Virus record (IMG/VR): IMGVR_UViG_3300029319_000001
DNA length: 64,000 nucleotides
Strand: one strand, 5' to 3'
Source: a virus
Taxonomy: Duplodnaviria > Caudoviricetes
Positions 1 through 64,000 of this stretch are shown one piece after another (positions within the stretch are counted from its first letter, which is position 1; each line of letters opens with the position of its first letter). The notes under the pieces were generated by a model. That model had not been told where the DNA came from, searched no databases, and worked only from the letters and a program-made list of their open reading frames with translations. The translations under genes were made by a program, and so were the position numbers.

Positions 1-19
1 TAATCCTGACTGGCATCAA

Positions 20-628
20 ATGCATTCTTTTGAGACTGGAACATGTGATAGAGATGCTCCTGTAGGAAGTAAGATAGTTACTTTGGATGCAGATGTATAT
101 CCTATGAATGCTATCGCATGTTATGGTGGTATTGAAGGTCCTTATCAGATAGAAACTCCTTCAGGTCCTGACTCAGAACCTAATCCTATTCTTAATGACT
201 ATCTTCACTTCCAAGAAGTGTTTGATATGCTTTCATTAGAGTATGATCATGTTAATAATAAGTGGCCAAGAGATCCTGTCTTCTCTAGTGATGCTACAGA
301 GTGGAATAATAACCGCAGTGAAGGAAATGGTCCTGAGGATGCTACAACATTTGGTTGGGAGTGGGTAAGAAAAACTAGAGATAATCTTTTAGCTCAGTCT
401 GATGATAAGATTCCTAATGATGCTCCTTCAAGTTTTGCTTCACCTTGGAAAGAATATCGTCAGAAATTAAGAGACCTTCCTTCAACTTGGGCAGGTGTAG
501 GTACAGAAACATATAGAATTGTATGGCCACACGAACCAGATGATACTCCTAACAGTGGAGATGCTGCAGACACTAGTGATTTCTGGAGTGGTGGTACATC
601 TAAAGCACCAGAGGATATAGATCCTTAA
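20..628 (+). CDS. Tail fibre assembly chaperone-like protein (frame open to the window edge, so possibly 5'-truncated)
   Basis: WVRKTRDNLLAQSD and WKEYRQKLRDLP motifs typical of phage tail-assembly chaperone C-termini. Confidence 0.6.
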   Translation: MHSFETGTCDRDAPVGSKIVTLDADVYPMNAIACYGGIEGPYQIETPSGPDSEPNPILNDYLHFQEVFDMLSLEYDHVNNKWPRDPVFSSDATEWNNNRSEGNGPEDATTFGWEWVRKTRDNLLAQSDDKIPNDAPSSFASPWKEYRQKLRDLPSTWAGVGTETYRIVWPHEPDDTPNSGDAADTSDFWSGGTSKAPEDIDP

Positions 629-665
629 GGATGCAAAACGAAATGTAACTTTTTATTCCAAAATT

Positions 666-708
666 TCGGGAAAAATTTTCTCGGAATTTTTTTGTCTCTG
701 AGGATTTT
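666..708. repeat. A/T-tract intergenic element, copy 1
   Basis: TCGGGAAAAATTTTCTCGGAATTTTTTTGTCTCTGAGGATTTT; 31/43 identical to 15596-15638 by manual alignment. Confidence 0.6.
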
Positions 709-711
709 ATT

Positions 712-1536
712 ATGTTTGAACTGAACTCTAATCGTAAAGAAAAAGTAATTAGAAATATTGGTCCTGATCAGAGGACTGCATTGGTCGTAGATAATTTCTA
801 TGATAATCCTAGTGAACTAAAAGAACTAGCAGTGCAAGCAGAGAAGTGGAGAAGAAATGAATTAATTCAAGGTCTTCCAGGTGAGAGATGTTATATAGAA
901 ACAACAGAATTTAAAAAAAATACTAAAGAATTATTTGATAAGTATTGTTATGATGAGAGTCTATGGAAACATAGAATGACTTATCAAATGTATGAAGCTC
1001 ACTGGGATAACGCAGGGTTCTTATGTAATGTAATGAATTCTGATTCTCTCAATGCAAATCCTTTTTTAAGTTTACCTCATCAAGATGCATACTCTCAACC
1101 ATATCAAGATGATAGTGGTGGGTATACAGATGAGCATGGTGTTACTCGTGGTATAGTTGGACAATGTACTCAATCAACTTTTGATTATAATAGATTTGGT
1201 ATAGTAATCTTTCTAAATTATCCTGATGAGTGTCATGGTGGTACTAATTTGTATTCTTACAAAGGACAAATGACATTACCTTATAATGTCATGGATTATA
1301 TTGATAAACCAGAAAATTTTGATGAGTTAGTTGGGATGGATCATAGTAAGGTATGGGATTACATTCATAAATGGATGCGTGGAGGATACGATGGAGTATG
1401 GAAGGTTGAACATGAGTTTGAAATGGTGTATAATAGAATGATAATGTATGAATCTGATGTCTTACACTCCCCAAACGCTGATCCCACCATGTTTAAGGAT
1501 GGGTATGACCGTATAAACCAAGTTGTTTTTTTATGA
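712..1536 (+). CDS. DUF6445-like / 2OG-Fe(II)-fold hypothetical protein
   Basis: LVVDNFY N-terminus, PHQD, GGTNLY, and YNRMIMYESDVLHSP...RINQVVF C-terminus resembling the HxD...H...R oxygenase core. Confidence 0.55.
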   Translation: MFELNSNRKEKVIRNIGPDQRTALVVDNFYDNPSELKELAVQAEKWRRNELIQGLPGERCYIETTEFKKNTKELFDKYCYDESLWKHRMTYQMYEAHWDNAGFLCNVMNSDSLNANPFLSLPHQDAYSQPYQDDSGGYTDEHGVTRGIVGQCTQSTFDYNRFGIVIFLNYPDECHGGTNLYSYKGQMTLPYNVMDYIDKPENFDELVGMDHSKVWDYIHKWMRGGYDGVWKVEHEFEMVYNRMIMYESDVLHSPNADPTMFKDGYDRINQVVFL

Positions 1537-1561
1537 CTATATAAATTGTTGATGTGATAGT

Positions 1562-2539
1562 ATGAGATCTAAAGTATTCTTTATTAATGGTGGTGCAGGT
1601 AGAGTGGTTGCTTCTATCCCTGCATTAGAAAAATATGCTGAAACTCATGACGATTTTATAATTGTCTGTGAGGGTGGTATGAATTTCTACAGAGGACATC
1701 CTGTATTACATAAGTATGCCTATGATAATTGGCATAAAGGATTGTTTGAAGATAAGATTAAAGATAGAGATTGTGTAACACCAGAACCATATAGACAGTG
1801 GCATTATTATAATCAGAAGTGTAGTCTTTCTCAAGCATTTGATATAGAAATCAATGGGTTAGATGAACCTAGAGAATTACCAGCACCCAATATTACCTTG
1901 GCAAAAGGTGAGGGTATTCAAGGAATGCAGTTGGTTGATGAAGCAATAAACACTACAGGAAAAGAAAAAGTTATAGTTATTCAACCATTTGGTAGAGGTA
2001 TTATGGATACTGGTGGGTATATGTTTGACCCCACCTCTCGTAGTTTTAATCTATCAGATATTAGTACTATCATTAATAATTTAAAGAAAGATTATTGTGT
2101 GATTGTAATGTCTGAGTTCCCATTCCAGACAGAAGAGGGAGAATCTAAGGATGCATATATTGTTCCTAACATAGAAGACATTCGTATCTGGGCAAGTATC
2201 ATAGACAGAGCAGATCATTTCTTAGGATGTGATTCTGTTGGTCAACATATTGCTAAGGCAGTTGGTAGCACAGTTACTGCTGTGATTGGATCAACATATC
2301 CAATCAACATATCCTATCCAGATGATCCAAAATTTGATATAATAGATCTAGGTGAAGATAGAAGAACTTTTTCTCCTATCAGATTAACTATGGAAGATTA
2401 TCAAGACATACAGAATGATGAGTGTATGTCTATGACTGAGAAAGATATCTCTGCAGTAATTAAATCGTGTAGAGATAAACTTGGCAAATCTGTCAAGAAA
2501 AAAGTTGTACAAGCAGAAACTAAGGGGTTTGGTAAATGA
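1562..2539 (+). CDS. Glycosyltransferase, GT9 (heptosyltransferase)-like
   Basis: VIVIQPFG and IIDRADHFLGCDSVGQHIAKAVG match the GT9 'aD.fig.DSg..HlAaA.g' motif; next to heptose-pathway genes. Confidence 0.65.
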   Translation: MRSKVFFINGGAGRVVASIPALEKYAETHDDFIIVCEGGMNFYRGHPVLHKYAYDNWHKGLFEDKIKDRDCVTPEPYRQWHYYNQKCSLSQAFDIEINGLDEPRELPAPNITLAKGEGIQGMQLVDEAINTTGKEKVIVIQPFGRGIMDTGGYMFDPTSRSFNLSDISTIINNLKKDYCVIVMSEFPFQTEEGESKDAYIVPNIEDIRIWASIIDRADHFLGCDSVGQHIAKAVGSTVTAVIGSTYPINISYPDDPKFDIIDLGEDRRTFSPIRLTMEDYQDIQNDECMSMTEKDISAVIKSCRDKLGKSVKKKVVQAETKGFGK

Positions 2540-4356
2540 CACAGTGGATTGCTGGCATAGCAAGAGGACATAACGGAGGGGTCTGTCTTCTTAAAGATGG
2601 TGAAATTGTATTTGCTGTAGAAGAGGAGAGAATTTCTCGTCGCAAGTATGATGGTGCTCCTCTTGCATCTATGATGTTAATCAAAAAGTATACTGATAAA
2701 CTAGATTATCTTGTCATTGCTCACACTCAGATGACAGCAAAAGATGCACCTGTATTAGAATATTCTTTTGAATCTGCCTATGTAGGTCTTGCAAGAAAGA
2801 TGGGATTGATCGATGATAATTCTGGACAAGATCCAAAGAAAGGACATTCGCAAGTTATAGACTTAGGAAATATACATCATAAGTTACATGCTGCATGTGC
2901 ATTCTATCGTTCTGGATTTACTGAGGCAGCAGCATTAGTAGTTGATGGTGCAGGTACATTCATTGACTTCTCTATCATGGATAGACAGGAGACAGTATGG
3001 GAAGTTGAATCTATATTTGATTGTACTTATCCTAAAGAAATTAATACTGTATGGAAACATCTAGGTACTAGAGGACCTGCTACTACAGCAACCATTCCTG
3101 ACATGGAAGCAAAGGAAGTTTATCCTACTGAGAAAGGAACCTTTGAGTATCTACTTGACGAGACTTGTGGTATTGTGAAAGCATACGAGGCAGTTACACA
3201 GTATTGTGGATGGCATGCTATTGAGGCAGGTAAAACTATGGGTCTATTTCCATATGGTAAACCTAATCCAGAAGTACCTAAGATCTTTAAGAAATTTGGT
3301 ACGGTAGATAGGAATGTAATGATACCTACCTATCCAAATGCAGGACATGTTAATGTGCATGAGTATCCTTTCCTTGATGATCATCCAGATCCTAATGATC
3401 CTAATTCAGATCTAACTAAGTATCAGAACAGAAGAGACTTAGCATATGCAGTACAAACTGAAACACAAGAAGCAGTCTTAAAACTTATTCGTAAAGCAGT
3501 TGAGATGACTGGTAAAAAGAATATAGTATTGTCTGGTGGGTATGGGTTGAACTGTGTTGCAAACTACTGGTATCTTGAGCAGTTAAAAGATGAGGGCATC
3601 AATTTATTTGTAGAACCAGTTAGTAATGATGCTGGTACTGCTATTGGAGCAGCATTATATATTTACTATAAAACATTGCAACCTTTTCAAGTTGAAGATG
3701 CACTTAAACCTCAGATAAACACACTATATCTCGGTCCTGAATACAATTATTCTTTAGATGATATTGTAGATGTTAGTGATAAGTATAATGGTGTTGTTAA
3801 TTATGCTAATCATGAAGATGTAATTAAGTTGATTACCTCTGAAAATATTGTAGCAATGTTCCAAGGTAAGTCTGAGTCAGGTCCTCGTGCTCTTGGTAAT
3901 CGTTCTATATTATATGATCCTCGTGATCCAGAAGGCAAAGACTTTGTTAATACTGTCAAGCATCGTGAATACTTCAGACCATTTGCAGGTACTATTCTAA
4001 AGGAACATGTTCATGATTGGTTTGATCTTCGTGGTATGGATGAGACTCCATTCATGATGTATGCTGTTGAATGTAAACCAGGTATTGAAGAAAAGATTCC
4101 TGCTATTATTCATGTAGATAAGACATGTAGAATTCAAACTGTAACAAAGGAACAAAATAAAAATTACCATGAATTAATTAGTGAGTTTTATAAACAAACT
4201 GGTTGTCCTATCCTGTTCAATACTTCTTTTAATTTGGGTGGTGAACCCTTAGTTGAAACATTAGAAGATGCTGTCAAAACTATTGCCAATAGTGACATTG
4301 AATATCTTTACTTACCTGAGTATGGTAAACTAATTACTATTAAAAATGATAAGTAA
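2536..4356 (+). CDS. O-carbamoyltransferase (NodU/CmcH/TobZ family)
   Basis: AVEEERISRRK, HHKLHAACAF, VVDGAG, EAGKTMGL, LSGGYGLNCVAN, DAGTAIGAA, GPRALGNRSIL, KHREYFRPFA, NTSFN. Confidence 0.93.
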   Translation: MTQWIAGIARGHNGGVCLLKDGEIVFAVEEERISRRKYDGAPLASMMLIKKYTDKLDYLVIAHTQMTAKDAPVLEYSFESAYVGLARKMGLIDDNSGQDPKKGHSQVIDLGNIHHKLHAACAFYRSGFTEAAALVVDGAGTFIDFSIMDRQETVWEVESIFDCTYPKEINTVWKHLGTRGPATTATIPDMEAKEVYPTEKGTFEYLLDETCGIVKAYEAVTQYCGWHAIEAGKTMGLFPYGKPNPEVPKIFKKFGTVDRNVMIPTYPNAGHVNVHEYPFLDDHPDPNDPNSDLTKYQNRRDLAYAVQTETQEAVLKLIRKAVEMTGKKNIVLSGGYGLNCVANYWYLEQLKDEGINLFVEPVSNDAGTAIGAALYIYYKTLQPFQVEDALKPQINTLYLGPEYNYSLDDIVDVSDKYNGVVNYANHEDVIKLITSENIVAMFQGKSESGPRALGNRSILYDPRDPEGKDFVNTVKHREYFRPFAGTILKEHVHDWFDLRGMDETPFMMYAVECKPGIEEKIPAIIHVDKTCRIQTVTKEQNKNYHELISEFYKQTGCPILFNTSFNLGGEPLVETLEDAVKTIANSDIEYLYLPEYGKLITIKNDK

Positions 4357-4978
4357 TGTAATGGTCATTGATGACTTTATTGATCTAGAATACCAAGAAA
4401 AAATTAAAACTACTCTATTTGGTGAGGAAAGACCTGACATGGAACAGTTTCCTTGGTATTATCTCGAAGATGTTACAGCATCTGGTGATAGTGATAGTCA
4501 GCATAGACCAGGACTTTCTCATGTATATGTTGACTTGCCTTATGAAGATGAAAGAGATTTAAAAACTGGAACTATAAACTCTGATGTTTTAGGAGGTCAT
4601 ATAATAAGTGATTACCATGAATTATTTGTTCCCTTACTTGAAACAGTTGTTCGTAAACTTGGATTAAATCAGGCAAAAGTTCTTCAAGGTCGTTCTTTTT
4701 TACAGTTTCCAATAAACACAGATGGAACTATCGACAAACCACACATAGATATTCATGGTAATAACAAATTTGTAGTTGCACTTTACTATGTTTGTGATAG
4801 TGATGGTGATACAGTTATATACAATGAAAAAGTACAATCAGAAAAATATACTATCAAGCAGAGAGTCACACCAAAACAAGGTAGAATAGTTATATTTGAT
4901 GGTCATCTATATCACACAGCAGAGCAACCTACAAAAAGTAATACTAGATGTATTGTAAATTATAATCTAGGACTATGA
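4346..4978 (+). CDS. 2OG-Fe(II) oxygenase superfamily protein
   Basis: PHID, ALYYV..SDGDT, PKQGRIVIFDGHLYHTA, RCIVNYN. Confidence 0.8.
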   Translation: MISNVMVIDDFIDLEYQEKIKTTLFGEERPDMEQFPWYYLEDVTASGDSDSQHRPGLSHVYVDLPYEDERDLKTGTINSDVLGGHIISDYHELFVPLLETVVRKLGLNQAKVLQGRSFLQFPINTDGTIDKPHIDIHGNNKFVVALYYVCDSDGDTVIYNEKVQSEKYTIKQRVTPKQGRIVIFDGHLYHTAEQPTKSNTRCIVNYNLGL

Positions 4979-5406
4979 GTAAACCATTTATACATGAAAA
5001 AAAATGGATCAAAGTTTTTGTTAATGGAACCTTTGATCTCTTACATCCTGGTCACATAGCACTACTAAATTATGCTAAATCTTTAGGAGATTATGTTGTT
5101 GTTGGTATTGATACTGATGACAGAGTGAAAGAAAAAAAGGGAAGCACTCGTCCAATATATAATCAGGAAGACAGAGGGATAATGCTTGTCTCTCTATCAT
5201 CAGTTGATGAAGTGACATACTTTGATAGTGATGAGTCTCTTGAGGCATTGATAAAGGATGTCAAACCTGATATAATGATAGTTGGTTCCGATTGGAAAGG
5301 TAAGTCAGTCATTGGTAAACACAGTGCTGGCAAATTAATATTCTTTGATAGGATTGAAAAGTATGCAACTAGCAAGACAATACAATGTATTATTGATAGG
5401 GGATAG
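4975..5406 (+). CDS. Cytidylyltransferase-family nucleotidyltransferase (HldE/RfaE domain II-like)
   Basis: NGTFDLLHPGH (HxGH), VVGIDTD, RPIYNQEDR, VGSDW. Confidence 0.85.
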   Translation: MSKPFIHEKKWIKVFVNGTFDLLHPGHIALLNYAKSLGDYVVVGIDTDDRVKEKKGSTRPIYNQEDRGIMLVSLSSVDEVTYFDSDESLEALIKDVKPDIMIVGSDWKGKSVIGKHSAGKLIFFDRIEKYATSKTIQCIIDRG

Positions 5407-6145
5407 TTGCACCGATGAATGGGTGTACGGATCTTGTGATCGTTTAAGTCCAGAAGGACCTATCCCTGTTATGAAATATCAGGAGAAGCAAACTGCACCT
5501 GGTATGGCAGCAAATGTCAATGAAAATTTAAAATCTCTTGGTATTAATGTAAATTTTATAACAAACAAAGAAAAGATAACAAAGACTAGGTATGTACATC
5601 AGAGATCTAATCAACAGGTCATGCGTCTTGATACTGAACCAGAAATAGAACCTATTAAACAACATCAAATTATGATTGCAGCGATGCATCAACAGTATGA
5701 TGCTATAGTTGTATCAGATTACAATAAAGGATTTGTAGATTTGAAATTGATTGAAGATCTTGCATTAAAAAATCCACAGATAAAAGTTTTTGTTGATACT
5801 AAATCAACTAGACCTCCGAGGAGAGATAATATAATATACAAAATTAATCAGAAAGAATTTGAAGCATTACAACCAGATCATATTCCCAACTCTAGTAATT
5901 GTATAGTTACTATGGGTGCTAACGGTGCTCTATGGAATAAGAAACAATTCCAAGTGCCTGTTGCTAGAACATTTGATGTTACTGGTGCAGGAGATACATT
6001 CTTAGCAGCATTAGTCTTCTATTATATACAATTAGATTCTATGGATGAGTCTATTGCTTTTGCTAACAAAGCAGCAGCAATAGCAGTTGAAAATCCTGGT
6101 ACATACACATTAACAATGGAGGATGTTGATGAGATATTGCGTTGA
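5345..6145 (+). CDS. PfkB-family sugar kinase (HldE/RfaE domain I-like); likely start about 5363
   Basis: LIGD..TDEW.YG...RLSPEGPIPV, PGMAANV..N...LG, VVSDYNKG, DVTGAGDTFLA. Confidence 0.88.
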   Translation: MIGLKSMQLARQYNVLLIGDSCTDEWVYGSCDRLSPEGPIPVMKYQEKQTAPGMAANVNENLKSLGINVNFITNKEKITKTRYVHQRSNQQVMRLDTEPEIEPIKQHQIMIAAMHQQYDAIVVSDYNKGFVDLKLIEDLALKNPQIKVFVDTKSTRPPRRDNIIYKINQKEFEALQPDHIPNSSNCIVTMGANGALWNKKQFQVPVARTFDVTGAGDTFLAALVFYYIQLDSMDESIAFANKAAAIAVENPGTYTLTMEDVDEILR

Positions 6146-6476
6146 TATTGATAGCACTATCTGTACACCTGGTACATGTGGAAATTGTGTCTATGAGGGT
6201 TCTACTCCTAAGAAAGATCGGATAGAAAAAATTAATAAATTATATGAAGAGGGTCATTATATAATATACTTTACTGCTCGTGCTATGGGTAGGTCTAGTA
6301 TGCTTCCACATCATGAGGCAAAACAAAAGGCAGAAGAGTTATTAAAACCACTAACTAAATGTCAACTAGATATATGGGGATGCAAATACCATGAATTAAT
6401 CATGGGTAAACCACATGCTGATATTTTTATTGATGATAAAGCAATGAATAGTGAGGATTATTTTGAAGGAAACTAA
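6129..6476 (+). CDS. Short HAD-family phosphatase
   Basis: DIDSTIC (DxD motif I), YFTAR, MGKP.ADIFIDDKA. Confidence 0.75.
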   Translation: MRYCVDIDSTICTPGTCGNCVYEGSTPKKDRIEKINKLYEEGHYIIYFTARAMGRSSMLPHHEAKQKAEELLKPLTKCQLDIWGCKYHELIMGKPHADIFIDDKAMNSEDYFEGN

Positions 6477-6825
6477 ACCAAAATTTGTACCAAAAGGATG
6501 GGGTTGGGAGAAATGGATTGCCAACTCACCTGAGTATTGTGGAAAGTTACTCTTCATTAAGAAGAACCACAGATGCTCATGGCATTATCATATACTAAAG
6601 GATGAAACTTTTTATTTACAGTCAGGTAAGATTCATTTATTCTATGGTAAGACAGATAATTTAGAGGATGCGAAGACAATGATACTAGAACCAGGCGATA
6701 GTTTCCACTGTTGTAGAGAGACTAGACATCAGATGGTTGCAATAGAAGATGCAGAACTATTTGAATTTTCTACACAACATTTTGACTCTGATTCAAACAG
6801 AGTTATACCTGGAGATACTCTTTAA
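6451..6825 (+). CDS. Cupin-fold protein (sugar isomerase-like)
   Basis: VPKGWGWE, SWHYH..KDETFY, LEPGDSFH.....HQM, EFST.H.DSDS.R. Confidence 0.75.
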   Translation: MRIILKETKPKFVPKGWGWEKWIANSPEYCGKLLFIKKNHRCSWHYHILKDETFYLQSGKIHLFYGKTDNLEDAKTMILEPGDSFHCCRETRHQMVAIEDAELFEFSTQHFDSDSNRVIPGDTL

Positions 6826-7582
6826 CTGTTTTAAATTTATAATCTTTTAACCATTTCATGTCAGCTATGGTATAATATTGATACTTACCCTTAAGAGGAG
6901 GCGGAAATGGTATTTGAGTCGATTGGCACCCAGTTTTTAGTGAAACTAATTGAGCTACAGTGTCAATTGTTATTGGCGACCCTGTGCCAAGATCGTATAT
7001 GCCCGAACCTGCAGTGTTCGATAACACAACATTTACAAGATCCCCAACCCACACATAGTCACGATATATCTGATCGCTTCCCTCAAATGGATGTATCACT
7101 CCCACAGAGGACTGCCACTGAAACTGAGAGACCAAACTTGCCATAGATCCTTTATGGTATTCACCTGATCCATATACATTGAAGTATCTAAACCCTTGAA
7201 TATGTACGAACCTTTCAATGTTATCTAAGACCCAGTAATCTACTGTTGCTTTAGATAATGCGTAGTAATTCAAGGGATTTATAATGCCTTGTTGATTACC
7301 GTAGACAGACGCTGAACTGGCATACTTAACAGGGATACTATACTCAATTGCCTTCTCAAATAATTTAATACTATAATCAATATTATATTTGTGTATCATC
7401 CCAAGGTCTTTGTTTGTCGTAGAGGACAAAGCACCCTGATGGATGATCATATCAACTTCATCCCATCTATTAAATTTCTCTATAAATTCTTCGCAATTAT
7501 CTAGATCTATTTCAAGGACATTTTCTAGTGACCTTACAAAGTGTCTTCCGATAAAACCACCAGCACCAGTTACGATATTCAT
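6803..7582 (-). CDS. ADP-L-glycero-D-manno-heptose 6-epimerase-like SDR (HldD/RfaD)
   Basis: IVTGAGGFIG, IHQGALSST, YASSASVYG, PLNYYALSK (YxxxK), FRYFNVYG.GE.HKG.MASLV, RDYVWV.D; ATG at 7582. Confidence 0.85.
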   Translation of the reverse strand: MNIVTGAGGFIGRHFVRSLENVLEIDLDNCEEFIEKFNRWDEVDMIIHQGALSSTTNKDLGMIHKYNIDYSIKLFEKAIEYSIPVKYASSASVYGNQQGIINPLNYYALSKATVDYWVLDNIERFVHIQGFRYFNVYGSGEYHKGSMASLVSQFQWQSSVGVIHPFEGSDQIYRDYVWVGDLVNVVLSNTAGSGIYDLGTGSPITIDTVAQLVSLKTGCQSTQIPFPPPLKGKYQYYTIADMKWLKDYKFKTVKEYLQV

Positions 7583-7652
7583 TACGATAATCTTTCTAGT
7601 ATATATTATAGCACACCTAAATACTAAAAAAGTGTATTCTGTTGCGTGAGAC

Positions 7653-10600
7653 ATGGCTTTAAAACGATATACATTATCTGTTACCAGTGCTGATTATTGG
7701 GATAAGATTCATGGTGCCCTCACCGTAGACTCTAACGAGGATGGAATTCCTGATAGAAAGATTACCTGTACCGATGAGAAAAAAGGTAGTCCTACTCGTG
7801 GAACCTATGAGTTGACGGAAGAAGAGGCTGCTGAGATTGGAAGACATTCATATGTTAATTGGATTGAGCTATCTTTAAAAGATAACCCAGACTCATTCCC
7901 AAAACCAGAACTTGCTATGCCACAAAGGTGGGATAGTGATGTTAAAGCATATCGTGATCTAGATTCACCTAACAATCCACCTACTACAGTAGGAGCATTG
8001 ACTAGTGCAGAAGAAAATAGAACTAACTGGGCTGTTCCTAGAGTAGGTGTGCAAACTGCAGGAGAAATATATGGTTCTAATGTTGGTAACCTTGCTGCGA
8101 TTACCACTAATACTAATTACACATATGATGGTAGAAATGTAGACTTAGTTATACATGACTCTGGTGTTCTAAGATCTCACCCTGAGTTCCTTAATGATGA
8201 TGGTACAAGTAGAGTAAGTGATATCGTTCTTGATGGTCCTTATCTTATAGACCCAGACTGGTTTAATACTTACGGTTATGTTTATACAAGAGAGGATGGA
8301 AGCACAGGTATTGCTACTGCAAACGCAATTGCATGGTGGGAAGATAACAACGCAAGATCTACTTCTAAAGGACTTTTACCTACAATCAATATCCCTTCAA
8401 ACTATACTTGTGATAGAGCAGTTGGTGTAGGTACTACTGGTGGTAACAGTCTTACTAGTGGTCACGGTACAGCATGTGCTGGTATGGCTGCTGGAAAGAA
8501 CATGGGTATGGCATTCAAGGCAAACATATGGAACATGCCAGCGATTAGTGATAATGTAGGTATGGATATTGAAACATCCTATGACCTCATTAAGTTTTTC
8601 CATCAACATAAACCAGTAAACCCTGTTCTTGGAGTAAAACTTCCGACTGTTGTTAATGGTTCATGGGGTTATCAAGCTGCTACTAATGCCAGTGCTACTT
8701 TATCTTGGAAGTTTAAGAACAATACTGGTACTATTGTTATGCCAGTTAGTAGTAGTTCAGATCCTGTTGATGTCAGTGATATGATCTATGGTTTCAACAA
8801 CCAAGTGCTTGGTGCATATAAATCATGGACATCATCTGCAAGAAATAATGCTTCTGATACTGCTGGTAAAGAAATGATGGATGCAGGTGTCATCTACATC
8901 TCTGCTGCAGGTAATAATAATCAAAGAATTGGTGCTGGATTTACTGATGTACACAGAACTGATAGTCTTACTGATGCATACTTTGGTTCAAATGATGGTC
9001 GTGCTGAGTTTGGTGGTACAAGAACTCCATGCGGATCTAGAGATTGGATGAACCCATCTGGTATTGGATTCAACTCAACTACTGGATACCATCCAGTAAT
9101 TAATGTTGGTGCAATGGATGACTTCATTGAATCAGATTTAAAAGAAAGAAAGGCAACATACTCTAACAGTGGTCCTGGTATTGACATCTATGCTCCTGCT
9201 GATGAGACACTAGCACCTGGTCTTCATAATGTAAGTAACTATAGAGACTATCCAAGATTTGATAACAGTGGTTTCTTTGACTGTAAATTTAGTGGAACTT
9301 CTGCTGCTGCACCTGTAGTTGCAGGTCTTGTTGCTCTGTATGCTCAAAGAAATCCAACTGCAACACCAACTGAAGCAAAGAATTGGGTAACAGGTTTTAC
9401 TACTTCTAGTGCTCTATCAGAATCTGGTAGTAAAATTTTAGGAAATGATTTATTCTTTGATCAGCATCCTGACATTGATACTGCTGCCTTCTGGTCAGGA
9501 CAATTCAACCAGAGAACTGAAGATGGTAACGGTAATGTTAATGTTACTTTTATTGATGTCAACTCTGGTATCTCTACAGAACTTGCAGGAATCAACGAAC
9601 CTTCTATTCTCTCTCCTGTTAACAATGCAACTGGTGTTAATACTGAGGGATTATTATTACGATCATCTGCATACACTGCTATTGGTGGAACAACAGTATC
9701 AGGTACATTAAAAGCAGTTGAATTCCAACTATCTAAAGATGTAGATTTTAGTTACATTGACTTCCAATCAACTACAAACAATGTTGGATTAGAACAGACA
9801 ACCACTGGAACTCTAGCTGGATTTACTACTTACTATGCAAGAGTAAGACATGTATCTAACTCTGATGGTACAGCATTTACTCAGTATTATTCTAATTACT
9901 CTGCTGGTATAGTATCGTTTGCTACCTTAGGTAATGCACCAGGTGTTCAGACACCATTCATTGTCGGACCTGTAAATGCATCTACTGTAGGTCAGAGATT
10001 TGGTATTGTATTAACCTCAAGTAGTTACATTGCTATAGATGGTGAGGCAGTTTCTGGTACACTTAAGGGAGTTGAATTTGAAGTCAGTACAGATATAACT
10101 TTTGCTGATCCTTCTCAAGTTGTTTATAGTTCTATTGGTTCTAACCTTACTTCATTAACTCAGACTATTAATACTGGTTTAGCTGCTGCTACCACATTCT
10201 ATGTAAGATTGAGGCATGTATCTAATGCTGATGGTAGTATGGGACAATCCTATGCTTCACCATTCTCTGTAGTAACATCTTTCCAAACTCCTGATCCATT
10301 CCAAGCAAGAGTGGGTCGTCTTGCATCTGTTAGGACTACATTGACTAAGGGTGTCGTTGAACCAACACTACTATTTGAGAGTGAAGATCTTCTTGAAGTT
10401 AGTGTTGCTGTTGCAAACCAGAATGACTTTAAATCTACATTTTCTATTGGTATCTCTAGCACACCTGGATTTAAAAGTAGTGACTACATTGCTTATGGTA
10501 TTGAATTAGACAGAGGTGGTACTAGACTGATTGAAAAGGTTGGTATTAAACCAGGCGATAAGATATTTGTATCATCATTCGACCCTAATGTATCTTTCCT

Positions 10601-12569
10601 AACATTTGCTACTAAGATTTACGATAAGATCAGTGATGTTTCTGCTGCTACACATGGTAGAAAAGAATCATTAACTTTATCATACACACCACCACATACA
10701 ATCAATTCAAACTTAAAGATTCTTACTGCTGAAGAAGATAGTTTGATTACAGTTCATGCTACAAACCAGAACCCAGATGTCACTGCAGCATTATCTGTTG
10801 GTATATCATCTGGAGGGATACCAGAGTTCAAAGAGTCAGATTATGTTGCTTTTGGTCTTAGACTAGCACCATTACAGGATGTTCAGATCGACAACCTCGC
10901 TCTTTCTAATGGACAGAGTTTAATTGTTCGTGGTTCTAAACCTAACTTAACCTTTGTTGCTCACTCAATCCCACAGGATCCAGGACCTTCTGGTATAGGA
11001 TCTAACCTTAATGTAAACACCACTGGTATCATTACTGCTCAAGCATTTGCTGGAGATGGATCAGGATTGACTGGTGTTACTGCTGTTGGATCTGGTGTTA
11101 ATGTTGAGGATGGTGGTACTATTGTTGGTACTGCTGCCACAATTAACTTTGGAACTAACATTACTGCGACTGTTAATAATGGTGTTGCATTAATAGAAGG
11201 ATCAGATACTGTAGGTGTTGCCCAGACTGCAAACAGTCTTGCCGATGGAGTTTCTGTTGAAAGAGCAACCTATGCTGACTATGCTACTGTTGCTGGTATT
11301 GCTACCGTTGCTACTACTGCAACCAATGCAACGACTGCAGACAATGCGACTACTGCTGCTACAGCAAGTCAACTAGATTCTTCAGCAACAATCAATGTTA
11401 TTAATAATATAACTGCACCAAAATTCATTGGTGATGGATCAGAATTAACTAACATTGTTGCTGCTGGTAGTGGTGTTATTGTTAACGATAGTGGATCTTT
11501 AGTTGGTACTGCTGGTACAATTAACTTTGATGCTGGTATTGATGTATCACCTATCTCAGCTGGTATTGTTACTGCTACCATTGTTGAAGCACCTCGTGCT
11601 GCTCTTGCAGGTATTGCATCTGAAGCAATCGTTGCTGGTATTGCAACCTATGCAACTCTTGCAGGTCTTGCATCTCAGGCAACCAATGCTACCTTTGCAT
11701 CTGCTGCTAGTTTCTCTACCTTAACTGGTGCTGCAGATACATCCAAGAATCTTTACACTGAGCATACTAATCCATTCAAACCATTACCTGTTACTATTGG
11801 TACTAAGACTTCAGAACATAGGTACATTGGTATTGGATCTGATAAGTGTATTAATGTTCAAGGTTATGAATCACCTTACTTAAGATTTGAGGTAGGTCAG
11901 ACTTATAGATTTGAGAATGCTGCACAGCAAGCTAACTATCCAATCAGGATGTACTATCATCCTTCTGGTGTCACCTCAGTTGGTATAGGTACTACTAACC
12001 CAGCTGAAATGACTCAGGGTGTTACATTTACTGGTTCATATACAGAAGTTGCAGTTGATGAAACAACTCCAGAAATATTCTACTATGGAGCAGGTGTTGG
12101 CACAGAGTATGGTTCTATGGGTAACTCTGTTCAGGTATTCAATCCTGAAATGCAGAGAGTTGCTAAGGTTGGTGAGTTTAAAGATAGATCAGGACTTAAG
12201 ACTTGTACTTACACTCAAATGTTTGAGGGTCGTGCTACCTCTTGGTACTTGAATACAAACTTAGGTGTTGGTAACAGTGACTATACACCTGGTGATAGAT
12301 CACACAATATAAGTTCTATCGAACAACAAGCTACTGGTGTTTACAAAGTTAACTTTGCTGATGCTATGGCAGACACTAACTATGCAGTCATAGGAATTGC
12401 CTCTGGTACTAATGCATATCCAGGTGGTATTGTTAATTTAAGGATTAGTGACAGAACAGTTGATCATTTCATAGTTAGAGTGTATAATGGAATACCTGCG
12501 TTAGAGGACTTAGGAGAACTTGACATCTGTACATTCGGTGGACAGGACGGAGAACCAACCTACATCTAA
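7653..12569 (+). CDS. Subtilisin (S8) peptidase fused to a repeat-rich fibre-like virion protein
   Basis: Triad motifs IHDSG, GHGTACAG, FSGTSAAAP plus SAAGN; two ~120-aa Fn3-like repeats; GDGSGLT fibre motifs; C-terminal GVYKVNF...DTNYAV. Confidence 0.85.
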   Translation: MALKRYTLSVTSADYWDKIHGALTVDSNEDGIPDRKITCTDEKKGSPTRGTYELTEEEAAEIGRHSYVNWIELSLKDNPDSFPKPELAMPQRWDSDVKAYRDLDSPNNPPTTVGALTSAEENRTNWAVPRVGVQTAGEIYGSNVGNLAAITTNTNYTYDGRNVDLVIHDSGVLRSHPEFLNDDGTSRVSDIVLDGPYLIDPDWFNTYGYVYTREDGSTGIATANAIAWWEDNNARSTSKGLLPTINIPSNYTCDRAVGVGTTGGNSLTSGHGTACAGMAAGKNMGMAFKANIWNMPAISDNVGMDIETSYDLIKFFHQHKPVNPVLGVKLPTVVNGSWGYQAATNASATLSWKFKNNTGTIVMPVSSSSDPVDVSDMIYGFNNQVLGAYKSWTSSARNNASDTAGKEMMDAGVIYISAAGNNNQRIGAGFTDVHRTDSLTDAYFGSNDGRAEFGGTRTPCGSRDWMNPSGIGFNSTTGYHPVINVGAMDDFIESDLKERKATYSNSGPGIDIYAPADETLAPGLHNVSNYRDYPRFDNSGFFDCKFSGTSAAAPVVAGLVALYAQRNPTATPTEAKNWVTGFTTSSALSESGSKILGNDLFFDQHPDIDTAAFWSGQFNQRTEDGNGNVNVTFIDVNSGISTELAGINEPSILSPVNNATGVNTEGLLLRSSAYTAIGGTTVSGTLKAVEFQLSKDVDFSYIDFQSTTNNVGLEQTTTGTLAGFTTYYARVRHVSNSDGTAFTQYYSNYSAGIVSFATLGNAPGVQTPFIVGPVNASTVGQRFGIVLTSSSYIAIDGEAVSGTLKGVEFEVSTDITFADPSQVVYSSIGSNLTSLTQTINTGLAAATTFYVRLRHVSNADGSMGQSYASPFSVVTSFQTPDPFQARVGRLASVRTTLTKGVVEPTLLFESEDLLEVSVAVANQNDFKSTFSIGISSTPGFKSSDYIAYGIELDRGGTRLIEKVGIKPGDKIFVSSFDPNVSFLTFATKIYDKISDVSAATHGRKESLTLSYTPPHTINSNLKILTAEEDSLITVHATNQNPDVTAALSVGISSGGIPEFKESDYVAFGLRLAPLQDVQIDNLALSNGQSLIVRGSKPNLTFVAHSIPQDPGPSGIGSNLNVNTTGIITAQAFAGDGSGLTGVTAVGSGVNVEDGGTIVGTAATINFGTNITATVNNGVALIEGSDTVGVAQTANSLADGVSVERATYADYATVAGIATVATTATNATTADNATTAATASQLDSSATINVINNITAPKFIGDGSELTNIVAAGSGVIVNDSGSLVGTAGTINFDAGIDVSPISAGIVTATIVEAPRAALAGIASEAIVAGIATYATLAGLASQATNATFASAASFSTLTGAADTSKNLYTEHTNPFKPLPVTIGTKTSEHRYIGIGSDKCINVQGYESPYLRFEVGQTYRFENAAQQANYPIRMYYHPSGVTSVGIGTTNPAEMTQGVTFTGSYTEVAVDETTPEIFYYGAGVGTEYGSMGNSVQVFNPEMQRVAKVGEFKDRSGLKTCTYTQMFEGRATSWYLNTNLGVGNSDYTPGDRSHNISSIEQQATGVYKVNFADAMADTNYAVIGIASGTNAYPGGIVNLRISDRTVDHFIVRVYNGIPALEDLGELDICTFGGQDGEPTYI

Positions 12570-13113
12570 AAAAATAGTACATAATAAGGTTGATGTTAAA
12601 GTGTCAACCTTTGAAGTGTATGGTGGAGACCCTAAACTCAATGCATATTTAAAAGATATTATATTAGAGAAGAGAGATAAAGATCCAGAAATCATAGACT
12701 CATATGAAACTGCAGGTCATTCTGTTAAGTGTTGGGTGACCAAGTGGGATACATTGGAAACTGATGATAGGTTTCAACCAGTTGCCGATTATGTATTACA
12801 TGTGCTAAACTATATAATGGACAATGTTTTCCATACACACGCTGACTTTAAAGTAGTATCTTTATGGGCAGTAGTGATGGAAGCAGGTGAACATGCTGAA
12901 CCGCATGATCATTTTACATCATCATGGTCTTGTGTTTATTATATTGATGTTGAAGAGGATGTTGCTCCAATATTCCTTGAAGACAAACAGATAAACATAG
13001 AACCAGGATTACTAGTTCTTTTTCCAGGCAATGTAGTCCATCATGTTCCTACTACTACAGGTAGGAGAATCGCAGTCGCTATGAACATTGATAAAGTATG
13101 CCCACCAAAGTAG
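12520..13113 (+). CDS. Putative 2OG-Fe(II) oxygenase (TIGR02466-like); true start may be downstream
   Basis: WAVVM..GEHAEPHDH, WSCVYY, LVLFPG...HHV, RIAVAMN. Confidence 0.75.
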   Translation: MTSVHSVDRTENQPTSKKIVHNKVDVKVSTFEVYGGDPKLNAYLKDIILEKRDKDPEIIDSYETAGHSVKCWVTKWDTLETDDRFQPVADYVLHVLNYIMDNVFHTHADFKVVSLWAVVMEAGEHAEPHDHFTSSWSCVYYIDVEEDVAPIFLEDKQINIEPGLLVLFPGNVVHHVPTTTGRRIAVAMNIDKVCPPK

Positions 13114-13655
13114 AAATTGCAAAAGTAGATGCTAAACTTCCTGTCTTCGAGACAAGTTGGACGGAGCATCTTGCTGAACATAAACAATCCATCTTAGATC
13201 ATAAAAAAGAATTTGAAAAAACTACAAAAGATAATAATGTAGGTGCTAATTGGAGATCTAATTGGAACATTCATCAAACTGATCCAAGGTTCTCTGAAAT
13301 CCAAACATTCTTTGAGAAGTTTGTTTTTAATATTGCCTCACAGTATTGGCACACCGAAGGACAATTTGATTGTGTTAATATGTGGGCTATGACATACGGA
13401 CCTAATGAAGGAACCAAGTATCATAATCACTTCCCATCAACTATGGCAGTCCTTTATTATGTTGATGTTAAAGAGGACTCTGCACCTATTTGTATAGGAG
13501 AAACATGTAGACCTGTGGAGAACGGATTAGTCATAGCATTTCCTGCAGCACTAGATCATTTTGTGCCTAGTGATCATACAGGAAATAGAATTTGTATAGC
13601 AGCAAATCTTGATCATATTTCACCATCAGTTAGAGGAATATGGAAAGCTACATAA
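13098..13655 (+). CDS. Putative 2OG-Fe(II) oxygenase, tandem paralogue
   Basis: WAMTY....T.YHNH, VLYYVDV, IAFPAALDHFV, RICIAAN. Confidence 0.75.
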   Translation: MPTKVEIAKVDAKLPVFETSWTEHLAEHKQSILDHKKEFEKTTKDNNVGANWRSNWNIHQTDPRFSEIQTFFEKFVFNIASQYWHTEGQFDCVNMWAMTYGPNEGTKYHNHFPSTMAVLYYVDVKEDSAPICIGETCRPVENGLVIAFPAALDHFVPSDHTGNRICIAANLDHISPSVRGIWKAT

Positions 13656-13677
13656 TAATTTTAGGGGTGACAATTTA

Positions 13678-13920
13678 ATGTCCTTCATCGTATATTCAAT
13701 AGATGGTTGTAAGCATTGTGAACTTGTAAAAGACTTAATGCTTCTAGCAAAACAAGAACATGTAATTTATACTTTAGATAAAGATTTTACAATAGAAGAA
13801 TTTGAATCTCAATTCAATACAAAATACTTTCCACAGGTCGTTGATCAAACCCATAACCACAAAGTTATAGGAGGTGCTAAAGAAACTGTGAGATACTTTA
13901 AGGAGAACAAACTTGTCTGA
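13678..13920 (+). CDS. nrdC: Glutaredoxin
   Basis: VYSIDGCKHC (CxxC), FPQV, IGG. Confidence 0.85.
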   Translation: MSFIVYSIDGCKHCELVKDLMLLAKQEHVIYTLDKDFTIEEFESQFNTKYFPQVVDQTHNHKVIGGAKETVRYFKENKLV

Positions 13921-14119
13921 GCAAAAAAACCTAAAAGATATTCCTCTAAATAGAGGCGTAGGAATTATGCTTGGGGGAGGCAAGAAACCACCTAAACCAA
14001 AATCGTTTCAGTATAATTTCAGTAATATGCTGCGTCTCTTTAAGAGAGAACTCCATTTTAACCTTGAATTATCTCTGGACATAAAAAAAGATATTCCTGA
14101 GGAGGTAGAAAAATGTTAG
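13913..14119 (+). CDS. Hypothetical protein
   Basis: ORF abutting neighbours. Confidence 0.5.
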   Translation: MSEQKNLKDIPLNRGVGIMLGGGKKPPKPKSFQYNFSNMLRLFKRELHFNLELSLDIKKDIPEEVEKC

Positions 14120-14361
14120 CAATATCCATTGCAGTTGCAGCATTTCTTATAGTGGGTTCACTTTTAGTCGGTTCTATGCTAGGATGGGTACTAAGAGAAT
14201 ACATGATGTATCATCATGATAGAGAACCAACTGTTCAACCTACAATGCATCCTGAGATGTTTGATGAGAATGGAAACTATAACTTGAGTGATTTAATATC
14301 ATTCAGATATGATCCAACCATCACTGAAGAGGATGACGCTGAAGGACTTGGCGAAGATTAG
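14113..14361 (+). CDS. Small membrane protein
   Basis: N-terminal hydrophobic helix, HPEMFDENG motif. Confidence 0.6.
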   Translation: MLAISIAVAAFLIVGSLLVGSMLGWVLREYMMYHHDREPTVQPTMHPEMFDENGNYNLSDLISFRYDPTITEEDDAEGLGED

Positions 14362-14378
14362 TAAACCTTGAAATTATT

Positions 14379-14831
14379 ATGGCTAAATTACCACCAAAAC
14401 CATTACAATCTGAAATTTTACAAGCAGTACACAGTGCTAAAACAAAGAAGGAAAAGATTAAAATCCTTCAAGATTATAGATCACCAGCATTAGTATCATT
14501 ATTTGTTTGGAATTTTGATGAAAGCATTGAAAGTGCTGTGCCAGAAGGAGAAGTGCCTTATACACCTAACACTTCACCAACTGTAGATAGTCAAAGTAAA
14601 CTGTCTAGTCAGTATAGAACTCTTTACAACTATGTTAAGGGTGGAAACGATGGACTTAAAAGAACTAGGAGAGAGTCTCTATTCATAGAGTTGTTGGAGT
14701 CATTACACCCTGATGAAGCAGAAGTTGTTTGTTTAGTTAAAGATAAAGATCTTAAGAAGAAATACAGGATAACCCATAACACCGTCAAGGAAGCATACCC
14801 TGATGTTGAATGGGGAAATCGTGTTAGATGA
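14379..14831 (+). CDS. Conserved T4-like phage hypothetical protein
   Basis: RRESLFIELLESLHPDEAEVV...KDK. Confidence 0.65.
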   Translation: MAKLPPKPLQSEILQAVHSAKTKKEKIKILQDYRSPALVSLFVWNFDESIESAVPEGEVPYTPNTSPTVDSQSKLSSQYRTLYNYVKGGNDGLKRTRRESLFIELLESLHPDEAEVVCLVKDKDLKKKYRITHNTVKEAYPDVEWGNRVR

Positions 14832-15595
14832 CAAGAATATTAGTTACAGGACATAAGGGATTCATAGGCAACTATGTCTTCAATCACCTTAGACATGATG
14901 CAGGTTACGGATACTTAGTTGATGGCATGGATTTTCCTGATGACATTGGGGATTTCAAGTCAGAGATTAGTATGTTTGATAAACCTTATGATTACATCAT
15001 ACATCTAGCAGCATTTGCTGCCATCAGAGAGAGTGTAGATAATCCAGATAAGTTTTGGGAAAATAATGTAGAAAAATCTAAACCTATCTTTGATTATTGT
15101 AAGAGATACAATACTAGATTACTTTATGCTAGTTCAGCACAAGTAGAAGAGTGGTGGCAAAATCCTTATGGTATTACCAAGAAAGTTAATGAACTACAAG
15201 CACCACCTAATAGTGTGGGGATGAGATTCCAGACAGTATATGGAGAAGATAGCAGACCTGATATGCTATTCAGAATGTTGCAGGATAATACAGTTAAATA
15301 CATTACCAATCATAAAAGAGATTGGATTCATGTTAAAGATGTCGCTAGAGCAATTTGTTATCTAATGTCTAGTAAATATACTGGAACTATTGACATAGGG
15401 ACAGGTGAGACTACAACTGTTAAAGAGTTAGCAGAAGCATTTGGTTATGTTGATCTACCTGTCAAAGATAGTACACCAGGCGAAAGAGACATCACATGTG
15501 CCGACACCACTGCCTTGCGTGAGTTGGGTTGGTTTCCTAGAGAAAAAGTGTTAGAATGTATTCCTGAGGGAAAACCGAACTCTTTTTTCAGATAA
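14828..15595 (+). CDS. NAD-dependent epimerase/dehydratase (SDR)
   Basis: ILVTGHKGFIG, IHLAA, YASSA, PYGITK (YxxxK), RDWIHV.DV. Confidence 0.88.
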   Translation: MTRILVTGHKGFIGNYVFNHLRHDAGYGYLVDGMDFPDDIGDFKSEISMFDKPYDYIIHLAAFAAIRESVDNPDKFWENNVEKSKPIFDYCKRYNTRLLYASSAQVEEWWQNPYGITKKVNELQAPPNSVGMRFQTVYGEDSRPDMLFRMLQDNTVKYITNHKRDWIHVKDVARAICYLMSSKYTGTIDIGTGETTTVKELAEAFGYVDLPVKDSTPGERDITCADTTALRELGWFPREKVLECIPEGKPNSFFR

Positions 15596-15638
15596 TCGGG
15601 AAAAAAATCTCCGCAAATTTTTTGAGCCACAGGATTTT
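15596..15638. repeat. A/T-tract intergenic element, copy 2
   Basis: TCGGGAAAAAAATCTCCGCAAATTTTTTGAGCCACAGGATTTT. Confidence 0.6.
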
Positions 15639-15643
15639 CAAAA

Positions 15644-15811
15644 ATGCTATCAGCAAAACAAAGAATGAAACTTATTGACATTTGCGTTGAAATCGTAAAT
15701 GGAAGAACAGTTACTTTAGATGATATGATCTGGGCAGAGAAATTAGCAAAATATAATAGTCACGCATATAAAATGTTAAAGGAGTCAAGAGAGAATATTA
15801 AACCCCTGTAA
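15644..15811 (+). CDS. 55-aa protein, paralogue of 23161-23463 (absent from ORF track)
   Basis: MLSAKQRMKLIDICVEIVNGRTVTLDDMIWAEKLAK versus MLSTQYRLRLEAICRSIAAGTEVPLEDMIWAEKLSK. Confidence 0.75.
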   Translation: MLSAKQRMKLIDICVEIVNGRTVTLDDMIWAEKLAKYNSHAYKMLKESRENIKPL

Positions 15812-15814
15812 ACC

Positions 15815-15861
15815 GTATCAAAATATACGAGGTTGCATTATAAATAGTTATGTGTTAGAAT
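15815..15861 (+). promoter_or_regulatory. NtcA-like box, sigma70 promoter and overlapping T4 late promoter
   Basis: GTA-TCAAAATA-TAC 15815-28; TTGCAT 15833-38, 17 nt, TAGAAT 15856-61 with TGn; TATAAATA 15839-46. Confidence 0.65.
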
Positions 15862-15871
15862 TAACATACAG

Positions 15872-16104
15872 CGTTCATCCGATGCACAACCTCGCTCTTT
15901 TGGCATTGATCCTCGCTGAACATAACGCTTCCCACTGGGAAATGTCATGTGCAGAGTGGAACCAAAACAGAATTGAGATACTTACTAATAAGAATCTTAA
16001 CTCTGATGCTCAAGAGTACCTTATAGATTACTTTAGAACAAAAGTGCCAGAAGAAAATTGTGAAGCGTTTATCATCGGACGCAAGTAAGTCGCGGAACGG
16101 AGCG
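15872..16104 (+). ncRNA. Glutamine-II (Downstream-peptide)-like riboswitch 1 with an ORF in its P2 loop
   Basis: P1 CGTTC/GAACG; P2 TCCGATG 15878-84 / CATCGGA 16073-79; CGCA 16080-83; weak 3-bp pseudoknot CGC/GCG. Confidence 0.65.
15882..16088 (+). CDS. 68-aa riboswitch-embedded protein (hydrophobic N-terminus, two Cys)
   Basis: ATG lies in the P2 5' strand and TAA just after CGCA; MHNLALLALILAE...MSC...NC...IIGRK. Confidence 0.7.
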   Translation: MHNLALLALILAEHNASHWEMSCAEWNQNRIEILTNKNLNSDAQEYLIDYFRTKVPEENCEAFIIGRK

Positions 16105-16303
16105 TTCATCCTATGTACCACATTCTGCTTAGTCTAATAGCAATAGGAGCACCACTTGATTGTGACCATGCTGCTGAACTATTAGAAGATGTAACTAACA
16201 ACCCTAATAGATCTGAGAGATTGGAACTAACAAGAGTTATAGTTGCACATACTGATCCAGCATGTTTTCCAAAGGACGCAAACGACTAAAGGAACGGGCT
16301 TTA
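16103..16303 (+). ncRNA. Glutamine-II (Downstream-peptide)-like riboswitch 2 with an ORF in its P2 loop
   Basis: CGTTCA 16103-08; P2 TCCT/AGGA; CGCA 16277-80; GAACGGG 16292-98; pseudoknot TAAAG 16287-91 / CTTTA 16299-303; directly upstream of DUF4278 gene. Confidence 0.75.
16113..16289 (+). CDS. 58-aa riboswitch-embedded protein (absent from ORF track)
   Basis: MYHILLSLIAIGAPLDCDHAAELLEDVTNNPNRSERLELTRVIVAHTDPACFPKDAND; stop codon lies in the pseudoknot strand. Confidence 0.7.
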   Translation: MYHILLSLIAIGAPLDCDHAAELLEDVTNNPNRSERLELTRVIVAHTDPACFPKDAND

Positions 16304-16329
16304 AATCCAACTACTTTAGGAGAACTTAA

Positions 16330-16455
16330 ATGGCACAAGTCACTTACCGTGGTGTTGTCTATGACACCAACAACCGCCCAAATCAAGCAAAAACACAGAA
16401 AGTTACTTTAACTTATCGTGGAATAAAGACTGAAAAGGATCTTACTACTGCTTAA
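16330..16455 (+). CDS. DUF4278-family peptide, 41 aa (absent from ORF track)
   Basis: MAQVTYRGVVYD...LTYRGI has two YRG motifs; SD AGGAG 16318-22. Confidence 0.85.
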   Translation: MAQVTYRGVVYDTNNRPNQAKTQKVTLTYRGIKTEKDLTTA

Positions 16456-16478
16456 TCTGGACATCTTACACATTGATC

Positions 16479-16508
16479 AAAAAGAGGGTTACAGAAACCC
16501 TCTTTTTT
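16479..16508 (+). terminator. Intrinsic terminator, bidirectional-type
   Basis: AAAAAGAGGGTT-acaga-AACCCTCTTTTTT. Confidence 0.85.
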
Positions 16509-16527
16509 ATAAATTATATTAAAAGCT

Positions 16528-16692
16528 ATGGATCGCCAAGTTTTAAAAGGCATGGTTTTAATGCTCAAACAAGTTGTAACAGAATTGGAAGCAGAGGTTT
16601 TTTCTGATAAAGAAGCGTATGTTCCAAAACAACCAGCAACAATGAAACAAGATTATGAACTCTACGATGATGACGATGGATACTCAGATTAG
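16528..16692 (+). CDS. 54-aa acidic hypothetical protein
   Basis: MDRQVLKGMVLMLKQVVTELEAEVFSD...YDDDDGYSD. Confidence 0.65.
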   Translation: MDRQVLKGMVLMLKQVVTELEAEVFSDKEAYVPKQPATMKQDYELYDDDDGYSD

Positions 16693-16870
16693 AGAGAAAA
16701 CTCTAAAACTGCTTTTAAAGAATTTTGGCAATACTCATACAAATCGTTCGATTTACGAATGTGCCGATGATTGGTGTTCCAAGCAACCAACAACCAAAGG
16801 ACTAGTAGCATATTTTAATGCATACTACGGAAAACATGAAGGACAAGAAAGCAGCAAAAAAATTGATTAA
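16655..16870 (+). CDS. Hypothetical protein
   Basis: NRSIYECADDWCSK motif. Confidence 0.6.
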   Translation: MNSTMMTMDTQIREKTLKLLLKNFGNTHTNRSIYECADDWCSKQPTTKGLVAYFNAYYGKHEGQESSKKID

Positions 16871-16982
16871 AAGAGCAAAACTCAACCGCAACTGGTATAC
16901 ACCAGAAGAGGTAAAATATGCTAAAATGATGAAAAGACAATTAGAGAAGATCGAAGTAAATCCAGAAGAACCTAGATTATGA
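16836..16982 (+). CDS. 48-aa basic hypothetical protein
   Basis: MKDKKAAKKLIKRAK...WYTPEEVKYAK. Confidence 0.65.
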   Translation: MKDKKAAKKLIKRAKLNRNWYTPEEVKYAKMMKRQLEKIEVNPEEPRL

Positions 16983-17623
16983 CTAGAGGGATTCGTTTCG
17001 TTAGTGAACCTCCAGAAACTCCTTTTGCACCATTTTGGGATTACAGCATTGCTGTGAAACCAATTATTATTAATACAGAGAATATTGCTAAAATAGTTTT
17101 AGAAAAAGAGAAAGAAATAATAGAAAAGTACTCTGGAGACGATGATGGTAACACTGGATTAGGTGCAGATAGTCTAACTGCTAGATTTAAACACTTTAAT
17201 GTGCTAAAATGGCAGGAAGTTGATATAGCACAATTACATCAAGAAATTCGTATTTTTCATGATGAATATTTTGCTCAGGTGATTGGTTCTGAACCACCAC
17301 CTCTAAAAGTCAGATGTTGGGCAAATGTAATGCGTAAAGGTCAACAGATCCAAAAGCATACACATTCCACACATCCACACTCTTATCTTGGTGGACACTT
17401 TTGTGTAACTGCCGAGAATACTTCAACTTCGTATATGCACCCATATACTCAAGAAGACTATGATGTAGAAAATAGACCTGGTGAAATTACACTATTTCCC
17501 AACTATTTGACACACCATACATCTGTTCATGAATCAGATATCCCTAGAATCAGTATTGCATTTGATCTAGTGACATACAAGAATCTTGTTCATGTAGATG
17601 ATGACAATCTTGTCATACTCTAA
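16979..17623 (+). CDS. Putative 2OG-Fe(II) oxygenase
   Basis: WANVMRKGQ.I..H.H, YLGGHFCV, LFPNYL.H, RISIAFD. Confidence 0.78.
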   Translation: MTRGIRFVSEPPETPFAPFWDYSIAVKPIIINTENIAKIVLEKEKEIIEKYSGDDDGNTGLGADSLTARFKHFNVLKWQEVDIAQLHQEIRIFHDEYFAQVIGSEPPPLKVRCWANVMRKGQQIQKHTHSTHPHSYLGGHFCVTAENTSTSYMHPYTQEDYDVENRPGEITLFPNYLTHHTSVHESDIPRISIAFDLVTYKNLVHVDDDNLVIL

Positions 17624-17646
17624 ATAACTATCCTATGTAAACTTTT

Positions 17647-17898
17647 ATGGCTACTTATCCTATTAAAAATACGAAAACTGGTGAAACGAAAGAAGTTGTG
17701 ATGAGTGTAAATGATTGGGATCAGTGGAAGATTGATAATCCTGATTGGATTCGATATTTCACCCCAGATAACTCACCAGGTGTTGGAGAAGTTGGCGAGT
17801 GGAAAGATAAACTGAGAAAGAATAAACCTGGTTGGAATGAGATCTTAGGAAGAGCTCAAAAAACAGGTCAAAATCGTCAAAAACTAACACTCGACTAA
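17647..17898 (+). CDS. Conserved hypothetical protein preceding phoH
   Basis: MATYPIKN.KTGE...WDQW..DNPDW. Confidence 0.65.
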   Translation: MATYPIKNTKTGETKEVVMSVNDWDQWKIDNPDWIRYFTPDNSPGVGEVGEWKDKLRKNKPGWNEILGRAQKTGQNRQKLTLD

Positions 17899-17899
17899 T

Positions 17900-18664
17900 A
17901 TGCCAGTAAAAAGAACTCGTAATAAGAAAACAGACAAACAAGTTGGTGCTGGTTTGACTGCCAAACAAATGAGAAGGAAGAAACCTATTAATAGTGATCT
18001 TCTTGTAAATATTAAACCTTTGACACCTAATCAAGAAATTCTTTTCAATGATTATGCAAGAGGCAAAAATATTTTTACTTATGGTGCTGCAGGTACAGGA
18101 AAGACCTTTATCGTTCTCTATAATGCCATTAAAGATGTATTAAATGAACTTACACCATATACTAAGGTTTACATTGTTCGTAGTCTTGTATCGACCAGAG
18201 AGATAGGTTTCTTGCCAGGTGATCATGAGGACAAATCATTCCTTTATCAGATTCCTTATAAGAATATGGTAAAGTATATGTTTGAGATGCCTACAGATCA
18301 AGATTTTGAAATGTTATATGCTAATCTTAAGCAACAAGAAACTGTCTCGTTCTGGTCTACCTCATTTCTAAGAGGAACTACATTTGATGATGCTATCATC
18401 ATAATAGATGAATGTCAAAACTTGAATTTTCATGAATTAGATAGTATAATAACAAGAGTGGGTGAAAACTGTAGAATTCATTTCTGCGGTGACGCTGCAC
18501 AAACTGACCTTATAAAACAGAATGAAAAGAATGGAATCCTTGATTTCATGAAAATCCTTGAACAAATGGAATCTTTCTCTATGATTGAATTTGATGTTGA
18601 TGACATTGTTCGCTCTGGACTCTGTAAGGAATATTTGAAGACTAAATTAGCACTTAATATGTAA
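17900..18664 (+). CDS. phoH: PhoH-family ATPase
   Basis: GAAGTGKT Walker A, IGFLPG, FLRGTTF, IIDECQN, GDAAQTDL, IVRSGL. Confidence 0.95.
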   Translation: MPVKRTRNKKTDKQVGAGLTAKQMRRKKPINSDLLVNIKPLTPNQEILFNDYARGKNIFTYGAAGTGKTFIVLYNAIKDVLNELTPYTKVYIVRSLVSTREIGFLPGDHEDKSFLYQIPYKNMVKYMFEMPTDQDFEMLYANLKQQETVSFWSTSFLRGTTFDDAIIIIDECQNLNFHELDSIITRVGENCRIHFCGDAAQTDLIKQNEKNGILDFMKILEQMESFSMIEFDVDDIVRSGLCKEYLKTKLALNM

Positions 18665-19341
18665 TGTTTAATCATGTACCTGTAATCCTCCCTCCACTGG
18701 AGAGAGAGACTGTTGATGGTGTTCGATATTATCAAGTTCCTGATAATGATGAACTACTAAAATTAGTTTCTATTACTTCAGTAACCTCTTTTTATAATAG
18801 AGCAAAGTTTGCTTCTTGGAGAAAAAAGATTGGTGAAGAAAAAGCTAATGAAATTACTGCGAAAGCAACATCTCGTGGTACTGACATGCATACTCTTACC
18901 GAACACTATCTTCTTAATGAAGAACTTCCAGATGTTCCACCACTACCAGAATTTCTGTTTAAGATAGCAAAACCAGAACTGAATAAAATTGATAATATTC
19001 ACGCATTAGAAGGTTCTCTCTTTAGTAAAGAATTAGGTGTTGCAGGTACAGTTGATTGCATAGCAGAACATGATGGTGAATTAGCAGTTATTGACTTTAA
19101 GACTTCTAAAGCACCTAAACCAAGAAAATGGATTGAAGGTTATTTTGTTCAAGCAATGGCATATGCTGCTATGTACTATGAACAAACTGGCACAATTGCT
19201 AAAAAACTTGTTATAATAATGGCGTGTGAGGATGGCACTTGTAAAGTATATGAAGAGCGTAATAAGAAGAAATATATGAAATTACTTGTACATTACATTA
19301 GAAACTTTTTAGACTTTCAAATAGAATTAAATGGAAAATGA
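18664..19341 (+). CDS. Exonuclease, PD-(D/E)XK family
   Basis: SRGTDMH, AGTVDCIA, IDFKTS, YFVQ..AY. Confidence 0.85.
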   Translation: MFNHVPVILPPLERETVDGVRYYQVPDNDELLKLVSITSVTSFYNRAKFASWRKKIGEEKANEITAKATSRGTDMHTLTEHYLLNEELPDVPPLPEFLFKIAKPELNKIDNIHALEGSLFSKELGVAGTVDCIAEHDGELAVIDFKTSKAPKPRKWIEGYFVQAMAYAAMYYEQTGTIAKKLVIIMACEDGTCKVYEERNKKKYMKLLVHYIRNFLDFQIELNGK

Positions 19342-19585
19342 ATTAACCAAAGCATTAGATAAAAAATTCATGAATGCTGCCAAGTTTTCTCTTGAAGTAG
19401 AGAAACTTGTGTTAGAAGAAAAAGTAAATTATATCGATGCTATAGTTCTGTTTTGTGAGAAAAATAGCATTGAAGTTGACTCTGTTACTAAGTTAATTTC
19501 TAAACCACTAAAGGAGAAATTAAAGGCAGATGCAATTAATCTTAATTTCATGAAAAAGACCACTCGTGCCAAACTACCCTTATAA
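19331..19585 (+). CDS. gp33: Late transcription coactivator gp33
   Basis: YIDAIVLFCEKNSIE...KLISKPLKEKLK.DA..LNF. Confidence 0.9.
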   Translation: MENELTKALDKKFMNAAKFSLEVEKLVLEEKVNYIDAIVLFCEKNSIEVDSVTKLISKPLKEKLKADAINLNFMKKTTRAKLPL

Positions 19586-19588
19586 ATA
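19581..19588 (+). promoter_or_regulatory. T4 late promoter
   Basis: TATAAATA 9 nt before the ATG at 19597. Confidence 0.7.
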
Positions 19589-19596
19589 CTAGTATT

Positions 19597-19926
19597 ATGT
19601 CTGATTTCTTTGCATCAGAGCAAGTTCAAGAATCTATAACTGAGATCAATAGAATGCAAGAAGAGATCTATTCAAAGATCTTTGCATTTGAGAGATTGTC
19701 TCATAAAGAGAAGATGGAACATGTTGACCAATTAGAAATTCTTTTGGATAAGCAAAGAAATTTTTACATGAGATTGAAACTATCTGATGATCCTCGTGCT
19801 AAGGATATGATGGAACAAATTCATCAATCTGCACAATTAGTAGGTTTTCCTAAAGATGTTAATCCTGACCTCTTGTTTAAAAACATGCAGGATACTCTAG
19901 CAAACCTTCGCAAGAATTTTAGTTGA
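19597..19926 (+). CDS. DUF1825-like conserved protein
   Basis: FFASEQVQ...RLKLSDDP.A. Confidence 0.6.
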   Translation: MSDFFASEQVQESITEINRMQEEIYSKIFAFERLSHKEKMEHVDQLEILLDKQRNFYMRLKLSDDPRAKDMMEQIHQSAQLVGFPKDVNPDLLFKNMQDTLANLRKNFS

Positions 19927-19951
19927 CATGGGAGCACTGTCGCCCTATAAT
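19923..19951 (+). promoter_or_regulatory. Consensus sigma70 promoter for gp32
   Basis: TTGACA-N17-TATAAT. Confidence 0.85.
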
Positions 19952-19961
19952 AGACCAGTAC

Positions 19962-19992
19962 AAAAGCCAAATCTAATAAAAAGCCAAATCTA
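19962..19992 (+). repeat. Direct repeat in the gp32 leader
   Basis: AAAAGCCAAATCTA at 19962-75 and 19979-92, ending on the A of the ATG. Confidence 0.8.
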
Positions 19993-20876
19993 TGTCTTTT
20001 GCATCACTTAAAAAGCAATCATCACTCGGTTCTCTAACAGCAAAGCTTGTTAAAGAAGTCGAGAAGACCAACAAAACAGGTAACGGTGCCGATGACCGTC
20101 TTTGGAAACCAGAAGTTGACAAAGCAGGTAACGGTTACGCAGTTATTCGTTTTCTTCCTGCACCAGATAAGGAAGACCTTCCTTGGGCAAAACTGTATTC
20201 ACATGCATTCCAAGGTCCAGGTGGATGGTACATTGAAAATTCTTTAACTACCATCGGTGGTAAAGACCCTGTTTCAGAATACAATACTGAATTATGGAAT
20301 TCTGGTACTGACGCTAACAAGCAAATTGCCCGTAACCAAAAGCGTAAGTTATCATATTATACTAACATCTATGTTGTGAAAGATCCTTCCAACCCAGATA
20401 ACGAGGGAAAAGTTTTCCTTTATAAGTTTGGTAAGAAGATCTTCGATAAGATAATGGCAGCAATGCAACCTGAGTTTGAGGATGAATCCCCAATCAATCC
20501 TTTTGACTTCTGGCAAGGTGCTAACTTCAAAGTTAAGATCAAGAAAGTAGCAGGATACTGGAACTATGATAGTTCTGAATTCGCTGCTGTTTCTCCTCTT
20601 CTCGATGATGATAAAGCATTAGAAGAAATATGGAAGAAGGAATACTCACTCGCTGAGATTACCGATGCCTCTCAGTTCAAAACTTATGACGAACTGAAAA
20701 AGAGGTTTGATTATGTCCTTGGTAATAAAAAATCAACTGTAAGTCAAGCATTTGACGAAGAAGTTGCATCTGAGGAATTGCCACCAAGACCCGAAGAGGA
20801 GGTAGCTACTAGTTTTAGTGAATCTGATGAGGGCGATGACGCACTTTCATACTTCCAGCGTTTAGCTGAAGAATAA
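19992..20876 (+). CDS. gp32: Single-stranded DNA-binding protein gp32
   Basis: DDRLWKP, AVIRFLPAP, GPGGWYIEN, FGKKIFDKI, NYDSSEF, acidic tail. Confidence 0.97.
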   Translation: MSFASLKKQSSLGSLTAKLVKEVEKTNKTGNGADDRLWKPEVDKAGNGYAVIRFLPAPDKEDLPWAKLYSHAFQGPGGWYIENSLTTIGGKDPVSEYNTELWNSGTDANKQIARNQKRKLSYYTNIYVVKDPSNPDNEGKVFLYKFGKKIFDKIMAAMQPEFEDESPINPFDFWQGANFKVKIKKVAGYWNYDSSEFAAVSPLLDDDKALEEIWKKEYSLAEITDASQFKTYDELKKRFDYVLGNKKSTVSQAFDEEVASEELPPRPEEEVATSFSESDEGDDALSYFQRLAEE

Positions 20877-20885
20877 GGTATAAAT

Positions 20886-20912
20886 AAAGGAGAGGACAAC
20901 CTCTCCTTTTTT
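20886..20912 (+). terminator. Intrinsic terminator after gp32, overlapped by late promoter TATAAATA at 20879-86
   Basis: AAAGGAGAGG-acaa-CCTCTCCTTTTTT. Confidence 0.85.
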
Positions 20913-20930
20913 GTTTTAACGATTAATTTA

Positions 20931-21089
20931 ATGGCTTATTCAGCAAATAGGTATGCAGTAACCTTTAATTTAGGTTCTGAAACTAGAAAAGTAGAAATGT
21001 ATGCAGAGGACGATACAAAGGCAAGATCTAGAGTTCTGCAATTATTTCCAGACGCAACAAGTATAGTACCATCTACTTTAACTGACTAA
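20931..21089 (+). CDS. 52-aa hypothetical protein
   Basis: MAYSANRYAVTF...YAEDDTKARSRVLQLFPDA. Confidence 0.6.
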   Translation: MAYSANRYAVTFNLGSETRKVEMYAEDDTKARSRVLQLFPDATSIVPSTLTD

Positions 21090-21091
21090 TC

Positions 21092-21496
21092 ATGGCAAGA
21101 GATAAGGTCATTGTCTACAATGGATCTGATGGTTTTTGTCGTGTAGTTATTCCATCAGAGCAATGCGTTTTGTCTGACGAAGACATTATCGCAAAAGATA
21201 TTAGTGCTAGTGAATATTCACTGGTAGATAATAGTTCCTTACCTTCAAAGTATTGGAGAAATGCTTGGAAATATAACCATAGTTCAAAGGCAGTTGAAGT
21301 AGATATGGCATCTGCTAAAACTTTATGCCAACAAGAATTGGAAGCAAAATTTATATCTATAGCAAAAGAAAACGCAGATATACAGACTATAGCAGACATG
21401 AAGGGAGAGTCTGCATCACTTAAATCTAACCCTGCAGTTCCTTATTCAAGTATTACAGCAGCGACTACAGTTTCTGACTTAGATGCTCTACTTTAA
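21092..21496 (+). CDS. Hypothetical protein, possibly tail-associated
   Basis: LPSKYWRNAW motif; 134 aa. Confidence 0.55.
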   Translation: MARDKVIVYNGSDGFCRVVIPSEQCVLSDEDIIAKDISASEYSLVDNSSLPSKYWRNAWKYNHSSKAVEVDMASAKTLCQQELEAKFISIAKENADIQTIADMKGESASLKSNPAVPYSSITAATTVSDLDALL

Positions 21497-22137
21497 ACAA
21501 GATTATTAGTAGCAACTTTACCAGTGCTTCTCTTATATTGCGAAGAATTCTGATATTGTAATATATTTTTAGTATCATTAACGAGTGTGTTGAGGTATTC
21601 TCTTTTGACTACCCTGATCGCTCGTTTTTCATTGTTTTTTCTTGTCTCTACTAACCAGTTACTTACAGCAACAGTTGGATTAATTGTTTGAGTATAATTG
21701 TTTGGATCTTGGATAGTAAAATCTGGATCTACTACTAATTTGCCAGGTAATATTAATTTACCATCACTATTTTTAACTTCTGTAGTTTCATAGTGATGAA
21801 CTGCATTTAGATCTCCACCATATTTTTCATCAGCAAGATCCCAGAGTTTCCCTTCTGGTACTGGCCATTGATCTTCTACATTAATAATGTTGGCAGATAA
21901 TAAAACTACCCAGTCATATTTTGCACTTGCATATAAACCTTCTGCTATTGTATCAGGTCTTTCTCCATCATCTATTATATAATCATTAAAACTCAAAGCA
22001 AACTGAAATACCTCACTTTTGAGTCTTATTCTTTTAAAAAGATTTTTAACTTCAATATATTGATCCCTTTTTCCACCTTCTTTGAGTGGACTAAGGTATT
22101 TGAAGTTAGGTAATAGGTTAAAGTAAGATATTGACAT
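21493..22137 (-). CDS. gp53: Baseplate wedge subunit gp53
   Basis: YF..LPN..Y, GERPDTIA..LY, WVVLLSANI...QWP, HHYET. Confidence 0.88.
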   Translation of the reverse strand: MSISYFNLLPNFKYLSPLKEGGKRDQYIEVKNLFKRIRLKSEVFQFALSFNDYIIDDGERPDTIAEGLYASAKYDWVVLLSANIINVEDQWPVPEGKLWDLADEKYGGDLNAVHHYETTEVKNSDGKLILPGKLVVDPDFTIQDPNNYTQTINPTVAVSNWLVETRKNNEKRAIRVVKREYLNTLVNDTKNILQYQNSSQYKRSTGKVATNNLV

Positions 22138-23123
22138 TAGAAATCGATGTAAGATTCTTCATAATCATCTCTGTATATTGGTTCCAATTCAGTAAATGCT
22201 AAATCTAATTTCATATGAACTGGTGTACCATCTGCATATGTTGAGTACTGACCAGATCCAGTATAGTTAATTCCTACAGAGGTTAAAGCACATATCTTAA
22301 ATTTATTTAAGAAAGGATGTACATTACCTCCTTTTCTATAAGAAATTCTAAAAACATCAGGAGTGCTAAGAAATGCCATTTCACCACCTTTGAGTCTTTT
22401 AGGTGAGGAACGCATTTTTAACTGCAGAAACATTTCTTTTACTACTTTTGCTTCTTTTTTATCCCTAGGAGATATATCCCATCTAAATCCAAAAGGTCTT
22501 AATGATACACTATTAAAGAGTAGTTCTAAGTTTTGATTTATTATTTGACCTGACTGCCTTGCCATTATTTGATTAGCATTAATATTACTACCTACTGCTG
22601 CATTTATTACTGCAGATGCTGTTTTTGCTTTTACATATTGCTGTATACGAGTTGTATCAGAACTTGCTTTAGTTAAATCTTTTTGTAAACTCTCTCCTGC
22701 TTGAACAATACCATCTTTAAAAGTTTTAAATATATTTTCACTTCCATCTAAACCTTTTGGACTGAGAAACTGATCAACAGCACCAGCAGCAGCTCCTGTT
22801 AATGCATTCATATTTCCACCTTGCCAACCGATATTATTCTTTGATCCTATTCCATTAGGCACAGGAAGAATGAAATTTCTCTCTGACTTAGCAGATTTAA
22901 GTTTATTAAATGCTCCACCACCACTACTAAAACTAGGAGTTCCACCTGCTTTATATTCAAGTGCTTCTATTAAAAAGTAGTCGGTCTCAGCATCCATAAT
23001 ATCATATGGATATCTAAGTATATAACTATTTGCTTGATCAGAACTACCTGATGGACTGGATAATCCATTAAATAGTGCATTTTTACCAAACTTTAGTCCC
23101 TTTTTTATTAAGCCAAGAGGCAT
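22137..23123 (-). CDS. gp48: Baseplate tail-tube cap gp48
   Basis: NQNLELLFNSV.LRPF.F, PDVF.I.Y, CALTSV..NYT, PV...L.L.F.E; late promoter on minus strand at 23143-50. Confidence 0.82.
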   Translation of the reverse strand: MPLGLIKKGLKFGKNALFNGLSSPSGSSDQANSYILRYPYDIMDAETDYFLIEALEYKAGGTPSFSSGGGAFNKLKSAKSERNFILPVPNGIGSKNNIGWQGGNMNALTGAAAGAVDQFLSPKGLDGSENIFKTFKDGIVQAGESLQKDLTKASSDTTRIQQYVKAKTASAVINAAVGSNINANQIMARQSGQIINQNLELLFNSVSLRPFGFRWDISPRDKKEAKVVKEMFLQLKMRSSPKRLKGGEMAFLSTPDVFRISYRKGGNVHPFLNKFKICALTSVGINYTGSGQYSTYADGTPVHMKLDLAFTELEPIYRDDYEESYIDF

Positions 23124-23160
23124 GAGATATACTATTTTTACTTATTTATAGAGGCACACC

Positions 23161-23463
23161 TCAATCTCTCTGTCTCCAGTCGTCTGATCGTTTATCATTT
23201 CGGAACCAATCTGCAATATCGTCTGCTCCAGTGAAACCCCTTCTATGTTTCCTTGGATCGGAGTCTCCTATATCCAAGTACTTAAGAAAAGTCGAATCAT
23301 CATCCGTTTTTAATCTTCTTGCCGAACTTAACATTCCTCTTGCAGATGTATTCGCTTTTGATAACTTCTCTGCCCATATCATATCTTCTAATGGAACCTC
23401 CGTTCCTGCTGCTATTGATCTACAAATTGCTTCAAGTCGCAAACGATATTGAGTGGAAAGCAT
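23161..23463 (-). CDS. Conserved hypothetical protein
   Basis: DMIWAEKL and DDIADWF...DDWRQRD; late promoter on minus strand at 23486-93. Confidence 0.65.
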   Translation of the reverse strand: MLSTQYRLRLEAICRSIAAGTEVPLEDMIWAEKLSKANTSARGMLSSARRLKTDDDSTFLKYLDIGDSDPRKHRRGFTGADDIADWFRNDKRSDDWRQRD

Positions 23464-23488
23464 AAGGCATATATTAAATTTTTTTTAT

Positions 23489-23836
23489 TTATAGAGACAT
23501 TTTAAATTTAGCATAAGGTATAGACCTAGCATCTGCAATTTCACTAGATAAAACCACATGCATTTGCCCTAAAACTTCATCCCAAGTGTAATTTCTCATT
23601 GTTCCCCAGTGATAATTAAACCCCTTAAATCCCCATCTTTGCACTTCAGTACAGGCTATTAGAGGAAATTCATCATATCTAATGTTGGGTGTTTTTGCTC
23701 TGTATATAAAAGTATAGTAATTTCCTGGTTCGGGAACAATTTCAATATCTGTTAACGCTTCTGTAATCTTTAGCATGAGATCATCAGCATCTTCTAGACC
23801 TGTCATTTCATCAACTATAGGTTGTAATCTACTCAT
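23489..23836 (-). CDS. Conserved hypothetical protein
   Basis: YD.FPLI...GF.G.NYHW...RNYTW.E. Confidence 0.65.
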   Translation of the reverse strand: MSRLQPIVDEMTGLEDADDLMLKITEALTDIEIVPEPGNYYTFIYRAKTPNIRYDEFPLIACTEVQRWGFKGFNYHWGTMRNYTWDEVLGQMHVVLSSEIADARSIPYAKFKMSL

Positions 23837-24267
23837 ACCCCTAAATGATCCTCTGTTAAAATTTTAAAAGTTAAACTTCTATCAAGACAATATTCTTTTG
23901 CTGCTTTCCATTTTGCTTGATTCTTAGCATATTCATATACTTCACGGACATATGCTTTAGTTTTTCTCTTTTTAACTTGTGGTTCTATACACTGCTTCTT
24001 TGGTTTCACCTCTATAATATACTTTTTAATCTGACCAGTGTTCTCACGAACTTTAATATAAAAATCTGGAAAATACCTGTGAATACGGTTATCCAAAGGA
24101 CTACGATATGGGATAATTATCTCTTCACTACCCCATTCTAGTATGTTTGGATTCTTATCACAGTACTTCATAAACTTGCGTTCCCACAAACTACGATAAA
24201 TAATGTTTAGATGGTTCCCTCTATACTTTTCTATATTAATAGGTCTGAACTTACCTGAATAAGCCAT
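23833..24267 (-). CDS. gp4: Head completion nuclease gp4
   Basis: YRSLWE.KFM.YCD, W.SEE..IPY.SP.D...HRYFPDF, IEVKP, N.AKW.AA. Confidence 0.92.
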   Translation of the reverse strand: MAYSGKFRPINIEKYRGNHLNIIYRSLWERKFMKYCDKNPNILEWGSEEIIIPYRSPLDNRIHRYFPDFYIKVRENTGQIKKYIIEVKPKKQCIEPQVKKRKTKAYVREVYEYAKNQAKWKAAKEYCLDRSLTFKILTEDHLGV

Positions 24268-24295
24268 CGTACTATAACCTCTAAAGGTATTTATT

Positions 24296-25189
24296 GTGTC
24301 AAGAGACGGATCACCAAGAGTAAGAAGAATATCAGATGTTCTACCGTTGTTTACAAAAGTAGCAACGACTAATCATTATGAGTTATCATTTCCAGCAATG
24401 CCTTGGCAATTGTTGACCTATATTAAGTTAAAGAGTGAAGATACTATAGATAACGCATTTGTCTTCAGAGATCTAGGTTTATTGTGTAAAGGTGCAGCAT
24501 TACCTGGAACTGCATATGCTACAGCTCAGATTAATGGTAACTATATGGGTATTAATCAAAAGTATGCTCATACAAGAATATACACAGATGCATCATTTAC
24601 TTTCATGGTTGATGATGATTATAGAGTAATTAGATTCTTTGAACTATGGCAAGAATTTATATCAAGTGGATCAAGCACTATGAGAAATAGAAAAGCATAT
24701 TATCATAGAATGCAGTATCCTTCAGAATATAAGTGTGATACTTTAAATTTAAAGAAATTTGATAAGAATCATGGTAATAGTATAGATTATACTTTCCTAA
24801 ATTCATTTCCAGTTAATATCACTCCTGTTGCGGTTAATTACGATACAGCTCAAATCTTAGAAATATCGGTTTCATTTGCTTATGATAGATATTACTTTGG
24901 TAATCTTAGAAGACAAGATACTAGGACTAATCAAGGTAGTGGCAATCCCAACAACCCATATCCAGCTAGTTTCTTAGACCATGCAGGTAATGCTGTAGGT
25001 AATACTCCTACAACTGGTACCAGCGATCTCGCAAAAACTGGTAATTCAGGTGGTACTTCATATCCAGGATTAGAAAATGGTGACATTGTTCTTGATCCTA
25101 ATAAAGAATATAGTGATTCTGAGACAATGAAGATCCTTCTGACATCTCCAGATAATAATGGTGGTTTACCTAAAGAATATATCGCATAA
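24296..25189 (+). CDS. Tail-tube-fold protein (gp54/gp19-like baseplate-tube initiator)
   Basis: LCK.A.LPG, F..WQE.I, Y...N.FP.NI..V...YD, V.F.Y; position between gp4 and gp26. Confidence 0.65.
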   Translation: MSRDGSPRVRRISDVLPLFTKVATTNHYELSFPAMPWQLLTYIKLKSEDTIDNAFVFRDLGLLCKGAALPGTAYATAQINGNYMGINQKYAHTRIYTDASFTFMVDDDYRVIRFFELWQEFISSGSSTMRNRKAYYHRMQYPSEYKCDTLNLKKFDKNHGNSIDYTFLNSFPVNITPVAVNYDTAQILEISVSFAYDRYYFGNLRRQDTRTNQGSGNPNNPYPASFLDHAGNAVGNTPTTGTSDLAKTGNSGGTSYPGLENGDIVLDPNKEYSDSETMKILLTSPDNNGGLPKEYIA

Positions 25190-25223
25190 ATGTGTTATAA
25201 TATAAGGTAGTGTTTATTATTAT

Positions 25224-25910
25224 ATGGGACTTGCTAAAGATTTAAAAGTAGGAACTAAACAATCTCACTCTGCTGCAGAGAATACTAAGTTTGTTTCTTC
25301 CTTTCTTCGTGGTGTAGTAAACAAAGAAAAATATAGACAACTTGTTGCTAACTATTATTTCATATACCACACTATAGAGTCAGAGGTTAGAAGATTAAAA
25401 GATGATCCTCTCGTTGGATCTTTAGATATTAAAGAACTTTACCGTCATGATGCATTAGCAAAGGACTGTGAATACTTCTTTGGTGCTGACTGGAGAGATA
25501 ACATTTATCCTTCAAAAGCATGTCAACAATACATTGATCGTATTGGAAAGGTTGCCCATGAAGAACCAGAACTTCTCATAGGACATCATTATACAAGGTA
25601 TCTTGGAGATCTATCTGGTGGACAGATTCTTAAGAATATTGCAGAGAAAGCATTAAAGTTAACTGATGGAGGTCTAGACTTCTATGAGTTTCCTGATATA
25701 GAGAACAAAAAAGAATTTAAAAACACATATCGTGCTACACTAAATAAGATGCCTGTGACACAATCACAAGTGTCTGCTATCGTTACTGAAGCAAATTACG
25801 CATTTCGTTTAAATATGTTCATGTTTGATGAATTGGATGGTAATGCGTTTAAATCTGCAGTTGCTTACTTCTGCGGAGTACTTAGAGGAAATACTGATGC
25901 CATTACCTAA
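25224..25910 (+). CDS. ho1: Heme oxygenase
   Basis: GTKQSHSAAENT.FV..FL.G, LIGHHYTRYLGDLSGGQIL, FYEF, EAN.AF.LN. Confidence 0.95.
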   Translation: MGLAKDLKVGTKQSHSAAENTKFVSSFLRGVVNKEKYRQLVANYYFIYHTIESEVRRLKDDPLVGSLDIKELYRHDALAKDCEYFFGADWRDNIYPSKACQQYIDRIGKVAHEEPELLIGHHYTRYLGDLSGGQILKNIAEKALKLTDGGLDFYEFPDIENKKEFKNTYRATLNKMPVTQSQVSAIVTEANYAFRLNMFMFDELDGNAFKSAVAYFCGVLRGNTDAIT

Positions 25911-26610
25911 AATTGTTACCCCGACCTATACATTAACTATTCCTTCGTCGGGTAAAAAAATTACATATAGACCTTTCCTAGTCAAAGAAGAAAAAGTTCT
26001 TATCATGGCAATGGAAAGTGATAATATGGATCAAGTTGGTAGAGCAATTAAAGATGTTCTATCTGCATGTATCAATACTCGTGGAATTAGAGTAGATAAA
26101 TTATCCACATTTGACATTGAATATCTATTTCTTCATGTTCGTGGTAAATCTATTGGTGAAACTATTGAGGTCATGGCAACTTGCCCTGATGATGGTCAAA
26201 CTAAAGTTCCTGTAACAGTAAGTATTGATGAAATACAAGTTAAGATTGATCCAGAGCATAGTAAAGATATTAAATTAGATGAAAAGTTAACTCTTAGGAT
26301 GAGATATCCTTCTCTTACTGAGTTTGTTAATCAAAATTTTGGAGAAAAAGATCAAGTAACTGCATCATTTGATGTTATTGCTTCTTGTATAGACATGATT
26401 TATACAGATGAAGAAACATGGTCTGCAAAAGATCATTCTAAAAAAGAATGGGTTGCATTTGTAGAGACATTGCCATCAAATGCATTTAAGCAGGTAGAAA
26501 AGTTTTTCAATACCATGCCTAAATTAGAGCATACTGTTACAATTACTAATCCCAATACAAAGATGGAGAGCGATGTAAAGTTGGAGGGTTTAGCAGCTTT
26601 TTTCAGTTAG
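25897..26610 (+). CDS. gp26: Baseplate hub subunit gp26; true start MPLPK at 25897
   Basis: TPTY.L.IPS.GKKI.YRPFLVKEEK, FDIEYLFL.VRGKS.GE, MPKL, GL..FF. Confidence 0.88.
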   Translation: MPLPKIVTPTYTLTIPSSGKKITYRPFLVKEEKVLIMAMESDNMDQVGRAIKDVLSACINTRGIRVDKLSTFDIEYLFLHVRGKSIGETIEVMATCPDDGQTKVPVTVSIDEIQVKIDPEHSKDIKLDEKLTLRMRYPSLTEFVNQNFGEKDQVTASFDVIASCIDMIYTDEETWSAKDHSKKEWVAFVETLPSNAFKQVEKFFNTMPKLEHTVTITNPNTKMESDVKLEGLAAFFS

Positions 26611-26631
26611 CGATGTTGCACCAAGATATCG
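26583..26631 (+). promoter_or_regulatory. Putative -1 programmed ribosomal frameshift signal
   Basis: GGAGG 26583-87, 10 nt, T-TTT-TTC 26598-604, 6 nt, hairpin CGATGTT/GATATCG. Confidence 0.7.
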
Positions 26632-26789
26632 TGGCGTTTTATAAAATTAATTTCGCCTTGATGCAGCATCATAAATACAGTTTGAGTGATATCGAAAACA
26701 TGATTCCGTGGGAACGAGATATATACATTAATCTCCTCCAACAATATATTGAAGAAGAAAATCTAAAAAACCAACAAGCTAGAGGCTAA
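26613..26789 (+). CDS. gp51: gp51-like baseplate hub assembly chaperone segment (absent from ORF track)
   Basis: FYKINFALMQHHKYSLSDIENMIPWERDIYINLL. Confidence 0.85.
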   Translation: MLHQDIVAFYKINFALMQHHKYSLSDIENMIPWERDIYINLLQQYIEEENLKNQQARG

Positions 26790-28564
26790 TGTCGGTACAA
26801 GCAAGTAAAGTATTTCCAAAATCTAGTAGAACTGATAGACAACGAGCATCTACTGATAGGGATTTTGCTGGAAATTCTAAGGAGGATTCAAAAGCATTTA
26901 TAGGACTTAGTAAAAATCTTTTTGCGATTCATAAGAATTTAGGAGCAATTGCTGATTTACTGCAAACACAAGCATTAAATGAGAAAAAAGAAGATGATGC
27001 AGAATTAAAAAAACAACAGAGAGACGAAGATGCAAGGCAAAAATCTGGGGCAGAAAAAGCACTTGAAGGGGTTTTAACTAATGCAGTACTAAAACCGATA
27101 CAGAAGATGAAGGACACTACGGCAGGTATATTTGAACGACTAGTCAAAGTGCTTGGTGCATTGGGTTTAGGTACGATTGCTGTGAAAGGTCTAAAAGGTA
27201 TAGAAGCTTGGATGGAGGGAGATAAAAGTATTCTTGAGCAATTAGAAAAAGATATTAAAACAATATTAGGTGTAGCTGCTGGAGTATTTCTTGCAATTAA
27301 TGTTGGATTACCACTTATTTCATCTGCAATAGGAACTGTAATAGGTAGTATTGGAGTGGGTGGAGCATTTAAAGGAGTGTTAGCATTACTAGGAAATCCT
27401 TATGTTTGGTTAGGAATTATTGCTGCTGTAGGTATAGCATATACAGGAACAGAACTTTATAAGTTTTTAAAAGGTGAATATGGTCCTGATGGAGAAGGTA
27501 TTGGATCTTACGCTCCTATTAACCAAGAAGCAATTGCAGAAATTCAAGAAGTTGGTATGGAACAATACCGAATAAATGAGAGAAACCGAATTGATAATTT
27601 ACTTCAAGCAGATCCAAGTTTGGTAAATGAAAAAACTGGTGAGATGAAAAATGATGCTGAACTCGCAATTATGAGCATGACCAATGATAATGCAAAATTA
27701 TTAATGGCTTATAATAATAGACTCAGGATGTCTCATACTGGTAATTGGGATCAATGGGATCCTAAAAATATGTCTGAAAAGGATACGCAGTTATTCAATA
27801 CTATTCCAAAACTCATTGAAAATTTTAGAAGTGAATGGTCTAAGTTTTATTCACTAGCACAGGAAATAACTGCATTAATGGATGGTGCAAGAACCTTTGA
27901 AGAGGTACCTGATAATATAATGACAAAAATTGATGCAATGATGGTTGAGCAACAACTTCACAAGGATAATATGATTAAGTATCTCGATGCTGTTAAAGCA
28001 TCAAGAAAGAAGATGTCAAATGATGGTAAAAATTATCTAGATGCTATTTTAAGAAAAAATGATATGGGTAATTTACTTTATAATGCTGATTGGTGGGGTA
28101 AAATGGTAATGCCAGGTCCTATTCTAGATGCAGTTCAAGTTAAAGAAGGTCTTACACCAGGATTAAGAAAATTAGCAATCAATACTTTTAATAATCTAGG
28201 TGAAATGAATACAGATCTTGTTGAAGACATAGAAAGAATGCCAGAAGGAAATCCAGTATTAATGGGTGAAGATACTAATTCTCTTTCTCAAAATAATGAA
28301 AATTCTGATCTAGATATTTCCTCAAGTGCTAATGCTTTTACGAATGAAAATTTGTCATTAGCAAATCAAATTAGCGATTATGATGCTTTTAATGAGAAAT
28401 TCAATATAGTTCCATTTGATATTAGTCAGGATGATGCTAATGTTGATTCTGATATAACTTCCACTAGTTTCTTTGCTGAAACAGATTTACCAGCTTTTTC
28501 AATTTTTGATAATGATAATTTTTATAGAGATTTGGCTCAAAGTAATTATGGAGTCTATGACTAA
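26789..28564 (+). CDS. Tape-measure-like protein (gp29 position)
   Basis: Coiled-coil N-terminus with Gly/Ala hydrophobic segments, directly after gp26/gp51. Confidence 0.55.
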   Translation: MSVQASKVFPKSSRTDRQRASTDRDFAGNSKEDSKAFIGLSKNLFAIHKNLGAIADLLQTQALNEKKEDDAELKKQQRDEDARQKSGAEKALEGVLTNAVLKPIQKMKDTTAGIFERLVKVLGALGLGTIAVKGLKGIEAWMEGDKSILEQLEKDIKTILGVAAGVFLAINVGLPLISSAIGTVIGSIGVGGAFKGVLALLGNPYVWLGIIAAVGIAYTGTELYKFLKGEYGPDGEGIGSYAPINQEAIAEIQEVGMEQYRINERNRIDNLLQADPSLVNEKTGEMKNDAELAIMSMTNDNAKLLMAYNNRLRMSHTGNWDQWDPKNMSEKDTQLFNTIPKLIENFRSEWSKFYSLAQEITALMDGARTFEEVPDNIMTKIDAMMVEQQLHKDNMIKYLDAVKASRKKMSNDGKNYLDAILRKNDMGNLLYNADWWGKMVMPGPILDAVQVKEGLTPGLRKLAINTFNNLGEMNTDLVEDIERMPEGNPVLMGEDTNSLSQNNENSDLDISSSANAFTNENLSLANQISDYDAFNEKFNIVPFDISQDDANVDSDITSTSFFAETDLPAFSIFDNDNFYRDLAQSNYGVYD

Positions 28565-30063
28565 TGGCAACTTTAATGCCTACTAAGGATCAAGCACTAG
28601 AAATTGGTGCTGGCATTCTTGCTATCAGAGAGACAACTCAAGGTATTCGTAAATCTTTAGGAAAGGAAGTTAAAAGAGATAAAGCCGCATCTAAGAAGAA
28701 ACAAGGATTTCTCCGAAGAATGTTTGCGAGGAAAAAGAAGGCAGATGCAGAGAAAATGATTGAAGCAAAGAAGAAGAAAAATTTTATGGGAAAAGGAGTA
28801 ACAGCTGTTGCAGCTGCAGGTAAATCTTTCGTGGAAAGACTATTTGGTGCTGCTGGTGCATTATTAGTTGGATTTCTTGTTGTTAATTTACCAAAAATTA
28901 TTGAAGAAGTAAAAAAAATTGTTGAGTGGTTACAAAGTGTAAAAGATTGGGTAGATAATTTTGTTGATAAAGTAACAGAAGTTAGTGATGTAATTATAAA
29001 CACAGTTAAAGAATGGATATCCAATATAAAAGAAATGTTTGGGTTTGAAGAGAAGAAAGATGAGATTGAGAAACAGATGGAAGAGGGTAAAAAAGTTGCT
29101 GAGACATTAGAAAAAGATTGGAATGCAGATCAAGAAAGAATTAAAAAAGATATAGAAGAAGCAAAAAGAGAAGGTGAAAGGATAGTTGATGGTTTACCAA
29201 AATCTGATCAAGAGGTTGTTGAAGAATCTAATGCAAGAGTTAATGAAATAAAAGCTTTACAAGAGCAAAGAGATTCGGGAAAAATAACACAACAACAATA
29301 TGAAGCAGAGGTTGATAAGTTGTATGAAAATGAGAATATTGGTGATTCTAAAGAGTCACAAATATTAAGTAACCAAATTGATAGAAACGAATTAAGTCCT
29401 TCTGAATTTTTTGGTACTAATCAATATGGTGATGATAGTACTGGTGAAGGAGAAGAAGAAATCAATACTGATCTTGAAAAACTTGATGATAATGTAAATT
29501 TAGAGGGAACCAACACAAATGAGAATAAAGATCTCTCTTTACAGAATAATGGAGGAGTTAATTTTGTCAGCACTAATAACTCAGGCACAGAAAATGGGGA
29601 AGAACAACCAAAAGAAGTAGTATATCACAAACCTGGTATGAGTATGAAATTTTCACCACCAGGTATAGGAGTTGATGGACTAACCAAAGAAGAAGCAAAA
29701 ACAAGATTTCTAGAACTTCATAATAAACATCCTGACTTAAATTTTGATGAAGAACATGAATATCAAGCACTTGAGATAGTTCTTCATGATAAATTTAATG
29801 TCAATACAACTTCTTTACAAGTTGAGGGTCCCGCAGACTTTATAAAGTCAATAAAAGCTAGATATCCCAATGATGAGATGAATCTAATATCACCAACTGG
29901 CGGTAAAACTATTGTTGTTCCTGTTGATACCTCCCAAAGCGGAATAAATAAAAATGGAACAAAAGTAATTTCTAGTGGTAGTGAAGAGGGTACAACTGCA
30001 GTCGTTGAAATTTCAGCAAACCCAATAAAGAAAATTAATCAGTTCAATAGACACTTTGTATAA
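28564..30063 (+). CDS. Second long coiled-coil tail/baseplate protein
   Basis: K/E-rich helical repeats, hydrophobic segment, acidic low-complexity middle. Confidence 0.5.
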   Translation: MATLMPTKDQALEIGAGILAIRETTQGIRKSLGKEVKRDKAASKKKQGFLRRMFARKKKADAEKMIEAKKKKNFMGKGVTAVAAAGKSFVERLFGAAGALLVGFLVVNLPKIIEEVKKIVEWLQSVKDWVDNFVDKVTEVSDVIINTVKEWISNIKEMFGFEEKKDEIEKQMEEGKKVAETLEKDWNADQERIKKDIEEAKREGERIVDGLPKSDQEVVEESNARVNEIKALQEQRDSGKITQQQYEAEVDKLYENENIGDSKESQILSNQIDRNELSPSEFFGTNQYGDDSTGEGEEEINTDLEKLDDNVNLEGTNTNENKDLSLQNNGGVNFVSTNNSGTENGEEQPKEVVYHKPGMSMKFSPPGIGVDGLTKEEAKTRFLELHNKHPDLNFDEEHEYQALEIVLHDKFNVNTTSLQVEGPADFIKSIKARYPNDEMNLISPTGGKTIVVPVDTSQSGINKNGTKVISSGSEEGTTAVVEISANPIKKINQFNRHFV

Positions 30064-31367
30064 TGGCAATATCACCAACTGCTGCTTCTACCTTTGAAGA
30101 AATCACTATAACTTCGTCTAACGGTGAAAAAACTGTTAGTTTAATTGGTGGTGTTACTAGATTGCAGTATTTTGAGACTTTAATGTCTCCAATGTGTACT
30201 GCTAAAGTAGAGGTAGTTAATACAGGTAATACTATTGATGGTCAATCATTATATAATGGTTTACCTATTCGTGGTGGAGAAAGAGTATATTTTAAAATAA
30301 AGACTCCTGTTGAGGCAGAGGCAGAACAAGAAGAACATCTTGAGAGTGTTTTGTATGTCAATAAAGTAACTGATGTTGTATCTGACAAAGCAACTGAAGT
30401 TTTTACTTTACATCTTGTTTCTAGAGAAGCTCTTAGCAATGAACAAAGTAGAGTAACTAGAAAATTCTACGGACAAACTATAGATAAGAGCATTGGTGAA
30501 ATTGTTAAGTTAGTAGAACCTTTAAAACAAGAACCATTTGAGGAAACTGAAAACATTTATAATTTTATTGGTAATTTAAGAAAACCTTTTACACTTATAT
30601 TATGGTTAGCATCTAAAGCAATTCCTGTAGGAGCAACAAGTAGGAGTGCTGGATTTTTCTTTTGGCAAACTAGAAAAGGATTTCATTTTAGATCAGTTGA
30701 AGATATGATAAAAAAAGCAGTAGAGGGAAAAGATAACTTACAAAAATATTATTATTCTCAAACAGTAGATCCTTCTCTTGAAGATTCCCTTCAAAATGCT
30801 ACAAAAATTTTAGCATTTTCAGTTAGAGAAGATTCTGATGTTCTTACTGATTTGAATAGTGGTGTTAAATCTACATATAGAATATTTTTTAATCCAGTTA
30901 CTTTTGAGTTTACTCAACCACAAAATTCTGTATTTAGAGAAAAACCAGCATCAAGTTTAGGAGTTCCTGAAGAGGAAGAACCTAAGGTTGCTGATCCAGA
31001 AAACATTCCAGCCAACATGATGGCTTCTAGAATCATTACTTCAGTATATGATGTAGGAACCTTAGAAGTTGGTATATCTACAGATGTTAATTATGATCCT
31101 GTTGATAGCACATCACAGGCTATTACAAGATATGGTATGCTATTCAACACACAATTAACTTTGACAGTACCCACTAACACCAATTTAGTTGCTGGTGATG
31201 CTATAATGGTATTCTTCCCTAAGACAACTGATGAAGAAACTGTGATGGACGATAGGATGAGTGGAATATATATTATAAAGGATCTCACTCATTTATTCCT
31301 ACCTAACTCATCTTATACAGCATTAAAAGTCGTTAGAGATTCACACGGTCTTTACCCACAACAATAA
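30063..31367 (+). CDS. Baseplate hub-like structural protein (gp27-like)
   Basis: YFETLMSP, FFFWQT.KGFHF.S, VP.N.NL.AGD, SG.YII..L.H; upstream of gp5. Confidence 0.55.
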   Translation: MAISPTAASTFEEITITSSNGEKTVSLIGGVTRLQYFETLMSPMCTAKVEVVNTGNTIDGQSLYNGLPIRGGERVYFKIKTPVEAEAEQEEHLESVLYVNKVTDVVSDKATEVFTLHLVSREALSNEQSRVTRKFYGQTIDKSIGEIVKLVEPLKQEPFEETENIYNFIGNLRKPFTLILWLASKAIPVGATSRSAGFFFWQTRKGFHFRSVEDMIKKAVEGKDNLQKYYYSQTVDPSLEDSLQNATKILAFSVREDSDVLTDLNSGVKSTYRIFFNPVTFEFTQPQNSVFREKPASSLGVPEEEEPKVADPENIPANMMASRIITSVYDVGTLEVGISTDVNYDPVDSTSQAITRYGMLFNTQLTLTVPTNTNLVAGDAIMVFFPKTTDEETVMDDRMSGIYIIKDLTHLFLPNSSYTALKVVRDSHGLYPQQ

Positions 31368-31369
31368 CT

Positions 31370-31636
31370 ATGACTACTAAAATTCCAAATCAAGATTTAA
31401 ACCATGCAAATATTGATCCTAAAGATGGAAAAGAACATGTAAATCATGGTATAATAGAATATACTGAAGCAGACCTCAAGATGCATAATGATGCATTCCA
31501 TGATCACACAGAAGATGAAGTAGTACCTAATGATGGTAAGATTAATGATTGGCACACTCGTCATGAAGATAAGCATCTAGAGATATATTGTGATAATCAT
31601 CCTGATTCATTTGAATGTAGAGTATACGACGACTAA
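31370..31636 (+). CDS. cp12: CP12-like protein
   Basis: C-terminal LEIYCDNHPDSFECRVYDD, the CP12 Cys-pair motif. Confidence 0.8.
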   Translation: MTTKIPNQDLNHANIDPKDGKEHVNHGIIEYTEADLKMHNDAFHDHTEDEVVPNDGKINDWHTRHEDKHLEIYCDNHPDSFECRVYDD

Positions 31637-33744
31637 TGATAGACGCATCGATTTTAGGTAATAGTCAATTTTTAGGTAGAGACGGATTCCGTTGGTGGGT
31701 CGGTCAGATACCTCCTCTTGATGCACAGGAAGATCAATTAGCAATTGGAGAGGGAGTAGGAAATAGAGTCAAAGTAAGGATTATGGGATATCATCCTTTT
31801 AATGAGGATATCTCTAACGAAGATCTTCCATATGCACAAGTTTTACTTCCTACAACTGCTGGTAGTGGTGGAGCACAATTTGCTAACTCAGTTAAATTAC
31901 AACAGGGTGATACTGTATTTGGATTTTTCTTAGATGGTGATGCTGCTCAACTTCCATTAATTATTGGACATTTTGGTAGAACATCGCTAGTAAATAATGA
32001 TGACTATAGTACACCATTTTCTCCTTTTACAGGATTAACTGAGTATACACCTACTAATGCTAGAAACCCTACGAGTGAAACAAACGAAAATAATAAAAAG
32101 TCACAACCACCACCAAGTAGTTCTACTGACTCTTCTTTAACAGATGCAGTAGGTACTGGTGTTAAGGTAATGGTTGCTGATACTTGTAAGAGTAATCCTA
32201 TCTCAGAGATGGCAAATACTGTTGAGAATTTGGGATTGAAAATTCAGCAGTTATCTTTAGCTGGATCTAGTTTAGACCTTGAACTTAAATCTGCTTCTGA
32301 TCTGATTGAACTGCAAGCAAATAAATTTGTTGGTACTATGTTTACCAAACTCTTTGATAAACTAGAGAGTGTTGGTTCTCAAGGATTAGAAAAATTATAT
32401 AAACGAGTCTACCGAATAGTATTTGCAGTAACAAAATCTAGTAATGCTGCCCATAGAGCAGGAGTTGCAGCACAAACTGCTATGGTTCCTCCTACATCAT
32501 TTTTACAAGAATCAATTGGTTGCGTTGCCAATAAAGTAGTTGAAGGATTAGGTGGTACGATTGAAGATTTATTGAAAGGATTTATAGATGAAGGAAGAGA
32601 CTATGCTGGATGTATGGGTGCTCAGTTTACTGGGGCATTTTTAAATGTAATTACAGATAGAATTGATAGTTTAATGTCAGGACCTTTATCTGCAGTAGCA
32701 AAAATTGTCGCACCAGGATTTAAGGTTGCAGATTTCTTATTAAGTGCTGCTGGTAACCTTGAGGATGTTGCTGCATTCCTTGATTGTAATCAGACTAACA
32801 AAGGTAAGTGCCCTGCAGATAAGCAATATGTTGTCGGTGGTACTAGTGAAGAGAAAGGAGACGATCCTTTTTCATATGTTATAAATGCAATGAATATATC
32901 TAGGGGTGCTGCTGATATGACTAATGCTTTTGAAAAGAAATGGGGTAAGTGGGATATATTTGGTGATGGTAGTTTATTAGAAGATAGTGGTAGTGGTACG
33001 ATTCCTGGTGGTTGTTATGGTGGTGAAAAGAGTAATTGTACAGGACCTTATATTGAAATATATGGTGGTGGTGGATCTGGTGGTGTTGCTAAACCTATCC
33101 TTGGTAATTTTATAGACAATACACCTGGATTAAGAAAGTTAGTTGGTGGAGTACAACGAACTGCAAGTATTTTAGGTGCTAAAATAAACAATGCTGGTTC
33201 TGGATATCGTTATCCTCCTATAGTTAATTTTAGAGACAAATGTAATATAGGATATGGTGCTGTTGGTCATGCTATTCTCAATGATGAGGGTGGTATAAAA
33301 GCTATTATTATGGAATCTACTGGAGAAAATTATCCTGCACAGTTAGATGAAGATACACAATCAAACTTAGGAATTACTACGATTCAAGTAGAAGCTGGTG
33401 GACGAGGATATCTACCAACAGATCCTATTATACTTCCTGGTATTAGTACATCTGGTAATGCATTCACAGAGGTTCCTCCAGTTGTTGTTACTGGTGTTGA
33501 AGGAGCTCCACTAGACTCTGTTGTTACTTCACCTGGATTTGGTAAAACTACACCTATATACGAAACTGTCGTAGAAAATGGAACTATAACTGCTGTTAAG
33601 GTTCTAAATATATTGAGGTTTGATGAGACACTTCCTACTCTTATAGTTAAGAGTAAAACTGGTATCGGTGCTAGATTAAAACCTCTGTTTGGTGAAATTA
33701 CCGATACTCAAGTTGGTATTATATCCGCAATCGACTGTATCTAA
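31636..33744 (+). CDS. gp5: Baseplate hub/spike protein gp5 (OB-fold N-terminus; no lysozyme motif seen)
   Basis: WWVGQI, RVKVRIMGYH, LP.AQVLLPT, GDTVFGFFLDG..AQ.P.I.G. Confidence 0.8.
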   Translation: MIDASILGNSQFLGRDGFRWWVGQIPPLDAQEDQLAIGEGVGNRVKVRIMGYHPFNEDISNEDLPYAQVLLPTTAGSGGAQFANSVKLQQGDTVFGFFLDGDAAQLPLIIGHFGRTSLVNNDDYSTPFSPFTGLTEYTPTNARNPTSETNENNKKSQPPPSSSTDSSLTDAVGTGVKVMVADTCKSNPISEMANTVENLGLKIQQLSLAGSSLDLELKSASDLIELQANKFVGTMFTKLFDKLESVGSQGLEKLYKRVYRIVFAVTKSSNAAHRAGVAAQTAMVPPTSFLQESIGCVANKVVEGLGGTIEDLLKGFIDEGRDYAGCMGAQFTGAFLNVITDRIDSLMSGPLSAVAKIVAPGFKVADFLLSAAGNLEDVAAFLDCNQTNKGKCPADKQYVVGGTSEEKGDDPFSYVINAMNISRGAADMTNAFEKKWGKWDIFGDGSLLEDSGSGTIPGGCYGGEKSNCTGPYIEIYGGGGSGGVAKPILGNFIDNTPGLRKLVGGVQRTASILGAKINNAGSGYRYPPIVNFRDKCNIGYGAVGHAILNDEGGIKAIIMESTGENYPAQLDEDTQSNLGITTIQVEAGGRGYLPTDPIILPGISTSGNAFTEVPPVVVTGVEGAPLDSVVTSPGFGKTTPIYETVVENGTITAVKVLNILRFDETLPTLIVKSKTGIGARLKPLFGEITDTQVGIISAIDCI

Positions 33745-34427
33745 TGTCTGAACAAAAGAAAAATTACGCTAGAAGAGTTATTGACTGTAGAGGTCCACAT
33801 TTCAGGATTGATAGTGGACATCCTCAAGTTGGTGCTTCTGGTGCAGAAGTTTTTAAAATATATGCTACAAATGATAATGATGATGTATTTTTAATAGATC
33901 ATACTCAAGGTGGGTTGTCTAGAATTTATGCTGACAGAACATTAGAAGTTAGAGCTGGTGATAAGAATACACCTGGCAAAATTGATATTAGAGTAAGTGC
34001 TGCTGCTGGTAATGTTACTGTTAATGCTGATAATGGCTTATTAAGTTGCTCAGGTAAAAATGTTATGGTTAAAGCAACTCAAGACCTTGATTTAAACGGA
34101 GGAAGAAATGTTAATATTACTGCAGGATCTGGTAGGGTTCATTTAAAAGGAAATACTTGTTCTGCATCAGGAAAAAGAGGTAACTTAATTCATAAATCTT
34201 TTGGTCTTAATATGTTTGCAGGTTCTTATGTTCCTAACAATGTTCTTCAAGCAGCGTTTGGTGCTGATGCCTCAAAGACTATATTAGCTACAGGTGAAGC
34301 TGCATTTGCATCTGCTGCTACTGGTGGATTTGGTGGATATCTTGCTGATTCTGTATTATCCAGTACTGGACTTGGTGGTGCTGCAGGTGGAAAAATTTCT
34401 AAAGAATTAGGAGGATTGTTTAGTTAA
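33744..34427 (+). CDS. gp5 C-terminal-like beta-helix protein
   Basis: Short beta repeats NVTVNA / NVMVKA / NVNITA. Confidence 0.5.
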   Translation: MSEQKKNYARRVIDCRGPHFRIDSGHPQVGASGAEVFKIYATNDNDDVFLIDHTQGGLSRIYADRTLEVRAGDKNTPGKIDIRVSAAAGNVTVNADNGLLSCSGKNVMVKATQDLDLNGGRNVNITAGSGRVHLKGNTCSASGKRGNLIHKSFGLNMFAGSYVPNNVLQAAFGADASKTILATGEAAFASAATGGFGGYLADSVLSSTGLGGAAGGKISKELGGLFS

Positions 34428-34429
34428 TT

Positions 34430-34735
34430 ATGGGATATACTAAATCCAAAGATGGCACAGAAAAAACTGTACTAGGTGGTTCAGTTGAATTTCCTGATGA
34501 GACTAGTTTTCTTTCTGATACAAAATTTGAGGGTGATCTCAATGTTGATGGTAATCTAAATGTATCTGGTAAAGCTACCATAACTGGTGATGTAATTGTA
34601 GAAGGATCGTTAGAGGTACAAGGAACTTTAAAAATAAAAATAGGTGGTCAGACATTTACTATATCTGGAACTAAATTAACAGGAACTACAGGTAATGCAC
34701 TCTTACCTACAGATAGGGTGTTAACAGTCTCATAG
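34430..34735 (+). CDS. Small beta-helix spike-like protein
   Basis: GDLNVDGNLNVSGKATITGDVIVEGSLEVQG hexapeptide repeats. Confidence 0.5.
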   Translation: MGYTKSKDGTEKTVLGGSVEFPDETSFLSDTKFEGDLNVDGNLNVSGKATITGDVIVEGSLEVQGTLKIKIGGQTFTISGTKLTGTTGNALLPTDRVLTVS

Positions 34736-34737
34736 TA

Positions 34738-34893
34738 ATGCTTCGTTTACTTAAGAATCCACTTGTTCTGATCAATGTCATGTTGATCGGATTTTTTATA
34801 TTTGTAGAGACAATGCATGTTAATTATCATAGGGGGTTGACACAGTGTGAGGAGTCTGCTATTATAAAAGAGTTGGACGCAACATGGGAGTGA
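34738..34893 (+). CDS. 51-aa membrane peptide overlapping the downstream promoter
   Basis: MLRLLKNPLVLINVMLIGFFIFVETMHVNYH. Confidence 0.45.
   Translation: MLRLLKNPLVLINVMLIGFFIFVETMHVNYHRGLTQCEESAIIKELDATWE
34837..34865 (+). promoter_or_regulatory. sigma70 promoter
   Basis: TTGACA-N17-TATTAT. Confidence 0.8.
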
Positions 34894-35058
34894 CTGAATA
34901 AACTTACTGGCAACTGCTGGTTAAGGTGATGAGACACAGGTGGTGCTGCTCCGAAAGGAGAACCGATCAACCAATCGGGTCTCAGGCAAGAATGTTTTTA
35001 CTACTGTAGTAATGCCCATTCTTTGTTGGTACACAGGAATCCAACCTCCCTCCTTTTT
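34872..35058 (+). ncRNA. Multi-stem structured RNA, probably the manA motif
   Basis: GGGAG/CTCCC, GAGAC/GTCTC, CTCC-GAAA-GGAG, CCGAT/ATCGG, AAGAATG/CATTCTT and GTTGG/CCAAC stems; family name recalled, not searched. Confidence 0.6.
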
Positions 35059-35073
35059 ATCATGTGATTTATT

Positions 35074-35271
35074 ATGACCGAAGAATTCGTTGAAAAAGTT
35101 GTTGTAGATGTATGCTCTCGTAGAGTATGTTGCGTCTCTAGTAAGGGAGATAGAAGGATACTTGAAAGTGAAACTTTCACAGAATTTATGAATGTGTTGA
35201 ATTTTGTTAGAACAACACTAGATGAAGATGAAATCGTATATACAGAAATATTAGTAGATGAAGACAGATAG
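35074..35271 (+). CDS. Hypothetical protein
   Basis: VVVDVCSRR...F.EFMNVL.F. Confidence 0.6.
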   Translation: MTEEFVEKVVVDVCSRRVCCVSSKGDRRILESETFTEFMNVLNFVRTTLDEDEIVYTEILVDEDR

Positions 35272-35530
35272 ACTAATTGTTGTCGCTAGAATGATAGGGA
35301 CATATGGTATAATATTAGGATATTTTGTTACATTGCATGTAAGCACTCTTTTTGGTGCTATGCTTAATGTAGTCTTTGAACTACTTGCCTTACCGTTCTA
35401 TATAAAGAACAAAATGTGGGATGTAGTAATTTGTTTTTCATTCCTATTATCAATAGGAATTAGTAAAATTATTATGGGGTTTGATCCTCAGTTCCAATTT
35501 ATAAAAATCGCTATGGGGTTACACGCATGA
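35258..35530 (+). CDS. Small membrane protein
   Basis: Three hydrophobic segments. Confidence 0.55.
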   Translation: MKTDRLIVVARMIGTYGIILGYFVTLHVSTLFGAMLNVVFELLALPFYIKNKMWDVVICFSFLLSIGISKIIMGFDPQFQFIKIAMGLHA

Positions 35531-36180
35531 AAATCTTTTTAGATACTGCTGATACAGCAACAATTACTAAGTATTACGCTACTGGACTTATTGATGGTAT
35601 AACTACAAATCCAACTCTTATTATGAAGAGTGGTCGTAATCCAGAAGATGTGTATCAAGAACTCATAGACTTGGGGATAGAAGATATTAGTATGGAGGTC
35701 GTTGGTAATAGAAAAGAAATGTGGGAAGAGGGTCTAAGACTTTCTAAAAAATTTGGTAAGCAAGCAACTATCAAAGTTCCTTGTACACCTGATGGTCTTG
35801 CTGTATGTAAAGAGTTATCTAGACAATTAATAGCGGTCAATGTCACATTAATATTTGATGAAGCACAAGCAATATTAGCAGCAAAAGCAGGAGCAAGATA
35901 TGTATCTCCTTTCGTTGGTAGACTTGATGATAATTCAATTGCTGGATTAGACTTAATCAAAAGAATATCTAACATATATAATATTCAAAATGTAAAATGC
36001 ACAGAAATCCTTTCTGCTTCGATTAGATATGTAAATAGCGTATCTCAATCATTTGCTAATGGTGCTCATGTGGTTACAATGCCACCTGCAGTATTTGACA
36101 AGATGTATAATCATGTACTAACTGATAAAGGATTACAGTTGTTTGATGAAGACTGGAAATCGGTACAGAAAAATGTCTAG
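35527..36180 (+). CDS. talC: Transaldolase (TalC/FSA family)
   Basis: FLDTAD, GITTNPTL, IKVP (Schiff-base Lys), NVTLIF, YVSPFVGRLDD, ILSASIR. Confidence 0.96.
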   Translation: MKIFLDTADTATITKYYATGLIDGITTNPTLIMKSGRNPEDVYQELIDLGIEDISMEVVGNRKEMWEEGLRLSKKFGKQATIKVPCTPDGLAVCKELSRQLIAVNVTLIFDEAQAILAAKAGARYVSPFVGRLDDNSIAGLDLIKRISNIYNIQNVKCTEILSASIRYVNSVSQSFANGAHVVTMPPAVFDKMYNHVLTDKGLQLFDEDWKSVQKNV

Positions 36181-36364
36181 AGACGATCATCCTCGTATAG
36201 ATGTTGAAGAACATCCTGAGGATTATTTTACCATCACAGCAGATGGATTTGTTTGGCCATTACAAAATGGTATTGTAGGTGCTGACGAACCTATCTTTCA
36301 CAAGTCTGAATTAGATGAAGTGTTAGAAAGGATGTATAGAACAAATAATAATGAAGGTAGTTGA
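36174..36364 (+). CDS. Hypothetical protein
   Basis: ORF bridging talC and the oxygenase gene. Confidence 0.45.
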
Positions 36365-36848
36365 TGACTTTCTACCCAAGAAAGATCATGAAAGAGTAGT
36401 AGATTTACTCCAGAATGTTCTTCCTTGGTTTTATAATGATGTCGTTGTTAGTCCGTTAGATCATGATGATCCTGACAAATATCAGATGGTAAGTCCTATA
36501 TGGGCAGAGGGTGGATTTCATAATGAGGTTTGTCTTACTCCAGAGATTGCTGATATTTTTGCCCCTAGGTTAAAAGTACAATCTTGGGTTAGAATTAAAG
36601 CAAATTTTTCACCCAAGAATACAAGAATTATAGAACAAGATTTACATCGTGATGGGAGTTTCGGTGATTACACTGCTGTCTATTATATCAATGATTGCAA
36701 CGGTTATACATACTTTGAGGATGGTTATAAGGTGAAAAGTGTTGCTAATCGCATAGTAATTTTTCCTAGAGATACTAAGCATAGCGGTACTACATCTTCC
36801 GACTCTTACAGACAAGTTATTAATTTTAATTATTACGGTTATGATTAG
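36351..36848 (+). CDS. 2OG-Fe(II) oxygenase
   Basis: RIKAN, LHRD, AVYYIN..NG.T, NR.VIF....KHSG, R.VINFNY. Confidence 0.8.
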   Translation: MKVVDDFLPKKDHERVVDLLQNVLPWFYNDVVVSPLDHDDPDKYQMVSPIWAEGGFHNEVCLTPEIADIFAPRLKVQSWVRIKANFSPKNTRIIEQDLHRDGSFGDYTAVYYINDCNGYTYFEDGYKVKSVANRIVIFPRDTKHSGTTSSDSYRQVINFNYYGYD

Positions 36849-37707
36849 ATTTGGTGGTGCTCAAATTCCTGTAGGAACTAACATACAAGCTAACAAAAAA
36901 GAAATTTTAAAAGCAATTGACTGGGCAAAAGAAAACAAAGTAGATCATCTTTTAACACCAGAAGCTGCTTTATCAGGATGGGATCGTGAGTGGATTACCC
37001 ATATAGATGAAATTAAAGATGGATTAAAAGAGATAGAAGATGCTCAAAAAGCAGCAGGAATATATTTACACTTAGGAACCAATTTTGTAGAACCAGAAGA
37101 GAAAGGTATAATCAATAGAAATGAAATCAGACATTATGATTCTGATGGTATACTAAGAGGTGCTACATACAAGACTCTTTGCGTTGATATGGAAACTGCT
37201 CTTGGCAGAGATCCAGAAGTAGATTCATTTACTATTATTGATCTTGTTAAAGATGATGAGAAACAATGTCTTGGTGCTGGATTGATATGTAATGATATGT
37301 GGGGATATGCAGAGGCATCTACTAAACCTATTACTACACTATACAAAGAACTAGGAATTCTTGATGTAATATTACATGCAACTAATGGTGGGAAAACCGA
37401 TCCAAGTAATCCATCATGGTTAGTATTTGAGAAATGGCATGATGCTTACCTTAGAATGGCAGCATGGAATTGTATGGTTCCTATATTTACTGTTGATGCT
37501 TGTACTGATTGGTTATGGGATGGAAATGAGGATGAAGTGGACAAATACACTACATCTAGTGAGAGTGGGTGGATTAATAGTCAGGGATGGCAGACTCAAG
37601 TGCCTAGAAGAGGTCGTCAATATTTTACATATGACTTTGAACCACCAGTGCGTACAAAACTATCTGATGTCTACAATGATATAGGTGGTAGGTTGTATCA
37701 GAAATGA
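36841..37707 (+). CDS. Carbon-nitrogen hydrolase (nitrilase superfamily)
   Basis: E-K-C triad: TPEAALSG, YKTL, LICNDMW. Confidence 0.78.
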   Translation: MIRFGGAQIPVGTNIQANKKEILKAIDWAKENKVDHLLTPEAALSGWDREWITHIDEIKDGLKEIEDAQKAAGIYLHLGTNFVEPEEKGIINRNEIRHYDSDGILRGATYKTLCVDMETALGRDPEVDSFTIIDLVKDDEKQCLGAGLICNDMWGYAEASTKPITTLYKELGILDVILHATNGGKTDPSNPSWLVFEKWHDAYLRMAAWNCMVPIFTVDACTDWLWDGNEDEVDKYTTSSESGWINSQGWQTQVPRRGRQYFTYDFEPPVRTKLSDVYNDIGGRLYQK

Positions 37708-37752
37708 CAAAGTAAAAATGCCTAAATAGAGAGGCTTAAAGCACTAATTCTA

Positions 37753-38247
37753 ATGAAAAGGTTTATCCCTTTAATAATGTTATTGATGAGTGCTCCGCTT
37801 GCAGCGAGAGCCGATATTACAACTCGATATGCATCCAGTGTGCAGTTGAGCGTAGGAGGAGCCCATACTTCGGCTGAGAGAATTGGGTCATCTTTCTCGA
37901 TTTCTGGTAGTGGTGTTGATACCACTGATGGTACTACTGCTAATACTATTTCTGCTGGAACTATAACATCAGGTGTATATGCTCCTGGTACAATTTCAGC
38001 AACTCAGGATGTTCCTGGTGCAACTTTCAGCTTTAGCCAAGCCTACACTCAAGCCGATGCAGTTCCTACAGGTGCTGTAACAGTTGGTGAGACTGCTAAT
38101 TTTGGTAATGTTGTCAGTACAGCAGGAGGAACAGTTGGTAATCTAGCTGGTACAACATCTAGTTCACATGCTTTTAGTAATGTGGCACCTGGTGGAGCTA
38201 ATACTTCAGCTACGACTCAGTTCGTAACAGAGGTCACCGTACGATAA
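37753..38247 (+). CDS. Secreted-type Ser/Thr/Gly-rich protein
   Basis: Signal peptide (LAARA), SSVQLSV, GQ-like/TQFVTE C-terminus. Confidence 0.65.
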   Translation: MKRFIPLIMLLMSAPLAARADITTRYASSVQLSVGGAHTSAERIGSSFSISGSGVDTTDGTTANTISAGTITSGVYAPGTISATQDVPGATFSFSQAYTQADAVPTGAVTVGETANFGNVVSTAGGTVGNLAGTTSSSHAFSNVAPGGANTSATTQFVTEVTVR

Positions 38248-38255
38248 AATAGGTC

Positions 38256-38723
38256 ATGAAAAGGCTTATAACTATATTAGTATTGTTAGGTAGTACTGGA
38301 ACTGCAAGAGCAGTGCCAGTGGTCCCCAATTTTCAGCAAGGCTCTATGACGAGCCATACCGAAACTGAATCTACAGTAACGGAAACCATAAATTCCATTG
38401 ATTATAGGACAGGATGGGAATACTCAGTGACTGGGGTAGGCATAGACAACAATGGTCAGCCATTAAACCCACCAACATCAACATCGACAGTAACGGTCAA
38501 CCCAACCGTAGGGTCAGGAGACGCAGCAGTAACAGGCAGCGTAACTTCTTCCTTCGACAGTTTAGACTTCTCTCAAACAAACAACTTCACCCTAACAACG
38601 CCAGGTGCAGCCTTCCAATTCACTCAGAGTTATCAAGGACCTGGTATGACGAATCAGACAATAATACAAAGAGTAACAACTATACAAAGCGTAACAGATA
38701 CAACAAGTACATTTACCCAGTGA
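38256..38723 (+). CDS. Secreted-type Thr-rich protein
   Basis: Signal peptide then VPVVPNFQQGSM.S.TET; GAAFQFTQSYQGPG. Confidence 0.65.
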   Translation: MKRLITILVLLGSTGTARAVPVVPNFQQGSMTSHTETESTVTETINSIDYRTGWEYSVTGVGIDNNGQPLNPPTSTSTVTVNPTVGSGDAAVTGSVTSSFDSLDFSQTNNFTLTTPGAAFQFTQSYQGPGMTNQTIIQRVTTIQSVTDTTSTFTQ

Positions 38724-39733
38724 TAGCAACGCTTTTGGGCGTTAACTATTTGTTACCAATGAAAGCCTTAGCTGAAGGTGTTGGTGGTGTTAGTGCTACT
38801 GCCAACCCTATTGCCAATTCTTCAGGCTCAGTGACCAACCAGGCAATACAAGTTTTACAAGGTCCATATGTAACTAACACCTACGGTAATGGTGTATCGT
38901 GTCAGAGTACGACTCTCAATATGACACCATACATGCAGTTTGCTGATAGCAGAAAGCATCCTTGGGAAGATTTTTATAACGAACCACAATATAATTTAAC
39001 AGATATATCTGGTAGAACAGTCACTCAAACAATAACAGTTCAAAATTATCCTTGGGAGACATGGTACGATAACCGCACTAAGGATGATGGTACTAGATGG
39101 TTTGCTGATGGTGCTGATATGCAAATAGAGGTTGAAGTACCTGCAGGAGACGGTGTACCTGATGCTGTAACTAATAATACTTTAGATCCAATATGGTATA
39201 AACCTATAAGGACTGATATGAGAGCAAACCAATCATTTAATATTGGTATATCTGCTACTCTATCAGTACCATTGAATAAGAAAATGAAGGAGTTATGTCA
39301 ACAGGCAGCTGAGCAACAAATAGCAATGCAAACTCAATTAGTTTCTAACAAAAGATTAGATTTCGAGATCGCAAGATTAAAAAACTGTGGTGAGCTAAAA
39401 AAATCTGGTATATTTTTCCACCCTGCATCGCCGTATCATAGTATTTGTGCTGATGTAGTTGTAACATCACCTGGTGGTCAGATAATACCACATCAACATG
39501 AAATACCACAACCTAAGTGGACACCACCTACTTCTTCTTCACCTTCAGAGGAGGTAACCCTTTCTTCTCCCGATAACGATCCCGAATCCTATCGGATCTC
39601 GAAGCCCGTTGAGGAGTCTTCCCAAGAATCGTCTGAACCTTCCCAAGAGCTTTCTTCACTACAGGTTTCACCACCCTCAGGAGCAAATCTGCTAGGGGTT
39701 TGGCAAATAGGGCAGACGCAGTTGCCACAGTAG
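38720..39733 (+). CDS. Secreted-type protein; likely GTG start near 38720
   Basis: SATANP..NSSGSVTNQAIQV, RLDFE.ARLKNCG. Confidence 0.6.
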   Translation: MIATLLGVNYLLPMKALAEGVGGVSATANPIANSSGSVTNQAIQVLQGPYVTNTYGNGVSCQSTTLNMTPYMQFADSRKHPWEDFYNEPQYNLTDISGRTVTQTITVQNYPWETWYDNRTKDDGTRWFADGADMQIEVEVPAGDGVPDAVTNNTLDPIWYKPIRTDMRANQSFNIGISATLSVPLNKKMKELCQQAAEQQIAMQTQLVSNKRLDFEIARLKNCGELKKSGIFFHPASPYHSICADVVVTSPGGQIIPHQHEIPQPKWTPPTSSSPSEEVTLSSPDNDPESYRISKPVEESSQESSEPSQELSSLQVSPPSGANLLGVWQIGQTQLPQ

Positions 39734-40400
39734 CTATAGCTGCGGTAGTTGATACTACAGATACTGACGGTACATACTGTTGCAATGTTGGAACATCTTC
39801 CCACAATGTCTCACAGATTAACCCATCAGGTGTTAATTTATGACCAGTTACTCTCTCTGTACCCTCTTGATTTAGGTCTCCAACTCGTCTTCCATTGATA
39901 GGAGGACATTCTACTTCTTTATCAGTTGGAGGTGTTACAGGCGGTTGTGGAGTGTCTATATCAGGTGGAGGTGGATCTCCAGTATCTACACCTTCAGCTT
40001 CAGGTTCTTCAGTGGTTATAGTTTGCCAAGTTAAATCTCTAGCATCATAATCAGGTGGGTCATAGTATGGCATACCACCATCACATAATACTACATTTCC
40101 TTTAGGATCGTTATCCACTAACATTTTGTTTTTGTTTTGTGGATTTTTTGCGTTTTCTTTATGGACTTTTACGCAACCAGGCATATCAACAATAGGAGTT
40201 CCTATTGTTTCAGTAACAGGAATTGTTATTGGTATAGATTGTGGTGGTGTAATTAACCACACTCTATTATCTTGTACATAATTATTACCAATACCTCTTA
40301 CACCAGAATTAGGAATCAATCGAATCTCAGTTCCATTAATCTGGATATTAGGTATATTAACACCTTCAGTTTCTATATTTGGTATTTCAAATGGTTCCAT
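39528..40400 (-). CDS. Pro-rich hypothetical protein with a C-terminal hydrophobic helix
   Basis: PGCVKVH, CPP, TTAAIATVATASALFAKPL. Confidence 0.6.
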   Translation of the reverse strand: MEPFEIPNIETEGVNIPNIQINGTEIRLIPNSGVRGIGNNYVQDNRVWLITPPQSIPITIPVTETIGTPIVDMPGCVKVHKENAKNPQNKNKMLVDNDPKGNVVLCDGGMPYYDPPDYDARDLTWQTITTEEPEAEGVDTGDPPPPDIDTPQPPVTPPTDKEVECPPINGRRVGDLNQEGTERVTGHKLTPDGLICETLWEDVPTLQQYVPSVSVVSTTAAIATVATASALFAKPLADLLLRVVKPVVKKALGKVQTILGKTPQRASRSDRIRDRYREKKGLPPLKVKKK

Positions 40401-40413
40401 AATAATGATTTAT

Positions 40414-40671
40414 TCATTGAGTTGGAATTTGATTTTTGTAGTCTACAGGTGGTTTCAATCCTTTGACAGGACCAGATGACTTCGGCCAATTATCTACCAG
40501 TTGTTTATAAATTTCTTCTCTAACAACTTTTCTAATCTCTTCTAATTGTGCCTCTTGTCTCTTAGCAGGTCCATTATTCATATTGTCAATAACTTGACCA
40601 CCACCAACAACTGCACCAGTTCCTACAACTGCTGCTGCTGTTACTCCTGTAGTTACTTTTTGAAAATCCAT
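40414..40671 (-). CDS. Small protein with a Gly/Ala/Val N-terminal helix
   Basis: ORF track; TATTTAT late-like motifs upstream on minus strand. Confidence 0.5.
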   Translation of the reverse strand: MDFQKVTTGVTAAAVVGTGAVVGGGQVIDNMNNGPAKRQEAQLEEIRKVVREEIYKQLVDNWPKSSGPVKGLKPPVDYKNQIPTQ

Positions 40672-40741
40672 TTATTTATCATGCTTGATGTATTTATCCT
40701 TGGCTAAATAACTGAAGCAAGTACTTTCTTGAACTTTAGAG

Positions 40742-43700
40742 ATGCCACTTAATAAGCTAGAGAACTTTATAAAGAATACTGAGGGTAAGATTCTCTATGT
40801 TAATCCAAATGATTTGGATGCTACAGACAGTATAACCAATCAAGGTAATTCCTTGACGAAACCTTTTAGGACTATTCAAAGGGCATTACTAGAGTCTGCT
40901 CGATTTTCATATCAAACTGGATTCGATAACGATATAAACGATAAGACAACTATATTACTATTTCCTGGTGATCATTTTATAGACAACAGACCAGGATTTG
41001 CTATTAAAAAAGATCCTAGTGACCCCTCAAGAGCAGTTGGTGTCTCTCCTCTAGGTGCTCAGACACTTGCTAGTGCTGAATTTAGTTTAAATTTATCAGC
41101 AGAATTTGATCTTACTGTAGAAAATAATATACTTTATAGATTTAACTCAGTATATGGTGGATGTATAGTTCCTCGTGGTACTTCTATTGTTGGTCTTGAT
41201 TTAAGAAAAACTAAAATATATCCTCTGTATGTACCTAACCCTACAGATGATGATGTTCCTACTGCATCATTATTCAGAATAACTGGTGCTTGTTATTTCT
41301 GGCAGTTCTCAATATTTGACGGAAAAGGTGATCGTTTGGTATATACTGATCACCAACAGTTCAATGAAGATAATAGATCATTCCCAATATTTTCTCATCA
41401 TAAATTAACATGCTTTGAGTATGCTGATGGTGTTAATGATGTTAAGGGATATGATAGGACAGACCTTAGCATGTATTATTACAAGTTAAGTTATGCTTAT
41501 CAAGAACCAACAGGTCGTGCTGTTACATATGAATGGCCAGAGAATGAAGGAGATTTTGATACAGTCAGACCAGAGTATGAAATTGTTGGTGCGTTAGGAA
41601 ACGATCCAATACAAATTGCAAGTATTATATCAGGTGATGGTAGCACTGCTACATCACAAGTAACAGTAACAACACAACAACCACATAGATTGAGTGAAGG
41701 GACTCCTATAAAAATTAGTGGTGTTAATGTATCACAGTATAATATTTCTACTATTGTACAATCTATAGTAGATCCTACTACATTCACATATACTCTATCA
41801 ACATTCCCTAATAATTTACCAGCAACACCATCAAATATTGCTAATGCGGTAGCAACTATCGAAGCTGATACGGTAACAGGTGCATCACCATATATCTTTA
41901 ACCTCTCACTAAGATCAGTGTATGGTATGCAAGGTATGATAACTGATGGTGCAAAGGCAACTGGATTTAGATCAATGGTTGTTGCTCAGTTCACTGGTAT
42001 ATCACTACAAAAAGATGACAGAGCATTTGTAAAATATAATAGAGAGTCTAGATTATATGAAGGAATAGCATATCAGAAGGTAATTGGTGCTGATTTGAGT
42101 GCTCAATCATCATCAACTAATGCAGCAACTGTTTATCACTTAGATAGTGGAGCAATATATCGTAAAGGATGGGAGCAAGCTCATGTTACTATTAAAAACA
42201 ATGCTGTTGTACAGATAGTTTCTGTGTTTGCTATTGGTTACAATGCTCATTTCTTAGGACAAAGTGGTGCTGACGCATCTATTACTAACTCTAACTCCAA
42301 CTTTGGACAGTTTGCTTTAATTGGTGAAGGATTTAGACCTGATGCATTCCCAAGGGATGACCAAGGATATGTTACACATATTACCACACCACAGACTGTA
42401 GATACATCTGAGGCAAAAACTGATAGTGTTAGTTTCTATCAGTTAGATGTCGATAAGACTAAACAAGTAGGATTATCAAGTCATTTGTACATCTTCTCCT
42501 TTGATAAGGAAGATGATCCCCCTTTAAGTTTATCTCAAGGATATAGAGTTGGTGCTAGACATGATGAAAAAATACATGTAGCCATAGGAGCAACAGATTA
42601 TACTGCTAATGTCTTGATGCTTGAGAACAAGATAGAGACATCTGGTATTAATACTGCTGCAGTTGGTAATCAATCTGGTGCTAAAAAAACTGCTGCAGGT
42701 GTACCTAATACATTCTTTGAGTTAACAGTTGATACTATTGGTCTAATCACTGGTGAAAAGATAAGAATTTTCAGTGATGATGGTGATCTACCTGAAAATA
42801 TTGAATTCAATAAGATATATTATGCTATTGTAGTATCTCCTACTAGTATTAAGATTGCATCTACATTCTCAAATGCTATTAATGATGTTCCCATTGAAAT
42901 ATATGGTGGTAGTTCATTAAGAATCGAGAGTAGAGTATCTGATAAAGAGAGTAATGATCTTGGACATCCAATACAATGGGATTCTTCTCAAAGTAGATGG
43001 TTTATTCATGTTGATACTGATAACGAAATCTATCCACAGATCAGAAATAATTTCAATTTAATAGGTGTTACTGGTACAAACATAGCACAGATTAAAAGAT
43101 TTGAGGATAAAAGATCTATTGAAGATAAACTTTATAAGATTCGTTATGTTATACCAAAAGAAGCAACTAACTCTAGAGATCCAGTTGACGGATTTGTATT
43201 CCAAAGTTCTTCTTTAGTAGGATATGCAAAAACTTCTGATGCTGCTGCCACTACTATAACTCTCAATGATAATAATTATGGAAGAAATCAGAATTTCATT
43301 GCATTTGTTAGTGAGACATCTAGTGTAGTAACTGTTAGAACTGAGAAACCTCACAATGTAGAGGTTGGTGACATTGTTAAAGTTGTAGATGTTCAGGATT
43401 CTAACAATCCTAGTGGTACTGATGGTATAGGATATAATGGATTGTTCACAGTAACTGCTCTTATTGATGCTTATCAGTTTGCACATAGCACCACTGATAT
43501 TAATGGTGTTGAGAGAAATACAGGTAACTTTGTAGATACCACTAACAGTAGAAATCTATTCCAACCAAGATTTTCTATTAGTGATAACAAGAAGAACTTT
43601 ACTGTTTATCGTGTCAATACTGTAGAACCTTATGTTTCTGGAGCAAATGATGGTGTATACATCTTAGATGTATTGAGTTGTGACTATGCTCCACCTCAAG

Positions 43701-45988
43701 AATTTGATTATAAAAATTATAGACAAAATGTTACTTATCTGTATCCACAACAAGATAGAGATAATATTGTAGAAAATTCTCCTGCTGCTGTATCATTTGC
43801 TCGTAGAGAACCAGTAGGAAAAGTTGATATCAATGACCAACAGAATTCTCTAACAAGAGAAACTCTTGATAAGTTTAATAAGACATTTAATATCGGTTAT
43901 GGTATTTCATCTGTTACTCCTGTATCTGCTGGTGTATGTACTATTACATTTGATAATCAACATAACTTCAATGGACTTATCACTCATGAAAATCTCGTAA
44001 CTGGTGTAGGATATGCTGTAACAACAGAATATAATACTAGATTACTAGATGGTGGTAATTGGAATGGTGCGACTGCAACTGTAACAGTTGGTCTTGGATC
44101 TACTTCAATTACTGGATTTGAAGTATTTGCACCTGGTTCTGGATACCAAGGTGGAGAGACATTGACTCTTGAAGGATTTGCTAGTGCAAGTATTGGAGTT
44201 CCTACATCTGGTATTTCAAATGCTGTTGGCGATGTTGTTTCTATTACTGGAATTGGAATTACATCTGATGGATTATACAGAATAACATCTATACCTAATA
44301 AGACTAGTGTTGCTATAGCTATTACTGCTGGTGATCCTCTTATTATTCAAGGACAGTATTTGTATAGAAACTCTCCTGCTGTTTCTATAGCTTCCACTCA
44401 TTTTGATATTACTACTGGTATTACAACCATAACTACATCCACACCTCATGGACTGAGAAAAGGATCTAAGTTTAGAGTCGTAGATACTAATAGTAATAAT
44501 GTAGGTGAGTTTTTGGTATCTACTATAGCTGGAATTACTACATTTACTACAACAACTGTTAATGATATTAATTATGCTGCTGGACATAAAATATATCAAC
44601 AGACATATGCTGCAAATAACCAGACTGTATCGATTGAAGAAACCATAGGTTCAAGATATCAAAACTTATACGCTGGTGAGACTGCAACATTAAAAGATGC
44701 AATTACTAACCTCTCTACTGCTATTAAAATACAAGTTCCTAACTCAGGTATTGGTACTGATCTAAGATTTAAATTAGGTGAGTATATTGAAATAGACAAA
44801 GAGATAGTAAGAGTAGCAGAACAAGGACTAGTAGGTGCAGGTAATGATTCTCTTAATGTTATTAGAGGTGTTCTTGGTACATTACCAGCAGATCATGTCA
44901 GTGGATCATTAATTAAAAAAGTAAATGCTCTGGCTCTTGAGTTACGAAGACCATCTATACTTCGTGCATCAGGTCACACATTTGAATATCTTGGTTATGG
45001 TCCAGGTAACTACTCAACTGGTTTACCTCAGGTACAAAACAGAACTCTAACAGATGATGAAGAGTACCTAGCACAGTCACAAGAAAGAGCTGCTGGTGTA
45101 GTGGTTTACACTGGTTTGAATAATGAGGGTGATTTCTATATTGGAAATAAGAGAATATCTTCTTCTAGTGGTAAAGAAACATCATTCAATATTCCTATTC
45201 CTAGTGTTACTGGTGAAGCAGTATCAAGTAACTCTGTAGTATTTGATGAAGTTATTGTTCGTCAAAGAATTATCGTTGAGGGTGGTCCTCAACAAAATAT
45301 ATTATCTCAGTTTGATGGTCCTGTATCATTCTCTAATGATGTTAGTTTCACTGATGATATGGTCACAAGTGGAACTGTAGAACTTGGTGGAAGTATTAAC
45401 ATTATAGGTACATTCCCCACTGGTGCTAAGTTGAATTGTATTATTGCTGGTGTTGGTACTAATAAAGCTGAAATTACCACTGATCCTGCATGTGGATCTG
45501 ATCTTGTACTTAATGCTGCACCAGGTTTTGCTGTTGCGATTGCAACTGATACAAGATATACTGCTGATGTAGTATTTGATAATAAAGTTAATTTCAATGG
45601 ATTTACATCATTCTCACAAAATGTATATTCATCTGCAGGGTTTGTAACATTTGCAGGTGGTCCTTTACATGTGACTGATGATATCGTTGCATTCTATGGT
45701 CAATCATCTGATGCTACATTGAAAGATAATATTTCTACCTTAGATAACCCACTTGCTAAGGTAATGCAAATTCGTGGTACTGAATTTGATTGGAAGGATG
45801 GTAATCCTAATTACACAGGACATGACATTGGAGTTATTGCTCAGGATGTTGAGTCTGTACTTCCTGATGCAGTATCTACTAAACCAGATGGAACTAAAGG
45901 TGTTCATTATAACAAATTAATTCCTCTACTCATTGAAGCAGTCAAGGATCTCTCTAAACAGGTGGATGATCTGAGCTCAGATAAATAA
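40742..45988 (+). CDS. Large virion/tail-fibre protein with C-terminal peptidase S74 intramolecular chaperone
   Basis: ILYVNP.D..A.D...N.G.S..KPF.TIQRA N-terminus; SD..LKDNI...IRG..FDWK, IGVIAQDVE.VLP.AV, V.Y..LIPLLIEAVK.L. Confidence 0.85.
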   Translation: MPLNKLENFIKNTEGKILYVNPNDLDATDSITNQGNSLTKPFRTIQRALLESARFSYQTGFDNDINDKTTILLFPGDHFIDNRPGFAIKKDPSDPSRAVGVSPLGAQTLASAEFSLNLSAEFDLTVENNILYRFNSVYGGCIVPRGTSIVGLDLRKTKIYPLYVPNPTDDDVPTASLFRITGACYFWQFSIFDGKGDRLVYTDHQQFNEDNRSFPIFSHHKLTCFEYADGVNDVKGYDRTDLSMYYYKLSYAYQEPTGRAVTYEWPENEGDFDTVRPEYEIVGALGNDPIQIASIISGDGSTATSQVTVTTQQPHRLSEGTPIKISGVNVSQYNISTIVQSIVDPTTFTYTLSTFPNNLPATPSNIANAVATIEADTVTGASPYIFNLSLRSVYGMQGMITDGAKATGFRSMVVAQFTGISLQKDDRAFVKYNRESRLYEGIAYQKVIGADLSAQSSSTNAATVYHLDSGAIYRKGWEQAHVTIKNNAVVQIVSVFAIGYNAHFLGQSGADASITNSNSNFGQFALIGEGFRPDAFPRDDQGYVTHITTPQTVDTSEAKTDSVSFYQLDVDKTKQVGLSSHLYIFSFDKEDDPPLSLSQGYRVGARHDEKIHVAIGATDYTANVLMLENKIETSGINTAAVGNQSGAKKTAAGVPNTFFELTVDTIGLITGEKIRIFSDDGDLPENIEFNKIYYAIVVSPTSIKIASTFSNAINDVPIEIYGGSSLRIESRVSDKESNDLGHPIQWDSSQSRWFIHVDTDNEIYPQIRNNFNLIGVTGTNIAQIKRFEDKRSIEDKLYKIRYVIPKEATNSRDPVDGFVFQSSSLVGYAKTSDAAATTITLNDNNYGRNQNFIAFVSETSSVVTVRTEKPHNVEVGDIVKVVDVQDSNNPSGTDGIGYNGLFTVTALIDAYQFAHSTTDINGVERNTGNFVDTTNSRNLFQPRFSISDNKKNFTVYRVNTVEPYVSGANDGVYILDVLSCDYAPPQEFDYKNYRQNVTYLYPQQDRDNIVENSPAAVSFARREPVGKVDINDQQNSLTRETLDKFNKTFNIGYGISSVTPVSAGVCTITFDNQHNFNGLITHENLVTGVGYAVTTEYNTRLLDGGNWNGATATVTVGLGSTSITGFEVFAPGSGYQGGETLTLEGFASASIGVPTSGISNAVGDVVSITGIGITSDGLYRITSIPNKTSVAIAITAGDPLIIQGQYLYRNSPAVSIASTHFDITTGITTITTSTPHGLRKGSKFRVVDTNSNNVGEFLVSTIAGITTFTTTTVNDINYAAGHKIYQQTYAANNQTVSIEETIGSRYQNLYAGETATLKDAITNLSTAIKIQVPNSGIGTDLRFKLGEYIEIDKEIVRVAEQGLVGAGNDSLNVIRGVLGTLPADHVSGSLIKKVNALALELRRPSILRASGHTFEYLGYGPGNYSTGLPQVQNRTLTDDEEYLAQSQERAAGVVVYTGLNNEGDFYIGNKRISSSSGKETSFNIPIPSVTGEAVSSNSVVFDEVIVRQRIIVEGGPQQNILSQFDGPVSFSNDVSFTDDMVTSGTVELGGSINIIGTFPTGAKLNCIIAGVGTNKAEITTDPACGSDLVLNAAPGFAVAIATDTRYTADVVFDNKVNFNGFTSFSQNVYSSAGFVTFAGGPLHVTDDIVAFYGQSSDATLKDNISTLDNPLAKVMQIRGTEFDWKDGNPNYTGHDIGVIAQDVESVLPDAVSTKPDGTKGVHYNKLIPLLIEAVKDLSKQVDDLSSDK

Positions 45989-46014
45989 TAAAAAGGTCTC
46001 CTTAGCATAAGATA

Positions 46015-48687
46015 ATGCCTACCAATTATAAGACTATCATTAATTTTAGAGACGGTATTCAGGTTGATGCCAATGATCTTGTCTCTAATAATGGACTGGT
46101 AGGTATCGGAACTACCATTCCAAGAGAAGAACTCGACATTCGTGGTAACCTGATTGTTGAAAATCAAGCAAATTTTAGGGATGTAAATGTTGTCGGACAG
46201 TCTACATTTTATGGTGATATTAATATTGCTGTTGGAAACTCAGTAGGTATAGGAACTACAGTCCCTGAGGCTACATTTCAGGTTGGTGTTGGTACAACTG
46301 GTTTTACTGTTGACTCTAATGGTAATGTAACTGCTCTAACATTTACTGGTTCAGGTGCTAATCTAACAAATTTACCGACTGCAGTATGGACTAATCCATA
46401 TCCTGGTGCTGGTACTACTATCAATGCTTTCAGACCTGTTGGTGTATCTGTAACACTACCTCAGGCAGATTTTGCTGTTGGTGATCTTATAAAACTTGAT
46501 GCTACTAGTGGTGTAGGTACATTTGAAGGATTAGTAGCGAAAAATATAACTGCAGTCAATGCCAGTGGATCTGGTCAAGGTAATGTAAACGGAGAAGTTG
46601 GTACATTCTCAACCATAACAGCAACAGACACTGCTGTTATTGATAAATTAGATGGAAATTTAATAGGTTTATCAACAATAGCTGGTACTGCCTCAACAGC
46701 TAATAGTGTATATGTAACAGATGAGTCTACTGATACTCTATTGTTCCCTCTATTTGTTGATGGAGCAGTTTTAAGTGGACAAATAGTTGCTGGTAATAAG
46801 GAAGTAAAGGCAGGAACTAATCTACAATTTGATTCAGCAAATGGAACATTAAGTGCTACATCTTTGAGTGCTGCAGGTGGTATCAGTATTGGTCCTGGCG
46901 GTATTATGACTGCAACCACATTTAGTGGAACTGCAACTACAGCATTAAATGCGTCAGTAGCATATGCGATAGCTGGACAACCAGATATTCAAGCAGACAA
47001 GATAGATTCTTTAGGTATTAATAGTATATTCATTAGAAATACTGGTGTATCTACATTTGGAGGAGAAGTTAAGGTAGGTAACTTCTTAGGTGTAGGTGCC
47101 ACATCCTCTGCTATAGGAAAAGGCATGGGTGTTATTGGTGCTGCTGACTTTTCAGGTGCTGGTACATTTGGTGGTGACTTATTAGTTGCAGGTAATTTAT
47201 CAGTCGGTGGTACATTTGGTGGTGCGGTTAATATTACTGATGTTACTGCTGGAGAAATCATTGCAACTGGTATTCTCTCTGCTACTACATCATCTAGTTG
47301 TGTGTTACATGATACAACAATTACTGGTAATGTAGTACAGTCAGCAGGTAAAAATTTAACAGTCGGACAAAATCTTTCTATTGGCGGAACAACTACATTT
47401 GGATCACAGATAAACTTTGGTGATGCATCAACACAAGTTGCTGCTGCTGGTACATTATTTGCTAATTTGAGTGGTATTATTACAACTGGTGGTATTAATG
47501 TTGGTGATCTTGATATTAGTGGTACATTCTCATATACTGGTGGAAGTATAGCAACATTCGGTTCGATATTATTAAATAGCAACACTGGATTTGTATCCTG
47601 CTCATCTATTGAGGCAGGTACAGGTATTATAAGTTGCACAGGATTAAATGCCAGAACTGGAGAAATTACTGGTGGTGGATTAAATCTTACAGGTCCTACT
47701 ACATCTAATAACTTTTTCCAATCAACATCTGGTGTATCTACATTCTTTGATATTGATATAACTGGTGGTACAAATAGTAATATTCAATTAACTAGACTAG
47801 GATTTAATACTTCTCTAGGTGCTTTAGGTATTACTGAGGGTATAGCTCTCTGGGATGATGCTGAGATATATGTCAATGATTCCCCTGCAAGTGGTATTGG
47901 TATTGGTACTACCTCAGGTAAGAGAGACAGTAATGTTGCTCTATATGTTGGATATGGAAGAGATGGAGCAGGTAACTTTATCAATGGTCAGTCAGTATTT
48001 GAAGGTGGTGTTGGTATAGGTACAATGATGGGTAATGATGATGGTAATATGTTGGAAGTATATAAAGAAACAGTATTTCATTCATACCATACAGGTGTAG
48101 GTGGTACTGATGCAGGTCCTGCTCGTGTTGGATTTGAAACTAATAAACCACGCACAACTCTTGACTTAGGATTTGTTACTAGTGGATTCTTAAGAATACC
48201 AAGTTACTATAATGATGATCCTAACAATACAGTTCCAACTAACGACACTGGATCACAAGGTTCTCTATTTTTTGATACTGCAATTAACTCAATTTCTATC
48301 AAAGATATGAATGATAATTGGGTTGGTATTAAAACTGAATTATCTACAGGTGACGATCCTGCTCAATATGTACAAGAACTTGGTTTCATAGGTGGTGTTA
48401 CTGATCAGGCAAATAGATTATCTGCTGAACAAGGAGTTGCAAATATTATACAACCTTATGATGAGGTAGGTAATCAAGGAATTGGATGGGGTACTGCACA
48501 TATGTGGTACAATAAGACTTTCAACAAACACCAGTACAAAACTAATCAAGGAATTGGAGTTGCTACACATTATAGATCATATGTTTCTACAGGAACATCC
48601 GCTATAGATATTGAACTAGATAGTAGTGGTACTAAGGTTTACATCACACTACCTGGTATTGGATCTGCTACTTTTAATCTAGTTTGA
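46015..48687 (+). CDS. Tail-fibre-like structural protein
   Basis: GLVGIGTT.P, GIGTT repeats, FTGSGANLTNL, Gly/Thr-rich beta repeats. Confidence 0.75.
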   Translation: MPTNYKTIINFRDGIQVDANDLVSNNGLVGIGTTIPREELDIRGNLIVENQANFRDVNVVGQSTFYGDINIAVGNSVGIGTTVPEATFQVGVGTTGFTVDSNGNVTALTFTGSGANLTNLPTAVWTNPYPGAGTTINAFRPVGVSVTLPQADFAVGDLIKLDATSGVGTFEGLVAKNITAVNASGSGQGNVNGEVGTFSTITATDTAVIDKLDGNLIGLSTIAGTASTANSVYVTDESTDTLLFPLFVDGAVLSGQIVAGNKEVKAGTNLQFDSANGTLSATSLSAAGGISIGPGGIMTATTFSGTATTALNASVAYAIAGQPDIQADKIDSLGINSIFIRNTGVSTFGGEVKVGNFLGVGATSSAIGKGMGVIGAADFSGAGTFGGDLLVAGNLSVGGTFGGAVNITDVTAGEIIATGILSATTSSSCVLHDTTITGNVVQSAGKNLTVGQNLSIGGTTTFGSQINFGDASTQVAAAGTLFANLSGIITTGGINVGDLDISGTFSYTGGSIATFGSILLNSNTGFVSCSSIEAGTGIISCTGLNARTGEITGGGLNLTGPTTSNNFFQSTSGVSTFFDIDITGGTNSNIQLTRLGFNTSLGALGITEGIALWDDAEIYVNDSPASGIGIGTTSGKRDSNVALYVGYGRDGAGNFINGQSVFEGGVGIGTMMGNDDGNMLEVYKETVFHSYHTGVGGTDAGPARVGFETNKPRTTLDLGFVTSGFLRIPSYYNDDPNNTVPTNDTGSQGSLFFDTAINSISIKDMNDNWVGIKTELSTGDDPAQYVQELGFIGGVTDQANRLSAEQGVANIIQPYDEVGNQGIGWGTAHMWYNKTFNKHQYKTNQGIGVATHYRSYVSTGTSAIDIELDSSGTKVYITLPGIGSATFNLV

Positions 48688-48696
48688 GGAAATTAA

Positions 48697-50400
48697 ATGG
48701 CAGCAAATAATTGGAGTAAGACAACTCAACAGTTATTGACTGGTACACCTGGCACACAAATATCATTTGGTGAAATTCGTGCTGCTATAGGTGATACCAG
48801 TAAATCTATTTCTGCTTCAGAATTACACAGACAAACAGACCTTGATGCACCATATGATTTTAGTCAGGGTAAATATCCATCATCATCAACACCACATCTA
48901 CCTTATGTTTTAGATGCTACTGAGAATGTTGGTGTACCTACTAGTGGTGCGATAACACCACAGGATATTAGAGGAGTTATAAAAGAATATGTGATTGAAC
49001 AGGACACATTGACAGAAGAGGAGAACTTTAATGTTACTACTCTAAGCAGTCCTACAACACCTAGTATCAATGCTGATTGGAACTCAAACTTAAATAAAAA
49101 TATATCAAAATTTCTTAAGATCAAAGGTAGACTAGTAAGTACCAATACATCAAATCCTGCTGCTGTTGCCGATCAACCATCATCTAACCTAACAGTATTT
49201 GTTAACAATGCACCATCATCTTATGGTGTGTATGGTGCAGGTGGTGGTATCAATCAACCTGGTGGACATGCTATTAGTATCAGTCAACCATCAGGTCCTG
49301 CGATTAGAAAAGTATTTGTAGAGTGTGAAGGTTCAGACGCTAGGATATATGGTGGAGGTGGTGGTGGAAAAGATGGTACTGATGGTACTGATGGCACACC
49401 TGGTAGTGGAGAGAGTACTGGAGTACCTGGTACACCTGGTACACCAGGCACACCTGGTTCAAATGGTAATGATGGTAGTGCAGGTAGCGATGGATCGGAT
49501 GGTTCAGATGGTCAACCAGGATCCACTGGTACACCTGGTATGCAAAGAACAACATTCCAGCAAAGATCTACAGTACAAACTAGAACAACTAGTCAATCAA
49601 GAAGTTCTCGCAGAAAAAGATTTGGTGGGTGGCCTCGTAGTCGTCGTGGACAAATTCAGGGTAGAACATCATTTCAGGCAACTGGTTCTACTCAGTCAAG
49701 GTCAGCAGCACAGTCAAAAATGGCATGTTTCGGTGGTGCAGCTGGTAATGCTGGTTCTAAAGGTTTACATGGTAATTCTGGTGGTGGCGGTCAAGGTGGT
49801 CAGGGTGGCTCTGGCGGTGGCGGTGGTCAGGGTGGAACTGGAGGACCTGCAGGTTATTCAGGACAAGGTGGATTAAAAGGATATGGTGGTACAGCTGCAC
49901 CAGGTCGTGGCTGGAATTATAAGACTGGTAACATAACAGGAACACCTGGTAGTTTCGGAACACCAGGCACACCTGGTGGTGGAGGAGGAGCAGGAACACC
50001 TGGTACACCTGGTGGAAGTGGACAACCAGGAACACCTGGTACACCTGGTGGAAGTGGAACACCTGGCAGTGGTGGAACACCTGGTACACCTGGTGGTGCT
50101 GCAAGTTGTAACGCTGCTACACCAGGAACACCTGGTACACCTGGTACACCTGGTACTGATGGAACACCTGGTAGCGATGGTCAACCAGGTGCAAAGGGTA
50201 ACGATGGTCAACCAGGTCAACCTGGTACACCAGGAAATCCTGGCACACCTGGTCAACCAGGTCAACCAGGTCAACCTGGTGGTAATGGTGGTGACTGGGG
50301 TGAAGCAGGTGGTTCACAAGGTGGTAATGCAGGTCGTGCAGTTGCTGGTAGCAAGTATGAAGTTAAACCCAATAATGGAGATATTAAAGTAATCTACTAA
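48697..50400 (+). CDS. Collagen-like (Gly-X-Y) protein
   Basis: (GTP)n, GSD, GQP triplet runs at about 49375-49540 and 49940-50290; YGGGGGG and GG.GG.WG...G motifs. Confidence 0.85.
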   Translation: MAANNWSKTTQQLLTGTPGTQISFGEIRAAIGDTSKSISASELHRQTDLDAPYDFSQGKYPSSSTPHLPYVLDATENVGVPTSGAITPQDIRGVIKEYVIEQDTLTEEENFNVTTLSSPTTPSINADWNSNLNKNISKFLKIKGRLVSTNTSNPAAVADQPSSNLTVFVNNAPSSYGVYGAGGGINQPGGHAISISQPSGPAIRKVFVECEGSDARIYGGGGGGKDGTDGTDGTPGSGESTGVPGTPGTPGTPGSNGNDGSAGSDGSDGSDGQPGSTGTPGMQRTTFQQRSTVQTRTTSQSRSSRRKRFGGWPRSRRGQIQGRTSFQATGSTQSRSAAQSKMACFGGAAGNAGSKGLHGNSGGGGQGGQGGSGGGGGQGGTGGPAGYSGQGGLKGYGGTAAPGRGWNYKTGNITGTPGSFGTPGTPGGGGGAGTPGTPGGSGQPGTPGTPGGSGTPGSGGTPGTPGGAASCNAATPGTPGTPGTPGTDGTPGSDGQPGAKGNDGQPGQPGTPGNPGTPGQPGQPGQPGGNGGDWGEAGGSQGGNAGRAVAGSKYEVKPNNGDIKVIY

Positions 50401-50408
50401 ATTTTGTT

Positions 50409-51008
50409 ATGTCAATTTATCCTTTGAGTCCATCCCCTAATTTTCAGGGTGAGACACTATATCAAACATGGGAAGATGGGTTCACCCCAAACGAGTGCCA
50501 TCGTATTATTAACTATGGTGAGTCTCTTTCACCAAAACCTGCTACAGTCGGTAATAATATTGATACCAATGTAGTAAATAGTATTCGCACATCTAAGACT
50601 GCATGGTTAGAATGCAATAATGATACAAAATGGTTATATGAGCGTTTAGGTAATATATTAAGAGTAACTAATGGTATGTTCTGGAAGTTTGATATCCGTG
50701 GATTTCATGAGCATATTCAATACACAGTATATGAAGGAGACGATCAAGGCTTTTATAGGTGGCATGTAGATAATAATATGCAGTCAGATGTACCACCGAG
50801 AAAATTAAGTATGACCGTACAATTATCTGATCCCAGTGAATATACTGGTGGTGAATTACAGTTGCATGATGGTGAAGTACAGACTGCAGTAAATAGTAGA
50901 GGACATGTAATAATATTTCCCAGTTATGCTTTACATAGGGTTCAACCTGTAACATCTGGAATTAGAAGAAGTTTGGTAGTCTGGGCAAATGGTCCTGCAT
51001 TCAAGTGA
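50409..51008 (+). CDS. Prolyl-4-hydroxylase-like (PKHD-type) 2OG-Fe(II) oxygenase
   Basis: FYRWHVD, RKLSMTVQLSDP.EY.GGEL, IFPSY.LHRV.PVT.G.RRSLV.W. Confidence 0.88.
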   Translation: MSIYPLSPSPNFQGETLYQTWEDGFTPNECHRIINYGESLSPKPATVGNNIDTNVVNSIRTSKTAWLECNNDTKWLYERLGNILRVTNGMFWKFDIRGFHEHIQYTVYEGDDQGFYRWHVDNNMQSDVPPRKLSMTVQLSDPSEYTGGELQLHDGEVQTAVNSRGHVIIFPSYALHRVQPVTSGIRRSLVVWANGPAFK

Positions 51009-51010
51009 CA

Positions 51011-51065
51011 GACAGTGATTTAAGTGTCTACTACATCCCCATTGTGAGGTAAAATGGTGTATAAT
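51011..51065 (+). promoter_or_regulatory. GACA-N10-TGTC motif plus -10 box
   Basis: GACAgtgatttaagTGTC, 31 nt, TATAAT. Confidence 0.7.
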
Positions 51066-51071
51066 ATAGGT

Positions 51072-52235
51072 ATGAAGAATACCCATCTTGAACACTTAGA
51101 AGATGACATCCTCAACAGTGGTGCTGTTGGTGGATTCAATGTCGTTTCTGTACTCAGATCATTTGGTAATATGCTCACAGGCACTAAGTCTGATCTAAGT
51201 GTTACTACTAAGTGGGATGGAGCTCCTGCAATTATTTGTGGCACTGACCCTGTTACTGGTAAATTCTTTGTTGGAACTAAATCAGTATTCAATAAGATTA
51301 CACCTAAAGTATGTTATGATAATGTTGATGTTGATCGTTTTTATGAGTCAGAAGTACTTCGTGCAAAGTTAAAAGATTGTCTTAAGTATCTCTCTCAATT
51401 AAATATCAAAGGTATTATTCAAGGAGATTTATTATTCTCATCAGGAGACAAGAGATATGCTAGTATTGGTGGACACAGAGTTATTACATTTAATCCTAAT
51501 GCCATAACTTATGCAGTATCGTGTCAATCAAGTCAAGGTATGGCAGTAGAGAGAGCAAATATTGGTATTGTATTTCATACAGTATATCAAGGTAGTTCAA
51601 TACAAGATTGCAAGGCAGTATATAAAGCACCCTTATTTGTAGGCACAGAAGATATATTCATACCTAATGCTAATTTCAATGATGCTAAAGGTATAAGTCG
51701 TTTCAGTAATAGTCAGAAGATCAAGTATATTGCTACTATTAATCGTGCGGAGGGTTCACTCAAGAGAGCATCAAGATTTCTTGATATCATGCAAAGTCAT
51801 GGTCAATCTAGATTCTTAATGCCAACATTATTCAAGCAATTCTTTAATACACAAATTCGTACTGGTAAGACTATTGTAAACACTAGAAGAACAGTTGCAC
51901 AGTTTGCTAAGTTTTATTCAGACAGATTAGATGCTGAGATCAATACTAAAACCAGTGTCAAGGGCAAAGAGAGATACAAGAGGATGAAGGCAGAAGGTCT
52001 TAATTTTATTGCTAGGTATGAGAATGAGATATATTTTACATTTGCATCATATATTTCTATTCGTGATGCTAAGAAGATGGTAATCTCACAATTAAACAAG
52101 GTTGGTCAAATAAGAACATACATAGGAAATACACCAACAAATCCAGAGGGATATGTTGTTTCCACCAACAACTACGCAATGAAGTTTGTTGATGATGACT
52201 TTAGAAAAGCAAACATTCTCTTTGGAATACAATGA
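51072..52235 (+). CDS. DUF6267-like protein with ligase/nucleotidyltransferase motifs
   Basis: MKNTHLEHLED N-terminus; KWDG, QGDLLF, GIVFH, EGYVV, MKFVD. Confidence 0.65.
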   Translation: MKNTHLEHLEDDILNSGAVGGFNVVSVLRSFGNMLTGTKSDLSVTTKWDGAPAIICGTDPVTGKFFVGTKSVFNKITPKVCYDNVDVDRFYESEVLRAKLKDCLKYLSQLNIKGIIQGDLLFSSGDKRYASIGGHRVITFNPNAITYAVSCQSSQGMAVERANIGIVFHTVYQGSSIQDCKAVYKAPLFVGTEDIFIPNANFNDAKGISRFSNSQKIKYIATINRAEGSLKRASRFLDIMQSHGQSRFLMPTLFKQFFNTQIRTGKTIVNTRRTVAQFAKFYSDRLDAEINTKTSVKGKERYKRMKAEGLNFIARYENEIYFTFASYISIRDAKKMVISQLNKVGQIRTYIGNTPTNPEGYVVSTNNYAMKFVDDDFRKANILFGIQ

Positions 52236-53539
52236 AAAAGATCGCTGTTATCGGTGCAGGTGTTATTGGTATTACTTCTATTCTACAGTTGATAGAACAG
52301 CGAACTAATCTTAATGCAGAAAATGATTGTAAAATAGTATGGTTATATGACACATCAATAGATATATTTGGTATTGGAGAGTCAACAACACCATCATTAT
52401 CAGGACAAATTGCTAGTCCACCATCATATTTGAGATATGATTCTAAAGATTATTTTGATGCTACTATCAAGTTTGGTAATAGATTTGTAGGATGGGGTAA
52501 AAATGGTGGAGATTTTACCAGATACTTTCCTATGAGTACTGCTGCTATTCATTTTGATACTAGATTATTCAGTAGTTTCTTTATTGAACATCTAAATGAA
52601 GAGAGTTGTTATAATTTTGAGTCAAGAGATACTAAAATAAAATCAATAAGTTTCGATCAAGACCCTATAGGTGGACATTGCTTTGGTGTTGTTATTGATG
52701 GAGAGTCATTTGATTTTGTATTAGATTGTAGTGGTGGCAAATCACTGGTGAATGATGATTATTATTTCGATTCACCCTTTGAGACTTGTAACACAGTTCT
52801 TGCTACTAGACTACCAGAACCTGCAGATTGGGGTTATACATTAACACAGACCACTCGAAATGGTTGGATGTTTGGAATTCCATTGCAAAGCAGAAGAACT
52901 TATGGTTATGCTTATAATTCAAGTGTTACAACAGAAGAGGAGGCACAGCAAGATTTTAGAAGTCTAGTTCCTCAAGAAGGACATCAATATAATAAGTTTA
53001 CTTGGAAACCTAAATTCTCAAACTATGTGTTACATCATAGTGGTAGATATGCTCGTAATGGAAATGCGTTAGGATTTCTTGACCCACTTGAAGCACTAGC
53101 AGGTATGTATTATGATAGTGTGACAGATAAGATGTCAAATTATGCTCTTGGCGATACATATAATAACATAGAACTGATTAATGATATCAATAGTTGGTAT
53201 TATCAAGAAGTTATTGGGGATTGGTTATTAAATTCTGCATGGATGTATCATTTTGGTTCAGAACATGACACCCCATTCTGGCAACAAGTCCAGAAAAATG
53301 CTAAAGATATATTAAATAATAAGGAGATTAATCCTTGTCGTTTAATAAGTGATGAACAAACATTTACTGATGATTTGTTCAATATTATAGGGGATGACCC
53401 AGAAATGAGAAGGTTATTTGTTCATGATCTACTTGATGTTGAGTTTACTTTCGATTTCTGTCGTGATTATTATAACTTCAGTTCATTTACTAGAGGAATG
53501 AGTGCAGATTATGCCAACAAGTTTCCTACATTTACATAA
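52232..53539 (+). CDS. Flavin-dependent tryptophan-halogenase-like protein
   Basis: GAGVIG, GIGESTTP, ATIK, DCSG, GWMFGIP, GF.DPLE. Confidence 0.82.
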   Translation: MKKIAVIGAGVIGITSILQLIEQRTNLNAENDCKIVWLYDTSIDIFGIGESTTPSLSGQIASPPSYLRYDSKDYFDATIKFGNRFVGWGKNGGDFTRYFPMSTAAIHFDTRLFSSFFIEHLNEESCYNFESRDTKIKSISFDQDPIGGHCFGVVIDGESFDFVLDCSGGKSLVNDDYYFDSPFETCNTVLATRLPEPADWGYTLTQTTRNGWMFGIPLQSRRTYGYAYNSSVTTEEEAQQDFRSLVPQEGHQYNKFTWKPKFSNYVLHHSGRYARNGNALGFLDPLEALAGMYYDSVTDKMSNYALGDTYNNIELINDINSWYYQEVIGDWLLNSAWMYHFGSEHDTPFWQQVQKNAKDILNNKEINPCRLISDEQTFTDDLFNIIGDDPEMRRLFVHDLLDVEFTFDFCRDYYNFSSFTRGMSADYANKFPTFT

Positions 53540-53542
53540 CTT

Positions 53543-54928
53543 ATGACTAGAAAAATTGCTATTATTGGTGGTACTGATGCAGTACAAGTATTATTGAATT
53601 GCGTGTCACATAGGGATACTATGGATAGTGTGTATCAGGATGATGAAATAGTTTGGATTCGTGATTGTTCTCACATTATTGATGACTATGGAATACAAAC
53701 CGAGTCCGAGTGGGGAGAAATAGTTGGGGAGAATACTACATTAAGTTCAATACATCTATCAAGATTATTAGATGGTAAACAAAAGTGGGGTAAAAAGTTT
53801 ATTGGATTTGGTAATGACACACCACATAATTTTTATGTACTGTATGAACTAACTCATGTGGGTTGGCATTTAAACGGTAGAAAAATGGTAGATTTATTCT
53901 GGAATAGTTATACTAATACTGCCAAAAATGTAAGGATGATTGATGCTCATGTAGATAATATTGATGTACAAAATGATTATGTTAAAATACTAGATGAAAA
54001 ATATGATTTTGTAATTGATTGTACCAGAGGTGCATTATGGGATCATGATTCTTATAGTGAAGCATTATATAATCCAACAAATGCATCTCTAACAGTTCAT
54101 AAAAAGGTAGAGGGTAAATGGAATTATACTGCACATATTGCAGGTAAACATGGATATTTAACAGGCATTCCTATTAAAGATGCTCAAACATGGATATATT
54201 CATACGATAAAGATATAACAACACTTGATGATGCAATTTTAGACTTTAATAACCATTGTGAAATAACAACAAATGAGTTGCCTAAGATAAGTGAGTATGA
54301 TAAAATGTTATCAGACTATTGTATCCATCCTAATAATAGGTATGCTAGATGTGGTCGTGCATTGGGGTTTAATGATGAGTTAAACAACTTTAAAAACTAT
54401 CTTGAAGGAGATTTAGCAGAAGCAATATCAATGTATCTGTTTGAAGACCCTGAGAGACAACAGACAGAATATCAAAGATTAGATGTAGAGGATAGATATC
54501 AAGATGGCAAAAAAGATTGTGCATCATCACTCGGTTTCTATCTACAGGAAGGTTCTCAATATAAAACTGAGTTCTGGGAACAAACTAGAACAAATGCGTG
54601 TTTATGTTTAGAGAATAGAGAATACTTTGATATATCTACAAATCTCATACAATATGAATATCTTAAAATGAATGAACTCATCCCACCAGAGGAGAATATT
54701 CGTTTAGATTATTTTAGGAGATTAGCAGATGATGAACAGCGTTTGAGACAAAAACAAACTGCTGTATCTGACGAACCTTATAGATTGTTAGGTAGTTATC
54801 AGATATTTACTGAGACTACTAGAGGTCTCGGTTCACCTTATGCTCACCTATTTCCATTAATGACAGACATGTTACCACCATCATCCGAACCTTTCGGAGA
54901 AATCAACCTCGATCCAATAACATGGTAA
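53543..54928 (+). CDS. Degenerate halogenase-like paralogue
   Basis: IAIIGGTDA (no GxGxxG), KWGKKFIGF, FVIDCT, GYLTGIP, GRALGF. Confidence 0.65.
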   Translation: MTRKIAIIGGTDAVQVLLNCVSHRDTMDSVYQDDEIVWIRDCSHIIDDYGIQTESEWGEIVGENTTLSSIHLSRLLDGKQKWGKKFIGFGNDTPHNFYVLYELTHVGWHLNGRKMVDLFWNSYTNTAKNVRMIDAHVDNIDVQNDYVKILDEKYDFVIDCTRGALWDHDSYSEALYNPTNASLTVHKKVEGKWNYTAHIAGKHGYLTGIPIKDAQTWIYSYDKDITTLDDAILDFNNHCEITTNELPKISEYDKMLSDYCIHPNNRYARCGRALGFNDELNNFKNYLEGDLAEAISMYLFEDPERQQTEYQRLDVEDRYQDGKKDCASSLGFYLQEGSQYKTEFWEQTRTNACLCLENREYFDISTNLIQYEYLKMNELIPPEENIRLDYFRRLADDEQRLRQKQTAVSDEPYRLLGSYQIFTETTRGLGSPYAHLFPLMTDMLPPSSEPFGEINLDPITW

Positions 54929-55278
54929 GAACTTTAATTAAGGATTTTCCACTTACCGAGGTTATTAGAAAACCTATGAGTAAAGACACATACAGTAAAG
55001 AAGAAGTGGATGCTCTCATTCAATATGCTATTGATGAAGCAAGAAAGATTGATGAAGAATCAATGCGTAAACATAATCGTGATGCTACTGTTATCAGTAT
55101 GATATTAGGGTTTACTGCACTTGCGTTATTTGTTGATGGTCTGTTAAGATTATTAGGTATCATTCCACCATTTATGGAGATTGATATAGATGTACTTGAC
55201 CAGATTGTTGAGAGAGTGGAGACGGATGTAATAGACAAACTGAAACAAGTGCCTATCCAAAAATTACTAAGAAGATGA
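54922..55278 (+). CDS. Small membrane protein
   Basis: HNRDATVISMILGF..LALFVDGLLR.LGIIPPF. Confidence 0.6.
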   Translation: MVRTLIKDFPLTEVIRKPMSKDTYSKEEVDALIQYAIDEARKIDEESMRKHNRDATVISMILGFTALALFVDGLLRLLGIIPPFMEIDIDVLDQIVERVETDVIDKLKQVPIQKLLRR

Positions 55279-55562
55279 TTTCATTTTTACTTTCAATGGC
55301 AGGATTATTAAACCTGTTATTTTATATCTTTGCCATTGGTTTCTTAATTTCATTAGGATTAGAACAATGGATTAAGTTTAGACCTCTATCAGTTGATAAA
55401 ACAATAAATGATAGAAATGAATACATAGTTCAGAGCAACAGAAAATACTGTTGGAGACAAGCGTGGGTAGTTAACATTAACTGGTTCGCTTGCAATGTAG
55501 GTTTATACTTTGTATCAAGAAGTATGTTAAATCCAGTGGACAATTTTTGGAATGGAATGTAA
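55275..55562 (+). CDS. Small membrane protein
   Basis: Hydrophobic N-terminus; NRKYCWRQAW. Confidence 0.55.
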   Translation: MISFLLSMAGLLNLLFYIFAIGFLISLGLEQWIKFRPLSVDKTINDRNEYIVQSNRKYCWRQAWVVNINWFACNVGLYFVSRSMLNPVDNFWNGM

Positions 55563-55633
55563 AATATGTGGTATGTAATATTTTGGACAGTATTAACAAT
55601 TTATCTTTTGAAACAAGTAGGAGTATTTAAAAA

Positions 55634-55810
55634 ATGACATTTCTATCATGCCCACCTGTATATCATTTGCCAGGAACATGGACAGAGTGTAAGAAACCAT
55701 TAATTAATCATCTTAATCTTGAACCAAGTATAGGATTTATGGTATTTTTTGGATTGCTTTTTATATTATTAGTTGCTTATGGTATTACTAACTTAAAGAA
55801 AGCAAAATGA
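55634..55810 (+). CDS. 58-aa membrane peptide
   Basis: MTFLSCPPVYHLPGTWTEC followed by one TM helix. Confidence 0.55.
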   Translation: MTFLSCPPVYHLPGTWTECKKPLINHLNLEPSIGFMVFFGLLFILLVAYGITNLKKAK

Positions 55811-56028
55811 AATTCGACCCCAATAGCATACCACTAAGAAATACATCACAAGAATTTGAATATGAGAAGATATCAAGAGAGATTGATCGATGTGATGATA
55901 TTAAGGAGTTGCAGAATATGTGTAAGTTTCTACTCAAGTTAGAAATGAAAACTAGGGAGACTTATAGTATTATGATTGCTGATACTATTGAAGCAATGAA
56001 CATAGACCTACCACAGGACAATTTGTAA
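55807..56028 (+). CDS. Hypothetical protein
   Basis: FEYEKISREID.C.D...L. Confidence 0.6.
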   Translation: MKFDPNSIPLRNTSQEFEYEKISREIDRCDDIKELQNMCKFLLKLEMKTRETYSIMIADTIEAMNIDLPQDNL

Positions 56029-56072
56029 AGTGTACACTATCGGTTGCAATACTTTTCAATATGACCTATATT
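56017..56072 (+). promoter_or_regulatory. GACA-N10-TGTA motif plus -10 box
   Basis: GACAatttgtaaagTGTA, 32 nt, TATATT; TTGCAA at the -35 position. Confidence 0.6.
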
Positions 56073-56078
56073 AAGAAT

Positions 56079-64000: not shown

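Follow-up and report, generated by a model that had tools for sequence, protein, structure and literature searches.

The closest described relatives of the locus considered here are the glutamine riboswitches. Members of the glutamine-II class (RF01704), known from marine Synechococcus and Prochlorococcus and exemplified by the Yfr6/DUF4278 leader of MED4 (PMC2864571, PMC6212724, PMC6698751), have a core composed of CGUUCA, a first hairpin, CGCA and GGAACGG, begin no more than a few nucleotides from the predicted 5' end of the transcript, and carry around the GGAACGG loop a P2 helix that ends at the Shine-Dalgarno sequence of a downstream DUF4278 gene; the switch preceding such a gene in Prochlorococcus is an ON switch (PMC6212724). 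In the crystal structure, the CGCA linker corresponds to C17, G18, C19 and A20, with G18 in a triple and C19 in a long-range pair with G41; conservation is concentrated in the pseudoknot helix, the binding site does not include the P1 loop, and the aptamer reassembles with glutamine from two RNA pieces (PMC6698751). The glutamine-I class (glnA RNA, RF01739, PMC2864571) has the same binding-site nucleotides, with CGUUC/GAACG drawn as the closing helix, and is known in tandem arrangements too (PMC2864571). No ORF-bearing hairpin has been described in the literature for this class.

Group I introns of T4-type phages house open reading frames in their peripheral loops, and the likeness to the present locus is considerable: a gene sits in a tolerant loop of a functional RNA, long-range pairing has to bridge the ORF, folding of the RNA and its translation can impede each other, and the ORF is present or absent among relatives. 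The host RNA in our case is, however, a small aptamer of the ligand-sensing type, without ribozyme or splicing, and the nested proteins show no endonuclease features. A second parallel is offered by the PeSL mobile regulatory cassettes of T4-type phages, reportedly described by Arbiol et al. in 2010, in which an early promoter and a stem-loop flank small ORFan genes. These cassettes likewise combine small genes of unknown function, a hypervariable region, short conserved regulatory boundaries able to anchor recombination, and an upstream early promoter with a palindrome around its -10 element, whereas the anchors at the present locus are two halves of a glutamine-type aptamer that pair with each other.

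The stretch of DNA analysed, 64,000 nucleotides long and referred to below as the window, belongs to the genome of a T4-like ocean cyanophage, and contains one transcription unit with two tandem glutamine-riboswitch-type cores, a DUF4278 gene and a terminator. The unit shares with the glutamine-II riboswitch the core, the P2 helix, the downstream gene and the position at the transcript start. In contrast to the known examples, where the loop of the first hairpin has 4-10 nt, the phage loop spans about 140-230 nt and holds a gene; that gene takes its last codons and its stop codon from nucleotides of the core; units occur in series of two or three, 1-5 nt apart; the loop inside P2 is longer and carries a small extra hairpin; and the ORF-bearing copies are undetected by the Rfam model. 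With respect to the glutamine-I class, compact phage alleles pass the RF01739 gathering score, but the copies in the window have neither a P3 hairpin nor the three-way junction with its GGAAGUA E-loop (ACGGAAGUA ... GAAGGAACG); they have a glutamine-II-type P2 instead, and present cores that read CGCAAGUAAGUCGC-GGAACGG and CGCAAACGACUAAAG-GAACGG. This is a known riboswitch class in a previously undescribed form, its core split by a gene; the original prediction knew of no description of such a nested architecture, and our literature search found no published account of genes nested in the hairpin loops of glutamine riboswitches either.

Layout of the transcription unit

All features of the unit lie on the plus strand, and both elements, the nested ORFs, the DUF4278 peptide and the terminator are found where the original prediction had placed them. 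At the upstream end, a GTA-N8-TAC box of NtcA-type consensus (15815-15828), a putative NtcA site with an exact GTAN8TAC at the equivalent position in 81 of 115 related loci, precedes a sigma-70-type promoter (TTGCAT, 17 nt, TGT-TAGAAT; 15833-15861). The promoter is overlapped by a T4-late-type TATAAATA box (15839-46) and by a palindrome around its -10 element that forms a small hairpin when folded and covaries in related loci. The box, the promoter and the late-type motif were read in the sequence. A simple consensus scan does not list the promoter at 15833-15861, because its -35 is weak; at the equivalent distance from CGTTCA, ending 7-9 nt before it, TTGAC-17-TATAAT is present in homologous loci. 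Of the earlier claim of a sigma70 promoter initiating about 4 nt before CGTTCA, the promoter is in place, and the transcription start near CGTTCA is a prediction. In metatranscriptomes, contig depth over the unit reaches 10- to 100-fold that of the flanks in three runs, in contigs without strand information that leave 15834-15927 uncovered; two runs give RNA-library contigs that stop at 16462-16473, and one reads through.

Element 1 (15872-16100) has core halves separated by 202 nt that enclose a 68-codon gene. Its 5' half (15872-15884) consists of CGUUCA, the pseudoknot/P1 strand (CGTTCA at 15872-77), followed by UCCGAUG (TCCGATG at 15878-84), which contains the start codon of nested ORF1 (15882-16088, 68 aa). 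The 3' half (16073-16100) comprises CAUCGGA (CATCGGA at 16073-79), the CGCA linker, AGUAAGUCGC and GGAACGG, with the CGCA...GGAACGG core at 16080-16100, and encodes the last ORF1 residues and the stop codon (ATC GGA CGC AAG TAA, IGRK-stop). Only 2 nt further, element 2 (16103-16297) begins, with core halves 168 nt apart and an enclosed gene of 58 codons. Its 5' half (16103-16115) is CGUUCA (CGTTCA at 16103-08) plus UCCU (TCCT at 16109-12), directly followed by the start codon of nested ORF2 (16113-16289, 58 aa); its 3' half (16273-16297) is made up of AGGA (16273-76), CGCA, AACGA, the P2 5' strand CUAAAG and GAACGG, with the core at 16277-16297. ORF2 ends in GAC GCA AAC GAC TAA (DAND-stop), and its stop codon UAA falls within CUAAAG. 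In both elements, therefore, the nested start codon is in or against the 5' strand of the hairpin and the stop codon is in the aptamer core; the core has the form CGUUCA-hairpin-CGCA...GGAACGG, and the first-hairpin loop consists of coding RNA (190 nt in element 1 and 160 nt in element 2), outside the range described for the glutamine-II family.

Downstream, the P2 3' strand CUUUAG runs into the Shine-Dalgarno GGAG of the DUF4278 gene (16314-16322), which encodes an IF17-like peptide of 41 aa with two TYRG motifs (ORF3, 16330-16455). From the end of element 2 to the start codon of this gene there are 33 nt, so that the element lies within its 5' UTR. The peptide announced for the end of the unit is recognized by Pfam (PF14105, E 1.7e-7, 32 bits for a cut-off of 25.3) and belongs to phrog_5049, and the strong terminator also stands, as an intrinsic hairpin with a U run (16479-16507, -14.8 kcal/mol, z -4.86).

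Detection and pairing of the split aptamers

Neither RF01704, whose Rfam gathering threshold is 33 bits, nor RF01739 matches anywhere in 15780-16540 even at E 10; an Rfam scan of the 64-kb window at the gathering threshold and at E up to 10 returns no glutamine match, and RF01739 finds none in the whole 96-kb viral record. Since the match length in these models is bounded, the silence of Rfam is read as a limit of the models and not as absence of the element. A custom covariance model derived from other loci, with 52 compact and 16 ORF-bearing elements as input and the window left out, matches 15870-16100 at 52.1 bits (E 3.9e-12) and 16101-16297 at 19.2 bits (E 0.0044) over the 64 kb, in both cases at full length with the ORF as a hairpin-loop insert, and no other site on either strand; a two-site layout recovered in this way exceeds chance. 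Compact alleles that share this core obtain 35-44 bits with RF01739 and 28.9-35.7 bits with RF01704, and thereby reach Rfam glutamine thresholds. The pseudoknot-helix strands, CGUUC(A) on the 5' side and GGAACGG on the 3' side, are present in both elements and invariant in all 31 aligned ORF-bearing relatives; CGCA directly follows the first hairpin (GGA-CGCA at 16077-83 and 16274-80), and all the nucleotides that contact glutamine in the crystal structure occur in both copies. From this fully conserved binding core, we infer that both elements bind glutamine.

The sample of 125 related phage loci, whose slots are occupied either by a compact hairpin or by a loop filled with an ORF, allows the pairing across the genes to be followed. 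Position 3 of the long-range hairpin is paired in every case, as C-G or U-A, position 4 occurs as four Watson-Crick types and is paired in 99% of element 2 copies, and the duplex energy with the own partner is better than in partner-shuffled sets in 2000 of 2000 trials, a shuffle that takes no account of shared ancestry. With 31 full-length elements, RNAalifold returns CGUUC/GAACG and the closing hairpin as the sole helices, and no positionally conserved helices within the ORF, though the inserts are individually well folded. The closing helix covaries in expanded copies as well as in compact ones. In P2, the variable pair is A-U in 36, G-C in 36, G-U in 41 and A-C in none of 115 distinct loci, where about 11 A-C would be expected; this helix, beside the Shine-Dalgarno sequence, covaries equally in expanded copies. 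The covariation sought across homologues is found for the closing hairpin and for P2, whereas the pseudoknot strands show none because they are invariant. Two assignments of the original prediction require adjustment: the enlarged hairpin is P2 in glutamine-I numbering but P1 in the numbering of the glutamine-II crystal structure (PMC6698751), and what had been taken for a 3' pseudoknot in element 2 is in fact the covarying glutamine-II P2 helix CUAAAG/CUUUAG that abuts the Shine-Dalgarno sequence.

Predicted folds differ between the two elements. In the fold of the 643-nt transcript, the long-range helix of element 1 has a probability of at least 0.97 for six of seven pairs; the closing helix of element 2 is weak (4 bp, a mismatch, 2 bp), with a probability of about 0.16 in the full transcript as against 0.71 in isolation. 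Element 2 has the P2 enclosing GGAACGG, with its 3' strand adjoining the ribosome-binding site and CUAAAG/CUUUAG present in local and full-length minimum-free-energy folds. For aptamer 1, no clear expression platform is seen, and a P2 could have 3 bp at most, in overlap with the CGUUCA that follows. The nested coding RNA is unusually structured, in a manner that the models predict to favour aptamer closure: the mean MFE z is -3.25 and -2.57 for the inserts but -0.55 for ordinary coding segments taken from this window, and the closing helix is predicted to form with a probability of 0.73 and 0.77 in the native sequences versus 0.34 and 0.43 when the order of the interior codons is shuffled.

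Nested proteins and distribution of the alleles

Of the 131 expanded loops, 130 are filled by a reading frame whose ATG lies 9-13 nt downstream of the C of CGTTCA and whose stop codon falls in the 3' strand of the hairpin or within the aptamer core. ORF1 belongs to phrog_6471 (E 2.4e-28; 124 metagenomic homologues) and ORF2 to phrog_504 (E 1.4e-7; 129 homologues), with median dN/dS of 0.30 in the ORF1 family and 0.55, only moderately low, in the ORF2 family. Two Cys never vary, and proteins of 20-40% identity still share the helix pattern; hhalign relates ORF2 distantly to the ORF1 family (95.7% probability, E 9.7e-9). AlphaFold2, run on alignments from which rows of GenBank phage records were left out, gives a pLDDT of 85 for ORF1 and 78 for ORF2, whose aptamer-coded C-terminal tail falls below 50 and is predicted to be disordered. 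The nested products are paralogous two-cysteine helical proteins under purifying selection, and the claim that these ORFs are conserved and coding is borne out. Neither ORF has a Pfam match, and a fold search with the ORF1 model yields a best E of 2.6 in the PDB and only uncharacterised proteins in the AlphaFold DB. As for the DUF4278 product, short picocyanobacterial peptides of this family lack the C-terminal region that IF17 needs for glutamine synthetase binding (PMC6212724), and the one encoded here has 41 aa only.

Among the 125 loci, the distances from CGTTCA to CGCA fall into two classes, 4-47 nt and 138-234 nt, and compact and expanded states are combined at the two slots in all four possible ways. 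ORF-bearing alleles are the majority at slot 2, with 92 of the 121 loci in which a 3' core was found there. Near-identical phage pairs differ solely by an exact hairpin-for-gene swap between CGTTCATCC and GGACGCAAG, an element-1-type ORF occupies slot 2 in one locus (L101), and RNA contigs show alternative cassettes at the same joints. Outside the viral records, a search for the tandem junction plus ATG in 185,579 prokaryote species genomes gives 47 matches, 43 by chance and four real; the latter are on phage-like contigs, one of which (L138) has gp32, exonuclease, PhoH and ThyX as flanking genes, and the custom model finds nothing in 150 other genomes from the family of L138, a weak negative given its strict filters and phage-specific model.

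Competing readings and proposed nitrogen sensing

The custom model, the covariation, the compact alleles and the coding evidence uphold the initial proposal that a complete ORF is enclosed by each of two glutamine-type aptamers in tandem and that the DUF4278 gene comes next. An arrangement in which the loops are structured non-coding expansions, open by accident and untranslated, would agree with the unusually structured inserts and with the lack of a Shine-Dalgarno sequence before the ATG of both ORF1 and ORF2; the loop-filling frames, the dN/dS values, the invariant Cys with their conserved helix pattern, the confident AlphaFold2 models and the relationship of both families at the protein level make it the least probable of the readings, and extremely so. 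Scarcely more credible is an interlaced, circularly permuted fold, in which the 3' half of element 1 would join with the 5' half of its neighbour, element 2, in a junction aptamer closed by a GAACG-GAG-CGUUC hairpin, and the outer halves would pair in one nested structure. GAACG and CGUUC are indeed 3 nt apart and form a hairpin in the local fold of 16073-16115, and a 3-bp cross pairing is always possible because the two 5' strands are similar (UCCG and UCCU). Nevertheless, the own 3' half is the better fit for each 5' half in 98 of 109 loci, with the reverse in four, and in 26 of 26 loci with both slots expanded; position 4 is paired by the own strand in 28 of 39 cases and by the cross strand in six; the mean duplex energy is -8.0 kcal/mol for own and -3.4 kcal/mol for cross pairing; the junction hairpin has a probability of about 0.05 in the full transcript; and in S-SSM4 the 3' strand of the compact element 1 is unable to pair with the 5' strand of element 2. 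Given this excess of own-partner over cross pairing, the interlaced fold was rejected.

An alternative that carries more weight, but is still unlikely, regards the halves as cassette boundaries, left where genes were recombined into riboswitch hairpins through homology between the conserved cores, with the aptamer dead when it bears an ORF and the end-to-end helix doing a job unrelated to glutamine, such as constitutive damping of nested translation or protection of the mRNA against RNase. The exact swaps at the core boundaries in near-identical phages, the displaced element-1-type ORF, the alternative cassettes in RNA contigs, the missing Rfam match and the lack of an evident platform in aptamer 1 all fit this idea. 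Against it, the glutamine-contacting nucleotides, including the non-coding CGUUCA before each ATG, are invariant in expanded copies, in which the closing helix and the P2 beside the Shine-Dalgarno sequence covary as well as in compact ones; the coding interior is selected for closure-favouring structure, and ORF-bearing alleles predominate at slot 2. The preferred reading, namely tandem glutamine aptamers with gene-sized hairpin loops in one T4-like cyanophage unit, together with the glutamine logic and cassette swapping proposed below, is given a probability of roughly 0.62.

According to this preferred reading, each aptamer would form only if the CGUUCA-UCCN 5' half pairs across 170-200 nt of coding RNA with NGGA-CGCA...GGAACGG, and a ribosome starting or finishing the nested gene would have to melt the aptamer, because the start codon is in the 5' strand of the hairpin and the stop in the linker or P2. 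Conversely, a closed aptamer stabilised by glutamine would conceal the nested start codon. Folding and nested translation would then be mutually exclusive, as the geometry seems to force, giving the ribosome-coupled nitrogen sensor that had been proposed. Aptamer 2 would have the normal glutamine-II output, with P2 abutting the Shine-Dalgarno sequence of the DUF4278 gene. Under the most likely logic that we infer, high glutamine would close the aptamers, repress the nested two-cysteine proteins and permit translation of the DUF4278 peptide, whereas low glutamine or heavy ribosome traffic on the nested genes would leave the aptamers open; active nested translation might keep the aptamers permanently open in vivo. 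The conserved halves would serve as homology arms for exchanging a plain hairpin for a gene cassette. A fuller version can be advanced only tentatively, with the odds somewhat against it: a two-output, ribosome-gated device in which closure by glutamine turns the nested gene OFF by burying its start and the downstream gene ON through P2 and the Shine-Dalgarno sequence, nested ribosomes veto sensing, the coding RNA is a strut joining the halves, the halves are recombination arms, and riboswitch use by phages is greatly undercounted because such copies escape covariance-model searches.

Riboswitch aptamers are usually treated as compact non-coding leaders, whereas here a gene splits the core and the same nucleotides are both core and codon, in a natural system where ribosome traffic and metabolite sensing must compete on one RNA. 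Nature supplies experimental controls ready-made, in pairs of alleles that differ in whether a given slot holds a plain hairpin or a gene. In a 2017 survey, cyanophage genomes yielded no more than two glutamine aptamers, and riboswitch use by phages was judged to be rare (PMC5473149); the census is altered by this locus type, which matches 384 phage records and more than 120 viral contigs, most of the ORF-bearing copies being invisible to Rfam models. The layout is common in related phages and missed by standard RNA searches, and it would tie nitrogen sensing to translation. The combination of an NtcA-type box, glutamine aptamers and an IF17-like peptide in one unit suggests that cyanophages read and manipulate the nitrogen status of the host during infection.

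Layout, promoter and transcription of the unit

On the plus strand, 15815-16507 of the window reads as one unit, running from a GTA-N8-TAC box (15815-28) through a hairpin with a U run. By sequence inspection, the box is followed by a promoter (TTGCAT, 17 nt, TGT-TAGAAT; 15833-61) that overlaps a TATAAATA box, and then by two tandem glutamine-riboswitch-type aptamers: element 1 opens at 15872 with CGTTCA then TCCGATG and ends with CATCGGA-CGCA-AGTAAGTCGC-GGAACGG (16073-16100); after a spacer of 2 bases, element 2 opens at 16103 with CGTTCA then TCCT and ends with AGGA-CGCA-AACGACTAAAG-GAACGG (16273-16297). The whole ORF that the original prediction placed in each expanded loop is located as claimed, ORF1 (68 aa, 15882-16088) filling the loop of element 1 and ORF2 (58 aa, 16113-16289) that of element 2, and the use of their last and stop codons (IGRK*, DAND*) as aptamer-core nucleotides can be read directly in the sequence. 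CTTTAG-GAG lies between element 2 and ORF3 (41 codons, 16330-16455), and the unit does end in a DUF4278 peptide (ORF3 exceeds the Pfam cut-off) and a strong terminator (16479-16507; -14.8 kcal/mol, z -4.9). The window is included in a 96-kb uncultivated viral record, and among isolates it is closest to P-HM1, P-HM2 and MED4-213, all Prochlorococcus myoviruses. A full-length manA RNA (RF01745, 189 bits) lies at 34871-35055 (+); the manA motif also occurs near the glutamine-aptamer cluster in P-SSM4 (L002 266-451) and in the related locus L067.

The promoter architecture upstream of element 1 (15815-15871 in the window) is conserved in related loci (L005-L124, among the matches listed), 81 of 115 (among the matches listed) having an exact match to GTA-N8-TAC. 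In these relatives TTGAC(T) lies about 8 nt after the box and is joined to a late-type box, CTAAATA/TATAAATA; a 17-nt spacer leads to TATAAT, which sits in a covarying palindrome (for example GGTCTATAATAGACC or GTGTTAGTATTAACAC), and CGTTCA comes 7-9 nt past TATAAT. From this conserved spacing, the aptamer is predicted to start roughly where early transcription begins, and a transcript from the late-type box would have an additional 5' hairpin. In three metatranscriptome runs, contigs identical to the window span 15932-16595 at a depth of about 6-235, with the summed depth reaching about 2500 in one bin via short pieces common to related strains, and flanking-gene depth is 0-14. This 10- to 100-fold step argues for strong transcription of the unit, the contigs being strandless and DNA carry-over possible. 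RNA contigs of runs X7, X14 and X17 also join 16111/16116 to 16274, directly or across 171 other letters; splicing or processing at these joints was rejected, as they come from coexisting strains in which the element-2 position has a compact hairpin or another cassette.

Aptamer identity and folding

Rfam gives no glutamine match in the region at E up to 10, as expected of a ~60-nt model that is unable to span a 200-nt insert; natural compact alleles, with a short first hairpin, and a custom covariance model stood in for a loop-replaced Rfam search. The compact element 1 of S-SSM4 (TCTTGTT-loop-AACAAGA), whose core, the CGCA...GGAACGG 3' half, is the same as the window's, scores 28.9 bits with RF01704 (glutamine-II) and 26.7 bits with RF01739 (glutamine-I), and in metagenomic viral contigs compact copies of both slots, the places of elements 1 and 2 in relatives, reach gathering scores (35-44 bits, RF01739; 34-36 bits, RF01704), including a compact element 2 with a core identical to the window's. 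The custom model was built with an RNAalifold structure on element-1 copies from other loci only, 52 of them compact and 16 ORF-bearing. On both strands of the 64 kb it has exactly two matches: 15870-16100 scores 52.1 bits (E 3.9e-12) and 16101-16297 scores 19.2 bits (E 0.0044). Each match is full length, the ORF being placed as an insert within the loop of the hairpin. Together with the same-core compact alleles, these matches bear out the prediction of two successive glutamine-II-like elements.

The long-range hairpin that encloses each gene is real. Among distinct ORF-bearing copies, its position 3 is paired in every case, as C-G or U-A, its position 4 varies through U-A, A-U, C-G and G-C (paired in 72% for element 1 and 99% for element 2), and the start-codon A is paired in 86-89%. 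The covariation across relatives proposed as a check is found for this hairpin: the RNAalifold consensus of 31 unedited full-length elements (~230 nt) contains CGUUC/GAACG and the long-range hairpin, nothing else, and the hairpin's two variable pairs show 7 and 12 double-sided changes. True partners have mean duplex energies of -8.1 and -9.9 kcal/mol for elements 1 and 2, against -4.7 and -7.2 for shuffled partners, unmatched in 2000 partner shuffles, a statistic that ignores kinship. An interlaced, or permuted, fold, with local pairing between the element-1 3' half and the element-2 5' half, fails, since each half pairs better with its own partner in 98 of 109 loci and worse in 4 (among the matches listed).

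The nested coding RNA, according to the folding models, probably helps to close the aptamer it interrupts. In the fold of the whole 643-nt transcript, six of the seven pairs of the element-1 closing helix have a probability of at least 0.97; mean closing-helix probability falls from 0.73 to 0.34 in element 1 and from 0.77 to 0.43 in element 2 when interior codon order is shuffled, with native above shuffled in 37/39 and 82/89 loci, respectively (among the matches listed). Mean MFE z-scores are -3.25 and -2.57, compared with -0.55 for a control set of 80 length-matched ordinary coding segments of the window, and the beginning and end of the element-1 ORF pair with each other twice as frequently as in shuffles.

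In element 2, CURAAG (the six bases up to the first G of GGAACGG) pairs with CUUYAG, which continues into the GGAG Shine-Dalgarno; of 115 loci (among the matches listed), 36 have A-U, 36 G-C and 41 G-U at the variable pair, and none has A-C, expected about 11 times. This is the output helix, P2, of the glutamine-II fold; it is present in the local and full-length minimum-free-energy folds, and its 5' strand contains the ORF2 stop codon. Some loci (L012, L018, L029, L048, L055, L062, L084, L099 and L113) have, between the element 2 GGAACGG and the Shine-Dalgarno-proximal strand, an extra ~35-nt domain (ACGGATCC-hairpin-GAAGGTT) that resembles a partial glutamine-I junction. The element-1 core type tracks the base preceding the next CGTTCA (16091-16104 in the window; 125 loci, among the matches listed), TCGC cores occurring with G (CGC/GCG) and CCGACTC or CCGACAC cores with T (CGA/TCG). 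A 3-bp P2 of aptamer 1, whose CG would also belong to the aptamer-2 pseudoknot strand, is a tentative possibility seen in about two lineages only; if true, the two sensors would be coupled.

Nested genes and cassette exchange

An IMG/VR pattern scan for the tandem junction returned at least 120 loci, and the comparison set of 125 comprised the IMG/VR matches listed, four isolates and the window. Among these, the CGTTCA-to-CGCA distance is bimodal, with ranges of 4-47 and 138-234 nt, and all four slot combinations are found: compact then expanded (62 loci), both expanded (29), both compact (19) and expanded then compact (10), covering 120/125 loci, the remaining five having one slot unassignable. 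A loop-filling frame starts from an ATG 9-13 nt past the C of CGTTCA in 130 of 131 expanded loops (among the matches listed), and its stop falls within the 3' strand of the hairpin or at a constant position of the core. Median dN/dS is 0.30 in the ORF1 family and 0.55 in the ORF2 family, and even at just 20-40% protein identity two cysteines stay invariant and the N-terminus stays hydrophobic; the nested ORFs are thus conserved, and by these measures of sequence constraint they are genes. Metagenomes contain more than 120 relatives of each protein, all of them unnamed, and Pfam, PHROG, PDB and AlphaFold DB gave no informative structural or family match. The AlphaFold2 models (pLDDT 85 for ORF1, 78 for ORF2) show an N-terminal helix and a two-helix hairpin, predicted with confidence, that has a cysteine at either end, the aptamer-coded tail being poorly ordered.

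The two families align with 95.7% probability (hhalign, E 9.7e-9) and are distant paralogues, which suggests that the aptamer-plus-gene unit was duplicated whole. In two pairs of loci (L015/L050 and L070/L061; element 1 slot) with near-identical flanks, the sole difference is the segment between CGTTCATCC and GGACGCAAG, a plain hairpin in one and a ~200-nt gene cassette in the other; this exact replacement suggests that the aptamer halves were used as homology arms in cassette recombination. In L101, a triple tandem array, slot 2 encodes an element-1-type protein (C-terminus IIGRK) and the aptamer upstream of the DUF4278 gene is a third one, of the compact kind, evidence that cassettes move between slots. 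In about half of the loci (among the matches listed; for example L022, L040 and L071) the gene after element 2 is not DUF4278 but a small protein starting MNTL..I.KQI, so that the aptamer pair drives at least two downstream gene families. The tandem-plus-ATG junction is absent from 185,579 prokaryote species genomes except for four phage-like contigs; the only 'cyanobacterial' genome match (L138, 193,981 bases, as large as a cyanomyovirus genome, from a Synechococcus MAG) has gp32, exonuclease, PhoH and ThyX beside the aptamers and is probably a phage genome binned together with its host.

Predicted function and novelty

In the glutamine-II crystal structure, the first hairpin (P1) is a peripheral stem-loop and the conserved nucleotides all lie in the pseudoknot helix around the ligand, and two RNA pieces plus glutamine reassemble the aptamer (PMC6698751); the structure can therefore tolerate a P1 loop the size of a gene, and both window copies keep every named crystal contact (C1-A6, C17-A20, G35-G41). 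An initiating ribosome would cover CGUUCA-UCCN-AUG and a terminating one CGCA...GGAACGG, from which we infer that nested-gene translation and the folded aptamer would exclude each other on one molecule; the closed aptamer would also bury the nested start codon. As the host glutamine-II switch upstream of DUF4278 is an ON switch (PMC6212724), glutamine may, by analogy, close the aptamers, repress the nested two-cysteine proteins and permit DUF4278 translation. Beyond its own nested gene, aptamer 1 could act via the GAACG-GAG-CGUUC junction hairpin or the CG-sharing 3-bp helix.

Glutamine riboswitches, their tandem copies, the DUF4278 link and their occurrence in T4-like cyanophages were known already (PMC2864571, PMC6212724, PMC9964418, PMC9602691), and a 2017 survey reported just two glutamine aptamers in cyanophage genomes and judged that phages seldom use riboswitches (PMC5473149). 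In keeping with the suspected novelty of the nested architecture, no account of a gene within the hairpin of a glutamine aptamer, or of any aptamer, was found in the full-text literature, in which subscription journals are thinly covered. Judged from the comparative sequence evidence, ORF-bearing aptamers are real and widespread, and form a hitherto unreported variant within a known riboswitch class, with a predicted function.

Follow-up and report, generated by a model that had tools for sequence, protein, structure and literature searches.

Evidence that gp26 and gp51 of a cyanophage are probably one gene expressed through a −1 frameshift

The cyanophage sequence analyzed here very probably encodes a short and a long tail-assembly chaperone in a single gene, the long form arising by a −1 slip on the heptamer TTTTTTC; gp26 and the small 'gp51' ORF behind it are thus, with high probability, one frameshifted gene. 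The stretch of DNA studied, called the window below, comprises 64,000 nt of IMG/VR record IMGVR_UViG_3300029319_000001 (Caudoviricetes). In the proposed mechanism, most ribosomes would read gp26 to its TAG codon and release a protein of 237 aa, and a minority would slip back by one base on U_UUU_UUC, the two tRNA-Phe on UUU (P site) and UUC (A site) both re-pairing with UUU UUU. The slipped ribosomes would continue in the −1 frame and produce a protein of 297 aa, consisting of gp26 and a 61-residue helical tail. The short form would correspond to T4 gp26 and the long form to T4 gp51, and both would resemble the chaperone pairs of other long-tailed phages in fold, gene position and short/long logic. 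That slippage occurs, and that it is ribosomal, we infer from comparison of the window with its relatives.

The gp26-gp51 junction and its gene neighborhood

The features of the window on which the analysis draws are the following.

24296-25189, plus strand: tube-like gene, a gp54-type baseplate tail tube initiator (Pfam Phage_TTP_2, 1.6e-19; PHROG 45 'tail tube', 5e-38)
25224-25910, plus strand: heme oxygenase gene, between the tube-like gene and gp26 (Pfam Heme_oxygenase, 1.8e-74)
25897-26610, plus strand: gp26 zero-frame ORF, short product of 237 aa and 26.9 kDa (PF12322 T4_baseplate, 1.7e-69; PHROG 150, 4.4e-76)
26583-26587, plus strand: SD-like GGAGG, 10 nt 5′ of the heptamer, a candidate stimulator
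26598-26604, plus strand: slippery heptamer T_TTT_TTC (X_XXY_YYZ), the putative −1 slip site, in register with the gp26 zero frame
26606-26635, plus strand: stem-loop 3′ of the slip site (inner arms 26611-26617 and 26625-26631), covering the gp51 ATG
26608-26610, plus strand: zero-frame TAG stop, one sense codon past the heptamer, as read in the sequence
26604-26789, plus strand: −1 extension and gp51 ORF (ATG at 26613, stop codon TAA at 26787-26789; PHROG 634, 1.1e-29)
26789-28564, plus strand: 591-aa tape-measure-like gene, so called from its position, length and composition
28564-30063, plus strand: second long coiled-coil/hydrophobic ORF of 499 aa, with no significant Pfam or PHROG family
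30063-31367 and 31636-33744: tail protein gene, then gp5-like hub/lysozyme gene (PHROG 350 and PHROG 1922)

The zero-frame codons at the 3′ end of gp26 are GCT TTT TTC AGT TAG. The −1 reading, TTT TTT CAG TTA GCG ATG, leads directly into a 58-codon ORF (26613-26789), and the −1 frame is open from 26550 to 26789. A preliminary description of this DNA had given the end of gp26, the position and register of the heptamer and the −1 reading into gp51, and all of these were confirmed in the sequence. The fusion joins 25897-26604 to 26604-26789, with C26604 read twice, and is predicted to have 297 aa and 34.2 kDa (about 296 aa had been proposed), versus 237 aa and 26.9 kDa for gp26 alone; a free gp51 of 58 aa would have a mass of 6.9 kDa. 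The predicted junction reads ...LEGLAAFFQLAMLHQD..., identical in the in-silico fusion and in the preliminary description, and the predicted junction peptide is LEGLAAFFQLAMLHQDIVAFYK. The gp51 ATG sits 2 nt past the gp26 TAG, and no SD-like purine run was found directly before it in the window, in line with the earlier statement that this ATG has no SD of its own. With this arrangement of TAG, 2 nt and ATG, coupled re-initiation at gp51 may take place in the window alongside frameshifting.

The gene order around the cassette is tube-like gene, gp26/gp51, long tape-measure-like ORFs and hub genes, and the minus-strand genes upstream of the tube-like gene comprise a baseplate wedge gene, gp48 (tube cap), gp2 and gp4. 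Judged by these gene assignments, the gp26/gp51 neighborhood is a predicted hub and tail-initiation module. The upstream tube-like gene resembles gp54 (tube initiator), not the major tube protein, and the gene at the same position in relatives carries the annotation gp54 or tail tube initiator. The heme oxygenase gene is missing at the corresponding position in S-PRM1, DSL-LC03, phiM7 and nt-1; it is an insertion and lies outside the frameshift mechanism. The match of the window gp26 to PF12322 spans profile positions 2-218 of 219, that is, the whole short protein, and the label of PHROG 634, to which the −1 peptide belongs, is 'baseplate hub assembly catalyst'.

The position and length of the 591-aa protein and its Gly-rich hydrophobic segments fit a tape measure. 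It has no Pfam or PHROG match, its BLASTP comparison with T4 gp29 was not significant, and a homologue search returned close relatives only, none of them with a tape-measure name; the genes at the same position in Aeh1, nt-1, phiM7 and S-PRM1 have no tape-measure Pfam match. In the Atlas, the T4_Tape_measure cluster appears for this protein only at rank 84 (score 0.87). The tape-measure label used in the preliminary description was therefore too strong, since homology to tape measures was not detectable and the name reflects position and composition.

No single feature of the window, heptamer or hairpin, goes beyond chance. TTTTTTC occurs 20 times, versus 21.1 expected, and another in-frame T_TTT_TTC is found one codon before a stop codon, at 15583-15589, with no convincing extension behind it. 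Both observations are what one would expect if a conserved Phe-Phe in an AT-rich genome gave TTTTTTC by coincidence, the −1 register being meaningless. Two things only make the signal significant: relatives conserve it, and homology continues across the junction.

Conservation of the frame and the slip site

A scan of IMG/VR provided 69 loci with gp26 identities from 99% to 32%. A varying frame offset had been named beforehand as one of the refuting results, and the offset was constant: the gp51 homologue lies in the −1 frame in 69/69 analysable loci and likewise in nine further isolates of other families. Conservation of the heptamer had been named as a further check. Anchoring on the heptamer gave 73 loci, which represent 61 distinct junction sequences with gp26 identities from 99% to 24% and take in cyanophages, Aeh1, nt-1, phiM7 and DLP6; in this set the heptamer is kept in 61/61 junctions, as TTTTTTC in 58, TTTTTTT in 2 and TTTTTTA in 1. 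The six T's are invariant over the 61 distinct junctions (2.0 bits each). The first of them is the third base of five different codons (AGT 19, TCT 19, GCT 11, GAT 8 and AAT 4), the two bases preceding it carry 0.4-0.5 bits, and other nearby third positions carry 0.1-0.9 bits. Elsewhere in these gp26 genes T occupies 42% of third positions and Phe is encoded by TTT in 70% of cases; at the slip site the first Phe is TTT in 61/61 junctions and the second is TTC in 58/61, and this order of TTT and TTC is contrary to the codon bias. In 60/61 junctions the stop codon lies 10 nt from the start of the heptamer. Only two features are conserved throughout, the heptamer and the stop codon placed one codon behind it, and the invariant spacing between them may belong to the signal as well.

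The same junctions bear on the annotated alternative, in which gp51 is a separate small protein translated from its own ATG (26613) by termination-reinitiation and the T-run is nothing more than the Phe-Phe end of gp26. Databases annotate the ORF in this way, and an ATG is present in the window and in 42/61 junctions at the codon aligned with the gp51 start. At that codon, however, the remaining 19/61 junctions have no ATG (CTG 11, ATT 5, CTC 2, CTT 1), and in 9/61 neither ATG nor GTG nor TTG occurs among the first 14 codons, though the codons are conserved as protein. In 7/61 junctions a −1-frame stop codon abuts the heptamer, so that ribosomes can enter the −1 frame there only at the heptamer.

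Isolates of other families agree with this picture. Sinorhizobium phage phiM7, Stenotrophomonas phage DLP6, Aeromonas phages Aeh1 and 65.2, Vibrio phages nt-1 and Bakedbeans and Xanthomonas phage X1 all have T_TTT_TTY at one or two codons' distance from the stop codon and a gp51 in the −1 frame; Rhizobium phage RHph_Y68 shares this arrangement, with the variant T_TTT_TTG. In Aeh1 and 65.2 there is no start codon at all for the tail, which is left unannotated in their records, and in Bakedbeans no start lies near the conserved N-terminus. The sole exception among the isolates is Vibrio phage YC (Ackermannviridae), in which the small ORF is in the −1 frame with a TAATG overlap and the heptamer is missing. 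YC speaks for a separately translated gp51, and its sequence suggests that in some lineages the small protein is apparently sufficient in free form. Independent initiation is not the general mechanism, however, since a start codon is missing from many relatives; as the only route to gp51, an outcome that the preliminary description had listed as contrary to its reading, it is excluded for those relatives. Separate translation also leaves unexplained the invariant synonymous T, the TTT-then-TTC pattern against codon bias and the homology to T4 gp51 that sets in before the ATG, at the slip-site Phe (see below). We regard it as unlikely.

Another route to the same long protein is transcriptional slippage, an extra U being put into the U6 run by RNA polymerase. 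An insertion of this kind would yield exactly the same fusion, what is conserved is a homopolymer, and two relatives have T7. For bacterial RNA polymerase to slip productively, however, runs of about 8-9 or more A or T are generally required. In addition, the run is held at exactly six by C in 58/61 junctions, whereas selection for polymerase slippage should favor a longer one, and it always stands as X_XXY_YYZ relative to the zero frame, a register that the polymerase mechanism does not need. Parts of the stretch occur in eleven metatranscriptome runs; the contigs of three RNA runs begin downstream of 26629, and the contigs that cross the slip site, all from one run of unrecorded kind, carry T6. 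We consider polymerase slippage very unlikely, less likely even than separate translation, and ribosomal slippage remains the preferred reading.

Candidate stimulators around the slip site

The preliminary description had called the signal complete, with an SD-like site upstream and a hairpin downstream. This went too far, as neither element is conserved. GGAGG does stand 10 nt upstream of the heptamer in the window, yet it is found in only 23/61 junctions, which is not beyond coding demand: the wobble base of the Glu codon is G in 35 and A in 25. The purine run at this position exists because an invariant Glu-Gly dipeptide dictates the bases, and a role of GGAGG as a conserved stimulator is not supported, its conservation over the 61 junctions being explained by the Glu-Gly codons.

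The hairpin with arms CGATGTT (26611-26617) and GATATCG (26625-26631) is also present as described, beginning 6 nt after the heptamer and covering the gp51 ATG. Its stem has 7 pairs, two of them G.U. It is weak (−8.3 kcal/mol, z = −0.84, with 38/200 shuffles folding equally well) and confined to the near clade of the window; across 47 distinct sequences 50.5% of cells pair, equal to shuffles and slid controls, and it was rejected as a conserved stimulator. A different, stronger hairpin of 11 bp stands 5 nt past the heptamer in many other cyanophage relatives; 72.5% of its cells pair, versus 26-52% in slid controls, and the covariation exceeds that of all 500 shuffles, changes from U-A to G-C included. 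The window can form only a G.U-rich version of this hairpin.

The frameshift of Escherichia coli dnaX, a −1 event, combines an SD, the heptamer A_AAA_AAG and a hairpin. The window shares its layout of SD, heptamer and hairpin at similar spacings (10 nt and 6 nt). It differs from dnaX in its heptamer, in that its SD-like site and hairpin are not conserved and in that its predicted product is extended, whereas that of dnaX is truncated. The dnaX-type combination of a conserved upstream SD and a conserved downstream hairpin was not found in the relatives.

T4 gp26 and gp51 and the tail chaperones of other phages

The preliminary description had presented T4 gp51 as a gp26-like domain followed by a C-terminal segment, and sequence comparison bears this out. 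T4 gp51 has 249 aa, of which residues 1-201 match the gp26 family PF12322 (E 3.9e-52), and it matches PHROG 150 from end to end; residues 200-246 align with the −1 peptide of the window (BLASTP E 5e-8), in an alignment that begins at the second slip-site Phe, four residues before the gp51 ATG. With phmmer, T4 gp51 gives one continuous domain, residues 64-245 mapping onto 76-282 of the in-silico fusion, across the junction at 236/237. In PHROG 150, gp26 occupies profile positions 5-232 and the −1 peptide positions 225-278, a coverage that was the first sign that some members of the family hold both parts in one chain. In the window the gp51-type C-terminal tail is continuous with the gp26-like domain only by way of the −1 frame. 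On the strength of the PF12322 match, the tail alignment and the continuous phmmer domain, T4 gp51 corresponds, as one uninterrupted chain, to the trans-frame product, and T4 gp26 corresponds to the short product. Frame, heptamer, start codons and the T4 gp51 comparison thus all support the earlier reading of a short gp26 and a predicted gp26-gp51 fusion.

T4 gene 26 ends GAG TTC TTT GAG; the heptamer is lost and the site is not slippery. In T4 the short and long forms are separate genes on opposite strands, and RB16 has 54-51-26 in tandem, with a separate long gp51 and no heptamer. The heptamer has thus disappeared in just those phages that no longer need it. By tblastn, a separately encoded long gp51 was found in about 1,380 records, mostly from phages of enterobacteria, Acinetobacter and Aeromonas. 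Coincidence, as raised above for the heptamer, does not account for conservation from 99% to 24% protein identity across several virus families, for loss of the heptamer exactly where gp51 is separately encoded or for homology that is continuous across the junction; junction conservation, missing starts and homology across the junction effectively refute it, and we give it practically no weight.

The N-terminal part of gp26 offers a structural link to known tail chaperones. The AF2 model of gp26 has a pLDDT of 86.8, and an exhaustive structural search with residues 1-96 returned 3fgx (Z 7.8), 2ob9 (Z 7.4) and 3klu YqbN (Z 7.1), the next unrelated match being at Z 4.0. The N-terminal domain folded alone (pLDDT 88) found 2ob9, the HK97 tail assembly chaperone, first in the PDB (Foldseek E 0.077, probability 0.82), and among AFDB clusters residues 3-95 matched 'Phage tail assembly protein' (E 4.9e-3) and 'Phage tail assembly chaperone protein, E, or 41 or 14' (E 0.026). 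In PBSX-like prophages, YqbN/XkdN is located between the tube and tape-measure genes. The whole gp26 model gave nothing significant against PDB and Swiss-Prot by Foldseek, and no sequence-level link of gp26 to solved structures or Pfam chaperone families was found. The models indicate that the N-terminal domain of gp26 has an HK97/P2-type tail assembly chaperone fold, with scores that are moderate but consistent. A complex prediction for the gp51 tail and the upstream tube-like protein scored 0.00, with low pLDDT, and speaks neither for nor against an interaction.

Chaperone pairs of long-tailed phages, such as lambda G/GT and P2 E/E′, hold the tape measure during tail initiation. By analogy with these pairs, we infer that the short and long gp26 proteins may chaperone the downstream tape-measure-like protein. 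To our knowledge, T4-like phages have been a conspicuous exception to the near-universal use of a tail-chaperone frameshift. A search of full-text literature, its coverage lying outside subscription journals, found no report of a gp26-gp51 frameshift. The chaperone idea is not wholly new, because in the GenBank record of Acinetobacter phage Octan the homologue of gp51 is called 'tape measure protein assembly chaperone'. We think it probable, with less assurance than for the frameshift in the window, that the gp26-gp51 frameshift is ancestral to the whole T4 superfamily, that gp26 and gp51 are its 'missing' G/GT-type tape-measure chaperones and that T4 and its close kin replaced the frameshift by gene duplication. 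If so, T4-like phages would join the general rule of tail-chaperone frameshifting, gp26 and gp51 would gain a concrete, testable role as the short and the long chaperone of the tape measure, gp51, for fifty years a 'catalytic' factor of hub assembly, would simply be the long form, and the family would offer a clear example of gene duplication taking over from frameshifting. The frameshift result in this way suggests the nature of two long-puzzling T4 proteins. A frameshifted gp26-gp51 would also correct the annotation of hundreds of genomes, in which the tail ORF is at present listed as a free 'baseplate hub assembly catalyst', shortened so as to start at an internal ATG, or left unannotated.

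The lambda gpG/gpGT frameshift is reportedly the subject of work by Levin, Hendrix and Casjens in 1993, and Xu, Hendrix and Duda are said to have reported in 2004 that the tail assembly chaperone genes of long-tailed phages share a conserved −1 frameshift (the 2004 paper is among the references of PMC9024508). The window has several traits in common with lambda G/GT: two ORFs overlap, the downstream one being in the −1 frame; the upstream one carries an X_XXY_YYZ heptamer close to its 3′ end; the two products would have a common N-terminus; and the models give the N-terminal part a chaperone fold. The cassette may also match in position, between a tube-type gene and long ORFs that resemble tape-measure genes in position, length and composition. 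Unlike gpG, gp26 is about twice the size, with an extra C-terminal part after the chaperone-like domain; the site in the window is U_UUU_UUC one codon from the stop, and that of lambda is G_GGA_AAG; and the two have no sequence similarity. P2 gpE/gpE′, the contractile-tail version of G/GT, comes from a myovirus and has a −1 frameshift between the tube and tape measure genes, and the AFDB cluster of its family is among the fold matches of gp26 residues 3-95, although this fold match is weak (E 0.026), the sizes are different and no sequence homology was detected. The T4 proteins gp26 and gp51 are listed as 'hub assembly chaperones' of unknown function in a review of the T4 tail (PMC3004832). 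They are true homologues of the proteins encoded in the window (PF12322, with the same C-terminal tail in T4 gp51), and both systems lie in the hub module; T4 has two diverged paralogous genes, whereas the window would derive both forms from one frameshifted gene.

Sequences 3' of the slippery heptamer and elsewhere in the window

Many cyanophage relatives share an 11-bp hairpin that begins 5 nt 3' of the heptamer in alignment A1, the aligned gp26/gp51 junctions of the window and its relatives, and base changes in one arm are compensated in the other (GGCUCA/UGAGUC as against GGCGCA/UGCGUC). The window version can form 9 of the 11 pairs, for the most part G.U. A second T_TTT_TTC, also in register, probably represents a chance occurrence, since the window holds 20 such heptamers. 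The epimerase-like ORF that contains it stops exactly one codon later (protein end ...NSFFR*), and the -1 extension past this heptamer runs for only ~30 codons and is unstructured in appearance.

26610-26620 / 26630-26640 (alignment A1 columns 25-35 / 45-55): 11-bp hairpin
15583-15589: second T_TTT_TTC, within the epimerase-like ORF 14828-15595

Genes flanking gp26 and gp51

25224-25910: heme oxygenase gene (Pfam 1.8e-74)
26789-30063: two long ORFs in succession, of 591 and 499 aa, with coiled-coil and Gly-rich hydrophobic segments

In the window, the inserted heme oxygenase gene separates gp26 from the gp54-like tube gene and overlaps the gp26 start by 14 nt, whereas in S-PRM1, DSL-LC03, phiM7 and nt-1 gp26 directly adjoins the tube-like gene. 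The 591-aa and 499-aa ORFs after gp51 belong to no Pfam or PHROG family, and their relatives are close ones only, all without a name; the genes at the same position in DSL-LC03 (L071:3847-5217) and DLP6 (L074:4324-6486) encode lysozyme-like domains, SLT and GH108, respectively.

The gp51 tail itself carries no annotation in the public records of S-PRM1, DSL-LC03, Aeh1 and Aeromonas phage 65.2, and is annotated in part, from an internal ATG, in those of Xanthomonas phage X1 and Vibrio phage Bakedbeans. None of the public records examined contains a joined (ribosomal slippage) CDS.

Comparison with gp26 and gp51 of other phages

26530-26580: NPNT in cyanophage gp26, at the place of CPxCG in T4 (L072), Aeh1 (L075) and nt-1 (L076)
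L079 (Vibrio phage YC, Ackermannviridae) 2200-2420: gp26 end (GCT TTC ATG TAA) and start of a small gp51-like ORF
L082 (Escherichia phage RB16) 1610-3794: gp54, then long gp51 (247 aa), then gp26 (185 aa), tandem on a single strand

The gp26 proteins of T4, Aeh1 and nt-1 carry CPxCG shortly ahead of their ...GLxxFF terminus; together with a Cys pair that lies earlier in the chain, this motif forms a layout resembling a zinc ribbon, and weak fold matches of residues 88-236 to zinc-ribbon proteins are consistent with this arrangement. Because NPNT stands in its place in cyanophage gp26, the putative metal site seems to have been lost there.

At the gp26 end of YC the slippery heptamer is absent, and the ATG of the small gp51-like ORF, still in the -1 frame, overlaps the gp26 stop (TAATG); YC is the sole lineage among those sampled in which a free small protein is the apparent rule. 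The tandem order of RB16 looks like an intermediate between a frameshifted single gene and the divergently placed genes 26 and 51 of T4.
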